A DNA stretch of 64,000 nucleotides, from NCBI GenBank assembly GCA_032718475.1, contig JAUCBJ010001340.1:1-64000 (forward strand). Reading direction: 5' to 3'. Origin of the DNA: Nemertoderma westbladi. Taxonomy: Eukaryota > Animalia > Xenacoelomorpha. Position 1 is the first letter of the stretch, and the number at the start of each line of letters is the position of its first letter. Under the pieces are notes generated by a model, which made no database searches, was not told the origin of the DNA, and worked only from the letters and a program-made list of their open reading frames with translations. Of the stretch, positions 1-64,000 are shown piece after piece. Made by a program: the position numbers and the translations under genes.

Positions 1-32
1 ACACGGGGTCGAACCCGAGACCTCCCAGGTAG
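1..32 (-). repeat. tRNA-derived (SINE-like) fragment with Pol III B box, intronic to SPAG16
   Basis: Minus strand reads CTACCTGGGAGGTCTCGGGTTCGACCCCGTGT, containing GGTTCGAnnC (T-arm/B box). No full cloverleaf is visible. Confidence 0.35.
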
Positions 33-185
33 AATCAAAGTAAGTGACAACCATTTACAAGCCAAACTATGAGTAGCGGATGCCAAACTACACGATTTAA
101 CAAATTATGAAGAAAAATAGTTAAAACGGGGATATAAGCAATATATTAATGATGTTAAGTCAGTCAGACGAAATAAGGTTGTTTG

Positions 186-215
186 GGAGAGGTCCGAGGT
201 TCGAATCCAGGTCCC
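186..215 (+). repeat. tRNA-derived (SINE-like) fragment with Pol III B box
   Basis: GAGAGGTCCGAGGTTCGAATCCAGGTCC contains the canonical B box GGTTCGAATCC. It resembles the 1-32 fragment in inverted orientation. Confidence 0.35.
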
Positions 216-228
216 AACGTTAACTCAC

Positions 229-498
229 CTTCCTAACATCCCATAACCTCATCACCCCAAAGGCGTCGCAGCTCGCCACAGTGTCCCCTCTGGCGTTGAA
301 TGCGGCGTGATTAATGGCGTGTTGGTGACCGTAGAATGTCTGACTCGGCCTCCCGGTTCGGGCGTCCCAAAGGGAAACGGTTTTATCAGCGGATGACGTT
401 ATCAGCGCGTTCGAATGACTCAGGAATTCCACGGAATTCACCGAATCGGCGTGGCCACGAAGAGTCGAACGGCACCGACTGCTTCCCAAATCCCAAAT
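229..498 (-). CDS. SPAG16: SPAG16/PF20 exon 3 (WD40 repeats); gene continues beyond the left edge
   Basis: Acceptor TTTATAG|ATTTGG at 499/498 gives IWDLGSSRCRSTLRGHADSVNSVEF...SSADKTVSLWD...GHQHAINH...LWDVRK. Donor AAG|GTGAGT at 229/228. Confidence 0.88.
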
Positions 499-867
499 CT
501 ATAAACGGAAAATAATCCCTTAGCAAATACGATGCATTGATAGGCCCGGATATTAAATGCCAACCAAATTATAATGGGGTAATTCAACGCGACATCTAAA
601 AACAATGATGCTATACATAAAATTTATCCAAAATTTATGTTTTTAAGAAGTTTCTAACTACAGTATGTGGGGCGAGCCACGAAGTGAGAGAAGCTTTAGC
701 ATGGGGTACCATTAATGAGTTGTCTGTCGTCGCCTAATTTCTGATCGCTAATAACTCGGTAATTCCTTGATTAAATTAAACCAAACTTGGTACGTATGCA
801 GTCTCGCGTTGCGCGAACGCACCACGAACGTGTAATATATTGTAATATACTATTATATCAATATGAC

Positions 868-1678
868 CTTTACAGTTGAGTCCATGCTACAGGTTGCCAT
901 GAACAACCCGTTGCTATGCCAACTGACTCCCCAAACAGGTTGTTGGTGCTCGGCGAAGGTTGCCACGCAACGTCCCTGCTGGAAGTCCCAGACCTTAGTG
1001 GTTCGGTCGCCGCTGGTTGTGGCCAATCGTCTGCCGTCCGGGTGGAAGTCGCAGCCCGACAGCCAATCAGAGTGGCCCTCGCCCGTCATGACGCAATCCC
1101 CGTCGGGCAGGGACCACATCTTCCACTTCCGGTCGTCGGAAACCGTGACTAACAGCGGCCTGTCTGGGTGCAGGGCCACGGCGCTGACGGAGAGCGCGTG
1201 GGCGTCCTGCACGGTGTGAGTGAGTCGGAAGCCCCCCGAGCGGGTCAGATGGCGGGCGGGGCCCTTGGCGTTGGGGCGTCCCAGCAGCGGGTTGACCCCG
1301 AGGTCCCCCGGCCAGACGGAGTCCCCGGATGCAACTCGGGGTCCCTTCACCGCCACGTCCTCGGGGTCGCCTAGCAACCCGACCGGGCGTTGGCCGCGCA
1401 ACGCCGCCAGCCGACCCTGCGTGGGGCCTGTAACCCCTGGCGATGAGTCGGCCTCCTCCCGGACCGACTGTATGGTCTGCAGTGTCTGGGCCAGTCCCGT
1501 CGCCTGTCCCACCGCTCTGTCCCGCTCCAATCTGGACAACATTTTCTCCTTCATTGCGACCTCGTACTTATGCTGTAAGGAGGCGAGCGCTGGCTCGAAC
1601 CCGCTGTAATGTAGCTTCAGTCGTCTGATATCGTCGACTAGTTTCGATTTCTCCTGCACAACCCTTCTATGGTGCATT
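868..1678 (-). CDS. SPAG16: SPAG16/PF20 exon 2 (coiled coil and first WD40 repeats)
   Basis: Acceptor TTTTACAG|A at 1679/1678 completes the Arg codon begun in exon 1. MHHRRVVQEK...AMKEKML..LERD is the conserved SPAG16 coiled coil, followed by GH...WD repeats. Donor AAG|GTCATA at 868/867 joins in frame to IWD. Confidence 0.9.
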
Positions 1679-2085
1679 CTGTAAAATTAAGTTATGATAT
1701 CTAAACTGAGATTTCGCTCTATTAATTGTAGGCCTACAGACCTTGCCCCGGAATATAGTGTCGTAATTCAGTGACATGCAACCCTCCCTCGAGTTTTCTT
1801 AATAAGATTGCATGAAATTTGAAACAGAGATAGTTTCACCTCCCTTATCCTTCCATTTTTTAGCTACAAACGTTTAAAAAATAGTGTCTCCATCGATATT
1901 GCACCAGTGTTGCACCGCAGTTATGTATGTATCATTTGCTTCCGCTACACACAGGCTAATTATTTATTCTACTTCTATGTTCTGTAACATTTAATAACTT
2001 TTTTTTAAAATAATTATAGCTGACAACAGGTCACGTTTAAAAAAATATCTATAAAAATATTTTTAAATAAAATAATTGTTCCTAC

Positions 2086-2600
2086 CTATGGTAATCGCGT
2101 TCCTTCCTCAGCCGTATATAGGTGTTCCGAGCTTTCCCTGCGGCATCTTTGAATTTCTGCAACTCGATTCTCAGGACTTTGACTTCGTTATCAAGTTTTT
2201 GATTCTTCGCGTAGATATCCGGCACTATGGATACGTCTTGCGCGCTGAGAAGCCCTTTCTGCTGGAGTTCGTACCACTCGGTCTGGAAGCTGTTCAGAGT
2301 GCGCCACATTCCCATTCGAACGAGGAAGTTCCGCAGAAAGTCGTCCACAACTTCCGGACGCGTCGTGACACTAGAGGTGACGAGTGAGGCCTTCCGGGTC
2401 CCCAGCTGGATGTCCTCGGTGGCCTCACGGAGAGTTCGGACAGCAGTGTCCAGGTCCTCGTCTCCGGACGCCTCCAACTCCTGTTCCAAAACCGGAACCT
2501 CTCCGTAATCGAACTCATCTTCTGAGTCCTCGTCGATAGACACTTGATCCAGTGTGTAGAGTTCTTGTTCGTCCGGTTCCGATCCTAGTAGATCCGCCAT
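2086..2600 (-). CDS. SPAG16: SPAG16/PF20 exon 1 (acidic N-terminus, LisH-like segment)
   Basis: ATG at 2600. Motifs RPEVVDDFLRNFLVRMGM..TL..FQTEWYE and LRKERDYHR are characteristic of SPAG16. Donor AG|GTAGG at 2086/2085. Confidence 0.9.
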
Positions 2601-2739
2601 TTCGAGTTGTGTTTACTTTTAAGGAGGCCTATCTAGTAATGGAATACCGCGTATTTAACTGATACCGGGTACTGTTCTGCTGTCAGCATGTGCAATCTCC
2701 GTGCCAGTAATACCACTTAAAATATGGATTGTTTATTCC

Positions 2740-2752
2740 GTTACCTAGTAAC
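2740..2752. promoter_or_regulatory. RFX X-box upstream of SPAG16
   Basis: GTTACCTAGTAAC matches GTNRCC-N(0-3)-RGYAAC and lies 140 bp upstream of the ATG of a ciliary gene, the usual position for RFX control of axonemal genes. Confidence 0.7.
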
Positions 2753-3852
2753 ATAACTTTCTTTGATAATGATTTGTTTTTATTGGTTAACTGGCAAGTA
2801 TTTATTTATATTACTACTACACACTGCAGTGTGGTGGGGGGTGTTTGGACGTGTGTGTGGCCCGTTGCGTTGGGATATTATATTCTTCCATGCAATCTCA
2901 AAAGTTTAGTGCGGTTAAGGGGACCAATACCCCAAATATATTTATTATATTTATAAAGCTACTTTTCAATTGTATACATTTTCAGGCTCTTTTATATGTA
3001 AAATATCTCATGTTTAAGATATCTAATACCATCTGGGTCCAAGTACTCGGTCCAAGAGTTTGGCACTAGAAATGTTGGGAATCTTTTATGAAAATTCCAG
3101 CATCAAATTACATATTTTGAAAAAATAATGTGGGTTTTAGTATGTATGGACTATAATTTGAGGATCTTATACTTTGAGAAAAACAAAGAGTAGCAGTTAC
3201 AAAATCGGAGAACTTTCAAATGTCCATGTTTTACAAAACCAATATTCAGGATTGTAGCCCTAAAGTTGCTGATTGTTTTGGCATAATATGTTTGATGAAA
3301 AAATTTAGTGAATTTAGTTATGAAAAATGTTAAATTCGACAAACTGAGAAAAAGTCATGAATATTAGCCATAAATACTACTATTGTTCTTGTTCACACAA
3401 ATATTATCTGCATGGAAAAATGGAAAAATTGACTTTTTGAAAAAATATAAAAAAATAAAAAATTTTGTTTCAAAGATTTCAAATTTTCAAATTTCAAATG
3501 GTGCTGTTTTGTGGTGAAAAAATCACTCGATGGTGAAAACCGATGTCACCACATGAAATCCCTTCTATCAAACTATAACGAATGAATGAGTTTTGTGGTC
3601 TTAAAATCATTAAAGGCACTACTGGGTGTTAGGAGAACGACTCCGAACAATTTAGGTTTTATTTGAAAGTAATATGCCGAGTATGGAAGCACTGGTTTCC
3701 GAAAGTAGAAACAGATTTGTTAGAGGAGTAGGTAACCTCCCTTCAGATGTCCTTTTAAGTATGACTTGTACTGAATTTAATCAAAGGGTCTTCTGTGTAA
3801 AAAAAAGTTAATGTCTTTGTCAGTATTAAACTGAAATAATGATGCATGTTGT

Positions 3853-4956
3853 CAGGCCCGTAGGCCTATCGTGCGGGGGGCTTTGGGGGCACTGCCCCCC
3901 AGACAAGTTCCACTGCCCCCCCCCCCCCAGACATGTCTAGTTCACTCGTCTTGTTCTGTTCACAATTAATTAACTTGTCTTATTCACAATTAATTAATAA
4001 TAATATTTTTGTTGTTGACCCCAGTGATCAATATTATTGGATACACATTTATACACTTATAATATAATAGGATACACACTTTTACACACTAACCGGACTC
4101 CTCACCATCCCATTTTGGTCCAATTATATAATACTACATGACATTAACCTACCTACCTGTAATTACTAAAAAATACCCGAAAGCTCCAGGTTCTCTCATT
4201 GGCTACCAGGGGTTGTTTGTTGTTGACCCATTGTCTATAATTTGGGAGCCAGCTTGCAGCTAAAAGGCTAGGCGCCGAGGGTTGCTTGCGCTGGTATCCA
4301 TTTAATTTGTTGTAACTTAACCTTAACCATATTATACCTGAAGTGTGTCCTTCGCGCAGCACGTCACATAAACTTATGTAAGTGTTAACTCGAAAGAAAT
4401 ATAAGCAAAATCTAAGCAGATGTCCCTTGATCACTTTACAACTAGAGGCAGTCTGGAAAACTGCAGTCGATTTAAGATATCAGAAAAAGTTTAAATGTCA
4501 CAGTAATGGTCTAGTTTCCGCTTAAACGGATTATTAGCAAAGAAATGGCAGGACATTTAATGCTTAGACAAGTAGCCATCTAGCAGGAGACTGTTGAACT
4601 GTTGGTGTCAAATGTCGCTAAATAATGTCAAGTTTTGGACATATTTATGCCCTACAAATTTTCAATTCGACAGCTTTAAATCTGACAAAGTTATTTGAAT
4701 GTTACGTTAATGAAATCGTTACGTCAACAACTATTTGCCATTATTTACATACTCATTAACAGTGTCAGTTCGCCAAGGCTCCGCCAACTTCGTGGCTCGC
4801 CCCACACACCTTTCAACAATATTAATAGTACTTTATGTACTAAATTAACTCTCACTTTGTTGTATGCTCCCCAAATCCCAGTTATGGGTTTGCCCCTCAG
4901 ATTTGGCCTCTGCCCCCCCCCCCCCCCCAGATATTATGATCACCATACGGGCCCTG
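3853..4956. mobile_element. Non-autonomous hAT-like DNA transposon (about 1.1 kb)
   Basis: Imperfect TIRs CAGGCCCGTA (3853) and TACGGGCCCTG (ending 4956). Flanks ATGTTGTC (3846-3853) and ATGTCGTC (4957-4964) form a 7/8-identical 8-bp TSD. TGCCCCC...AGA motifs occur near both ends. No transposase ORF. Confidence 0.6.
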
Positions 4957-5869
4957 ATGTCGTCTAGAAAGCCGAGAACAACAAATTAAAAATCTATAAA
5001 TTCTTCAACCTCAGTCTCAATGTGAACAAAGTTTACAGTTCTGGAATTCCAGATATACTTCTGATTAGCTATACCCGCTTGCGTTTATCATCGTAGAGTC
5101 TCTGGGTAGAAACTGGTCGATGGTTTGGGGACATCGATTGTGCAACTGTCCTACCGGTGGTGACCAATATGGACTTCATGCAATGAGCGTTATGTGACTA
5201 CACCGAGGACATCCGTTCGATATGGTTTCAGTTTCAACAAATATATCAGACGAATTTGAGAAAATGATTCGGCACTGCTAGGTGGCGCTGAAACTTTATG
5301 GACATTTACAGGTTTGTTATAAATAATATTAAATTTGATTAAGTAAAAAGTTGTCGGATACATTTAAGCACAGTTTAATAGGGAGACAGTCAAAGAAATT
5401 GAATTGCTAAAAAAATGTAGTACGGTTGTGAATGGGAAGGAAATGGGAGAACTCGAAAACTAGAAGAACTATTGATATGCGGTTTTCAGATTAGGAAACT
5501 AAGTAGATGTAGAATCGTGTATTATAATAGATCATAAAACCAATTTAATGATTTTTTTGAACCAAAATGCTGTTCTAACCCCCAACCCCTCCCCATTATT
5601 ATAACTTCAAAAATACAATTTATAATAAATTATAATTTATTATTAATTAATTGGTACTAAATTAAATATGGTATACAATAGGTATAAATTAATATTCTAA
5701 AAGACCACTGGGTAGGTCGACCTTCCTTTATCAGTATCATTTGTTGGTTCCTACAACATTGTTGCATAAGTGAGGCCTATTAGTACCGGTAGTAAAACGA
5801 TACACTTTATATAGTAACAACTATTACAAAATAAAATGTTATTTATTATTAAAACGAATCCTAATATAA

Positions 5870-5875
5870 TTTATT
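5870..5875 (-). terminator. Candidate original poly(A) signal of the PRDM9-like gene
   Basis: AATAAA on the minus strand about 53 bp past the original stop (5928); a second one lies at 5842-5847. The region is AT-rich, so support is weak. Confidence 0.35.
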
Positions 5876-5927
5876 TAGTCTATTCTTCCTTGTGGGAAAG
5901 ACTTTCCTTCCCTCAATAAACAACAGT

Positions 5928-6026
5928 TTACTGATTCTTCGCCATGTGCTGGTTACGTTTATGGGTCGATAGACTTGATGTTTGGGAGAATGCTTTACCG
6001 CAAGTATCACAGATGTAGGGTTTATC
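5928..6026 (-). pseudogene. Displaced last zinc finger and original stop of the PRDM9-like gene
   Basis: Minus strand translates DKPYICDTCGKAFSQTSSLSTHKRNQHMAKNQ*. It continues the HTGD linker interrupted at 10974 and is too short to appear in the ORF track. Confidence 0.9.
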
Positions 6027-6027
6027 T

Positions 6028-6047
6028 GGTATTGGTATTGGTATTGG
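6028..6047 (-). repeat. LINE 3' microsatellite tail (CCAATA)n
   Basis: Plus strand GGTATT x3 then GG, directly against the TSD. Short tandem 3' tails are typical of CR1/L2-group elements. Confidence 0.8.
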
Positions 6048-6262
6048 TTTAATGGTGCTCAAAGTATAACATTAAAAGGAACATTAAAATAACACAATTA
6101 TTAAATAACAACAAACATTACATAAGGAACAATAAGGAACATAAGGAACAATATCAAAACTGAAACTGAAGTTATGTTATTATAAATTTGACGCTATAAA
6201 AATGTTATTATGTATTATAGTTATTACTCAATCAGAATGCTTATAATAAATACATTGCGCAC

Positions 6263-6308
6263 CGGGGATAGCCCCTTAAGGCGAGCCTTGTTTCCGAGAG
6301 GGTCCCCG
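6263..6308 (-). other. LINE 3'UTR stem-loop (candidate RT recognition element)
   Basis: Minus strand CGGGGA-CCC-TCTCGGAAAC-AAGGC-TC-GCCTT-AA-GGG-GCTA-TCCCCG: nested complementary arms with a GGAAAnAAG core, set in an otherwise very AT-rich UTR. Confidence 0.6.
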
Positions 6309-6753
6309 TGGTTAGTTCAATGGGTAAATTATACAGTATAATAAAGATTCGGCGTCATGTATAAAACAATAAAAAAATAAATAAATGAGGTTTCAGGTGC
6401 ATGAATAATTAAAATATTACATTCTTTAGAACTATGATAAGTATTAAAAAAAAAAAAAAAGAATAGTTTATTAATATTTACATTAATGCATAAAATTTTT
6501 AAAAAGCCATCCTCATGTGCGTACGTAGATTAAAATATTTGGTAAAATTAACCATTGAAGTGTAGTAGCTTCAGTAAAAATTAAAATCAGTATTTCTCCC
6601 CTTAAATATCTCTTGCAAAATAAAAAATGGGGATGCTTTGTACAAAAATTAAAACTTGTTATGATTAGTTATTTTAGAGTTTTGAGATGTAATAGTTCAT
6701 TAATAGTATAAAAAAAATTAAACGCTAATAATTAGTAAAAAGTATAATTAAAA

Positions 6754-9687
6754 TCAGTGTATTCTATTCCAGATCGCTGGGCCCTTATAGTCAAAGGAGA
6801 GCTGGCCAAATGCGGTGTTTTTCTGTGGGATGACCGCTTTAGTTTGGGGGGCGCGCGTGTCACGTGTGGATGAGGAGAAGTCCACCATTTCCTGTATATA
6901 GCTCGGGGTGACGTTATGGTGAGTTTTGTACATGATAGTTGCCAGGTTTTGTTTAATTCGTAGTTTAATGGGTAGCCAGTTAATTTCTCGAAAGTGTGAA
7001 TTGTCGATGTGGGTGCGATTGTCCAGTCCCAGGCAATACCGGATACATTTCCGTTGTAGGGCCTCCAGTTTGTTTCTCCATAGGATACTAATAGATTGGA
7101 ACCACACTGGTGATGCATAGTCCATTAGTGGTTGTATTAATGCATTGCATAGTAGGCGGCGTGTATTGTAGTCTAGTACACCGGCAAATCGCCACAGGAA
7201 CTTTAACCGAGAGTTGCCTTTCTTTATTATTGTTGCAACCATCGATTCACTGTTTAGAGTTTTATCTAATTTGCAACCGAGGTAGTTGACCGAGTCCCTG
7301 TTCGCTATTGCTTTCCCATTGCATGTCACATTTAGTGGTTCGTTTATGGCTAAACGTTGTGCTGTTCCAAATAGGATACTTTCGGTTTTACCTAAATGGA
7401 GAGTTAGGCGGTTGTCTATGAGCCATGCTTGGGTGCATTCTAGATTCCGTGTTAGTGATTCCGATATGGTTCTTGAGTCTGAGCCAGGGACTAAGTGCGA
7501 TATGTCGTCTGCGAACATCGGGGTGGGGCAATCAACGGCTTGGTCCGAGTCATTGGTGTGTGAGAGGAAAAGTAGGATCGCTAAGAGAGTTCCTTGTGGT
7601 AAACCGTCATCCAGCGTGCGTTGATCTGAGTCAACCCCCTGTATGGTTACAACTTGGGATCTGCTTGATAGATAGGATTCAAGCCACGCTATTGCTTTGT
7701 TGTCAAAGCCCATGTATTTCAGTTTCATCAATAGTATGTTGCGATTCACCGTATCATAAGCTTTCTTGAGGTCTATTAACACCATCCCTGTTAACTGGCC
7801 ACCATCTGCTGCTGATCGGATGACAGTGTCTATAAATATCAAGCATGTTTCCGTTGAATAGCCTTTACGAAAGGCACTTTGAAGTGCAGATATGATAGAG
7901 TTTGATATCAAGTAATGGTACATCTGATCGTAGATTACTTTTTCTATAATCTTGGAGAGAATAGGTAGTAGAGACACTGGTCTGAAGTTTTCACGTTGAG
8001 TTTGTGTGCCCCTTTTATAGATTGGTGCCACTTTGGCTAGTTTCATAGCTGAGGGAAATTTACATGTTGTTATGGAGATATTTATAATGTGAGTAATTGC
8101 TTTTGTCAGCTCAGTGGAACAGTCCTTATATATTTTTGCTGGTATACCATCAATGCCGGGACTTTTATCGGGATTAAGGTCGCATAAGATACGAGAAACC
8201 ACATCCTCTTCAGTTTGTTTTAGAGTAAAGCTATCTTTAGTTATTCCCTTAGATTCATAGTATCTGGCAACTGCAGCCTCACCAAAGCGACCTGTAGGTG
8301 GCGGTAATTGGGTTTCCAATTCATTAGCAACACCAGTGAAGTATTCGTTAAACGCATCAGCTATTTGTCTAGGGTCAGAAACTAGTTCGGTTCCATTATT
8401 GATTGTAAGTGGTCCATTTGATTGGCCTTTCTTTGATGGTAAGCCGAGGTTTTTGAGGGTCTTCCATAATTGTTTAGAGTTAGTTCTGTTCTCCTTAATT
8501 TGTTCTCGTATGTATGTCTGTTTAGTTTCCTTTATGAGTTTGGTGGTGTCATTCCTGATTCTCTTGTAATTTGTTTCATTTTCTTCAGTGCGATATTTTC
8601 TTGCTGTGGTTAAGGCTTTATTCCTCATAGTTATAGTGTGTAGAAGATTTGGAGTTAGCCAGGGTTCGGTATGAGTTTTGATTCTGATATCCCGTTTCGG
8701 TGCTATAGTGTTGAGGATATTTAAAATCTCAGAGTTTAGAATGTCCACGGCCTCATCCACGTCATTTATATTGCCAATGTTATTAATTTTACTATTGTTC
8801 ACAATCATTTCCTTTAGTTTTGGTATGGAGTAGTCTCTGTATGTTCTAGCTCGGATTATTTTTGGTATGTATTTATGGTTTTTAATTTTCTTCCTGGTGA
8901 CATATACGATGTAATGATCACTAATGCCGACTTCTATTACTCCAGATGCTGTAACTTTATTTTCCAGTGCTGAAGTATAAATGTGATCGATAATGGTAGA
9001 AGATATCTCAGTAACACGGGTGGGGTCCTTGATTATTTGTTTAAGTCCAGTAGAGGCACAGAATGAGTCAACTATGTTTTTATTGCTTCGGTCATTACTA
9101 GATATGTCTGCATTGACGTCTCCAAGGATATAAATTTCTTTATGGTTAGATACCGTTCCAATAAAAGATTCTAAGGATTTGAAGAATTGAGTTATAGATG
9201 ACTCTGGAGGTCGATATACCGATCCAATGAGGATTTCTTTGGTGTAGGGCATAATGAGAGTTCCAAATACCCCTTCAATATCCATTTGATTCAGTGAAAT
9301 GCAGGCATTAAATACCAAATCGTCTCTAGTATATATTGCAACCCCTCCCCATCCATTCTCATTTCTATCCTTCCTGGTAATTTTATACCCTATGATTTCG
9401 ACTTCTTTGTCAGATACTGAGTCATCCAACCACGTTTCAGATACAGTTAGTATGTGTATTCGAGTATATAGTAGGATCAGTTTCAGTTCTGTTAGTTTTG
9501 GTAATAAACTTCTAACATTGAGGTGTAGCATGTGTATTCCTGGTTTTTCGAATATGGGAGTCCATGGGTATATCAGGGTGCCGGTGCTTGGAGGGGGTGA
9601 ATTTTGGTGTATGTCGTCAGTTGAGATTGACGGATTGTGATTTTGCTCTGTAGTTTGGTTATGAGTTTGGGTTTGAATGTTAGGTAG
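6754..9687 (-). CDS. LINE ORF2: apurinic endonuclease plus reverse transcriptase (open from 9687; first ATG at 9531)
   Basis: APE motifs HLNVRSL, SETWL, GGVAIY, VYRPP, GDVN, IDH, SDH. RT motifs KSPGIDGI, NFRPVSLL, QSAFR, DLKKAYD, GLPQG, FADD, YLG. No internal stops or frameshifts. Confidence 0.95.
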   Translation of the reverse strand, partial: LPNIQTQTHNQTTEQNHNPSISTDDIHQNSPPPSTGTLIYPWTPIFEKPGIHMLHLNVRSLLPKLTELKLILLYTRIHILTVSETWLDDSVSDKEVEIIGYKITRKDRNENGWGGVAIYTRDDLVFNACISLNQMDIEGVFGTLIMPYTKEILIGSVYRPPESSITQFFKSLESFIGTVSNHKEIYILGDVNADISSNDRSNKNIVDSFCASTGLKQIIKDPTRVTEISSTIIDHIYTSALENKVTASGVIEVGISDHYIVYVTRKKIKNHKYIPKIIRARTYRDYSIPKLKEMIVNNSKINNIGNINDVDEAVDILNSEILNILNTIAPKRDIRIKTHTEPWLTPNLLHTITMRNKALTTARKYRTEENETNYKRIRNDTTKLIKETKQTYIREQIKENRTNSKQLWKTLKNLGLPSKKGQSNGPLTINNGTELVSDPRQIADAFNEYFTGVANELETQLPPPTGRFGEAAVARYYESKGITKDSFTLKQTEEDVVSRILCDLNPDKSPGIDGIPAKIYKDCSTELTKAITHIINISITTCKFPSAMKLAKVAPIYKRGTQTQRENFRPVSLLPILSKIIEKVIYDQMYHYLISNSIISALQSAFRKGYSTETCLIFIDTVIRSAADGGQLTGMVLIDLKKAYDTVNRNILLMKLKYMGFDNKAIAWLESYLSSRSQVVTIQGVDSDQRTLDDGLPQGTLLAILLFLSHTNDSDQAVDCPTPMFADDISHLVPGSDSRTISESLTRNLECTQAWLIDNRLTLHLGKTESILFGTAQRLAINEPLNVTCNGKAIANRDSVNYLGCKLDKTLNSESMVATIIKKGNSRLKFLWRFAGVLDYNTRRLLCNALIQPLMDYASPVWFQSISILWRNKLEALQRKCIRYCLGLDNRTHIDNSHFREINWLPIKLRIKQNLATIMYKTHHNVTPSYIQEMVDFSSSTRDTRAPQTKAVIPQKNTAFGQLSFDYKGPAIWNRIH

Positions 9688-10788
9688 TCAATCCATTGTT
9701 TCTGCATCTGTTGGAGATGGGTGATTGGATGAGCGCCTAGGTAATGAAATTTTTGCGGCGTCACTGATGGCTCCCCTGTATATAACCCAGTTCTTATTAG
9801 GTTCGGCAGATTGTTTGGCCCGGCGTTGTTCGCGAAGTTCATACTGTAGTTTTCGTTCTGACGCCGTGTAGTCAGGGGTGATGTAGACATTTTGGTAGTG
9901 TTCTGATTGTCTTAAGTTTCGAGCACTTCTAAGTAGTTCCATTCGTTTTTCAATGGGCAAGGTTACAACAATAGACTGTGTTCCATTGTTTTTTGGTTTC
10001 CCAACTCTTCTTGTTTTTATGTCTTGTTTAAGTATAATAACGTTTACTGAATTAGCTATATCAGCAATCAATGTCTCATCATCAGTGACCGCAGGTGTAG
10101 TTCCACTTACTAGAAGATTTCTCTTGCGTTTATTTTGTTCTGATTCCTCATCTTTCAGCATTCTAGCAAGTAGAGCTACATTATTGGAAGGTTCATTTTT
10201 GTTTTGTTTCAGGGCCGCAGCGTAGTTCATTGGTTGTCCACATGGGACAGTGGCTGGTTTCTCCGTTGTTTCTTTAAGTTTCAAGTTTATATCGGATTGG
10301 TTAGATTCGATATCCTTTAACTTATATTCAATATCACTCTGTAAAGAAGCTATTGTTTCACTTGCCAGGTATGTATCTTCCTTTATGCGATGTTCGAGAT
10401 TGTCAATTTGTTGTTGGAAATCTAGGAATTGCTGATCGGTTAGAGACTTATGTTTCTCGAGATCTTTGTTAACCTGAGTCAGTTGTTTTCCCATACAACG
10501 TCCACAGCGAAAGTCAACATGTCCGAAGTCTGTTCCTGATTTGGCTATACATATCATAAATATGTCACAGCTTGTTCCAGAGCAGCCAACTTCTATCTCA
10601 GTGTACCCGTCATCGCGTTTCGATTGAGTTGGTGTTATACCTGTACTGGTCAACGGTTTACCGATTTTCGGATTTGGAGACCCGTTATTTGGTCTTGTAG
10701 CCCTAGTAGTAACGCTGTTTCGACGGATGTTATTCCTTTGTATTTCAACATCGTTGGTTCTGTCGTTTCGGTTTCGTTGTGAAGACAT
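9688..10788 (-). CDS. LINE ORF1 (Cys-rich PHD-like region, coiled coil, RRM/CTD)
   Basis: First ATG at 10788 (MSSQRN). Cys cluster CSGTSC...C...CGRC, heptad-rich segment, RKRNLLVSG and VYITPDYT..ER motifs typical of CR1/L2 ORF1p. Confidence 0.85.
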   Translation of the reverse strand: MSSQRNRNDRTNDVEIQRNNIRRNSVTTRATRPNNGSPNPKIGKPLTSTGITPTQSKRDDGYTEIEVGCSGTSCDIFMICIAKSGTDFGHVDFRCGRCMGKQLTQVNKDLEKHKSLTDQQFLDFQQQIDNLEHRIKEDTYLASETIASLQSDIEYKLKDIESNQSDINLKLKETTEKPATVPCGQPMNYAAALKQNKNEPSNNVALLARMLKDEESEQNKRKRNLLVSGTTPAVTDDETLIADIANSVNVIILKQDIKTRRVGKPKNNGTQSIVVTLPIEKRMELLRSARNLRQSEHYQNVYITPDYTASERKLQYELREQRRAKQSAEPNKNWVIYRGAISDAAKISLPRRSSNHPSPTDAETMD

Positions 10789-10884
10789 TTCACGGTTCTT
10801 TATTAAAGTGATTGCCGAGTAATTTTTATACCAAATACCAATAAACCATATATCAATTATATAATATATAATGTTTATATACAA

Positions 10885-13157
10885 TTATAGGCAGGAGGTC
10901 AGGCTGGTAACCGGTACTCGTACTGGTAAGTACGAAATTGCAGAATAACAATTTGACACCACTGTTATACCGGTATCTCCTGTGTGGACACGTTGGTGGC
11001 GTGTTAGATGGGAACTCCTGGCGAATGATTTACTACAGACGTTGCAACTGTAGGGTTTATCTCCTGTGTGGATACGTTGGTGGGCTGTTAGATCGGAACT
11101 CTGGGTGAATGATTTACTACAGACGTTGCAACTGTAGGGTTTATCTCCTGTGTGGATACGTTGGTGGGCTGTTAGATCGGAACTCTGGGTGAATGATTTA
11201 CTACAGACGTTGCAACTGTAGGGTTTATCTCCTGTGTGGATACGTTGGTGGGCTGTTAGATGGGAACTGTTGGTGAATGATTTACTACAGACGTTGCAAC
11301 TGTAGGGTTTATCTCCTGTGTGGATACGTTGGTGGGTTGTTAGATCGGAACTCCTGGCGAATGATTTACTACAGACGTTGCAACTGTAGGGTTTATCTCC
11401 TGTGTGGACACGTTGGTGGGTTGTTAGTTCGCAACTCTGGGTGAATGATTTACTACAGACGTTGCAACTGTAGGGTTTATCTCCTGTGTGGATGCGTTGG
11501 TGGATTGTTAGATGGGCAGTCTGGGTGAATGATTTACTACAGACGTTACAACTGTAGGGTTTATCTCCTGTGTGGATACGTTGGTGGGTTGTTAGATGGG
11601 CAGTCTGGGTGAATGATTTACTACAGACGTTACAACGGTAGGGTTTATCTCCTGTGTGGGTACGACTGTGTTTTATTAGATGGCCGCTCTCTGAGAAAGC
11701 TTTGCTACACATAATACATTGGAAGGGTTTCTCCCCAGAGTGAGTGCGTTCGTGCTCCATTAGTTTGGATTTAAATCGGAACACCTTCCCACAAGAACTG
11801 CATCCCAAACTATCAACAGGTTTATCTGAACTGTAACGTTTCTTGGGACCAGTGGGAACGTTGGAACCCAAACCTGTTGGAGTAGAACCGGGTTCATTGA
11901 GTTTCCGTTTTAAATGGGAAACGAGAAAAGATTCCACCGTGTAGACAACGTCGCAATGTTCGCACGGGAATTTATGCAAACTCATATCGTGAGCTAAATC
12001 CAATCTCTTCCTCTCAGCACATCCACCTAGACTACTTTGGTGTCTAATAATTGCCTCCTGATTAACAGACTGGTAACTTCCACACCCGGTACACAGAATC
12101 ATCCCGTCTTCCATAACTTTCATCCCCAATTTCTTATCCTTCGGTTGTTTACTAATTAATCCCATTTCTTCCGCGTAACTCGTTCCGTACCAAGTAAGGA
12201 GTTCCGTACCGGCTGCAACTGCTTTACAGACCCGATAATATATATCCCCTCCCAACTGGAACCCACAGAGGGTTTGCTCCTGTTCCCATTTGGCGCAATT
12301 TACGTAGCGCATCCAATTCGACTTGCACTCCTGTCTCCCGCTGATGGTAAAGTATCTACCCTCATCATCCAACAGCAACCAGCTGTAACCGTCGGACTTA
12401 CCGGATTTAGGTTTACCTGGTTTCCTCTCTCCATCATAAGGACCAAATAATGTTCCTGGATTCAAGTCGACCTTGGTAAACACCCCTTTATTATGAATTA
12501 GAGATTTCTTTATCTCCAAACACGACGGAAGTGATCTGCTGCCCCGGTTCCTTCCACCAAGAGTGGTTTCGGTATTCGTTATGAAGTTAAACTCCCCGTG
12601 TACCGGACACTGTAATTCGTTATATTCCTCGCCGCAAAGGTCGCAGAATATAAACTGGTTAAAGGCCTTAATAGGGCAGTTGCGATTGGCGTAATCGGGG
12701 ACCCCCTTTCTGGGTCTTAAACCACATCGGGGTTCGAAAGGAGCCGTCGATTTAGGAGTTACGATGATATTTAAATGCGACTCAACTGTAGAAGAACCCG
12801 AAACCACTGTAACCATTTCTTCTTGCTCAGCTGCTGCGGTCGGACATCCGCCACTAGAAGTCCTTTCGGTTTCGGAATCAACGCGTCCCAAACTGTTAGC
12901 GAGTTTATCGTTGACGAATTCCTCGGTACCTCGTACAGCTGGAGCAACAGTAACCGAGTGTCTACCAGAACTGACGTCATCAACATTCTCCAACAGATCG
13001 ATCGCTGGATCAGATAGATTCACATCGGGAATACATTCTAGCTGTTCTTTTATTTCCTCGATGGAATTAGTTGGAACGCTAAAAGATGGCGAATTAAAAC
13101 CTCCTGTTTCCCTGACAATATCGGTCGGAGATAAATTCACTAAGTTCCCTTCTGTGG
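10885..13157 (-). CDS. PRDM9: PRDM9-like histone methyltransferase / C2H2 zinc-finger protein (5' end uncertain; current C-terminus derived from LINE 5'UTR)
   Basis: SSXRD-like RCGLRPRKGVPDY (~12691-12729). Zinc knuckle CDLC..CPVHG (~12595-12648). PR/SET FGPY..NWMRYVNCA..EQ..IYYR..ELLTWYG (~12170-12530). Post-SET finger (~11900-11970). Ten tandem C2H2 fingers. No KRAB domain within this ORF. Orthology (PRDM9 vs a related PRDM) needs a phylogeny. Confidence 0.8.
10974..11659 (-). repeat. Coding minisatellite: eight near-identical 84-bp zinc-finger units
   Basis: GAATGATTTACTACAGACGTT.CAAC.GTAGGGTTTATCTCCTGTGTGG recurs every 84 bp. Differences cluster in the recognition-helix codons. Confidence 0.95.
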
Positions 13158-14819
13158 CTGAAAGCGGCCATTTTTAATTAATTACCAATGTTATATAAGT
13201 TTTAATTGGGTATTACTATTGCCACATATTGTAATCTTATTCGGATAGATATATTGATTGATTGTATGAATATTCGCATATCTCGAGATATGGGCGTTAT
13301 TTTGGGGAACTTATTTAGGATGGAAAATATACCAAATGTTAATCTCTACAAGTTTCAAACTTGGTATTTATTTACCATGCGGTGTTAATAAAAGTTAGTG
13401 TAATCGCCCACATTGAGATCGCAGGTAGGTTATTTTAGGATATTAAAGTCATAAAAATTGATAAAAAAATTCACCAAAACAATTATATCTCATCAATTTA
13501 AACAATGTCACCACAAAAATTATCCGGAATCAAACAAAAAATATTATGTTTGGGTCACACGAAAAAATTATCTCAACAACAAAATTGATTGTTCAACACC
13601 AAATAAACAAAGAAATGGTCCCCAAAACCAATGATCCATACCGAAATCAATCACAAACACCCAAAAATAAACACAAATTTTCTCCAAAAGAAATATATAT
13701 TCCCAAAAAATAAATACATCACTACACCATGTCCCGTAATATAGTGTCATTTTCTGATGACACGGACCACCCAAATTTTTCTACAAATCTTTATCATATT
13801 GCTTGAAATTTCAAACACCACCAGTTCACCTCACCGTCGCGTCGATGTCGACATTATTAGGCGAGTCAATCTAGCCGAAAAAGGGGGTCAACCCATAACA
13901 AATTCGCAATTCATCCAAACTAATTTTTTTTTATTCTACATTACCTTGTTAATACCCCCAATAAAGTCTATAAAAATATATTATGCGGATCACCTTCAAT
14001 TTCCTGTTTCTTTCCTTAGCAACAGGGATTTTACATAGCAACAAGGGGTCTATTAGTGGGATTTTCTCCAAATTTGGTACAGACCAACTTTACTCTAATG
14101 ACTATCGATTGACAGAAGTATGCACTTCTATATGGTTACCAATTTAGTTTCCAGAGCAACAGAAATTTGTCTAATAATTTAACCATTTTTAATATCAATT
14201 TTGCTGGTACAATATAAGGAAGCTTATTTACATAACTTATCTACTAAACGGGTGGATGTAACCTCGCCCATCGGATTTATCGACCTCAGAAACCCTTGTC
14301 CCAAAAAAATGTATTTGTTATATGATAAACTATTGTGGTTTTCAAACTAAAACAAATAAATAAATTACACCTAAAATCAATAGAGTAATCACAATTTAAT
14401 TATGTGAAAAATCTTCACTAACATTAATGGAAATTATGATATTTTTCATAACGGTTACCTTAATATATCGTGAAGTTTTTGATATATTTAAAAATTTGAT
14501 GCGACTTCTAGTTTCTGAGATATAGCAATTAATGTGTAACACGCCAGTGTAAATATTACTAATATCCTATTGAATCACAGCTTATTGTGAAATTAATTAA
14601 ATTATTCTGGAACATTACCAATTTGCTACTTACTCTTCCCTACTGTTTCTTTTGTTTGGCTTGTGTTATGCAAATTTACGCAGAATTTCCATGAATAAAC
14701 ATATGATCCGCAAAATAAAATTTTAAAGACTTTTTTTGGTCATTAATAAGGTAATACAGAATCCAAAATGTGTGGTTCGGATTGATTGCGAAATAGTTGT
14801 GGGTTTTTTGTTAGATTGA

Positions 14820-15395
14820 CTCGACTATAAACCATCATTTTCGATTTTGCCTTAAAAAATTTTTTATAAGCGTTTTAAAAAAGTGTCTTTTGCCATATCG
14901 CACCCTCCGTGTCGTGGCCATTCTTCACATTAGTCGTAATTTTTCAATATTATTAGAAAGCTTGGGTCGCAAGGATTCGAAATATCTAACAATATCTGAA
15001 TTTCGTTGAGAAATAGCAGATTGCAATAATTATTGTTCGTTGAAGGTCATTTATTCTATTTAATAAATACACAATGTTCTGGAACATTTGTTTATGTATG
15101 AATTGCTATGCAATAGATATATTGGATAGGAATACCGCTGCTAGCCACCTACTCATAAAATAAATAACACGTTCGAGAATTTTGTGTATTAAATAGAATA
15201 AATGGTCTACAGCAAAGAATAATTCTTGCAATCTTTGAACGCCTATATCTCAGCTGTTTCTCAACGAAATTCATATATTGTTACATTGTTGAAGAATGGC
15301 CACGATACGGAATGTGCGATTCGCAAAATATATTTTTTTAAATATCTATAAAAGTTTTAAAGGTAAAATCGAAAATTCCGGCTTCATGTTAACAA
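14820..15395. mobile_element. Degenerate foldback/MITE-like palindrome (about 570 bp, boundaries approximate)
   Basis: Arms include TCCGTGTCGTGGCCATTCTTCA vs TGAAGAATGGCCACGATACGGA, GAATTTCGTTGAGAAA vs TTTCTCAACGAAATTC, ATTTATTCTATTTAATA vs TATTAAATAGAATAAAT and ATTTTCGATTTT vs AAAATCGAAAAT, centred near 15120. Confidence 0.7.
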
Positions 15396-15972
15396 CCACG
15401 GTGAGTGGAACTAGTTGTGTTTCAAATTTCAAGCAATATGACAAAGATGTGTAGAAATTTAAAAAATGTGAAACCATAAATATTAACCGTTGGCATTTAT
15501 TATGCCTGCCAAACACAACTAAAGTTAAGGAAAGAAGCAGTTTATATACTAGGTTGTACTTTCTAACAAAAACAATGTACGATAGATATGCTTTAACAAT
15601 GTTGGGAAAAAAACCAGGATACAAAGAAGGGCTTTTCTAACCAAAACAATAAACGATAGCATTAAAAATAGAAAAATGAGCAGGTTACAGTGTTCGGATA
15701 CTATAATATACAAATGAATAAACATATAAAGATAAACCTTTTTAAGGTTAATGAATAATTAATAAAATTTAATGAATAAAGTTCCATAAAATATTCGAAG
15801 AAACATCATATTTGGTATCGTTTTTGGTTTGAAAGCGAATTAAAATTGGGGTACAAATAATTGTTTTGGGTACCGGTATGAGTAATTTAATGATTTTAGG
15901 GATGAGATATTTAGATTAGGGGATGTAAATTGGTGCTGCAGAAAAATATTTGTGCTAAATAATTAAATTTCT

Positions 15973-16062
15973 GGGGCCGTATTCATGAAAGTCCTAGTAC
16001 CGAGATAACTCTAGCTCGGTACTAGGTTCTCAGTTTTATCTCCGGACTATGAAGAAACGGTG
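15973..16062. mobile_element. Small Harbinger-like MITE remnant
   Basis: Outer imperfect IR CCGTATTCAT..AGTCC / GGACTATGAA..ACGG and an inner perfect 12-bp IR CCTAGTACCGAG (15993-16004) / CTCGGTACTAGG (16015-16026). Confidence 0.45.
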
Positions 16063-16233
16063 ATCTTGGAATCTTGGTCTTGGGATATGCAACAAGATAA
16101 GAGTATAATTTTGATATTGATTTTAAAATAAACTATTTATTTTGAGGTGAAGTTTTTACAGTTTTAAAACTCAAAAAAAGAAATAAAAAAATATTTTAAC
16201 TTATTTTTAATTTTTAGAGTTTTAAAACTGATA

Positions 16234-19200
16234 TTATATGGCAGAGATTGTGGAATGGGGAGTTTATATGGCAGAGATTGTGGAATGGGGAGTTTATATG
16301 ACAGATTGTGGAATGGGGTGTTTAGATGGCAGAGATTGTGGAATGGGGAGTTTATATGGCAGATATTGTGGAATGGGGAGTTTATATGGCAGAGATTGTG
16401 GAATGGGGAGTTTATATGGCAGAGATTGTGGAATGGGGAGTTTATATGACAGAGATTGTGGAATGGGGTGTTTAGATGGCAGAGATTGTGGAATGGGGAG
16501 TTTATATGGCAGATATTGTGGAATGGGGAGTTTATATGGCAGAGATTGTGGAATGGGGAGTTTATATGGCAGAGATTGTAGAATGGGGAGTTTATATGGC
16601 AGAGATTGTGGTATGGGGAGTTTATATGGCATAGATTGTGGAATGGGGTGTTTAGATGACAGAGATTGTGGAATGGGGAGTTTATATGGCAGAAATTGTG
16701 GAATGGGGAGTTTATATGATAGAGATTGTGGAATGGGGAGTTTATATGGCAGAGATTGTGAAATGGGGAGTTTATATGGCATAGATTGTGGAATGGGGAG
16801 TTTATATGGTAGAGATTGTGGAATGGGGAGTTTATATGGCAGAGATTGTGGAATGGGGAGTTTATATGGCAGAGATTGTTGAATGGGGAGTTTATATGGC
16901 AGAGATTGTGGAATGGGGAGTTTATACGGCAGAGATTGTGGAATGGAGAGTTTATATGGCATAGATTGTGGAATGGGGAGTTTATATGGTAGAGATTGTG
17001 GAATGGGGAGTTTATATGGCAGAGATTGTGGAATGGGGAGTTTATATGGTAGAGATTGTGGAATGGGGAGTTTATATGGCAGAGATTGTGGAATGGGGAG
17101 TTTATATGGCAGAGATTGTTGAATGGGGAGTTTATATGGCAGAGATTGTGGAATGGGGAGTTTATACGGCAGAGATTGTGGAATGGAGAGTTTATATGGC
17201 ATAGATTGTGGAATGGGGAGTTTATATGGTAGATATTGCGGAATGGGGTGGGGAGTTTAAATGGCAGAGATTGTGGAATGGGGAGTTTATATGGCAGAGA
17301 TTGTGGAATGGGGAGTTTATACGGCAGAGATTGTGGAATGGAGAGTTTATATGGCATAGATTGTGGAATGGGGAGTTTATATGGTAGAGATTGTGGAATG
17401 GGGAGTTTATATGGCAGAGATTGTGGAATGGGGAGTTTATATGGTAGAGATTGTGGAATGGGGAGTTTATATGGCAGAGATTGTGGAATGGGGAGTTTAA
17501 ATGGCAGAGATTGTGGAATGGGGAGTTTATATGGCAGAGATTGTGGAATGGGGTGTTTATATGGCAGATATTGCGGAATGGGGTGGGGAGTTTAAATGGC
17601 AGAGATTGTGGAATGGGGAGTTTATATGGCAGAGATTGTGGAATGGGGGGTTTATATGGCAGAGATTGTGGAATGGGGAGTTTATACGGCAGAGATTGTG
17701 GAATGGAGAGTTTATATGGTAGATATTGCGGAATGGGGTGGGGAGTTTAAATGGCAGAGATTGTGGAATGGGGAGTTTATATGGCAGAGATAGTGGAATG
17801 GGGAGTTTATATGGCAGAAATTGTGGAATGGGGAGTTTATAAGGCAGAAATTGTGGAATGGGGAGTTTATACGGCAGAGATTGTGGAATGGAGAGTTTAT
17901 ATGGTAGAGATTGTGGAATGGGGTGGGGAGTTTAAATGGCAGATATTGTGGAATGGGGAGTTTATATGGCAGAGATAGTGGAATGGGGAGTTTATATGGC
18001 AGAAATTGTGGAATGGGGAGTTTATAAGGCAGAAATTGTGGAATGGGGAGTTTAAATGGCAGAGATTGTAGATAGAATGGGGAGATTATATGGCAGATAT
18101 TGTGGAATGGGGAGTTTATATGGCAGATATTGTGGAATGGGGAGTTTATATGGCAGAGATTGTGGAATGGGGAGTTTATATGACAGAGATTGTGGAATGG
18201 GGAGTTTATACGGCAGAGATTGTGGAATGGAGAGTTTATATGGTAGAGATTGTGGAATGGGGTGGGGAGTTTAAATGGCAGATATTGTGGAATGGGGAGT
18301 TTATATGGCAGAGATTGTGGAATGGGGAGTTTATATGGCAGAGATTGTGGAATGGGGAGTTTATATGGCAGAGATTGTGGAATGGAGAGTTTATATGGTA
18401 GAGATTGTGGAATGGGGAGTTTATATGGCAGAGATTGTGGAATGGGGAGTTTATATGACAGAGATTGTGGAATGGGGAGTTTATATGGCAGAGATTGTGG
18501 AATGGGGAGTTTATATGGCAGAGATTGTGGAATGGAGAGTTTATATGGTAGAGATTGTGGAATGGGGAGTTTATATGGCAGAGATTGTGCAATGGGGGGT
18601 TTATATGGCAGAGATTGTGGAATGGGGAGTTTATATGGCAGAGATTGTGGAATGGGGAGTTTAAATGGCAGATATTGTGGAATAGGGAGTTTATATGGCA
18701 GAGATTGTGGAATGGGGAGTTTATATGGCAGAGATTGTGGAATGGGGAGTTTAAATGGCAGATATTGTGGAATGGGGAGTTTATATGGCAGAGATTGTGG
18801 AATGGGGAGTTTATATGGCAGAGATTGTGGAATGGAGAGTTTATATGGTAGAGATTGTGGAATGGGGAGTTTATATGGCAGAGATTGTGGAATGGGGAGT
18901 TTATATGGCAGAGATTGTGGAATGGGGAGTTTATATGACAGAGATTGTGGAATGGGGAGTTTATATGGCAGAGATTGTGGAATGGGGAGTTTATATGGCA
19001 GAGATTGTGGAATGGAGAGTTTATATGGTAGAGATTGTGGAATGGGGAGTTTATATGGCATAGATTGTGGAATGGGGAGTTTATATGGTAGATATTGCGG
19101 AATGGGGTGGGGAGTTTAAATGGCAGAGATTGTGGAATGGGGAGTTTATATGGCAGAGATTGTGGAATGGGGAGTTTATACGGCAGAGATTGTGGAATGG

Positions 19201-22200
19201 AGAGTTTATATGGCATAGATTGTGGAATGGGGAGTTTATATGGTAGAGATTGTGGAATGGGGAGTTTATATGGCAGAGATTGTGGAATGGGGAGTTTATA
19301 TGGTAGAGATTGTGGAATGGGGAGTTTATATGGCAGAGATTGTGGAATGGGGAGTTTATATGGCAGAGATTGTTGAATGGGGAGTTTATATGGCAGAGAT
19401 TGTGGAATGGGGAGTTTATATGGTAGATATTGCGGAATGGGGTGGGGAGTTTAAATGGCAGAGATTGTGGAATGGGGAGTTTATATGGCAGAGATTGTGG
19501 AATGGGGAGTTTATACGGCAGAGATTGTGGAATGGAGAGTTTATATGGTAGATATTGCGGAATGGGGTGGGGAGTTTAAATGGCAGAGATTGTGGAATGG
19601 GGAGTTTATATGGCAGAGATAGTGGAATGGGGAGTTTATATGGCAGAAATTGTGGAATGGGGAGTTTATAAGGCAGAAATTGTGGAATGGGGAGTTTATA
19701 CGGCAGAGATTGTGGAATGGAGAGTTTATATGGTAGAGATTGTGGAATGGGGTGGGGAGTTTAAATGGCAGATATTGTGGAATGGGGAGTTTATATGGCA
19801 GAGATAGTGGAATGGGGAGTTTATATGGCAGAAATTGTGGAATGGGGAGTTTATAAGGCAGAAATTGTGGAATGGGGAGTTTAAATGGCAGAGATTGTAG
19901 ATAGAATGGGGAGATTATATGGCAGATATTGTGGAATGGGGAGTTTATATGGCAGATATTGTGGAATGGGGAGTTTATATGGCAGAGATTGTGGAATGGG
20001 GAGTTTATATGACAGAGATTGTGGAATGGGGAGTTTATACGGCAGAGATTGTGGAATGGAGAGTTTATATGGTAGAGATTGTGGAATGGGGTGGGGAGTT
20101 TAAATGGCAGATATTGTGGAATGGGGAGTTTATATGGCAGAGATTGTGGAATGGGGAGTTTATATGGCAGAGATTGTGGAATGGGGAGTTTATATGGCAG
20201 AGATTGTGGAATGGAGAGTTTATATGGTAGAGATTGTGGAATGGGGAGTTTATATGGCAGAGATTGTGGAATGGGGAGTTTATATGACAGAGATTGTGGA
20301 ATGGGGAGTTTATATGGCAGAGATTGTGGAATGGGGAGTTTATATGGCAGAGATTGTGGAATGGAGAGTTTATATGGTAGAGATTGTGGAATGGGGAGTT
20401 TATATGGCAGAGATTGTGCAATGGGGGGTTTATATGGCAGAGATTGTGGAATGGGGAGTTTATATGGCAGAGATTGTGGAATGGGGAGTTTAAATGGCAG
20501 AGATTGTGGAATGGAGAGTTTATATGGTAGATATTGCGGAATGGGGTGGGGAGTTTAAATGGCAGAGATTGTGGAATGGGGAGTTTATATGGCAGAGATA
20601 GTGGAATGGGGAGTTTATATGGCAGAAATTGTGGAATGGGGAGTTTATAAGGCAGAAATTGTGGAATGGGGAGTTTATACGGCAGAGATTGTGGAATGGA
20701 GAGTTTATATGGTAGAGATTGTGGAATGGGGTGGGGAGTTTAAATGGCAGATATTGTGGAATGGGGAGTTTATATGGCAGAGATAGTGGAATGGGGAGTT
20801 TATATGGCAGAAATTGTGGAATGGGGAGTTTATAAGGCAGAAATTGTGGAATGGGGAGTTTAAATGGCAGAGATTGTAGATAGAATGGGGAGATTATATG
20901 GCAGATATTGTGGAATGGGGAGTTTATATGGCAGATATTGTGGAATGGGGAGTTTATATGGCAGAGATTGTGGAATGGGGAGTTTATATGACAGAGATTG
21001 TGGAATGGGGAGTTTATACGGCAGAGATTGTGGAATGGAGAGTTTATATGGTAGAGATTGTGGAATGGGGTGGGGAGTTTAAATGGCAGATATTGTGGAA
21101 TGGGGAGTTTATATGGCAGAGATTGTGGAATGGGGAGTTTATATGGCAGAGATTGTGGAATGGGGAGTTTATATGGCAGAGATTGTGGAATGGAGAGTTT
21201 ATATGGTAGAGATTGTGGAATGGGGAGTTTATATGGCAGAGATTGTGGAATGGGGAGTTTATATGACAGAGATTGTGGAATGGGGAGTTTATATGGCAGA
21301 GATTGTGGAATGGGGAGTTTATATGGCAGAGATTGTGGAATGGAGAGTTTATATGGTAGAGATTGTGGAATGGGGAGTTTATATGGCAGAGATTGTGCAA
21401 TGGGGGGTTTATATGGCAGAGATTGTGGAATGGGGAGTTTATATGGCAGAGATTGTGGAATGGGGAGTTTAAATGGCAGATATTGTGGAATGGGGAGTTT
21501 ATATGGCAGAGATTGTGGAATGGGGAGTTTATATGGCAGAGATTGTGGAATGGGGAGTTTAAATGGCAGATATTGTGGAATGGGGAGTTTATATGGCAGA
21601 GATTGTGGAATGGGGAGTTTATATGGCAGAGATTGTGGAATGGAGAGTTTATATGGTAGAGATTGTGGAATGGGGAGTTTATATGGCAGAGATTGTGGAA
21701 TGGGGAGTTTATATGGCAGAGATTGTGGAATGGGGAGTTTATATGACAGAGATTGTGGAATGGGGAGTTTATATGGCAGAGATTGTGGAATGGGGAGTTT
21801 ATATGGCAGAGATTGTGGAATGGAGAGTTTATATGGTAGAGATTGTGGAATGGGGAGTTTATATGGCATAGATTGTGGAATGGGGAGTTTATATGGTAGA
21901 TATTGCGGAATGGGGTGGGGAGTTTAAATGGCAGAGATTGTGGAATGGGGAGTTTATATGGCAGAGATTGTGGAATGGGGAGTTTATACGGCAGAGATTG
22001 TGGAATGGAGAGTTTATATGGCATAGATTGTGGAATGGGGAGTTTATATGGTAGAGATTGTGGAATGGGGAGTTTATATGGCAGAGATTGTGGAATGGGG
22101 AGTTTATATGGTAGAGATTGTGGAATGGGGAGTTTATATGGCAGAGATTGTGGAATGGGGAGTTTATATGGCAGAGATTGTTGAATGGGGAGTTTATATG

Positions 22201-25200
22201 GCAGAGATTGTGGAATGGGGAGTTTATATGGTAGATATTGCGGAATGGGGTGGGGAGTTTAAATGGCAGAGATTGTGGAATGGGGAGTTTATATGGCAGA
22301 GATTGTGGAATGGGGAGTTTATACGGCAGAGATTGTGGAATGGAGAGTTTATATGGTAGATATTGCGGAATGGGGTGGGGAGTTTAAATGGCAGAGATTG
22401 TGGAATGGGGAGTTTATATGGCAGAGATAGTGGAATGGGGAGTTTATATGGCAGAAATTGTGGAATGGGGAGTTTATAAGGCAGAAATTGTGGAATGGGG
22501 AGTTTATACGGCAGAGATTGTGGAATGGAGAGTTTATATGGTAGAGATTGTGGAATGGGGTGGGGAGTTTAAATGGCAGATATTGTGGAATGGGGAGTTT
22601 ATATGGCAGAGATAGTGGAATGGGGAGTTTATATGGCAGAAATTGTGGAATGGGGAGTTTATAAGGCAGAAATTGTGGAATGGGGAGTTTAAATGGCAGA
22701 GATTGTAGATAGAATGGGGAGATTATATGGCAGATATTGTGGAATGGGGAGTTTATATGGCAGATATTGTGGAATGGGGAGTTTATATGGCAGAGATTGT
22801 GGAATGGGGAGTTTATATGACAGAGATTGTGGAATGGGGAGTTTATACGGCAGAGATTGTGGAATGGAGAGTTTATATGGTAGAGATTGTGGAATGGGGT
22901 GGGGAGTTTAAATGGCAGATATTGTGGAATGGGGAGTTTATATGGCAGAGATTGTGGAATGGGGAGTTTATATGGCAGAGATTGTGGAATGGGGAGTTTA
23001 TATGGCAGAGATTGTGGAATGGAGAGTTTATATGGTAGAGATTGTGGAATGGGGAGTTTATATGGCAGAGATTGTGGAATGGGGAGTTTATATGACAGAG
23101 ATTGTGGAATGGGGAGTTTATATGGCAGAGATTGTGGAATGGGGAGTTTATATGGCAGAGATTGTGGAATGGAGAGTTTATATGGTAGAGATTGTGGAAT
23201 GGGGAGTTTATATGGCAGAGATTGTGCAATGGGGGGTTTATATGGCAGAGATTGTGGAATGGGGAGTTTATATGGCAGAGATTGTGGAATGGGGAGTTTA
23301 AATGGCAGATATTGTGGAATGGGGAGTTTATATGGCAGAGATTGTGGAATGGGGAGTTTATATGGCAGAGATTGTGGAATGGGGAGTTTAAATGGCAGAT
23401 ATTGTGGAAAGGGGAGTTTATATGGCAGAGATTGTGGAATGGGGAGTTTATATGGCAGAGATTGTGGAATGGAGAGTTTATATGGTAGAGATTGTGGAAT
23501 GGGGAGTTTATATGGCAGAGATTGTGGAATGGGGAGTTTATATGGCAGAGATTGTGGAATGGGGAGTTTATATGACAGAGATTGTGGAAGGGGGAGTTTA
23601 TATGGCAGAGATTGTGGAATGGGGAGTTTATATGGCAGAGATTGTGGAATGGAGAGTTTATATGGTAGAGATTGTGGAATGGGGAGTTTATATGGCAGAG
23701 ATTGTGCAATGGGGGGTTTATATGGCAGAGATTGTGGAATGGGGAGTTTATATGGCAGAGATTGTGGAATGGGGAGTTTAAATGGCAGATATTGTGGAAT
23801 GGGGAGTTTATATGGCAGAGATTGTGGAATGGGGAGTTTATATGGCAGATATTGTGGAATGGGGAGTTTATATGGCAGAGATTGTGGAATGGGGAGTTTA
23901 TATGGCAGAGATTGTGGAATGGGGAGTTTAAATGGCTGATATTGTGGAATGGGGGGTTTATATGGCAGAGATTGTGGAATGGGGAGTTTAAATGGCAGAT
24001 ATTGTGGAATGGGGAGTTTATATGGCAGAGATTGTGGAATGGGGAGTTTATATGGCAGAGATTGTGGAATGTGGTGGGGAGTTTATATGGCAGAGATTGT
24101 GGAATGGAGAGTTTATATGGCAGAGATTGTGGAATGGGGTGTTTAGATGGCAGAGATTGTGGAATGGGGAGTTTTTATGGCAGAGATTGTGGAATGGGGA
24201 GTTTATATGGCAGAGATTGTGGAATGGGGAGTTTATATGGCAGATATTGTGGAATGGGGAGTTTATATGGCAGAGATTGTGGAATGGGGAGTTTATATGG
24301 CAGAGATTGTGGAATGGGGAGTTTAAATGGCAGAGATTGTGGAATGGGGTGGGGAGTTTATATAGCAGATATTGCGGAATGGAGAGTTTATATGGCAGAG
24401 ATTGTGGAATGGGGAGTTTATATGGCAGAGATTGTGGAATGGGGAGTTTATATGGCAGAGATTGTGGAATGGGGAGTTTAAATGGCAGAGATTGTGGAAT
24501 GGGGTGGGGAGTTTATATAGCAGATATTGCGGAATGGAGAGTTTATATGGCAGAGATTGTGGAATGGGGAGTTTATATGGCAGAGATTGTGGAATGGGGA
24601 GTTTAAATGGCAGAGATTGTTGAATGGGGAGTTTATATGGCAGAGATTGTGGAATGGGGAGTTTATATGGCAGAGATTGTGGAATGGGGAGTTTAAATGG
24701 CAGATATTGTGGAATGGGGAGTTTATATGGCAGAGATTGTGGAATGGGGAGTTTAAATGGCAGAGATTGTGGAATGGGGTGGGGAGTTTAAATGGCAGAG
24801 ATTGTGGAATGGGGAGTTTATATGGCAGATATTGTGGAATGGGGAGTTTAAAAGGCAGATATTGTGGAATGGGGAGTTTATATGGCAGAGATTGTGGAAT
24901 GGGGAGTTTAAATGGCAGAGATTGTGGAATGGGGTGGGGAGTTTAAATGGCAGAGATTGTGGAATGGGGAGTTTATATGGCAGATATTGTGGAATGGGGA
25001 GTTTAAAAGGCAGATATTGTGGAATGGGGAGTTTATATGGCAGAGATTGTGGAATGGGGAGTTTATATGGCAGAGATTGTGGAATGTGGTGGGGAGTTTA
25101 TATGGCAGAGATTGTGGAATGGAGAGTTTATATGGCAGAGATTGTGGAATGGGGTGTTTAGATGGCAGAGATTGTGGAATGGGGAGTTTTTATGGCAGAG

Positions 25201-28200
25201 ATTGTGGAATGGGGAGTTTATATGGCAGAGATTGTGGAATGGGGAGTTTATATGGCAGATATTGTGGAATGGGGAGTTTATATGGCAGAGATTGTGGAAT
25301 GGGGAGTTTATATGGCAGAGATTGTGGAATGGGGAGTTTAAATGGCAGAGATTGTGGAATGGGGTGGGGAGTTTATATAGCAGATATTGCGGAATGGAGA
25401 GTTTATATGGCAGAGATTGTGGAATGGGGAGTTTATATGGCAGAGATTGTGGAATGGGGAGTTTATATGGCAGAGATTGTGGAATGGGGAGTTTAAATGG
25501 CAGAGATTGTGGAATGGGGTGGGGAGTTTATATAGCAGATATTGCGGAATGGAGAGTTTATATGGCAGAGATTGTGGAATGGGGAGTTTATATGGCAGAG
25601 ATTGTGGAATGGGGAGTTTAAATGGCAGATATTGTGGAATGGGGAGTTTATATGGCAGAGATTGTGGAATGGGGAGTTTAAATGGCAGAGATTGTGGAAT
25701 GGGGTGGGGAGTTTAAATGGCAGAGATTGTGGAATGGGGAGTTTATATGGCAGATATTGTGGAATGGGGAGTTTAAAAGGCAGATATTGTGGAATGGGGA
25801 GTTTATATGGCAGAGATTGTGGAATGGGGAGTTTAAATGGCAGAGATTGTGGAATGGGGAGTTTATATGGCAGATATTGTGGAATGGGGAGTTTAAAAGG
25901 CAGATATTGTGGAATGGGGAGTTTAAAAGGCAGATATTGTGGAATGGGGAGTTTATATGGCAGAGATTGTGGAATGGGGAGTTTAAATGGCAGAGATTGT
26001 GGAATGGGGTGGGGAGTTTAAATGGCAGAGATTGTGGAATGGGGAGTTTATATGGCAGATATTGTGGAATGGGGAGTTTATATGGCAGAGGTTGTGGAAT
26101 GGGGAGTATATATGGTAGAGATTGTGGAATGGGGAGTTTATATGGCAGATATTGTGGAATGGGGAGTTTATATGGCAGAGATTGTGGAATGGGGAGTTTA
26201 AAAGGCAGATATTGTGGAATGGGGAGTTTAAATGGCAGAGATTGTGGAATGGGGTGGGGAGTTTATATGGCAGAGATTGCGGAATGGAGAGTTTATATGG
26301 AAGAGATTGTGGAATGGGGAGTTTATATGGTAGAGATTGTGGAATGGGGTGGGGAGTTTAAATGGCAGAGATTGTGGAATGGGGAGTTTATATGGCAGAT
26401 ATTGTGCAATGGGGAGTTTATATGGTAGAGATTGTGGAATGGGGACTTTAAATGCCAGAGATTGTGGAATGGGGGAATTTATATGGCAGATATTGTGGAA
26501 TGGGGAGTTTATATGGCAGAGATTGTGGAATGGGGAGTTTAAAAGGCAGATATTGTGGAATGGGGAGTTTATATGGCAGAGATTGTGGAATGGGGAGTTT
26601 ATATGGCAGAGATTGTGGAATGGGGAGTTTATATGGCAGAGATTGTGGAATGGGGAGTTTAAATGGCTGATATTGTGGAATGGGGGGTTTATATGGCAGA
26701 GATTGTGGAATGGGGAGTTTAAATGGCAGATATTGTGGAATGGGGAGTTTATATGGCAGAGATTGTGGAATGGGGAGTTTATATGGCAGAGATTGTGGAA
26801 TGGGGAGTTTAAATGGCAGATATTGTGGAATGGGGAGTTTATATGGCAGAGATTGTGGAATGGGGAGTTTATATGGCAGAGATTGTGGAATGTGGTGGGG
26901 AGTTTATATGGCAGAGATTGTGGAATGGAGAGTTTATATGGCAGAGATTGTGGAATGGGGTGTTTAGATGGCAGAGATTGTGGAATGGGGAGTTTTTATG
27001 GCAGAGATTGTGGAATGGGGAGTTTATATGGCAGAGATTGTGGAATGGGGAGTTTATATGGCAGATATTGTGGAATGGGGAGTTTATATGGCAGAGATTG
27101 TGGAATGGGGAGTTTATATGGCAGAGATTGTGGAATGGGGAGTTTAAATGGCAGAGATTGTGGAATGGGGTGGGGAGTTTATATAGCAGATATTGCGGAA
27201 TGGAGAGTTTATATGGCAGAGATTGTGGAATGGGGAGTTTATATGGCAGAGATTGTGGAATGGGGAGTTTATATGGCAGAGATTGTGGAATGGGGAGTTT
27301 AAATGGCAGAGATTGTGGAATGGGGTGGGGAGTTTATATAGCAGATATTGCGGAATGGAGAGTTTATATGGCAGAGATTGTGGAATGGGGAGTTTATATG
27401 GCAGAGATTGTGGAATGGGGAGTTTAAATGGCAGAGATTGTTGAATGGGGAGTTTATATGGCAGAGATTGTGGAATGGGGAGTTTATATGGCAGAGATTG
27501 TGGAATGGGGAGTTTAAATGGCAGATATTGTGGAATGGGGAGTTTATATGGCAGAGATTGTGGAATGGGGAGTTTAAATGGCAGAGATTGTGGAATGGGG
27601 TGGGGAGTTTAAATGGCAGAGATTGTGGAATGGGGAGTTTATATGGCAGATATTGTGGAATGGGGAGTTTAAAAGGCAGATATTGTGGAATGGGGAGTTT
27701 ATATGGCAGAGATTGTGGAATGGGGAGTTTAAATGGCAGAGATTGTGGAATGGGGTGGGGAGTTTAAATGGCAGAGATTGTGGAATGGGGAGTTTATATG
27801 GCAGATATTGTGGAATGGGGAGTTTAAAAGGCAGATATTGTGGAATGGGGAGTTTATATGGCAGAGATTGTGGAATGGGGAGTTTATATGGCAGAGATTG
27901 TGGAATGTGGTGGGGAGTTTATATGGCAGAGATTGTGGAATGGAGAGTTTATATGGCAGAGATTGTGGAATGGGGTGTTTAGATGGCAGAGATTGTGGAA
28001 TGGGGAGTTTTTATGGCAGAGATTGTGGAATGGGGAGTTTATATGGCAGAGATTGTGGAATGGGGAGTTTATATGGCAGATATTGTGGAATGGGGAGTTT
28101 ATATGGCAGAGATTGTGGAATGGGGAGTTTATATGGCAGAGATTGTGGAATGGGGAGTTTAAATGGCAGAGATTGTGGAATGGGGTGGGGAGTTTATATA

Positions 28201-31200
28201 GCAGATATTGCGGAATGGAGAGTTTATATGGCAGAGATTGTGGAATGGGGAGTTTATATGGCAGAGATTGTGGAATGGGGAGTTTATATGGCAGAGATTG
28301 TGGAATGGGGAGTTTAAATGGCAGAGATTGTGGAATGGGGTGGGGAGTTTATATAGCAGATATTGCGGAATGGAGAGTTTATATGGCAGAGATTGTGGAA
28401 TGGGGAGTTTATATGGCAGAGATTGTGGAATGGGGAGTTTAAATGGCAGATATTGTGGAATGGGGAGTTTATATGGCAGAGATTGTGGAATGGGGAGTTT
28501 AAATGGCAGAGATTGTGGAATGGGGTGGGGAGTTTAAATGGCAGAGATTGTGGAATGGGGAGTTTATATGGCAGATATTGTGGAATGGGGAGTTTAAAAG
28601 GCAGATATTGTGGAATGGGGAGTTTATATGGCAGAGATTGTGGAATGGGGAGTTTAAATGGCAGAGATTGTGGAATGGGGAGTTTATATGGCAGATATTG
28701 TGGAATGGGGAGTTTAAAAGGCAGATATTGTGGAATGGGGAGTTTAAAAGGCAGATATTGTGGAATGGGGAGTTTATATGGCAGAGATTGTGGAATGGGG
28801 AGTTTAAATGGCAGAGATTGTGGAATGGGGTGGGGAGTTTAAATGGCAGAGATTGTGGAATGGGGAGTTTATATGGCAGATATTGTGGAATGGGGAGTTT
28901 ATATGGCAGAGGTTGTGGAATGGGGAGTATATATGGTAGAGATTGTGGAATGGGGAGTTTATATGGCAGATATTGTGGAATGGGGAGTTTATATGGCAGA
29001 GATTGTGGAATGGGGAGTTTAAAAGGCAGATATTGTGGAATGGGGAGTTTAAATGGCAGAGATTGTGGAATGGGGTGGGGAGTTTATATGGCAGAGATTG
29101 CGGAATGGAGAGTTTATATGGAAGAGATTGTGGAATGGGGAGTTTATATGGTAGAGATTGTGGAATGGGGTGGGGAGTTTAAATGGCAGAGATTGTGGAA
29201 TGGGGAGTTTATATGGCAGATATTGTGCAATGGGGAGTTTATATGGTAGAGATTGTGGAATGGGGACTTTAAATGCCAGAGATTGTGGAATGGGGGAATT
29301 TATATGGCAGATATTGTGGAATGGGGAGTTTATATGGCAGAGATTGTGGAATGGGGAGTTTAAAAGGCAGATATTGTGGAATGGGGAGTTTATATGGCAG
29401 AGATTGTGGAATGGGGAGTTTATATGACAGAGATTGTGGAATGGGGATTTTATATGGCAGAGATTGTGGAATGGGGAGTTTAAATGGCAGATATTGTGGA
29501 ATGGGGAGTTTATATGGCAGAGATTGTGGAATGGGGAGTTTAAATGGCAGAGATTGTGGAATGGGGAGTTTAAATGGCAGATATTGTGGAATGGGGAGTT
29601 TATATGGCAGAGATTGTGGAATGGGGAGTTTAAATGGCAGAGATTGTGGAATGGGGAGTTTAAATGGCAGAGATTGTGGAATGGGGAGTTTAAAAGGCAG
29701 ATATTGTGGAATGGGGAGTTTATATGGCAGAGATTGTGGAATGGGGAGTTTAAATGGCAGAGATTGTGGAATGGGGTGGGGAGTTTAAATGGCAGAGATT
29801 GAGGAATGGGGAGTTTAAATGGCAGATATTGTGGAATGGGGAGTTTATATGGCAGAGATTGTGGAATGGGGAGTTTAAATGGCAGAGATTGTGGAATGGG
29901 GTGGGGAGTTTAAATGGCAGAGATTGTGGAATGGGGAGTTTATATGGCAGATATTGTGGAATGGGGAGTTTATATGGCAGAGGTTGTGGAATGGGGAGTA
30001 TATATGGTAGAGATTGTGGAATGGGGTGGGGAGTTTATATGGCAGAGATTGCGGAATGGAGAGTTTATATGGAAGAGATTGTGGAATGGGGAGTTTATAT
30101 GGTAGAGATTGTGGAATGGGGTGGGGAGTTTAAATGGCAGAGATTGTGGAATGGGGAGTTTATATGGCAGATATTGTGCAATGGGGAGTTTATATGGTAG
30201 AGATTGTGGAATGGGGACTTTAAATGCCAGAGATTGTGGAATGGGGGAATTTATATGGCAGATATTGTGGAATGGGGAGTTTATATGGCAGAGATTGTGG
30301 AATGGGGAGTTTAAAAGGCAGATATTGTGGAATGGGGAGTTTATATGGCAGAGATTGTGGAATGGGGAGTTTATATGACAGAGATTGTGGAATGGGGATT
30401 TTATATGGCAGAGATTGTGGAATGGGGAGTTTAAATGGCAGATATTGTGGAATGGGGAGTTTATATGGCAGAGATTGTGGAATGGGGAGTTTAAATGGCA
30501 GAGATTGTGGAATGGGGAGTTTAAATGGCAGATATTGTGGAATGGGGAGTTTATATGGCAGAGATTGTGGAATGGGGAGTTTAAATGGCAGAGATTGTGG
30601 AATGGGGAGTTTAAATGGCAGATATTGTGGAATGGGGAGTTTAAATGGCAGAGATTGTGGAATGGGGAGTTTAAATGGCAGATATTGTGGAATGGGGAGT
30701 TTATATTGCAGAGATTGTGGAATGGGGTGGGGAGTTTAAATGGCAGAGATTGTGGAATGGGGTGGGGAGTTTAAATGGCAGATATTGTGGAATGGGGAGT
30801 TTATATGGCAGAGATTGTGGAATGGGGAGTTTATACGGCAGAGATTGTGGAATGGAGAGTTTATATGGCAGAGATTGTGGAATGGGGGTGGGGAGTTTAA
30901 ATGGCAGATATTGTGGAATGGGGAGTTTAAATGGCAGATATTGTGGAATGGGGAGTTTATACGGCAGAGATTGTGGAATGGAGAGTTTATATGGCAGAGA
31001 TTGTGGAATGGGGGTGGGGAGTTTAAATGGCAGATATTGTGGAATGGGGAGTTTAAATGGCAGATATTGTGGAATGGGGAGTTTATATGGCATAGATTGT
31101 GGAATGGGGAGTTTATATGGCAGAGATTGTGGAATGGGGAGTTTATATGGCAGAGATTGTGGAATGGGGAGTTTACATGGCAGAGATTGTGGAATGGGGA

Positions 31201-34200
31201 GTTTATATAGCAGATATTGCGGAATGGAGAGTTTACATGGCAGAGATTGTGGAATGGGGAGTTTATATGGCAGAGATTGTGGAATGGGGAGTTTATATGA
31301 CAGAGATTGTGGAATGGGGAGTTTATATGGCAGAGATTGTGGAATGGGGAGTTTAAATGGCAGAGATTGTGGAATGGGGTGTTTAGATGGCAGAGATTGT
31401 GGAATGGGGAGTTTAAATGGCAGAGATTGTGGAATGGGGAGTTTATATAGCAGAGATTGTGGAATGGGGTGGGGAGTTTAAATGGCAGATATTGTGGAAT
31501 GGGGAGTTTATATGGCAGAGATTGTGGAATGGGGAGTTTATATGACAGAGATTGTGGAATGGGGAGTTTATATGGCAGAGATTGTGGAATGGGGAGTTTA
31601 AATGGCAGAGATTGTGGAATGGGGTGTTTAGATGGCAGAGATTGTGGAATGGGGAGTTTAAATGGCAGAGATTGTGGAATGGGGAGTTTATATAGCAGAG
31701 ATTGTGGAATGGGGTGGGGAGTTTAAATGGCAGATATTGTGGAATGGGGAGTTTAAATGGCAGAGATTGTGGAATGGGGAGTTTAAATGGCAGAGATTGT
31801 GGAATGGGGTGTTTAGATGGCAGAGATTGTGGAATGGGGAGTTTAAATGGCAGAGATTGTGGAATGGGGAGTTTATATAGCAGAGATTGTGGAATGGGGT
31901 GTTTAGATGGCAGAGATTGTGGAATGGGGAGTTTATATGGCAGAGATTGTGGAATGGGGAGTTTATATGACAGAGATTGTGGAATGGGGAGTTTATATGG
32001 CAGAGATTGTGGAATGGGGAGTTTAAATGGCAGAGATTGTGGAATGGGGTGTTTAGATGGCAGAGATTGTGGAATGGGGAGTTTAAATGGCAGAGATTGT
32101 GGAATGGGGAGTTTATATAGCAGAGATTGTGGAATGGGGTGGGGAGTTTAAATGGCAGATATTGTGGAATGGGGAGTTTATATGGCAGAGATTGTGGAAT
32201 GGGGAGTTTATATGACAGAGATTGTGGAATGGGGAGTTTATATGGCAGAGATTGTGGAATGGGGAGTTTAAATGGCAGAGATTGTGGAATGGGGTGTTTA
32301 GATGGCAGAGATTGTGGAATGGGGAGTTTAAATGGCAGAGATTGTGGAATGGGGAGTTTATATAGCAGAGATTGTGGAATGGGGTGGGGAGTTTAAATGG
32401 CAGATATTGTGGAATGGGGAGTTTAAATGGCAGAGATTGTGGAATGGGGAGTTTAAATGGCAGAGATTGTGGAATGGGGTGTTTAGATGGCAGAGATTGT
32501 GGAATGGGGAGTTTAAATGGCAGAGATTGTGGAATGGGGAGTTTATATAGCAGAGATTGTGGAATGGGGGTGGGGAGTTTATATAGCAGATATTGCGGAA
32601 TGGAGAGTTTATATTGCAGAGATTGTGGAATGGGGTGGGGAGTTTAAATGGCAGAGATTGTGGAATGGGGAGTTTAAATGGCAGAGATTGTGGAATGGGG
32701 AGTTTAAATGGCAGAGATTGTGGAATGGGGTGTTTAGATGGCAGAGATTGTGGAATGGGGAGTTTAAATGGCAGAGATTGTGGAATGGGGTGTTTAGATG
32801 GCAGAGATTGTGGAATGGGGAGTTTAAATGGCAGAGATTGTGGAATGGGGAGTTTAAATGGCAGAGATTGTGGAATGGGGTGTTTAGATGGCAGAGATTG
32901 TGGAATGGGGAGTTTAAATGGCAGAGATTGTGGAATGGGGTGTTTAGATGGCAGAGATTGTGGAATGGGGAGTTTATATGGTAGAGATTGTGGAATGGGG
33001 AGTTTATATGGCAGAGATTGTGGAATGGGGAGTTTAAATGGCAGAGATTGTGAAATGGAGAGTTTATATTGCAGAGATTGTGGAATGGGGTGGGGAGTTT
33101 AAATGGCAGAGATTGTGGAATGGGGAGTTTAAATGGCAGAGATTGTGGAATGGGGAGTTTACATGGCAGAGATTGTGGAATGGGGAGTTTATATGGCAGA
33201 GATTGTTGAATGGGGAGTTTATATGGCAGAGATTGTGGAATGGGGAGTTTAAATGGCAGAGATTGTGGAATGGGGAGTTTAAATGGCAGATATTGTGGAA
33301 TGGGGAGTTTATATTGCAGATATTGTGGAATGGGGTGGGGAGTTTAAATGGCAGAGATTGTGGAATGGGGTGTTTAGATGGCAGAGATTGTGGAATGGGG
33401 AGTTTACATGGCAGAGATTGTGGAATGGGGAGTTTATATGGCAGAGATTGTGGAATGGGGAGTTTATATGGCAGAGATTGTGGAATGGGGAGTTTAAATG
33501 GCAGAGATTGTGGAATGGGGTGGGGAGTTTAAATGGCAGAGATTGTGGAATGGGGAGTTTATATGGCAGATATTGTGCAATGTGGAGTTTATATGGTTGA
33601 GATTGTGGAATGGGGACTTTAAATGCCAGAGATTGTGGAATGGGGGAATTTATATGGCAGATATTGTGGAATGGGGAGTTTATATGGCAGAGATTGTGGA
33701 ATGGGGAGTATATATGGTAGAGATTGTGGAATGGGGTGGGGAGTTTATATGGCAGAGATTGTGGAATGGGGAGTTTATATGGCAGAGATTGTGGAATGGG
33801 GAGTTTATATGGCAGAGATTGTGGAATGGGGAGTTTATATGGCAGATATTGTGGAATGGGGAGTTTATATGGCAGAGATTGTGGAATGGGGAGTATATAT
33901 GGTAGAGATTGTGGAATGGGGTGGGGAGTTTATATGGCAGAGATTGTGGAATGGAGAGTTTATATGGAAGAGATTGTGGAATGGGGAGTTTATATGGTAG
34001 AGATTGTGGAATGGGGTGGGGAATTTAAATGGCAGATATTGTGGAATGGGGAGTTTATATGGCAGATATTGTGCAATGGGGAGTTTATATGGTAGAGATT
34101 GTGGAATGGGGACTTTAAATGCCAGAGATTGTGGAATGGGGAGTTTAAATGGCAGAGATTGTGGAATGGGGTGTTTAGATGGCAGAGATTGTGGAATGGG

Positions 34201-37200
34201 GAGTTTAAATGGCAGAGATTGTGGAATGGGGTGTTTAGATGGCAGAGATTGTGGAATGGGGAGTTTACATGGCAGAGATTGTGGAATGGGGAGTTTATAT
34301 GGCAGAGATTGTGGAATGGGGAGTTTATATGGCAGAGATTGTGGAATGGGGAGTTTAAATGGCAGAGATTGTGGAATGGGGAGTTTAAATGGCAGATATT
34401 GTGGAATGGGGAGTTTATATTGCAGATATTGTGGAATGGGGTGGGGAGTTTAAATGGCAGAGATTGTGGAATGGGGTGTTTAGATGGCAGAGATTGTGGA
34501 ATGGGGAGTTTACATGGCAGAGATTGTGGAATGGGGAGTTTATATGGCAGAGATTGTGGAATGGGGAGTTTATATGGCAGAGATTGTGGAATGGGGAGTT
34601 TAAATGGCAGAGATTGTGGAATGGGGTGGGGAGTTTAAATGGCAGAGATTGTGGAATGGGGAGTTTATATGGCAGATATTGTGCAATGTGGAGTTTATAT
34701 GGTAGAGATTGTGGAATGGGGACTTTAAATGCCAGAGATTGTGGAATGGGGGAATTTATATGGCAGATATTGTGGAATGGGGAGTTTATATGGCAGAGAT
34801 TGTGGAATGGGGAGTATATATGGTAGAGATTGTGGAATGGGGTGGGGAGTTTATATGGCAGAGATTGTGGAATGGGGAGTTTATATGGCAGAGATTGTGG
34901 AATGGGGAGTTTATATGGCAGAGATTGTGGAATGGGGAGTTTATATGGCAGATATTGTGGAATGGGGAGTTTATATGGCAGAGATTGTGGAATGGGGAGT
35001 ATATATGGTAGAGATTGTGGAATGGGGTGGGGAGTTTATATGGCAGAGATTGTGGAATGGAGAGTTTATATGGAAGAGATTGTGGAATGGGGAGTTTATA
35101 TGGTAGAGATTGTGGAATGGGGTGGGGAGTTTAAATGGCAGATATTGTGGAATGGGGAGTTTATATGGCAGATATTGTGCAATGGGGAGTTTATATGGTA
35201 GAGATTGTGGAATGGGGACTTTAAATGCCAGAAATTGTGGAATGGGGGAATTTATATGGCAGAGATTGTGGAATGGGGAGTTTAAAAGGCAGATATTGTG
35301 GAATGGGGAGTATATATGGCAGAGATTGTGGCAAGGGGAGTTTATATGACAGAGATTGTGGAATGGGGATTTTATATGGCAGAGATTGTGGAATGGGGAG
35401 TTCAAATGGCAGATATTGTGGAATGGGGAGTTTAAATGGCAGAGATTGTGGAATGGGGAGTTTAAATGGCAGATATTGTGGAATGGGGAGTTTATATGGC
35501 AGAGATTGTGGAATGGGGAGTTTAAATGGCAGATATTGTGGAATGGGGAGTTTATATGGCAGAGATTGTGGAATGGGGAGTTGAAATGGCAGATATTGTG
35601 GAATGGGGAGTTTATATGACAGAGATTGTGGAATGGGGATTTTATATGGCAGAGATTGTGGAATGGGGAGTTTAAATGGCAGATATTGTGGAATGGGGAG
35701 TTTATATGGCAGAGATTGTGGAATGGGGAGTTTAAATGGCAGAGATTGTGGAATGGGGAGTTTAAATGGCAGAGATTGTGGAATGGGGAGTTTATATGGC
35801 AGAGATTGTGGAATGGGGAGTTTAAATGGCAGATATTGTGGAATGGGGAGTTTATATGGCAGAGATTGTGGAATGGGGAGTTTATATGGCAGATATTGTG
35901 GAATGGGGAGTTTATATGGCAGAGATTGTGGAATGGGGAGTTTATATGGCAGAGATTGTGGAATGGGGAGTTTAAATGGCTGATATTGTGGAATGGGGGG
36001 TTTATATGGCAGAGATTGTGGAATGGGGAGTTTAAATGGCAGATATTGTGGAATGGGGAGTTTATATGGCAAAGATTGTGGAATGGGGAGTTTATATGGC
36101 AGAGATTGTGGAATGTGGTGGGGAGTTTATATGGCAGAGATTGTGGAATGGAGAGTTTATATGGCAGAGATTGTGGAATGGGGTGTTTAGATGGCAGAGA
36201 TTGTGGAATGGGGAGTTTTTATGGCAGAGATTGTGGAATGGGGAGTTTATATGGCAGAGATTGTGGAATGGGGAGTTTATATGGCAGATATTGTGGAATG
36301 GGGAGTTTATATAGCAGATATTGCGGAATGGAGAGTTTATATGGCAGAGATTGTAGAATGGGGAGTTTATATAGCAGATATTGTGGAATGGGGAGTTTAT
36401 ATGGCAGAGATTGTGGAATGGGGAGTTTATATGGCAGAGATTGTGGAATGGAGAGTTTAAATGGCAGATATTGTGGAATGGGGAGTTTATATAGCAGATA
36501 TTGTGGAATGGGGAGTTTATATGGCAGAGATTGTGGAATGGGGAGTTTATATGGCAGAGATTGTGGAATGGAGAGTTTAAATGGCAGATATTGTGGAATG
36601 GGGAGTTTATATGGCAGAGATTGTGGAATGGGGAGTTTAAATGGCAGAGATTGTGGAATGGGGTGGGGAGTTTAAATGGCAGAGATTGTGGAATGGGGAG
36701 TTTATATGGCAGATATTGTGGAATGGGGAGTTTATATGGCAGATATTGTGGAATGGGGAGTTTATATGGCAGAGATTGTGGAATGGGGAGTATATATGGT
36801 AGAGATTGTGGAATGGGGTGGGGAGTTTATATGGCAGAGATTGTGGAATGGGGAGTTTATATGGCAGAGATTGTGGAATGGGGAGTTTATATGGCAGAGA
36901 TTGTGGAATGGGGAGTTTATATGGCAGATATTGTGGAATGGGGAGTTTATATGGCAGAGATTGTGGAATGGGGAGTATATATGGTAGAGATTGTGGAATG
37001 GGGTGGGGAGTTTATATGGCAGAGATTGTGGAATGGAGAGTTTATATGGAAGAGATTGTGGAATGGGGAGTTTATATGGTAGAGATTGTGGAATGGGGTG
37101 GGGAGTTTAAATGGCAGATATTGTGGAATGGGGAGTTTATATGGCAGATATTGTGCAATGGGGAGTTTATATGGTAGAGATTGTGGAATGGGGACTTTAA

Positions 37201-40200
37201 ATGCCAGAGATTGTGGAATGGGGAGTTTAAATGGCAGAGATTGTGGAATGGGGTGTTTAGATGGCAGAGATTGTGGAATGGGGAGTTTAAATGGCAGAGA
37301 TTGTGGAATGGGGTGTTTAGATGGCAGAGATTGTGGAATGGGGAGTTTACATGGCAGAGATTGTGGAATGGGGAGTTTATATGGCAGAGATTGTGGAATG
37401 GGGAGTTTATATGGCAGAGATTGTGGAATGGGGAGTTTAAATGGCAGAGATTGTGGAATGGGGAGTTTAAATGGCAGATATTGTGGAATGGGGAGTTTAT
37501 ATTGCAGATATTGTGGAATGGGGTGGGGAGTTTAAATGGCAGAGATTGTGGAATGGGGTGTTTAGATGGCAGAGATTGTGGAATGGGGAGTTTACATGGC
37601 AGAGATTGTGGAATGGGGAGTTTATATGGCAGAGATTGTGGAATGGGGAGTTTATATGGCAGAGATTGTGGAATGGGGAGTTTAAATGGCAGAGATTGTG
37701 GAATGGGGTGGGGAGTTTAAATGGCAGAGATTGTGGAATGGGGAGTTTATATGGCAGATATTGTGCAATGTGGAGTTTATATGGTAGAGATTGTGGAATG
37801 GGGACTTTAAATGCCAGAGATGGTGGAATGGGGGAATTTATATGGCAGATATTGTGGAATGGGGAGTTTATATGGCAGAGATTGTGGAATGGGGAGTATA
37901 TATGGTAGAGATTGTGGAATGGGGTGGGGAGTTTATATGGCAGAGATTGTGGAATGGGGAGTTTATATGGCAGAGATTGTGGAATGGGGAGTTTATATGG
38001 CAGAGATTGTGGAATGGGGAGTTTATATGGCAGATATTGTGGAATGGGGAGTTTATATGGCAGAGATTGTGGAATGGGGAGTATATATGGTAGAGATTGT
38101 GGAATGGGGTGGGGAGTTTATATGGCAGAGATTGTGGAATGGAGAGTTTATATGGAAGAGATTGTGGAATGGGGAGTTTATATGGTAGAGATTGTGGAAT
38201 GGGGTGGGGAGTTTAAATGGCAGATATTGTGGAATGGGGAGTTTATATGGCAGATATTGTGCAATGGGGAGTTTATATGGTAGAGATTGTGGAATGGGGA
38301 CTTTAAATGCCAGAGATTGTGGAATGGGGGAATTTATATGGCAGAGATTGTGGAATGGGGAGTTTAAAAGGCAGATATTGTGGAATGGGGAGTATATATG
38401 GCAGAGATTGTGGCAAGGGGAGTTTATATGACAGAGATTGTGGAATGGGGATTTTATATGGCAGAGATTGTGGAATGGGGAGTTCAAATGGCAGATATTG
38501 TGGAATGGGGAGTTTAAATGGCAGAGATTGTGGAATGGGGAGTTTAAATGGCAGATATTGTGGAATGGGGAGTTTATATGGCAGAGATTGTGGAATGGGG
38601 AGTTTAAATGGCAGATATTGTGGAATGGGGAGTTTATATGGCAGAGATTGTGGAATGGGGAGTTGAAATGGCAGATATTGTGGAATGGGGAGTTTATATG
38701 ACAGAGATTGTGGAATGGGGATTTTATATGGCAGAGATTGTGGAATGGGGAGTTTAAATGGCAGATATTGTGGAATGGGGAGTTTATATGGCAGAGATTG
38801 TGGAATGGGGAGTTTAAATGGCAGAGATTGTGGAATGGGGAGTTTAAATGGCAGAGATTGTGGAATGGGGAGTTTATATGGCAGAGATTGTGGAATGGGG
38901 AGTTTAAATGGCAGATATTGTGGAATGGGGAGTTTATATGGCAGAGATTGTGGAATGGGGAGTTTATATGGCAGATATTGTGGAATGGGGAGTTTATATG
39001 GCAGAGATTGTGGAATGGGGAGTTTATATGGCAGAGATTGTGGAATGGGGAGTTTAAATGGCTGATATTGTGGAATGGGGGGTTTATATGGCAGAGATTG
39101 TGGAATGGGGAGTTTAAATGGCAGATATTGTGGAATGGGGAGTTTATATGGCAAAGATTGTGGAATGGGGAGTTTATATGGCAGAGATTGTGGAATGTGG
39201 TGGGGAGTTTATATGGCAGAGATTGTGGAATGGAGAGTTTATATGGCAGAGATTGTGGAATGGGGTGTTTAGATGGCAGAGATTGTGGAATGGGGAGTTT
39301 TTATGGCAGAGATTGTGGAATGGGGAGTTTATATGGCAGAGATTGTGGAATGGGGAGTTTATATGGCAGATATTGTGGAATGGGGAGTTTATATAGCAGA
39401 TATTGCGGAATGGAGAGTTTATATGGCAGAGATTGTAGAATGGGGAGTTTATATAGCAGATATTGTGGAATGGGGAGTTTATATGGCAGAGATTGTGGAA
39501 TGGGGAGTTTATATGGCAGAGATTGTGGAATGGAGAGTTTAAATGGCAGATATTGTGGAATGGGGAGTTTATATAGCAGATATTGTGGAATGGGGAGTTT
39601 ATATGGCAGAGATTGTGGAATGGGGAGTTTATATGGCAGAGATTGTGGAATGGAGAGTTTAAATGGCAGATATTGTGGAATGGGGAGTTTATATGGCAGA
39701 GATTGTGGAATGGGGAGTTTAAATGGCAGAGATTGTGGAATGGGGTGGGGAGTTTAAATGGCAGAGATTGTGGAATGGGGAGTTTATATGGCAGATATTG
39801 TGGAATGGGGAGTTTATATGGCAGAGGTTGTGGAATGGGGAGTTTAAATGGCAGATATTGTGGAATGGGGAGTTTATATGGCAGAGATTGTGGAATGGGG
39901 AGTTTAAATGGCAGAGATTGTGGAATGGGGTGGGGAGTTTAAATGGCAGAGATTGTGGAATGGGGAGTTTATATGGCAGATATTGTGGAATGGGGAGTTT
40001 ATATGGCAGATATTGTGGAATGGGGAGTTTATATAGCAGATATTGCGGAATGGAGAGTTTATATGGCAGAGATTGTGGAATGGAGAGTTTATATGGCAGA
40101 GATTGTGGAATGGAGAGTTTATATGGCAGAGATTGTGGAATGGGGAGTTTATATGGCAGAGATTGTGGAATGGGGAGTTTATATGGCAGATATTGTGGAA

Positions 40201-43200
40201 TGGGGAGTTTAAATGGCAGAGATTGTGGAATGGGGAGTTTATATGGTAGAGATTGTGGAATGGGGTGGGGAGTTTAAATGGCAGAGATTGTGGAATGGGG
40301 AGTTTATATGGCAGAGATTGTGGAATGGGGAGTTTATATGGCAGATATTGTGGAATGGGGAGTTTATATGGCAGAGATTGTGGAATGGGGAGTTTAAATG
40401 GCAGAGATTGTGGAATGGGGTGGGGAGTTTAAATGGCAGAGATTGTGGAATGGGGAGTTTATATGGCAGATATTGTGCAATGTGGAGTTTATATGGTAGA
40501 TATTGTGGAATGGGGACTTTAAATGCCAGAGATTGTGGAATGGGGGAATTTATATGGCAGATATTGTGGAATGGGGAGTTTATATGGCAGAGATTGTGGA
40601 ATGGGGAGTATATATGGTAGAGATTGTGGAATGGCGTGGGGAGTTTATATGGCAGAGATTGTGGAATGGAGAGTTTATATGGAAGAGATTGTGGAATGGG
40701 GAGTTTATATGGTAGAGATTGTGGAATGGGGTGGGGAGTTTAAATGGCAGAGATTGTGGAATGGGGAGTTTATATGGCAGATATTGTGCAATGGGGAGTT
40801 TATATGGTAGAGATTGTGGAATGGGGACTTTAAATGCCAGAGATTGTGGAATGGGGGAATTTATATGGCAGATATTGTGGAAAGGGGAGTTTAAATGGCA
40901 GAGATTGTGGAATGGGGAGTTTTTATGGTAGAGATTGTGGAATGGGGTGGGGAGTTTAAATGGCAGAGATTGTGGAATGGGGAGTTTATATGGCAGAGAT
41001 TGTGGAATGGGGAGTTTATATGGCAGATATTGTGGAATGGGGAGTTTATATGGCAGAGATTGTGGAATGGGGAGTTTAAATGGCAGAGATTGTGGAATGG
41101 GGTGGGGAGTTTAAATGGCAGAGATTGTGGAATGGGGAGTTTATATGGCAGATATTGTGCAATGTGGAGTTTATATGGTAGATATTGTGGAATGGGGACT
41201 TTAAATGCCAGAGATTGTGGAATGGGCGAATTTATATGGCAGATATTGTGGAATGGGGAGTTTATATGGCAGAGATTGTGGAATGGGGAGTATATATGGT
41301 AGAGATTGTGGAATGGCGTGGGGAGTTTATATGGCAGAGATTGTGGAATGGAGAGTTTATATGGAAGAGATTGTGGAATGGGGAGTTTATATGGTAGAGA
41401 TTGTGGAATGGGGTGGGGAGTTTAAATGGCAGAGATTGTGGAATGGGGAGTTTATATGGCAGATATTGTGCAATGGGGAGTTTATATGGTAGAGATTGTG
41501 GAATGGGGACTTTAAATGCCAGAGATTGTGGAATGGGGGAATTTATATGGCAGATATTGTGGAAAGGGGAGTTTATATGGCAGAGATTGTGGAATGGGGA
41601 GTTTAAAAGGCAGATATTGTGGAATGGGGAGTTTATATGGCAGATATTGTGGAATGGGGAGTTTATATGACAGAGATTGTGGAATGGGGATTTTATATGG
41701 CAGAGATTGTGGAATGGGGAGTTCAAATGGCAGATATTGTGGAATGGGGAGTTTATATGGCAGAGATTGTGGAATGGGGAGTTTAAATGGTAGAGATTGT
41801 GGAATGGGGAGTTTAAATGGCAGATATTGTGGAATGGGGAGTTTATATGGCAGAGATTGTGGAATGGGGAGTTTAAATGGCAGATATTGTGGAATGGGGA
41901 GTTTATATGGCAGAGATTGTGGAATGGGGAGTTGAAATGGCAGATATTGTGGAATGGGGAGTTTATATGGCAGAGATTGTGGAATGGGGAGTTTATATGG
42001 CATAGATTGTGGAATGGAGAGTTTATATGGCAGAGATTGTGGAATGGGGGTGGGGAGTTTAAATGGCAGAGATTGTGGAATGGGGGTGGGGAGTTTAAAT
42101 GGCAGATATTGTGGAATGGGGAGTTTATATGGCAGAGATTGTGGAATGGGGAGTTTAAATGGCAGATATTGTGGAATGGGGAGTTTATATGGCAGAGATT
42201 GTGGAATGGGGAGTTGAAATGGCAGATATTGTGGAATGGGGAGTTTATATGGCAGAGATTGTGGAATGGGGAGTTTATATGGCATAGATTGTGGAATGTG
42301 GAGTTTATATGGCAGAGATTGTGGAATGGGGAGTATATATGGTAGATATTGTGGAATGGGGAGTTTATATGGCAGATATTGTGGAATGGGGAGTTTATAT
42401 GGCAGAGATTGTGGAATGGGGAGTTTATATGACAGAGATTGTGGAATGGGGATTTTATATGGCAGAGATTGTGGAATGGGGAGTTTAAATGGCAGATATT
42501 GTGGAATGGGGAGTTTATATGGCAGAGATTGTGGAATGGGGAGTTTAAATGGCAGAGATTGTGGAATGGGGAGTTTAAATGGCAGATATTGTGGAATGGG
42601 GAGTTTATATGACAGAGATTGTGGAATGGGGATTTTATATGGCAGAGATTGTGGAATGGGGAGTTTAAATGGCAGATATTGTGGAATGGGGAGTTTATAT
42701 GGCAGAGATTGTGGAATGGGGAGTTTAAATGGCAGAGATTGTGGAATGGGGAGTTTAAATGGCAGATATTGTGGAATGGGGAGTTTATATGGCAGAGATT
42801 GTGGAATGGGGTGTTTAGATGGCAGAGATTGTGGAATGGGGAGTTTACATGGCAGAGATTGTGGAATGGGGAGTTTATATGGCAGAGATTGTGGAATGGG
42901 GAGTTTATATGGCAGAGATTGTGGAATGGGGTGTTTAGATGGCAGAGATTGTGGAATGGGGAGTTTAAATGGCAGAGATTGTGGAATGGGGAGTTTAAAT
43001 GGCAGATATTGTGGAATGGGGAGTTTATATGGCAGAGATTGTGGAATGGGGTGTTTAGATGGCAGAGATTGTGGAATGGGGAGTTTACATGGCAGAGATT
43101 GTGGAATGGGGAGTTTAAATGGCAGATATTGTGGAATGGGGAGTTTATATGGCAGAGATTGTGGAATGGGGTGGGGAGTTTAAATGGCAGAGATTGTGGA

Positions 43201-46200
43201 ATGGGGAGTTTATATGGCAGATATTGTGCAATGTGGAGTTTATATGGTAGATATTGTGGAATGGGGACTTTAAATGCCAGAGATTGTGGAATGGGGGAAT
43301 TTATATGGCAGATATTGTGGAATGGGGAGTTTATATGGCAGATATTGTGCAATGTGGAGTTTATATGGTAGATATTGTGGAATGGGGACTTTAAATGCCA
43401 GAGATTGTGGAATGGGGGAATTTATATGGCAGATATTGTGGAATGGGGAGTTTATATGGCAGAGATTGTGGAATGGGGAGTATATATGGTAGAGATTGTG
43501 GAATGGGGTGGGGAGTTTATATGGCAGAGATTGTGGAATGGGGAGTTTATATGGCAGAGATTGTGGAATGGGGAGTTTATATGGCAGAGATTGTGGAATG
43601 GGGAGTATATATGGTAGAGATTGTGGAATGGGGTGGGGAGTTTATATGGCAGAGATTGTGGAATGGAGAGTTTATATGGAAGAGATTGTGGAATGGGGAG
43701 TTTATATGGTAGAGATTGTGGAATGGGGTGGGGAGTTTAAATGGCAGAGATTGTGGAATGGGGAGTTTATATGGCAGATATTGTGCAATGGGGAGTTTAT
43801 ATGGTAGAGATTGTGGAATGGGGACTTTAAATGCCAGAGATTGTGGAATGGGGGAATTTATATGGCTGATATTGTGGAAAGGGGAGTTTATATGGCAGAG
43901 ATTGTGGAATGGGGAGTTTAAAAGGCAGATATTGTGGAATGGGGAGTTTATATGGCAGATATTGTGGAATGGGGAGTTTATATGACAGAGATTGTGGAAT
44001 GGGGATTTTATATGGCAGAGATTGTGGAATGGGGAGTTCAAATGGCAGATATTGTGGAATGGGGAGTTTATATGGCAGAGATTGTGGAATGGGGAGTTTA
44101 AATGGTAGAGATTGTGGAATGGGGAGTTTAAATGGCAGATATTGTGGAATGGGGAGTTTATATGGCAGAGATTGTGGAATGGGGAGTTTAAATGGCAGAT
44201 ATTGTGGAATGGGGAGTTTATATGGCAGAGATTGTGGAATGGGGAGTTGAAATGGCAGATATTGTGGAATGGGGAGTTTATATGGCAGAGATTGTGGAAT
44301 GGGGAGTTTATATGGCATAGATTGTGGAATGGAGAGTTTATATGGCAGAGATTGTGGAATGGGGGTGGGGAGTTTAAATGGCAGAGATTGTGGAATGGGG
44401 GTGGGGAGTTTAAATGGCAGATATTGTGGAATGGGGAGTTTATATGGTAGAGATTGTGGAATGGGGACTTTAAATGCCAGAGATTGTGGAATGGGGGAAT
44501 TTATATGGCAGATATTGTGGAATGGGGAGTTTATATGGCAGAGATTGTGGAATGGGGAGTTTAAAAGGCAGATATTGTGGAATGGGGAGTTTATATGGCA
44601 GAGATTGTGGAATGGGGAGTTTATATGACAGAGATTGTGGAATGGGGATTTTATATGGCAGAGATTGTGGAATGGGGAGTTTAAATGGCAGATATTGTGG
44701 AATGGGGAGTTTATATGGCAGAGATTGTGGAATGGGGAGTTTAAATGGCAGAGATTGTGGAATGGGGAGTTTAAATGGCAGATATTGTGGAATGGGGAGT
44801 TTATATGGCAGAGATTGTGGAATGGGGTGTTTAGATGGCAGAGATTGTGGAATGGGGAGTTTACATGGCAGAGATTGTGGAATGGGGAGTTTATATGGCA
44901 GAGATTGTGGAATGGGGAGTTTATATGGCAGATATTGTGGAATGGGGAGTTTATATGGCAGAGATTGTGGAATGGAGAGTTTATATGGCAGAGATTGTGG
45001 AATGGAGAGTTTATATGGCAGATATTGTGGAATGGGGAGTTTATATGGCAGAGATTGTGGAATGGGGAGTTTATATAGCAGATATTGCGGAATGGAGAGT
45101 TTATATTGCAGAGATTGTGGAATGGGGAGTTTAAATGGCAGATATTGTGGAATGGGGAGTTTATATGGCAGAGATTGTGGAATGGGGAGTTTATATGGCA
45201 GAGATTGTGGAATGGGGAGTTTATATGGCAGAGATTGTGGAATGAGGAGTTTATATGGCAGAGATTGTGGAATGGGGAGTTTATATGGCAGAGATTGTGG
45301 AATGGAGAGTTTATATGGCAGAGATTGTGGAATGGAGAGTTTATATGGCAGAGATTGTGGAATGGAGAGTTTATATGGCAGATATTGTGGAATGGGGAGT
45401 TTATATGGCAGAGATTGTGGAATGGGGAGTTTATATGGCAGAGATTGTGGAATGGAGAGTTTATATGGCAGAGATTGTGGAATGGAGAGTTTATATGGCA
45501 GATATTGTGGAATGGGGAGTTTATATGGCAGAGATTGTGGAATGGGGAGTTTATATGGCAGAGATTGTGGAATGGAGAGTTTATATGGCAGATATTGTGG
45601 AATGGGGAGTTTATATGGCAGAGATTGTGGAATGGGGAGTTTATATGGCAGAGATTGTGGAATGGAGAGTTTATATGGCAGATATTGTGGAATGGGGAGT
45701 TTATATGGCAGAGATTGTGGAATGGGGAGTTTAAAAGGCAGATATTGTGGAATGGGGAGTTTATATGGCAGAGATTGTGGAATGGGGAGTTTATATGGCA
45801 GATATTGTGGAATGGGGAGTTTATATGGCAGAGATTGTGGAATGGGGAGTTTAAAAGGCAGATATTGTGGAACGGGGAGTTTATATGACAGAGATTGTGG
45901 AATGGGGAGTTTATATGACAGAGATTGTGGAATGGGGATTTTATATGGCAGAGATTGTGGAATGGGGAGTTTAAATGGCAGATATTGTGGAATGGGGAGT
46001 TTATATGGCAGATATTGTGCAATGTGGAGTTTATATGGCAGAGATTGTGGAATGGGGAGTTTAAAAGGCAGATATTGTGGAATGGGGAGTTTATATGGCA
46101 GAGATTGTGGAATGGGGAGTTTATATGACAGAGATTGTGGAATGGGGATTTTATATGGCAGAGATTGTGGAATGGGGAGTTTAAATGGCAGATATTGTGG

Positions 46201-49200
46201 AATGGGGAGTTTATATGGCAGAGATTGTGGAATGGGGAGTTTAAATGGCAGAGATTGTGGAATGGGGAGTTTAAATGGCAGATATTGTGGAATGGGGAGT
46301 TTATATGGCAGAGATTGTGGAATGGGGTGTTTAGATGGCAGAGATTGTGGAATGGGGAGTTTACATGGCAGAGATTGTGGAATGGGGAGTTTATATGGCA
46401 GAGATTGTGGAATGGGGAGTTTATATGGCAGAGATTGTGGAATGGGGTGTTTAGATGGCAGAGATTGTGGAATGGGGAGTTTAAATGGCAGAGATTGTGG
46501 AATGGGGAGTTTAAATGGCAGATATTGTGGAATGGGGAGTTTATATGGCAGAGATTGTGGAATGGGGTGTTTAGATGGCAGAGATTGTGGAATGGGGAGT
46601 TTACATGGCAGAGATTGTGGAATGGGGAGTTTATATGGCAGATATTGCGGAATGGAGAGTTTATATTGCAGAGATTGTGGAATGGGGTGGGGAGTTTAAA
46701 TGGCAGAGATTGTGGAATGGGGAGTTTATATGGCAGATATTGTGCAATGTGGAGTTTATATGGTAGATATTGTGGAATGGGGACTTTAAATGCCAGAGAT
46801 TGTGGAATGGGGGAATTTATATGGCAGATATTGTGGAATGGGGAGTTTATATGGCAGATATTGTGCAATGTGGAGTTTATATGGTAGATATTGTGGAATG
46901 GGGACTTTAAATGCCAGAGATTGTGGAATGGGGGAATTTATATGGCAGATATTGTGGAATGGGGAGTTTATATGGCAGAGATTGTGGAATGGGGAGTATA
47001 TATGGTAGAGATTGTGGAATGGGGTGGGGAGTTTATATGGCAGAGATTGTGGAATGGGGAGTTTATATGGCAGAGATTGTGGAATGGGGAGTTTATATGG
47101 CAGAGATTATGGAATAGGGAGTATATATGGTAGAGATTGTGGAATGGGGTGGGGAGTTTATATGGCAGAGATTGTGGAATGGAGAGTTTATATGGAAGAG
47201 ATTGTGGAATGGGGAGTTTATATGGTAGAGATTGTGGAATGGGGTGGGGAGTTTAAATGGCAGAGATTGTGGAATGGGGAGTTTATATGGCAGATATTGT
47301 GCAATGGGGAGTTTATATGGTAGAGATTGTGGAATGGGGACTTTAAATGCCAGAGATTGTGGAATGGGGGAATTTATATGGCAGATATTGTGGAAAGGGG
47401 AGTTTATATGGCAGAGATTGTGGAATGGGGAGTTTAAAAGGCAGATATTGTGGAATGGGGAGTTTATATGGCAGATATTGTGGAATGGGGAGTTTATATG
47501 ACAGAGATTGTGGAATGGGGATTTTATATGGCAGAGATTGTGGAATGGGGAGTTCAAATGGCAGATATTGTGGAATGGGGAGTTTATATGGCAGAGATTG
47601 TGGAATGGGGAGTTTAAATGGTAGAGATTGTGGAATGGGGAGTTTAAATGGCAGATATTGTGGAATGGGGAGTTTATATGGCAGAGATTGTGGAATGGGG
47701 AGTTTAAATGGCAGATATTGTGGAATGGGGAGTTTATATGGCAGAGATTGTGGAATGGGGAGTTGAAATGGCAGATATTGTGGAATGGGGAGTTTATATG
47801 GCAGAGATTGTGGAATGGGGAGTTTATATGGCATAGATTGTGGAATGGAGAGTTTATATGGCAGAGATTGTGGAATGGGGGTGGGGAGTTTAAATGGCAG
47901 AGATTGTGGAATGGGGGTGGGGAGTTTAAATGGCAGATATTGTGGAATGGGGAGTTTATATGGCAGAGATTGTGGAATGGGGAGTTTAAATGGCAGATAT
48001 TGTGGAATGGGGAGTTTATATGGCAGAGATTGTGGAATGGGGAGTTGAAATGGCAGATATTGTGGAATGGGGAGTTTATATGGCAGAGATTGTGGAATGG
48101 GGAGTTTATATGGCATAGATTGTGGAATGTGGAGTTTATATGGCAGAGATTGTGGAATGGGGAGTATATATGGTAGATATTGTGGAATGGGGAGTTTATA
48201 TGGCAGATATTGTGGAATGGGGAGTTTATATGGCAGAGATTGTGGAATGGGGAGTTTATATGACAGAGATTGTGGAATGTGGATTTTATATGGCAGAGAT
48301 TGTGGAATGGGGAGTTTAAATGGCAGATATTGTGGAATGGGGAGTTTATATGGCAGAGATTGTGGAATGGGGAGTTTAAATGGCAGAGATTGTGGAATGG
48401 GGAGTTTAAATGGCAGATATTGTGGAATGGGGAGTTTATATGGCAGAGATTGTGGAATGGGGTGTTTAGATGGCAGAGATTGTGGAATGGGGAGTTTACA
48501 TGGCAGAGATTGTGGAATGGGGAGTTTATATGGCAGAGATTGTGGAATGGGGAGTTTATATGGCAGATATTGTGGAATGGGGAGTTTATATGGCAGATAT
48601 TGTGCAATGGGGAGTTTATATGGCAGAGATTGTGGAATGGGGTGGGGAGTTTAAATGGCAGAGATTGTGGAATGGGGAGTTTAAATGGCAGATATTGTGG
48701 AATGGGGAGTTTATATGGCAGAGATTGTGGAATGGGGAGTTTAAATGGCAGAGATTGTGGAATGGGGTGGGGAGTTTAAATGGCAGAGATTGTGGAATGG
48801 GGAGTTTATATGGCAGATATTGTGCAATGTGGAGTTTATATGGTAGATATTGTGGAATGGGGACTTTAAATGCCAGAGATTGTGGAATGGGGGAATTTAT
48901 ATGGCAGATATTGTGGAATGGGGAGTTTATATGGCAGAGATTGTGGAATGGGGAGTATATATGGTAGAGATTGTGGAATGGGGTGGGGAGTTTATATGGC
49001 AGAGATTGTGGAATGGGGAGTTTATATGGCAGAGATTGTGGAATGGGGAGTTTATATGGCAGAGATTGTGGAATGGGGAGTATATATGGTAGAGATTGTG
49101 GAATGGGGTGGGGAGTTTATATGGCAGAGATTGTGGAATGGAGAGTTTATATGGAAGAGATTGTGGAATGGGGAGTTTATATGGTAGAGATTGTGGAATG

Positions 49201-52200
49201 GGGTGGGGAGTTTAAATGGCAGAGATTGTGGAATGGGGAGTTTATATGGCAGATATTGTGCAATGGGGAGTTTATATGGTAGAGATTGTGGAATGGGGAC
49301 TTTAAATGCCAGAGATTGTGGAATGGGGGAATTTATATGGCAAATATTGTGGAAAGGGGAGTTTATATGGCAGAGATTGTGGAATGGGGAGTTTAAAAGG
49401 CAGATATTGTGGAATGGGGAGTTTATATGGCAGATATTGTGGAATGGGGAGTTTATATGACAGAGATTGTGGAATGGGGATTTTATATGGCAGAGATTGT
49501 GCAATGGGGAGTTCAAATGGCAGATATTGTGGAATGGGGAGTTTATATGGCAGAGATTGTGGAATGGGGAGTTTAAATGGTAGAGATTGTGGAATGGGGA
49601 GTTTAAATGGCAGATATTGTGGAATGGGGAGTTTATATGGCAGAGATTGTGGAATGGGGAGTTTAAATGGCAGATATTGTGGAATGGGGAGTTTATATGG
49701 CAGAGATTGTGGAATGGGGAGTTGAAATGGCAGATATTGTGGAATGGGGAGTTTATATGGCAGAGATTGTGGAATGGGGAGTTTATATGGCATAGATTGT
49801 GGAATGGAGAGTTTATATGGCAGAGATTGTGGAATGGGGGTGGGGAGTTTAAATGGCAGAGATTGTGGAATGGGGGTGGGGAGTTTAAATGGCAGATATT
49901 GTGGAATGGGGAGTTTATATGGCAGAGATTGTGGAATGGGGAGTTTAAATGGCAGATATTGTGGAATGGGGAGTTTATATGGCAGAGATTGTGGAATGGG
50001 GAGTTGAAATGGCAGATATTGTGGAATGGGGAGTTTATATGGCAGAGATTGTGGAATGGGGAGTTTATATGGCATAGATTGTGGAATTTGGAGTTTATAT
50101 GGCAGAGATTGTGGAATGGGGAGTATATATGGTAGATATTGTGGAATGGGGAGTTTATATGGCAGATATTGTGGAATGGGGAGTTTATATGGCAGAGATT
50201 GTGGAATGGGGAGTTTATATGACAGAGATTGTGGAATGGGGATTTTATATGGCAGAGATTGTGGAATGGGGAGTTTAAATGGCAGATATTGTGGAATGGG
50301 GAGTTTATATGGCAGAGATTGTGGAATGGGGAGTTTAAATGGCAGAGATTGTGGAATGGGGAGTTTAAATGGCAGATATTGTGGAATGGGGAGTTTATAT
50401 GGCAGAGATTGTGGAATGGGGTGTTTAGATGGCAGAGTTTGTGGAATGGGGAGTTTACATGGCAGAGATTGTGGAATGGGGAGTTTATATGGCAGAGATT
50501 GTGGAATGGGGAGTTTATATGGCAGATATTGTGGAATGGGGTGGGGAGTTTAAATGGCAGAGATTGTGGAATGGGGTGGGGAGTTTAAATGGCAGAGATT
50601 GTGGAATGGGGAGTTTATATGGCAGATATTGTGCAATGTGGAGTTTATATGGTAGATATTGTGGAATGGGGACTTTAAATGCCAGAGATTGTGGAATGGG
50701 GGAATTTATATGGCAGATATTGTGGAATGGGGAGTTTATATGGCAGAGATTGTGGAATGGGGAGTATATATGGTAGAGATTGTGGAATGGGGTGGGGAGT
50801 TTATATGGCAGAGATTGTGGAATGGGGAGTTTATATGGCAGAGATTGTGGAATGGGGAGTTTATATGGCAGAGATTGTGGAATGGGGAGTATATATGGTA
50901 GAGATTGTGGAATGGGGTGGGGAGTTTATATGGCAGAGATTGTGGAATGGAGAGTTTATATGGAAGAGATTGTGGAATGGGGAGTTTATATGGTAGAGAT
51001 TGTGGAATGGGGTGGGGAGTTTAAATGGCAGAGATTGTGGAATGGGGAGTTTATATGGCAGATATTGTGCAATGGGGAGTTTATATGGTAGAGATTGTGG
51101 AATGGGGACTTTAAATGCCAGAGATTGTGGAATGGGGGAATTTATATGGCAGATATTGTGGAAAGGGGAGTTTATATGGCAGAGATTGTGGAATGGGGAG
51201 TTTAAAAGGCAGATATTGTGGAATGGGGAGTTTATATGGCAGAGATTGTGGAATGGGGAGTTTATATGACAGAGATTGTGGAATGGGGATTTTATATGGC
51301 AGAGATTGTGGAATGGGGAGTTCAAATGGCAGATATTGTGGAATGGGGAGTTTATATGGCAGAGATTGTGGAATGGGGAGTTTAAATGGCAGAGATTGTG
51401 GAATGGGGAGTTTAAATGGCAGATATTGTGGAATGGGGAGTTTATATGGCAGAGATTGTGGAATGGGGAGTTTAAATGGCAGATATTGTGGAATGGGGAG
51501 TTTATATGGCAGAGATTGTGGAATGGGGAGTTTATATGGCAGAGATTGTGGAATGGGGAGTTTATATGGCATAGATTGTGGAATGGGGAGTTTATATGGC
51601 AGAGATTGTGGAATGGGGAGTTTAAATGGCAGAGATTGTGGAATGGGGAGTTTATATGGTAGATATTGTGGAATGGGGAGTTTATATGGCAGAGATCGTG
51701 GAATGGGGTGGGGAGTTTAAATGGCAGAGATTGTGGAATGGGGAGTTTATATGGCAGATATTGTGCAATGTGGAGTTTATATGGTAGAGATTGTGGAATG
51801 GGGACTTTAAATGCCAGAGATTGTTGAATGGGGGAATTTATATGGCAGATATTGTGGAATGGGGAGTTTATATGGCAGAGATTGTGGAATGGGGAGTATA
51901 TATGGTAGAGATTGTGGAATGGGGAGTTTATATAGCAGATATTGCGGAATGGAGAGTTTATATGGCAGAGATTGTGGAATGGGGAGTTTATATGGCAGAG
52001 ATTGTGGAATGGGGAGTTTAAATGGCAGATATTGTGGAATGGGGAGTTTATATGGCAGAGATTGTGGAATGGGGAGTTTATATGGCAGAGATTGTGGAAT
52101 GGGGAGTTTATATGGCAGAGATTGTGGAATGGGGAGTTTAAATGGCAGATATTGTGGAATGGGGTGGGGAGTTTAAATGGCAGAGATTGTGGAATGGGGA

Positions 52201-55200
52201 GTTTATATGGCAGAGATTGTGGAATGGGGAGTTTAAATGGCAGATATTGTGGAATGGGGAGTTTAAATGGCAGAGATTGTGGAATGGGGAGTTTAAATGG
52301 CAGAGATTGTGGAATGGGGTGGGGAGTTTAAATGGCAGAGATTGTGGAATGAGGAGTTTATATGGCAGATATTGCGCAATGTGGAGTTTATATGGTAGAG
52401 ATTGTGGAATGGGGACTTTAAATGCCAGAGATTGTGGAATGGGGGAATTTATATGGCAGATATTGCGCAATGTGGAGTTTATATGGCAGAGATTGTGGAA
52501 TGGGGAGTTTATATGGCAGAGATTGTGGAATGGGGAGTTTAAATGGCAGATATTGTGGAATGGGGAGTTTATATGGCAGAGATTGTGGAATGGGGAGTTT
52601 AAATGGGAGAGATTGTGGAATGGGGAGTTTAAATGGCAGAGATTGTGGAATGGGGAGTTTAAATGGCAGAGATTGTGGAATGGGGTGGGGAGTTTAAATG
52701 GCAGAGATTGTGGAATGGGGAGTTTATATGGCAGATATTGCGCAATGTGGAGTTTATATGGTAGAGATTGTGGAATGGGGACTTTAAATGCCAGAGATTG
52801 TGGAATGGGGGAATTTATATGGCAGATATTGTGGAATGGGGAGTTTATATGGTAGAGATTGTGGAATGGGGAGTATATATGGTAGATATTGTGGAATGGG
52901 GTGGGGAGTTTATATGGCAGAGATTGTGGAATGGGGAGTTTATATGGCAGAGATTGTGGAATGGGGAGTTTATATGGCAGAGATTGTGGAATGGGGAGTT
53001 TATATGGCAGATATTGTGGAATGGGGAGTTTATATGGCAGAGATTGTGGAATGGGGAGTATATATGGCAGATATTGTGCAATGTGGAGTTTATATGGTAG
53101 AGATTGTGGAATGGGGACTTTAAATGCCAGAGATTGTGGAATGGGGGAATTTATATGGCAGATATTGTGGAATGGGGAGTTTATATGGCAGAGATTGTGG
53201 AATGGGGAGTATATATGGTAGAGATTGTGGAATGGGGTGGGGAGTTTATATGGCAGAGATTGTGGAATGGGGTGGGGAGTTTATATGGCAGAGATTGTGG
53301 AATGGGGAGTTTATATGGCAGAGATTGTGGAATGGGGAGTTTATATGGCAGATATTGTGGAATGGGGAGTTTAAATGGCAGAGATTGTGGAATGGGGAGT
53401 TTATATGGCAGATATTGTGCAATGTGGAGTTTATATGGTAGAGATTGTGGAATGGGGAGTATATCTGGTAGAGATTGTGGAATGGGGTGGGGAGTTTATA
53501 TGGCAGAGATTGTGGAATGGGGAGTTTATATGGCAGATATTGTGGAATGGAGAGTTTATATGGCAGAGATTGTTGAATGGGGAGTTTATATAGCAGATAT
53601 TGCGGAATGGAGAGTTTATATGGCAGAGATTGTGGAATGGGGAGTTTAAATGGCAGATATTGTGGAATGGGGAGTTTATATGGCAGAGATTGTGGAATCG
53701 GGAGTTTAAATGGCAGAGATTGTGGAATGGGGAGTTTAAATGGCAGAGATTGTGGAATGGGGTGGGGAGTTTAAATGGCAGAGATTGTGGAATGGGGTGG
53801 GGAGTTTAAATGGCAGAGATTGTGGAATGGGGAGTTTATATGGCAGATATTGTGCAATGTGGAGTTTATATGGTAGAGATTGTGGAATGGGGACTTTAAA
53901 TGCCAGAGATTGTGGAATGGGGGAATTTATATGGCAGATATTGTGGAAAGGGGAGTTTATATGGCAGAGATTGTGGAATGGGGAGTTTAAAAGGCAGATA
54001 TTGTGGAATGGGGAGTTTATATGGCAGAGATTGTGGAATGGGGAGTTTATATGACAGAGATTGTGGAATGGGGATTTTATATGGCAGAGATTGTGGAATG
54101 GGGAGTTCAAATGGCAGATATTGTGGAATGGGGAGTTTATATGGCAGAGATTGTGGAATGGGGAGTTTAAATGGCAGAGATTGTGGAATGGGGAGTTTAA
54201 ATGGCAGATATTGTGGAATGGGGAGTTTATATGGCAGAGATTGTGGAATGGGGAGTTTAAATGGCAGATATTGTGGAATGGGGAGTTTATATGGCAGAGA
54301 TTGTGGAATGGGGAGTTTATATGGCAGATATTGTGGAATGGGGAGTTTATATGGCATAGATTGTGGAATGGGGAGTTTATATGGCAGAGATTGTGGAATG
54401 GGGAGTTTAAATGGCAGAGATTGTGGAATGGGGAGTTTATATGGTAGATATTGTGGAATGGGGAGTTTATATGGCAGAGATCGTGGAATGGGGTGGGGAG
54501 TTTAAATGGCAGAGATTGTGGAATGGGGAGTTTATATGGCAGATATTGTGCAATGTGGAGTTTATATGGTAGAGATTGTGGAATGGGGACTTTAAATGCC
54601 AGAGATTGTTGAATGGGGGAATTTATATGGCAGATATTGTGGAATGGGGAGTTTATATGGCAGAGATTGTGGAATGGGGAGTATATATGGTAGAGATTGT
54701 GGAATGGGGAGTTTATATGGCAGAGATTGTGGAATGGGGAGTATATATGGCAGATATTGTGGAATGGGGAGTTTATATGGCAGAGATTGTGGAATGGGGA
54801 GTATATATGGCAGATATTGTGGAATGGGGAGTTTATATGGCAGAGATTGTGGAATGGGGAGTATATATGGTAGAGATTGTGGAATGGGGAGTTTATATGG
54901 CAGAGATTGTGGAATGGGGAGTATATATGGCAGATATTGTGGAATGGGGAGTTTATATGGCAGAGATTGTGGAATGGGGAGTATATATGGCAGATATTGT
55001 GGAATGGGGAGTTTATATGGCAGAGATTGTGGAATGGGGAGTTTACATGGCAGAGATTGTGGAATGGGGAGTTTATATAGCAGATATTGCGGAATGGAGA
55101 GTTTATATGGCAGAGATTGTGGAATGGGGTGGGGAGTTTAAATGGCAGAGATTGTGGAATGGGGAGTTTATATGGCAGATATTGCGCAATGTGGAGTTTA

Positions 55201-58200
55201 TATGGTAGAGATTGTGGAATGGGGACTTTAAATGCCAGAGATTGTGGAATGGGGGAATTTATATGGCAGATATTGTGGAATGGGGAGTTTATATGGTAGA
55301 GATTGTGGAATGGGGAGTATATATGGTAGATATTGTGGAATGGGGTGGGGAGTTTATATGGCAGAGATTGTGGAATGGGGAGTTTATATGGCAGAGATTG
55401 TGGAATGGGGAGTTTATATGGCAGAGATTGTGGAATGGGGAGTTTATATGGCAGATATTGTGGAATGGGGAGTTTATATGGCAGAGATTGTGGAATGGGG
55501 AGTATATATGGCAGATATTGTGCAATGTGGAGTTTATATGGTAGAGATTGTGGAATGGGGACTTTAAATGCCAGAGATTGTGGAATGGGGGAATTTATAT
55601 GGCAGATATTGTGGAATGGGGAGTTTATATGGCAGAGATTGTGGAATGGGGAGTATATATGGTAGAGATTGTGGAATGGGGTGGGGAGTTTATATGGCAG
55701 AGATTGTGGAATGGGATGGGGAGTTTATATGGCAGAGATTGTGGAATGGGGAGTTTATATGGCAGAGATTGTGGAATGGGGAGTTTATATGGCAGATATT
55801 GTGGAATGGGGAGTTTAAATGGCAGAGATTGTGGAATGGGGAGTTTATATGGCAGATATTGTGCAATGTGGAGTTTATATGGTAGAGATTGTGGAATGGG
55901 GAGTATATCTGGTAGAGATTGTGGAATGGGGTGGGGAGTTTATATGGCAGAGATTGTGGAATGGGGAGTTTATATGGCAGATATTGTGGAATGGAGAGTT
56001 TATATGGCAGAGATTGTTGAATGGGGAGTTTATATAGCAGATATTGCGGAATGGAGAGTTTATATGGCAGAGATTGTGGAATGGGGAGTTTAAATGGCAG
56101 ATATTGTGGAATGGGGAGTTTATATGGCAGAGATTGTGGAATCGGGAGTTTAAATGGCAGAGATTGTGGAATGGGGAGTTTAAATGGCAGAGATTGTGGA
56201 ATGGGGTGGGGAGTTTAAATGGCAGAGATTGTGGAATGGGGTGGGGAGTTTAAATGGCAGAGATTGTGGAATGGGGAGTTTATATGGCAGATATTGTGCA
56301 ATGTGGAGTTTATATGGTAGAGATTGTGGAATGGGGACTTTAAATGCCAGAGATTGTGGAATGGGGGAATTTATATGGCAGATATTGTGGAAAGGGGAGT
56401 TTATATGGCAGAGATTGTGGAATGGGGAGTTTAAAAGGCAGATATTGTGGAATGGGGAGTTTATATGGCAGAGATTGTGGAATGGGGAGTTTATATGACA
56501 GAGATTGTGGAATGGGGATTTTATATGGCAGAGATTGTGGAATGGGGAGTTCAAATGGCAGATATTGTGGAATGGGGAGTTTATATGGCAGAGATTGTGG
56601 AATGGGGAGTTTAAATGGCAGAGATTGTGGAATGGGGAGTTTAAATGGCAGATATTGTGGAATGGGGAGTTTATATGGCAGAGATTGTGGAATGGGGAGT
56701 TTAAATGGCAGATATTGTGGAATGGGGAGTTTATATGGCAGAGATTGTGGAATGGGGAGTTTATATGGCAGAGATTGTGGAATGGGGAGTTTATATGGCA
56801 TAGATTGTGGAATGGGGAGTTTATATGGCAGAGATTGTGGAATGGGGAGTTTAAATGGCAGAGATTGTGGAATGGGGAGTTTATATGGTAGATATTGTGG
56901 AATGGGGAGTTTATATGGCAGAGATCGTGGAATGGGGTGGGGAGTTTAAATGGCAGAGATTGTGGAATGGGGAGTTTATATGGCAGATATTGTGCAATGT
57001 GGAGTTTATATGGTAGAGATTGTGGAATGGGGACTTTAAATGCCAGAGATTGTTGAATGGGGGAATTTATATGGCAGATATTGTGGAATGGGGAGTTTAT
57101 ATGGCAGAGATTGTGGAATGGGGAGTATATATGGTAGAGATTGTGGAATGGGGAGTTTATATAGCAGATATTGCGGAATGGAGAGTTTATATGGCAGAGA
57201 TTGTGGAATGGGGAGTTTATATGGCAGAGATTGTGGAATGGGGAGTTTAAATGGCAGATATTGTGGAATGGGGAGTTTATATGGCAGAGATTGTGGAATG
57301 GGGAGTTTATATGGCAGAGATTGTGGAATGGGGAGTTTATATGGCAGAGATTGTGGAATGGGGAGTTTAAATGGCAGATATTGTGGAATGGGGTGGGGAG
57401 TTTAAATGGCAGAGATTGTGGAATGGGGAGTTTATATGGCAGAGATTGTGGAATGGGGAGTTTAAATGGCAGATATTGTGGAATGGGGAGTTTAAATGGC
57501 AGAGATTGTGGAATGGGGAGTTTAAATGGCAGAGATTGTGGAATGGGGTGGGGAGTTTAAATGGCAGAGATTGTGGAATGGGGAGTTTATATGGCAGATA
57601 TTGCGCAATGTGGAGTTTATATGGTAGAGATTGTGGAATGGGGACTTTAAATGCCAGAGATTGTGGAATGGGGGAATTTATATGGCAGATATTGCGCAAT
57701 GTGGAGTTTATATGGCAGAGATTGTGGAATGGGGAGTTTATATGGCAGAGATTGTGGAATGGGGAGTTTAAATGGCAGATATTGTGGAATGGGGAGTTTA
57801 TATGGCAGAGATTGTGGAATGGGGAGTTTAAATGGCAGAGATTGTGGAATGGGGAGTTTAAATGGCAGAGATTGTGGAATGGGGAGTTTAAATGGCAGAG
57901 ATTGTGGAATGGGGTGGGGAGTTTAAATGGCAGAGATTGTGGAATGGGGAGTTTATATGGCAGATATTGCGCAATGTGGAGTTTATATGGTAGAGATTGT
58001 GGAATGGGGACTTTAAATGCCAGAGATTGTGGAATGGGGGAATTTATATGGCAGATATTGTGGAATGGGGAGTTTATATGGTAGAGATTGTGGAATGGGG
58101 AGTATATATGGTAGATATTGTGGAATGGGGAGTTTATATGGCAGAGATTGTGGAATGGGGAGTTTATATGGCAGAGATTGTGGAATGGGGAGTTTATATG

Positions 58201-61200
58201 GCAGAGATTGTGGAATGGGGAGTTTATATGGCAGATATTGTGGAATGGGGAGTTTATATGGCAGAGATTGTGGAATGGGGAGTATATATGGCAGATATTG
58301 TGCAATGTGGAGTTTATATGGTAGAGATTGTGGAATGGGGACTTTAAATGCCAGAGATTGTGGAATGGGGGAATTTATATGGCAGATATTGTGGAATGGG
58401 GAGTTTATATGGCAGAGATTGTGGAATGGGGAGTATATATGGTAGAGATTGTGGAATGGGGTGGGGAGTTTATATGGCAGAGATTGTGGAATGGGGTGGG
58501 GAGTTTATATGGCAGAGATTGTGGAATGGGGAGTTTATAGGGCAGAGATTGTGGAATGGGGAGTTTATATGGCAGATATTGTGGAATGGGGAGTTTAAAT
58601 GGCAGAGATTGTGGAATGGGGAGTTTATATGGCAGATATTGTGCAATGTGGAGTTTATATGGTAGAGATTGTGGAATGGGGAGTATATCTGGTAGAGATT
58701 GTGGAATGGGGTGGGGAGTTTATATGGCAGAGATTGTTGAATGGGGAGTTTATATAGCAGATATTGCGGAATGGAGAGTTTATATGGCAGAGATTGTGGA
58801 ATGGGGTGTTTAGATGGCAGAGATTGTGGAATGGGGAGTTTATATGGCAGAGATTGTGGAATCGGGAGTTTAAATGGCAGAGATTGTGGAATGGGGAGTT
58901 TATATGGCAGAGATTGTGGAATCGGGAGTTTAAATGGCAGAGATTGTGGAATGGGGAGTTTATAGGGCAGAGATTGTGGAATGGGGAGTTTATATGGCAG
59001 ATATTGTGGAATGGGGAGTTTAAATGGCAGAGATTGTGGAATGGGGAGTTTATATGGCAGATATTGTGCAATGTGGAGTTTATATGGTAGAGATTGTGGA
59101 ATGGGGAGTATATCTGGTAGAGATTGTGGAATGGGGTGGGGAGTTTAAATGGCAGATATTGTGGAATGGGGAGTTTATATGGCAGAGATTGTGGAATCGG
59201 GAGTTTAAATGGCAGAGATTGTGGAATGGGGAGTTTAAATGGCAGAGATTGTGGAATGGGGTGGGGAGTTTAAATGGCAGAGATTGTGGAATGGGGTGGG
59301 GAGTTTAAATGGCAGAGATTGTGGAATGGGGAGTTTATATGGCAGATATTGTGCAATGTGGAGTTTATATGGTAGAGATTGTGGAATGGGGACTTTAAAT
59401 GCCAGAGATTGTGGAATGGGGGAATTTATATGGCAGATATTGTGGAATGGGGAGTTTATATGGCAGAGATTGTGGAATGGGGAGTATATATGGTAGAGAT
59501 TGTGGAATGGGGTAGGGAGTTTATATGGCAGAGATTGTGGAATGGGGAGTTTATATGGCAGAGATTGTGGAATGGGGAGTTTATATGGCAGAGATTGTGG
59601 AATGGGGAGTTTATATGGCAGATATTGTGGAATGGGGAGTTTATATGGCAGAGATTGTGGAATGGGGAGTATATATGGTAGAGATTGTGGAATGGGGTGG
59701 GGAGTTTATATGGCAGAGATTGTGGAATGGAGAGTTTATATGGAAGAGATTGTGGAATGGGGAGTTTATATGGTAGAGATTGTGGAATGGGGTGGGGAGT
59801 TTAAATGGCAGAGATTGTGGAATGGGGAGTTTATATGGCAGATATTGTGCAATGGGGAGTTTATATGGTAGAGATTGTGGAGAGGGGAGTTTATATGGCA
59901 GAGATTGTGGAATGGGGGAATTTATATGGCAGATATTGTGGTATGGGGAGTTTATATGGCAGAGATTGTGGAATGGGGAGTTTAAAAGGCAGATATTGTA
60001 GAATGGGGAGTTTATATGGCAGAGATTGTGGAATGGGGAGTTTATATGACAGAGATTGTGGAATGGGGATTTTATATGGCAGAGATTGTGGAATTTGGAG
60101 TTTAAATGGCAGATATTGTGGAATGGGGAGTTTATATGGCAGAGATTGTGGAATGGGGAGTTTAAATGGCAGAGATTGTGGAATGGGGAGTTTAAATGGC
60201 AGATATTGTGGAATGGGGAGTTTATATGGCAGAGATTGTGGAATGGGGAGTTTATATGCCAGAGATTGTGGAATGGGGAGTTTAAATGGCAGATATTGTG
60301 GAATGGGGAGTTTATATGGCAGAGATTGTGGAATGGGGAGTTGAAATGGCAGATATTGTGGAATGGGGAGTTTATATGGCAGAGATTGTGGAATGGGGAG
60401 TTTATATGGCAGAGATTGTGGAATGGGGAGTATATATGGTAGATATTGTGGAATGGGGAGTTTATATGGTAGATATTGCGGAATGGGGTGGGGAGTTTAA
60501 ATGGCAGAGATTCTGGAATGGGGAGTTTATATGGCAGAGATTGTGGAATGGGGAGTTTATACGGCAGAGATTGTGGAATGGAGAGTTTATATGGCAGAGA
60601 TTGTGGAATGGGGGTGGGGAGTTTAAATGGCAGATATTGTGGAATGGGGAGTTTATATGGCAGAGATAGTGGAATGGGGAGTTTATATGGCAGAAATTGT
60701 GGAATGGGGAGTTTATAAGGCAGAGATTGTGGAATGGGGAGTTTAAATGGCAGAGATTGTAGATAGAATGGGGAGATTATATGGCAGATATTGTGGAATG
60801 GGGAGTTTATATGGTAGAGATTCTGGAATGGGGAGTTTATATGGCATAGCATGTGGAATGGGGAGTTTATATGGCAGATATTGTGGAATGGGGAGTTTAT
60901 ATGGCAGAGATTGTGGAATGGGGAGTTTATATGACAGAGATTGTGGAATGGGGAGTTTATATGGCAGAGATTGTGGAATGGAGAGTTTATATGGTAGAGA
61001 TTGTGGAATGGGGAGTTTATATGGCAGAGATTGTGGAATGGGGGGTTTATATGGCAGAGATTGTGGAATGGGGAGTTTATATGGCAGAGATTGTGGAATG
61101 GGGAGTTTAAATGGCATATATTGTGGAATGGGGAGTTTATATGGCAGAGATTGTGGAATGGGGAGTTTATATGGCAGATATTGTGGAATGGGGTGGGGAG

Positions 61201-62008
61201 TTTAAATGGCAGAGATTGTGGAATGGGGAGTTTATATGGCAGATATTGTGGAATGGGGAGTTTATATGGCAGAGATTGTGGAATGGGGAGTTTAAATGGC
61301 AGAGATTGTGGAATGGGGAGTTTATATGGCAGAGATTGTGGAATGGGGAGTTTATATGACAGAGATTGTGGAATGGGGAGTTTATATGGCAGAGATTGTG
61401 GAATGGAGAGTTTATATGGTAGAGATTGTGGAATGGGGAGTTTATATGGCAGAGATTGTGGAATGGGGGGTTTATATGGCAGAGATTGTGGAATGGGGAG
61501 TTTATATGGCAGAGATTGTGGAATGGGGAGTTTAAATGGCATATATTGTGGAATGGGGAGTTTATATGGCAGAGATTGTGGAATGGGGAGTTTATATGGC
61601 AGATATTGTGGAATGGGTGGGGAGTTTAAATGGCAGAGATTGTGGAATGGGGAGTTTATATGGCAGATATTGTGGAATGGGGAGTTTATATGGCAGAGAT
61701 TGTGGAATGGGGAGTTTAAATGGCAGAGATTGTGGAATGGGGAGTTTATATGGCAGAGATTGTGGAATGGGGAGTTTATATGGCAGATATTGTGGAATGG
61801 GGTGGGGAGTTTAAATGGCAGAGATTGTGGAATGGGGAGTTTATATGGCAGATATTGTGGAATGGGGAGTTTATATGGCAGAGATTGTGGAATGGGGAGT
61901 TTAAATGGCAGAGATTGTGGAATGGGGAGTTTATATGGCATAGATTGTGGAATGTGGAGTTTATATGGCAGAGATTATGGAATGGGGAGTATATATGGTA
62001 GATATTGT
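16234..62008 (+). repeat. 30-bp G-rich tandem satellite, about 45.8 kb, about 1,500 units
   Basis: Consensus GGAATGGGGAGTTTATATGGCAGAGATTGT, uninterrupted and in one orientation. Variants include TTTAAAT, AGATATT, GGTAGA, GGAGAG, GGTGTTTAGA, and 31/34/35/36-bp units (e.g. GGGGTGGGGAG). Confidence 0.99.
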
Positions 62009-62015
62009 AGATATT

Positions 62016-64000
62016 TAGGTCAGGTCAGGTATTCTAGGTCATTGATCAAGAAAACTTGCCACCTCCATGCAGCATAAAGGAGGTGCCACCTGTAGCTGCA
62101 TAGACCATCTTACTAGGGCAAATCTGGCCCTGTAACTAGGACCCCCTTCGTTCTGGGATAAGGACGCCCTTGGTCCTGGATTAAGGACCCATATACTTGG
62201 CTGCAGGGGTATATGGCCTGACCAGGCAGATGGTGATCTACCAATGGCTGGTCAGGAGTAGAGTGTTCTCATGTCCACTCTGAGAGCACTTCACTGCGAC
62301 CTGCACCTGGCAGCAAGGGTACAGGGCATGACCCAGCAGATGAGCTGCAACAGCCAATGGTGGGTCATGTGAGCCAGAGTAGATATGGGTGATGGGCCTC
62401 ATATCTGACTCCATTGCGACACCCACCCTGTGGAATGGCAAACCAGGGTGTGGTATTTGCCCCGAGAGCTGACTCGGCAAAAAAGCACCCCCCAACCCCC
62501 ACTATGGATTACATTAGCAATGCGGAGGTCCGGCCACTAGAGGCCAGTGGAATTACCGGACACAATCGGCCTCACAGGCGTCAGTTAACTCCTGACCGGC
62601 TGCCTGTCTCACCCCCTACTGGAGAGAGAGCAGCCAACAATTCTTTGAGTCCCTTTCCTGATGACCTTTCTGGCCCAAACCCTGGGTCACCAGGAAGGCC
62701 AGATTGTGATGGGGAGAGGGATTCTGGAGTTGGAGGCTATTCTCATGTTCCACCCCGACCAACAAAGCCATTGGTGAATCTGAGGCAAGTCACAAGACTA
62801 GCCTCAGTAAACACCCTAACACTCGGGTCCCCAATGCGACAAGGTGAGCTGACTGCCTTGGCAGATAAGCTTTCTCTTAGCGCAGTGGGTGTTCAAGAGC
62901 ACCGAATGCAGACTGGACAGACTGATGAGGTTCTGATTAAGGACATGGGGGGCGGTTGGCGACTCGCCCTCGCGTCAGCAGATGATAGTGGCAATGGTGG
63001 AATTGGTCTATTGATGAATCCAACTGCACATGCAGCATTGGACAAAATAGACCAAATCTCTAACCGCATCATCCGTTGCCACTTCTCATGTTCTGGAAGA
63101 CTGGCTAAGAAGTTTCCTAAGGTGGTTCTGATTGTGTGCTACTCTCCAACTAGTGTTGCCCCTGTAGAGGAGGTGGAAAATTTTTTACCACAATCTACAA
63201 GCAGCTACTGATGGAGTGGATCAGCATGCATTCTTAACATTCCTGGGAGACTTTAATGCAAGTCTGCATCAATCACCTACATCGCCCTGGGTCTATAGCA
63301 ATAGTGTTAACCGAAATTCTGTCCATCTTCAGGATTTTATCTCTGGAAATGGATTGTTTTCGGCTGGAACCCAGTTCAAGAAGCGAACTGGAAAGCTATG
63401 GACTCATAGTGGACCCAGTGGTCACAAGTCCCAGATAGACCATATTCTGTTTCGTAGGAAATACAGGAGCACTATACAAGACTGTAATGCATTTACACTT
63501 CGACCCTTCTCCAGTGATCACCGCCTTATTGTGGCCAAGGTAAGACTTAGTCTGCGTGCTAGCAGAACAACGAAATCTGCCTTGCCGCGGCATGACTGGT
63601 CCTCTCTGTTGCAACAGCCAAGTGTGAGATCCAGCTTCACACTACAGCTGAGCAACAGGTATGAGGCTCTTGCCTCTGAGGCGGCAGATCACTGTGAGGG
63701 CTATACTGCCTTTACAGAAGCAGTTAAGTTAGCAGCTGCGGTAACAGTTCCTGTATACCCTCGAAACAGGAAAAGGGCCCCCTGGACTGACAACAAAATT
63801 CAGAAGTGCCGAAATGACCTCCATAAGGCGCAGAAAGAGTCCCGACTCAAACAGACTACAGCGGCCAAGAATGCAGTTAAGGCTGCATCTAGGTCCCTGA
63901 ACAGGCAGTACTCTGCTAATCTACAGGAGCTAATAAACCAACAGGTTGATGCCATCAATGATGCTGACGACAGCAGGCAATCATCCCAGGCATGGAAATC
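62016..64000 (+). mobile_element. RTE-clade non-LTR retrotransposon, 5' part (continues past the window)
   Basis: A leader of about 490 bp precedes a single APE-type ORF with no separate ORF1. Motifs VGVQEHR, GGIGLL, NRII, YSPT, GDFNA, LWTH, QIDHIL, SDHRL, LSNRYEAL are typical of RTE elements. Confidence 0.85.
62504..64000 (+). CDS. RTE ORF, endonuclease domain, with a +1 frameshift in a T6 run at 63181-63186
   Basis: ATG at 62504 (MDYIS...). Removing one T gives ...EVENFYHNLQAATDGVDQHAFLTFLGDFNA, and the frame then stays open through the SDH motif and beyond. Confidence 0.8.

What the first reader, a model, noticed from the sequence alone, without database searches (positions are those of the whole stretch)
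5928..10978. Full-length LINE inserted inside the PRDM9-like zinc-finger array, removing the last finger
Seen: the array stops at HTGD (10974) and resumes 4.95 kb away as DKPYICDTCGKAFSQTSSLSTHKRNQH..* (6026-5928), with AGATA duplicated on both sides. The empty site would be CACACAGGAGATAAACCCTAC, identical to the other linkers. The break falls in a linker, so ten fingers stay intact and gain a 29-aa tail (TGITVV...TSCL*) from the LINE 5'UTR. Inference: a recent retrotransposition created a new or hypomorphic allele of a candidate recombination-hotspot specifier, a route to allele turnover other than minisatellite mutation.
Basis: partly seen in the sequence, partly recalled or inferred. Interest (0 to 1): 0.85.

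Follow-up and report, generated by a model that had tools for sequence, protein, structure and literature searches.

The report
LINE clips one PRDM9-like gene copy
A retrotransposon, likely inserted very recently, sits just before the last zinc finger of an animal PRDM9-like gene, but the gene is likely one of a dozen or more similar copies and all eight variable DNA-reading fingers are untouched, so this is likely ordinary damage to a spare copy rather than a new recombination-hotspot allele.

Summary
A 4,946-bp LINE (ORF1, endonuclease-RT ORF2, short tandem tail, 5-bp duplication) splits the linker before the last finger of a PR/SET-zinc-finger gene. Contigs of two public runs join array to last finger without it. 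'Full-length' is overstated: ORF2 lacks 86 bp at its end. The copy is about 99.9% identical to its family, so it is young.

The gene has PRDM9 hallmarks: best PDB match PRDM9, three catalytic tyrosines, 64% of array diversity at contact residues. Against a hotspot allele: (1) contig depth over SET is 12-39 times flank depth, with contigs about 90% identical, so likely a multicopy family; (2) no KRAB or SSXRD was detected in the window, though upstream exons beyond a 46-kb satellite are not excluded; (3) SET lacks a G-x-G motif kept by 157 of 179 homologues; (4) the lost finger is a divergent cap, and no contact residue changes.

Likely a near-neutral birth-and-death event. A GT-AG pair could splice the LINE out in frame (untested). 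The scan had no note on this locus; it noted PRDM9-derived families in sea urchins.

The parts
10885..13157 (-). Large coding exon of a PRDM7/9-type gene: acidic linker, zinc knuckle, PR/SET, two degenerate fingers, ten C2H2 fingers, then a 29-codon tail from the element. The 5' end at a candidate phase-1 splice acceptor (AG 13159-13158) is inferred; the first in-frame ATG is at 12816
12154..12660 (-). Zinc knuckle plus PR/SET domain; tyrosines matching Y276, Y341 and Y357 kept; two-residue gap removes the G-x-G motif
10974..11664 (-). Coding minisatellite, 8.2 units of 84 bp; 9 of 15 variable bases lie in contact codons; PoD 0.64
10974..10978 (-). 5' copy of the target-site duplication (AGATA)
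6028..10973 (-). CR1/L2-type LINE insertion, 4,946 bp, same sense as the host gene
10896..10973 (-). First 78 bases of the insertion. 10922-10962 matches a separate very high-copy repeat, and the X2 contig of this LINE runs into other sequence beyond 10895: possibly a chimeric 5' end
   Evidence: tables 2, 7, 8
10799..10804 (-). AATAAA about 80 bases after the new stop codon: candidate poly(A) signal for the truncated transcript (inferred)
9688..10788 (-). LINE ORF1 (366 aa from ATG). No Pfam or PDB hit; atlas neighbours are PHD-bearing and FP-like proteins (0.91, Pfam share 11-21%: a lead)
6754..9687 (-). LINE ORF2, endonuclease + reverse transcriptase; 86 bp missing at 6763/6764, C-terminal end lost
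6028..6053 (-). ATTAAA signal and short ACCAAT tandem tail at the element's 3' end
6023..6027 (-). 3' copy of the target-site duplication; supplies an AG (6027-6026) that with GT at 10970-10969 would allow in-frame splicing (untested)
5928..6026 (-). Displaced terminal finger and native stop; 58-64% identical to array units; Pfam zf-C2H2 E 1e-6

Best explanation
A LINE of likely CR1/L2 type sits in the last linker of a PRDM9-type zinc-finger gene that is likely one of a dozen to a few tens of copies, and it would give a ten-finger protein with a 29-residue foreign tail and likely the same DNA preference, a likely near-neutral loss buffered by the other copies. Shown: structure of the insertion, target-site duplication, tail, new stop, intact array, array-plus-last-finger form in other contigs. 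Inferred: insertion by target-primed reverse transcription (established knowledge of non-LTR elements); recent date (99.9% identity to the family); copy number (contig depth, rough); use of the AATAAA at 10804 to end the message; little change in binding, because the lost finger is the divergent, family-conserved cap. The event fits the known birth and death of PRDM9 paralogues.
For: Depth over the SET core (12126-12581): X1 4675-6477, X2 425-739, X3 1146-1450. The highest depth of near-identical flank contigs was 166, 35 and 53, giving ratios of 28-39, 12-21 and 22-27. The longest contigs over the coding region are about 90-93% identical to the window (32/348, 27/283, 42/464, 15/166 differences). 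At several sites all 5-8 contigs differ from the window. At 5943 window-type letters make up 33.5 of 2658 depth in X1, 17.7 of 206 in X2, 37.8 of 583 in X3. A KRAB profile that finds 74 of 201 homologues (lowest score 18.4) gives at best 5.5 bits in six frames of the whole window. The SSXRD-region profile and Pfam find nothing in the main frame. SET departs at 11 of 54 highly conserved columns and lacks G-x-G (157 of 179 homologues have it). Human arrays end in a degenerate finger and binding is set by inner fingers (10.64898/2026.09.10.750150, passages). 6-14 paralogues in salmonids, where shortened arrays need not impair function (PMC11703093, passages). 1-11 truncated paralogues in cnidarians (10.64898/2026.09.07.749791).
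Against: The tool states that summed contig depth is no copy number; overlaps and GC bias can inflate it, and X1 and X3 (one sample) disagree. The three catalytic tyrosines are kept and PoD 0.64 lies in the full-length range (0.29-1.0 in cnidarians) and above vertebrate truncated copies (at most 0.524). The frame is open for 119 codons before the first ATG, with an acceptor-like site at 13158, which points to missing upstream exons that could hold a KRAB beyond the 46-kb satellite. Whether the last finger matters for binding or stability is untested. No RNA was available.
Confidence: 0.62

Rival explanations
1. One reading: this is a working full-length PRDM9 whose KRAB exons lie beyond the satellite, and the insertion makes a hypomorphic or altered hotspot allele.
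For: PRDM9 is the best PDB match (E 1.6e-32, against 2.5e-28 for PRDM11 and 1e-16 or weaker for the other PRDMs). Tyrosines kept, PoD 0.64. The distance from acceptor to knuckle, 168 aa, is within the KRAB-to-knuckle range of homologues (23-308, median 127, n=68). The satellite is nearly free of AG and GT on the gene's strand (50 and 117 in 45.8 kb), so it could be an intron. Several full-length paralogues can coexist in cnidarians.
Against: No KRAB in 64 kb; SSXRD not detected; G-x-G motif lost. Many near-identical relatives would dilute one allele. Contact residues are unchanged. The AG/GT scarcity follows from the strand's base skew and is not independent.
Confidence: 0.13
2. The copy is effectively a null: it was already decaying, or the LINE now silences it or exposes its message to nonsense-mediated decay through a 5-kb 3' UTR.
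For: New stop 5 kb before the native end; 11 of 54 conserved SET columns differ; a 1.7-kb inverted-repeat element and a 46-kb satellite lie just upstream.
Against: The frame has no stop or shift over 762 codons. A deep X2 contig covers the G-x-G gap without a gap of its own (12370-12612, depth 196), so the gap looks family-wide, not private decay. An AATAAA sits 80 bases after the stop.
Confidence: 0.12
3. The LINE is spliced out as a new intron, using GT at 10970-10969 and the AG that the target-site duplication supplies at 6027-6026, restoring eleven fingers with two extra linker residues.
For: This pair restores the frame exactly; 4 donor-acceptor pairs near the ends do so. Primate PRDM7 gained an intron from a duplicated splice site (PMC2082429, passages).
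Against: The donor is weak (no +5 G), the acceptor lacks a T-rich tract, and ten AATAAA/ATTAAA signals lie inside before the tail signal. One frame in three fits by chance.
Confidence: 0.1
4. Assembly artefact: a LINE contig was joined into a collapsed zinc-finger repeat.
For: Both parts are repeats; no listed contig bridges either filled junction; the X2 contig leaves the window's sequence at 10895.
Against: A misjoin would not produce a 5-bp duplication, a proper tail and an exact linker on rejoining. An X3 contig reads 10694-10950 as in the window at single-locus depth (29.2).
Confidence: 0.03

Closest known systems
PRDM9 (human, mouse; PDB 4C1Q, 4IJD, 6NM4) and invertebrate PRDM7/9
   Same: Zinc knuckle, PR/SET with three tyrosines, post-SET finger remnant, homogenised 84-bp array varying at -1, +2, +3, +6, divergent terminal finger.
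   Different: No KRAB or SSXRD detected; G-x-G motif missing; SET and array in one exon, where cnidarians use 2+1 and salmonids 3+1 exons; likely far more copies; only 27-43% identity to any database protein.
Truncated and duplicated Prdm9 paralogues of cnidarians (SZ, XSZ, kXSZ) and salmonids
   Same: Birth-and-death families; tyrosines often kept; some keep a fast-evolving array, read there as a remnant; arrays shortened by stops or shifts.
   Different: Here the shortening is by a LINE; the rough copy number (12-39) is at or above the 14 and 11 reported there; PoD 0.64 is high for an SZ form.
Primate PRDM7
   Same: A PRDM9 duplicate whose finger region was cut by an inserted stretch giving a new C-terminus, with possible removal by splicing (PMC2082429, passages).
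   Different: PRDM7's insert is an 89-nt internal duplication that removes all fingers; here a 4.9-kb retrotransposon removes one.
CR1/L2-group non-LTR retrotransposons (Crack/Daphne-like; clade names recalled, from no call)
   Same: Two ORFs, AP endonuclease plus RT, PHD-like ORF1 lead, tandem-repeat tail, many 5'-truncated relatives (depth rises stepwise towards the 3' end in X2: 65, 128, 194, 233).
   Different: Best relative only 40% identical and unnamed; this copy lacks 86 bp at the ORF2 end; the RT core departs from the homologue consensus.
Expanded zinc-finger families against transposons (KRAB-ZNF, FiNZ-ZNF; 10.1101/2022.11.29.518450, passages)
   Same: Many young paralogues with diversity at contact residues.
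   Different: Here the head is a PR/SET domain; no target or repression was tested.

Membership tests
PRDM7/9 subfamily | PR/SET domain closest to PRDM9 among PRDM proteins | tested here: met
   three PRDM9 entries rank first of 15 hits; top named hits are PRDM9-like. Ranking by similarity; no tree was built.
Hotspot-specifying (full-length) PRDM9 | KRAB domain | tested here: inconclusive
   Absent from all six frames of the window (best 5.5 bits against at least 18.4 for 74 true hits), but upstream exons outside the window are likely and no genome was held.
Hotspot-specifying (full-length) PRDM9 | SSXRD motif | tested here: not met
   No Pfam hit at E up to 1; a profile from 68 homologues does not list the main frame at E 10. 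A faint basic motif before the knuckle may be a remnant.
Hotspot-specifying (full-length) PRDM9 | Catalytic tyrosines Y276, Y341, Y357 | tested here: met
   alignment with 179 homologous segments; alignment. The G-x-G motif (cofactor-binding role recalled, not confirmed in the passages) is missing.
Hotspot-specifying (full-length) PRDM9 | Homogenised array with diversity at contact residues | tested here: met
   PoD 0.64 over 8 units against 0.14 if uniform; the two upstream fingers and the last finger were left out.
Hotspot-specifying (full-length) PRDM9 | Meiotic expression, allelic polymorphism, hotspots that follow genotype, ZCWPW1/2 present | not testable with these tools
   No genome held; contigs only.
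Non-LTR retrotransposon (LINE) | AP endonuclease + RT ORF2, ORF1, 3' tail, short target-site duplication | tested here: met
Intact, full-length LINE | Complete ORF2 and the family's own 5' end | tested here: not met
   86 bp missing at 6763/6764 against all 4 runs; ORF2 ends before all 10 homologues; 5' 78 bases differ from the X2 form.
CR1/L2 group, exact clade | Placement in an RT tree with named clades | not tested
   The best relatives are unnamed; the group is assigned from recalled features and the atlas lead.

The most novel reading that the evidence does not exclude
This little-sampled animal runs tens of young PRDM9 copies at once, each with its own fast-changing array and an active SET domain, so hotspots or transposon marks are set by a gene family instead of one locus. 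A LINE has landed in one of them, gains its germline promoter, and is tolerated because its own target-site duplication supplies the splice acceptor that removes it in frame.
Probability: 0.1. Interest if true: 0.72.

Novelty: new member of a known kind. Interest (0 to 1): 0.3.

Why it matters
As a single event it matters little: a retrotransposon hit a likely redundant paralogue and left the variable fingers alone. I found no report of a LINE inside a PRDM9 array in the listings of two searches (titles and abstract starts only), so the case is unreported as far as these reach, but it is of a common kind. The host family is the better lead. If long reads confirm more than about 15 PRDM9-like copies with kept tyrosines and contact-focused diversity, that exceeds the counts reported for salmonids and cnidarians in the papers read. 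It would bear on the open question of what extra PRDM9 copies do outside vertebrates.

Tried and rejected
Whole-genome search: no genome held. RNA: no RNA holder listed. Run X4 (word share 0.14) shows no cover over most of the SET region and the 5' part of the LINE; not used as evidence. Bridging of the filled junctions: not among the listed pieces; tables cut. Polymorphism of the insertion: the unbranched X2 contig leaving the window at 10895 is only a weak hint of absence, since contigs drop rare forms. Target preference for zinc-finger linkers: the two other 3' junctions listed (X3 at 6039, X4 at 6028) do not continue into a finger; rejected for lack of support. Retrocopy origin of the gene: considered because SET and array share one exon; not favoured, since relatives also share about 500 bases upstream of the acceptor and neighbouring SPAG16 has large exons too. 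ATG at 13172 as the start: out of frame (25 codons), and no common indel is listed there (34 rows not shown). Rfam over 5300-16200: one chance-level hit, E 0.24. KRAB hidden inside the satellite: no unique island of 25 bases or more. Lineage: SPAG16 is at most 56% identical and about equally near cnidarians, echinoderms and molluscs, so only 'animal without close relatives in the database'. Earlier notes: none by sequence or by the first word search. No structure or complex prediction was run. Supplements of the papers were not read; the cnidarian preprint's tables of paralogues may bear on copy-number comparisons.
Full report
Observation. On the minus strand an open frame runs from 13173 to 10885. 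It holds a PR/SET domain (Pfam PRDM2_PR E 4e-33) and ten C2H2 fingers. Eight fingers form an 84-bp minisatellite, 88-100% identical between units. The ninth linker breaks at 10974; 29 codons of foreign sequence follow to a stop. The linker resumes at 6026 with one more finger and the native stop at 5928. AGATA lies on both sides (10978-10974, 6027-6023); the chance of a 5-mer match at two random sites here is about 0.0013. The 4,946 bases between hold ORF1, an endonuclease-RT ORF2 and a short tandem tail.

Independent check. No genome was held, so I used public runs: 6 listed, 4 holding part of the stretch, none on record as RNA. All 4 were laid, as contigs. Runs X2 and X3 each have a contig joining 6013 to 11049, a skip of 4951 plus one array unit, and X1 and X2 show last-finger letters beside an array unit. 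So array plus terminal finger is the native layout. The X2 contig differs from the window at 11 of 195 letters, so it is probably another copy of the gene. No listed contig bridges the filled junctions (773 pieces not shown). An X3 contig matches 10694-10950 at depth 29.

The LINE. Long contigs differ from the window at 2 of about 4,490 letters (X1) and 4 of about 4,530 (X2): a young family. Depth in X2 rises stepwise from 65 at the 5' end to about 230 at the 3' end, as expected of a few long and several 5'-truncated copies. All 4 runs carry 86 more letters at 6763/6764. The window's ORF2 stops where 10 of 10 aligned homologues go on for about 20-35 residues. So this copy is nearly, not fully, complete. 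Its first 78 bases may be chimeric: 10922-10962 matches a very deep repeat, and the X2 contig runs 404 letters into other sequence beyond 10895. The best ORF2 relative is 40% identical and unnamed. ORF1 has no Pfam or PDB hit; atlas neighbours carry PHD domains in 11-21% of members. The CR1/L2-group label rests on recalled features, not on a tree.

The host gene: for PRDM9. PRDM9 ranks first among 15 PDB hits (E 1.6e-32; PRDM11 2.5e-28; others 1e-16 or weaker). The three catalytic tyrosines are kept, and 64% of the array's amino-acid diversity lies at positions -1, +2, +3, +6, against 14% if uniform (8 units counted; the two upstream fingers and the last finger left out). That lies in the range of full-length cnidarian copies, 0.29-1.0 (10.64898/2026.09.07.749791; parts 1-5 of 7 read).

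The host gene: against a single hotspot locus. First, copy number. Summed contig depth over the SET core is 4675-6477 (X1), 425-739 (X2) and 1146-1450 (X3). The deepest near-identical flank contigs reach 166, 35 and 53, giving 28-39, 12-21 and 22-27 times. The tool warns that this is no copy number. But the long contigs there are only about 90-93% identical to the window, 5-8 contigs per run differ from it at several sites, and window-type letters are 1-9% of depth at 5943 in the last finger. A family of a dozen or more is the simplest reading. Second, domains. A KRAB profile that finds 74 of 201 homologues (lowest 18.4 bits) gives at most 5.5 bits anywhere in the window; SSXRD was not detected. 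This is not proof of absence. The frame is open for 119 codons before its first ATG and begins at an acceptor-like site (13158), so an upstream exon is likely. A 46-kb satellite starts 3 kb upstream and has almost no AG or GT on the gene's strand, so it could be an intron; earlier unreviewed notes on this genome describe giant intronic satellites. Third, SET departs at 11 of 54 highly conserved columns and lacks a G-x-G motif present in 157 of 179 homologues. Its role in cofactor binding is recalled; the passages read did not state it. A deep X2 contig shares the gap, so it seems family-wide.

Likely effect. The lost finger is 58-64% identical to array units and about 94% identical to a paralogous contig: a conserved cap, not one of the variable readers. 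Human arrays also end in a degenerate finger, and inner fingers set specificity (10.64898/2026.09.10.750150, passages). Salmonid arrays shortened by stops are not counted as necessarily impaired (PMC11703093, passages). An AATAAA at 10804, 80 bases after the new stop, could end a short stable message (inferred). An insertion of this kind can only cut an array; it adds no new contact residues, so it is a poor engine of allele turnover. One twist: GT at 10970 and the AG supplied by the duplication at 6027-6026 would remove the LINE in frame with two extra codons. The sites are weak and many internal poly(A) signals intervene, so I give it 0.1. Primate PRDM7 offers a loose precedent (PMC2082429, passages).

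Comparison and novelty. PRDM9 duplication, truncation and loss are well described: 6-14 copies in salmonids, up to four full-length and one to eleven truncated copies in cnidarians, lineage-specific duplications across animals (PMC4760075, passages). Expanded finger families with contact diversity are also linked to transposon control (10.1101/2022.11.29.518450, passages). The listings of two searches showed no LINE insertion in a PRDM9 array. The scan had no note on this locus and has noted PRDM9-derived families in sea urchins (unchecked). The host is an animal with no close relative in the database (SPAG16 at most 56% identical).

Verdict. The gene belongs to the PRDM7/9 subfamily; membership of hotspot-specifying PRDM9 is not established (SSXRD not met, KRAB open). 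Best explanation: a young LINE clipped the cap finger of a likely redundant paralogue, near-neutral (0.62). Rivals: altered hotspot allele 0.13, null copy 0.12, spliced out 0.10, artefact 0.03. New member of a known kind; interest 0.3, most of it owed to the possibly large gene family.

Noticed in passing
window 16234-62008: 45.8-kb satellite of a 30-bp unit (about 1,500 copies, 89% matches), GC skew about 0.84, with higher-order repeats; no unique islands; almost no AG or GT on the minus strand, so it could be an intron of the PRDM9-like gene.
   Followed up: partly
window 5650-13720 (without the LINE): The PRDM9-like gene looks like one of a dozen to tens of copies about 90% alike, sharing about 500 bases upstream of the large exon.
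   Followed up: partly
window 13778-15457: 1.7-kb non-coding element with 60-bp terminal inverted repeats and nested internal inverted repeats, extremely deep in all runs: likely a non-autonomous DNA transposon.
   Followed up: partly
window 7480-7620 (-): The RT core of this LINE departs from residues shared by all 10 aligned homologues, yet an X1 contig of depth 745 matches it with no difference, so a recently active family seems to carry an unusual RT.
   Followed up: no
window 10922-10962: 41 bases shared with a very high-copy short repeat of unknown kind that has other flanks; no Rfam hit.
   Followed up: partly
window 5366-5512: 147 bases present in some contigs and skipped in others in X1, X2 and X3: likely a polymorphic small insertion.
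   Followed up: no
window 227-2600 (-): SPAG16 (WD40 axoneme protein) with few, large exons; at most 56% identical to any database protein.
   Followed up: partly
window 62600-64000 (+): Broken endonuclease region of another non-LTR retrotransposon at the far end of the satellite (Pfam Exo_endo_phos E 2e-4).
   Followed up: partly
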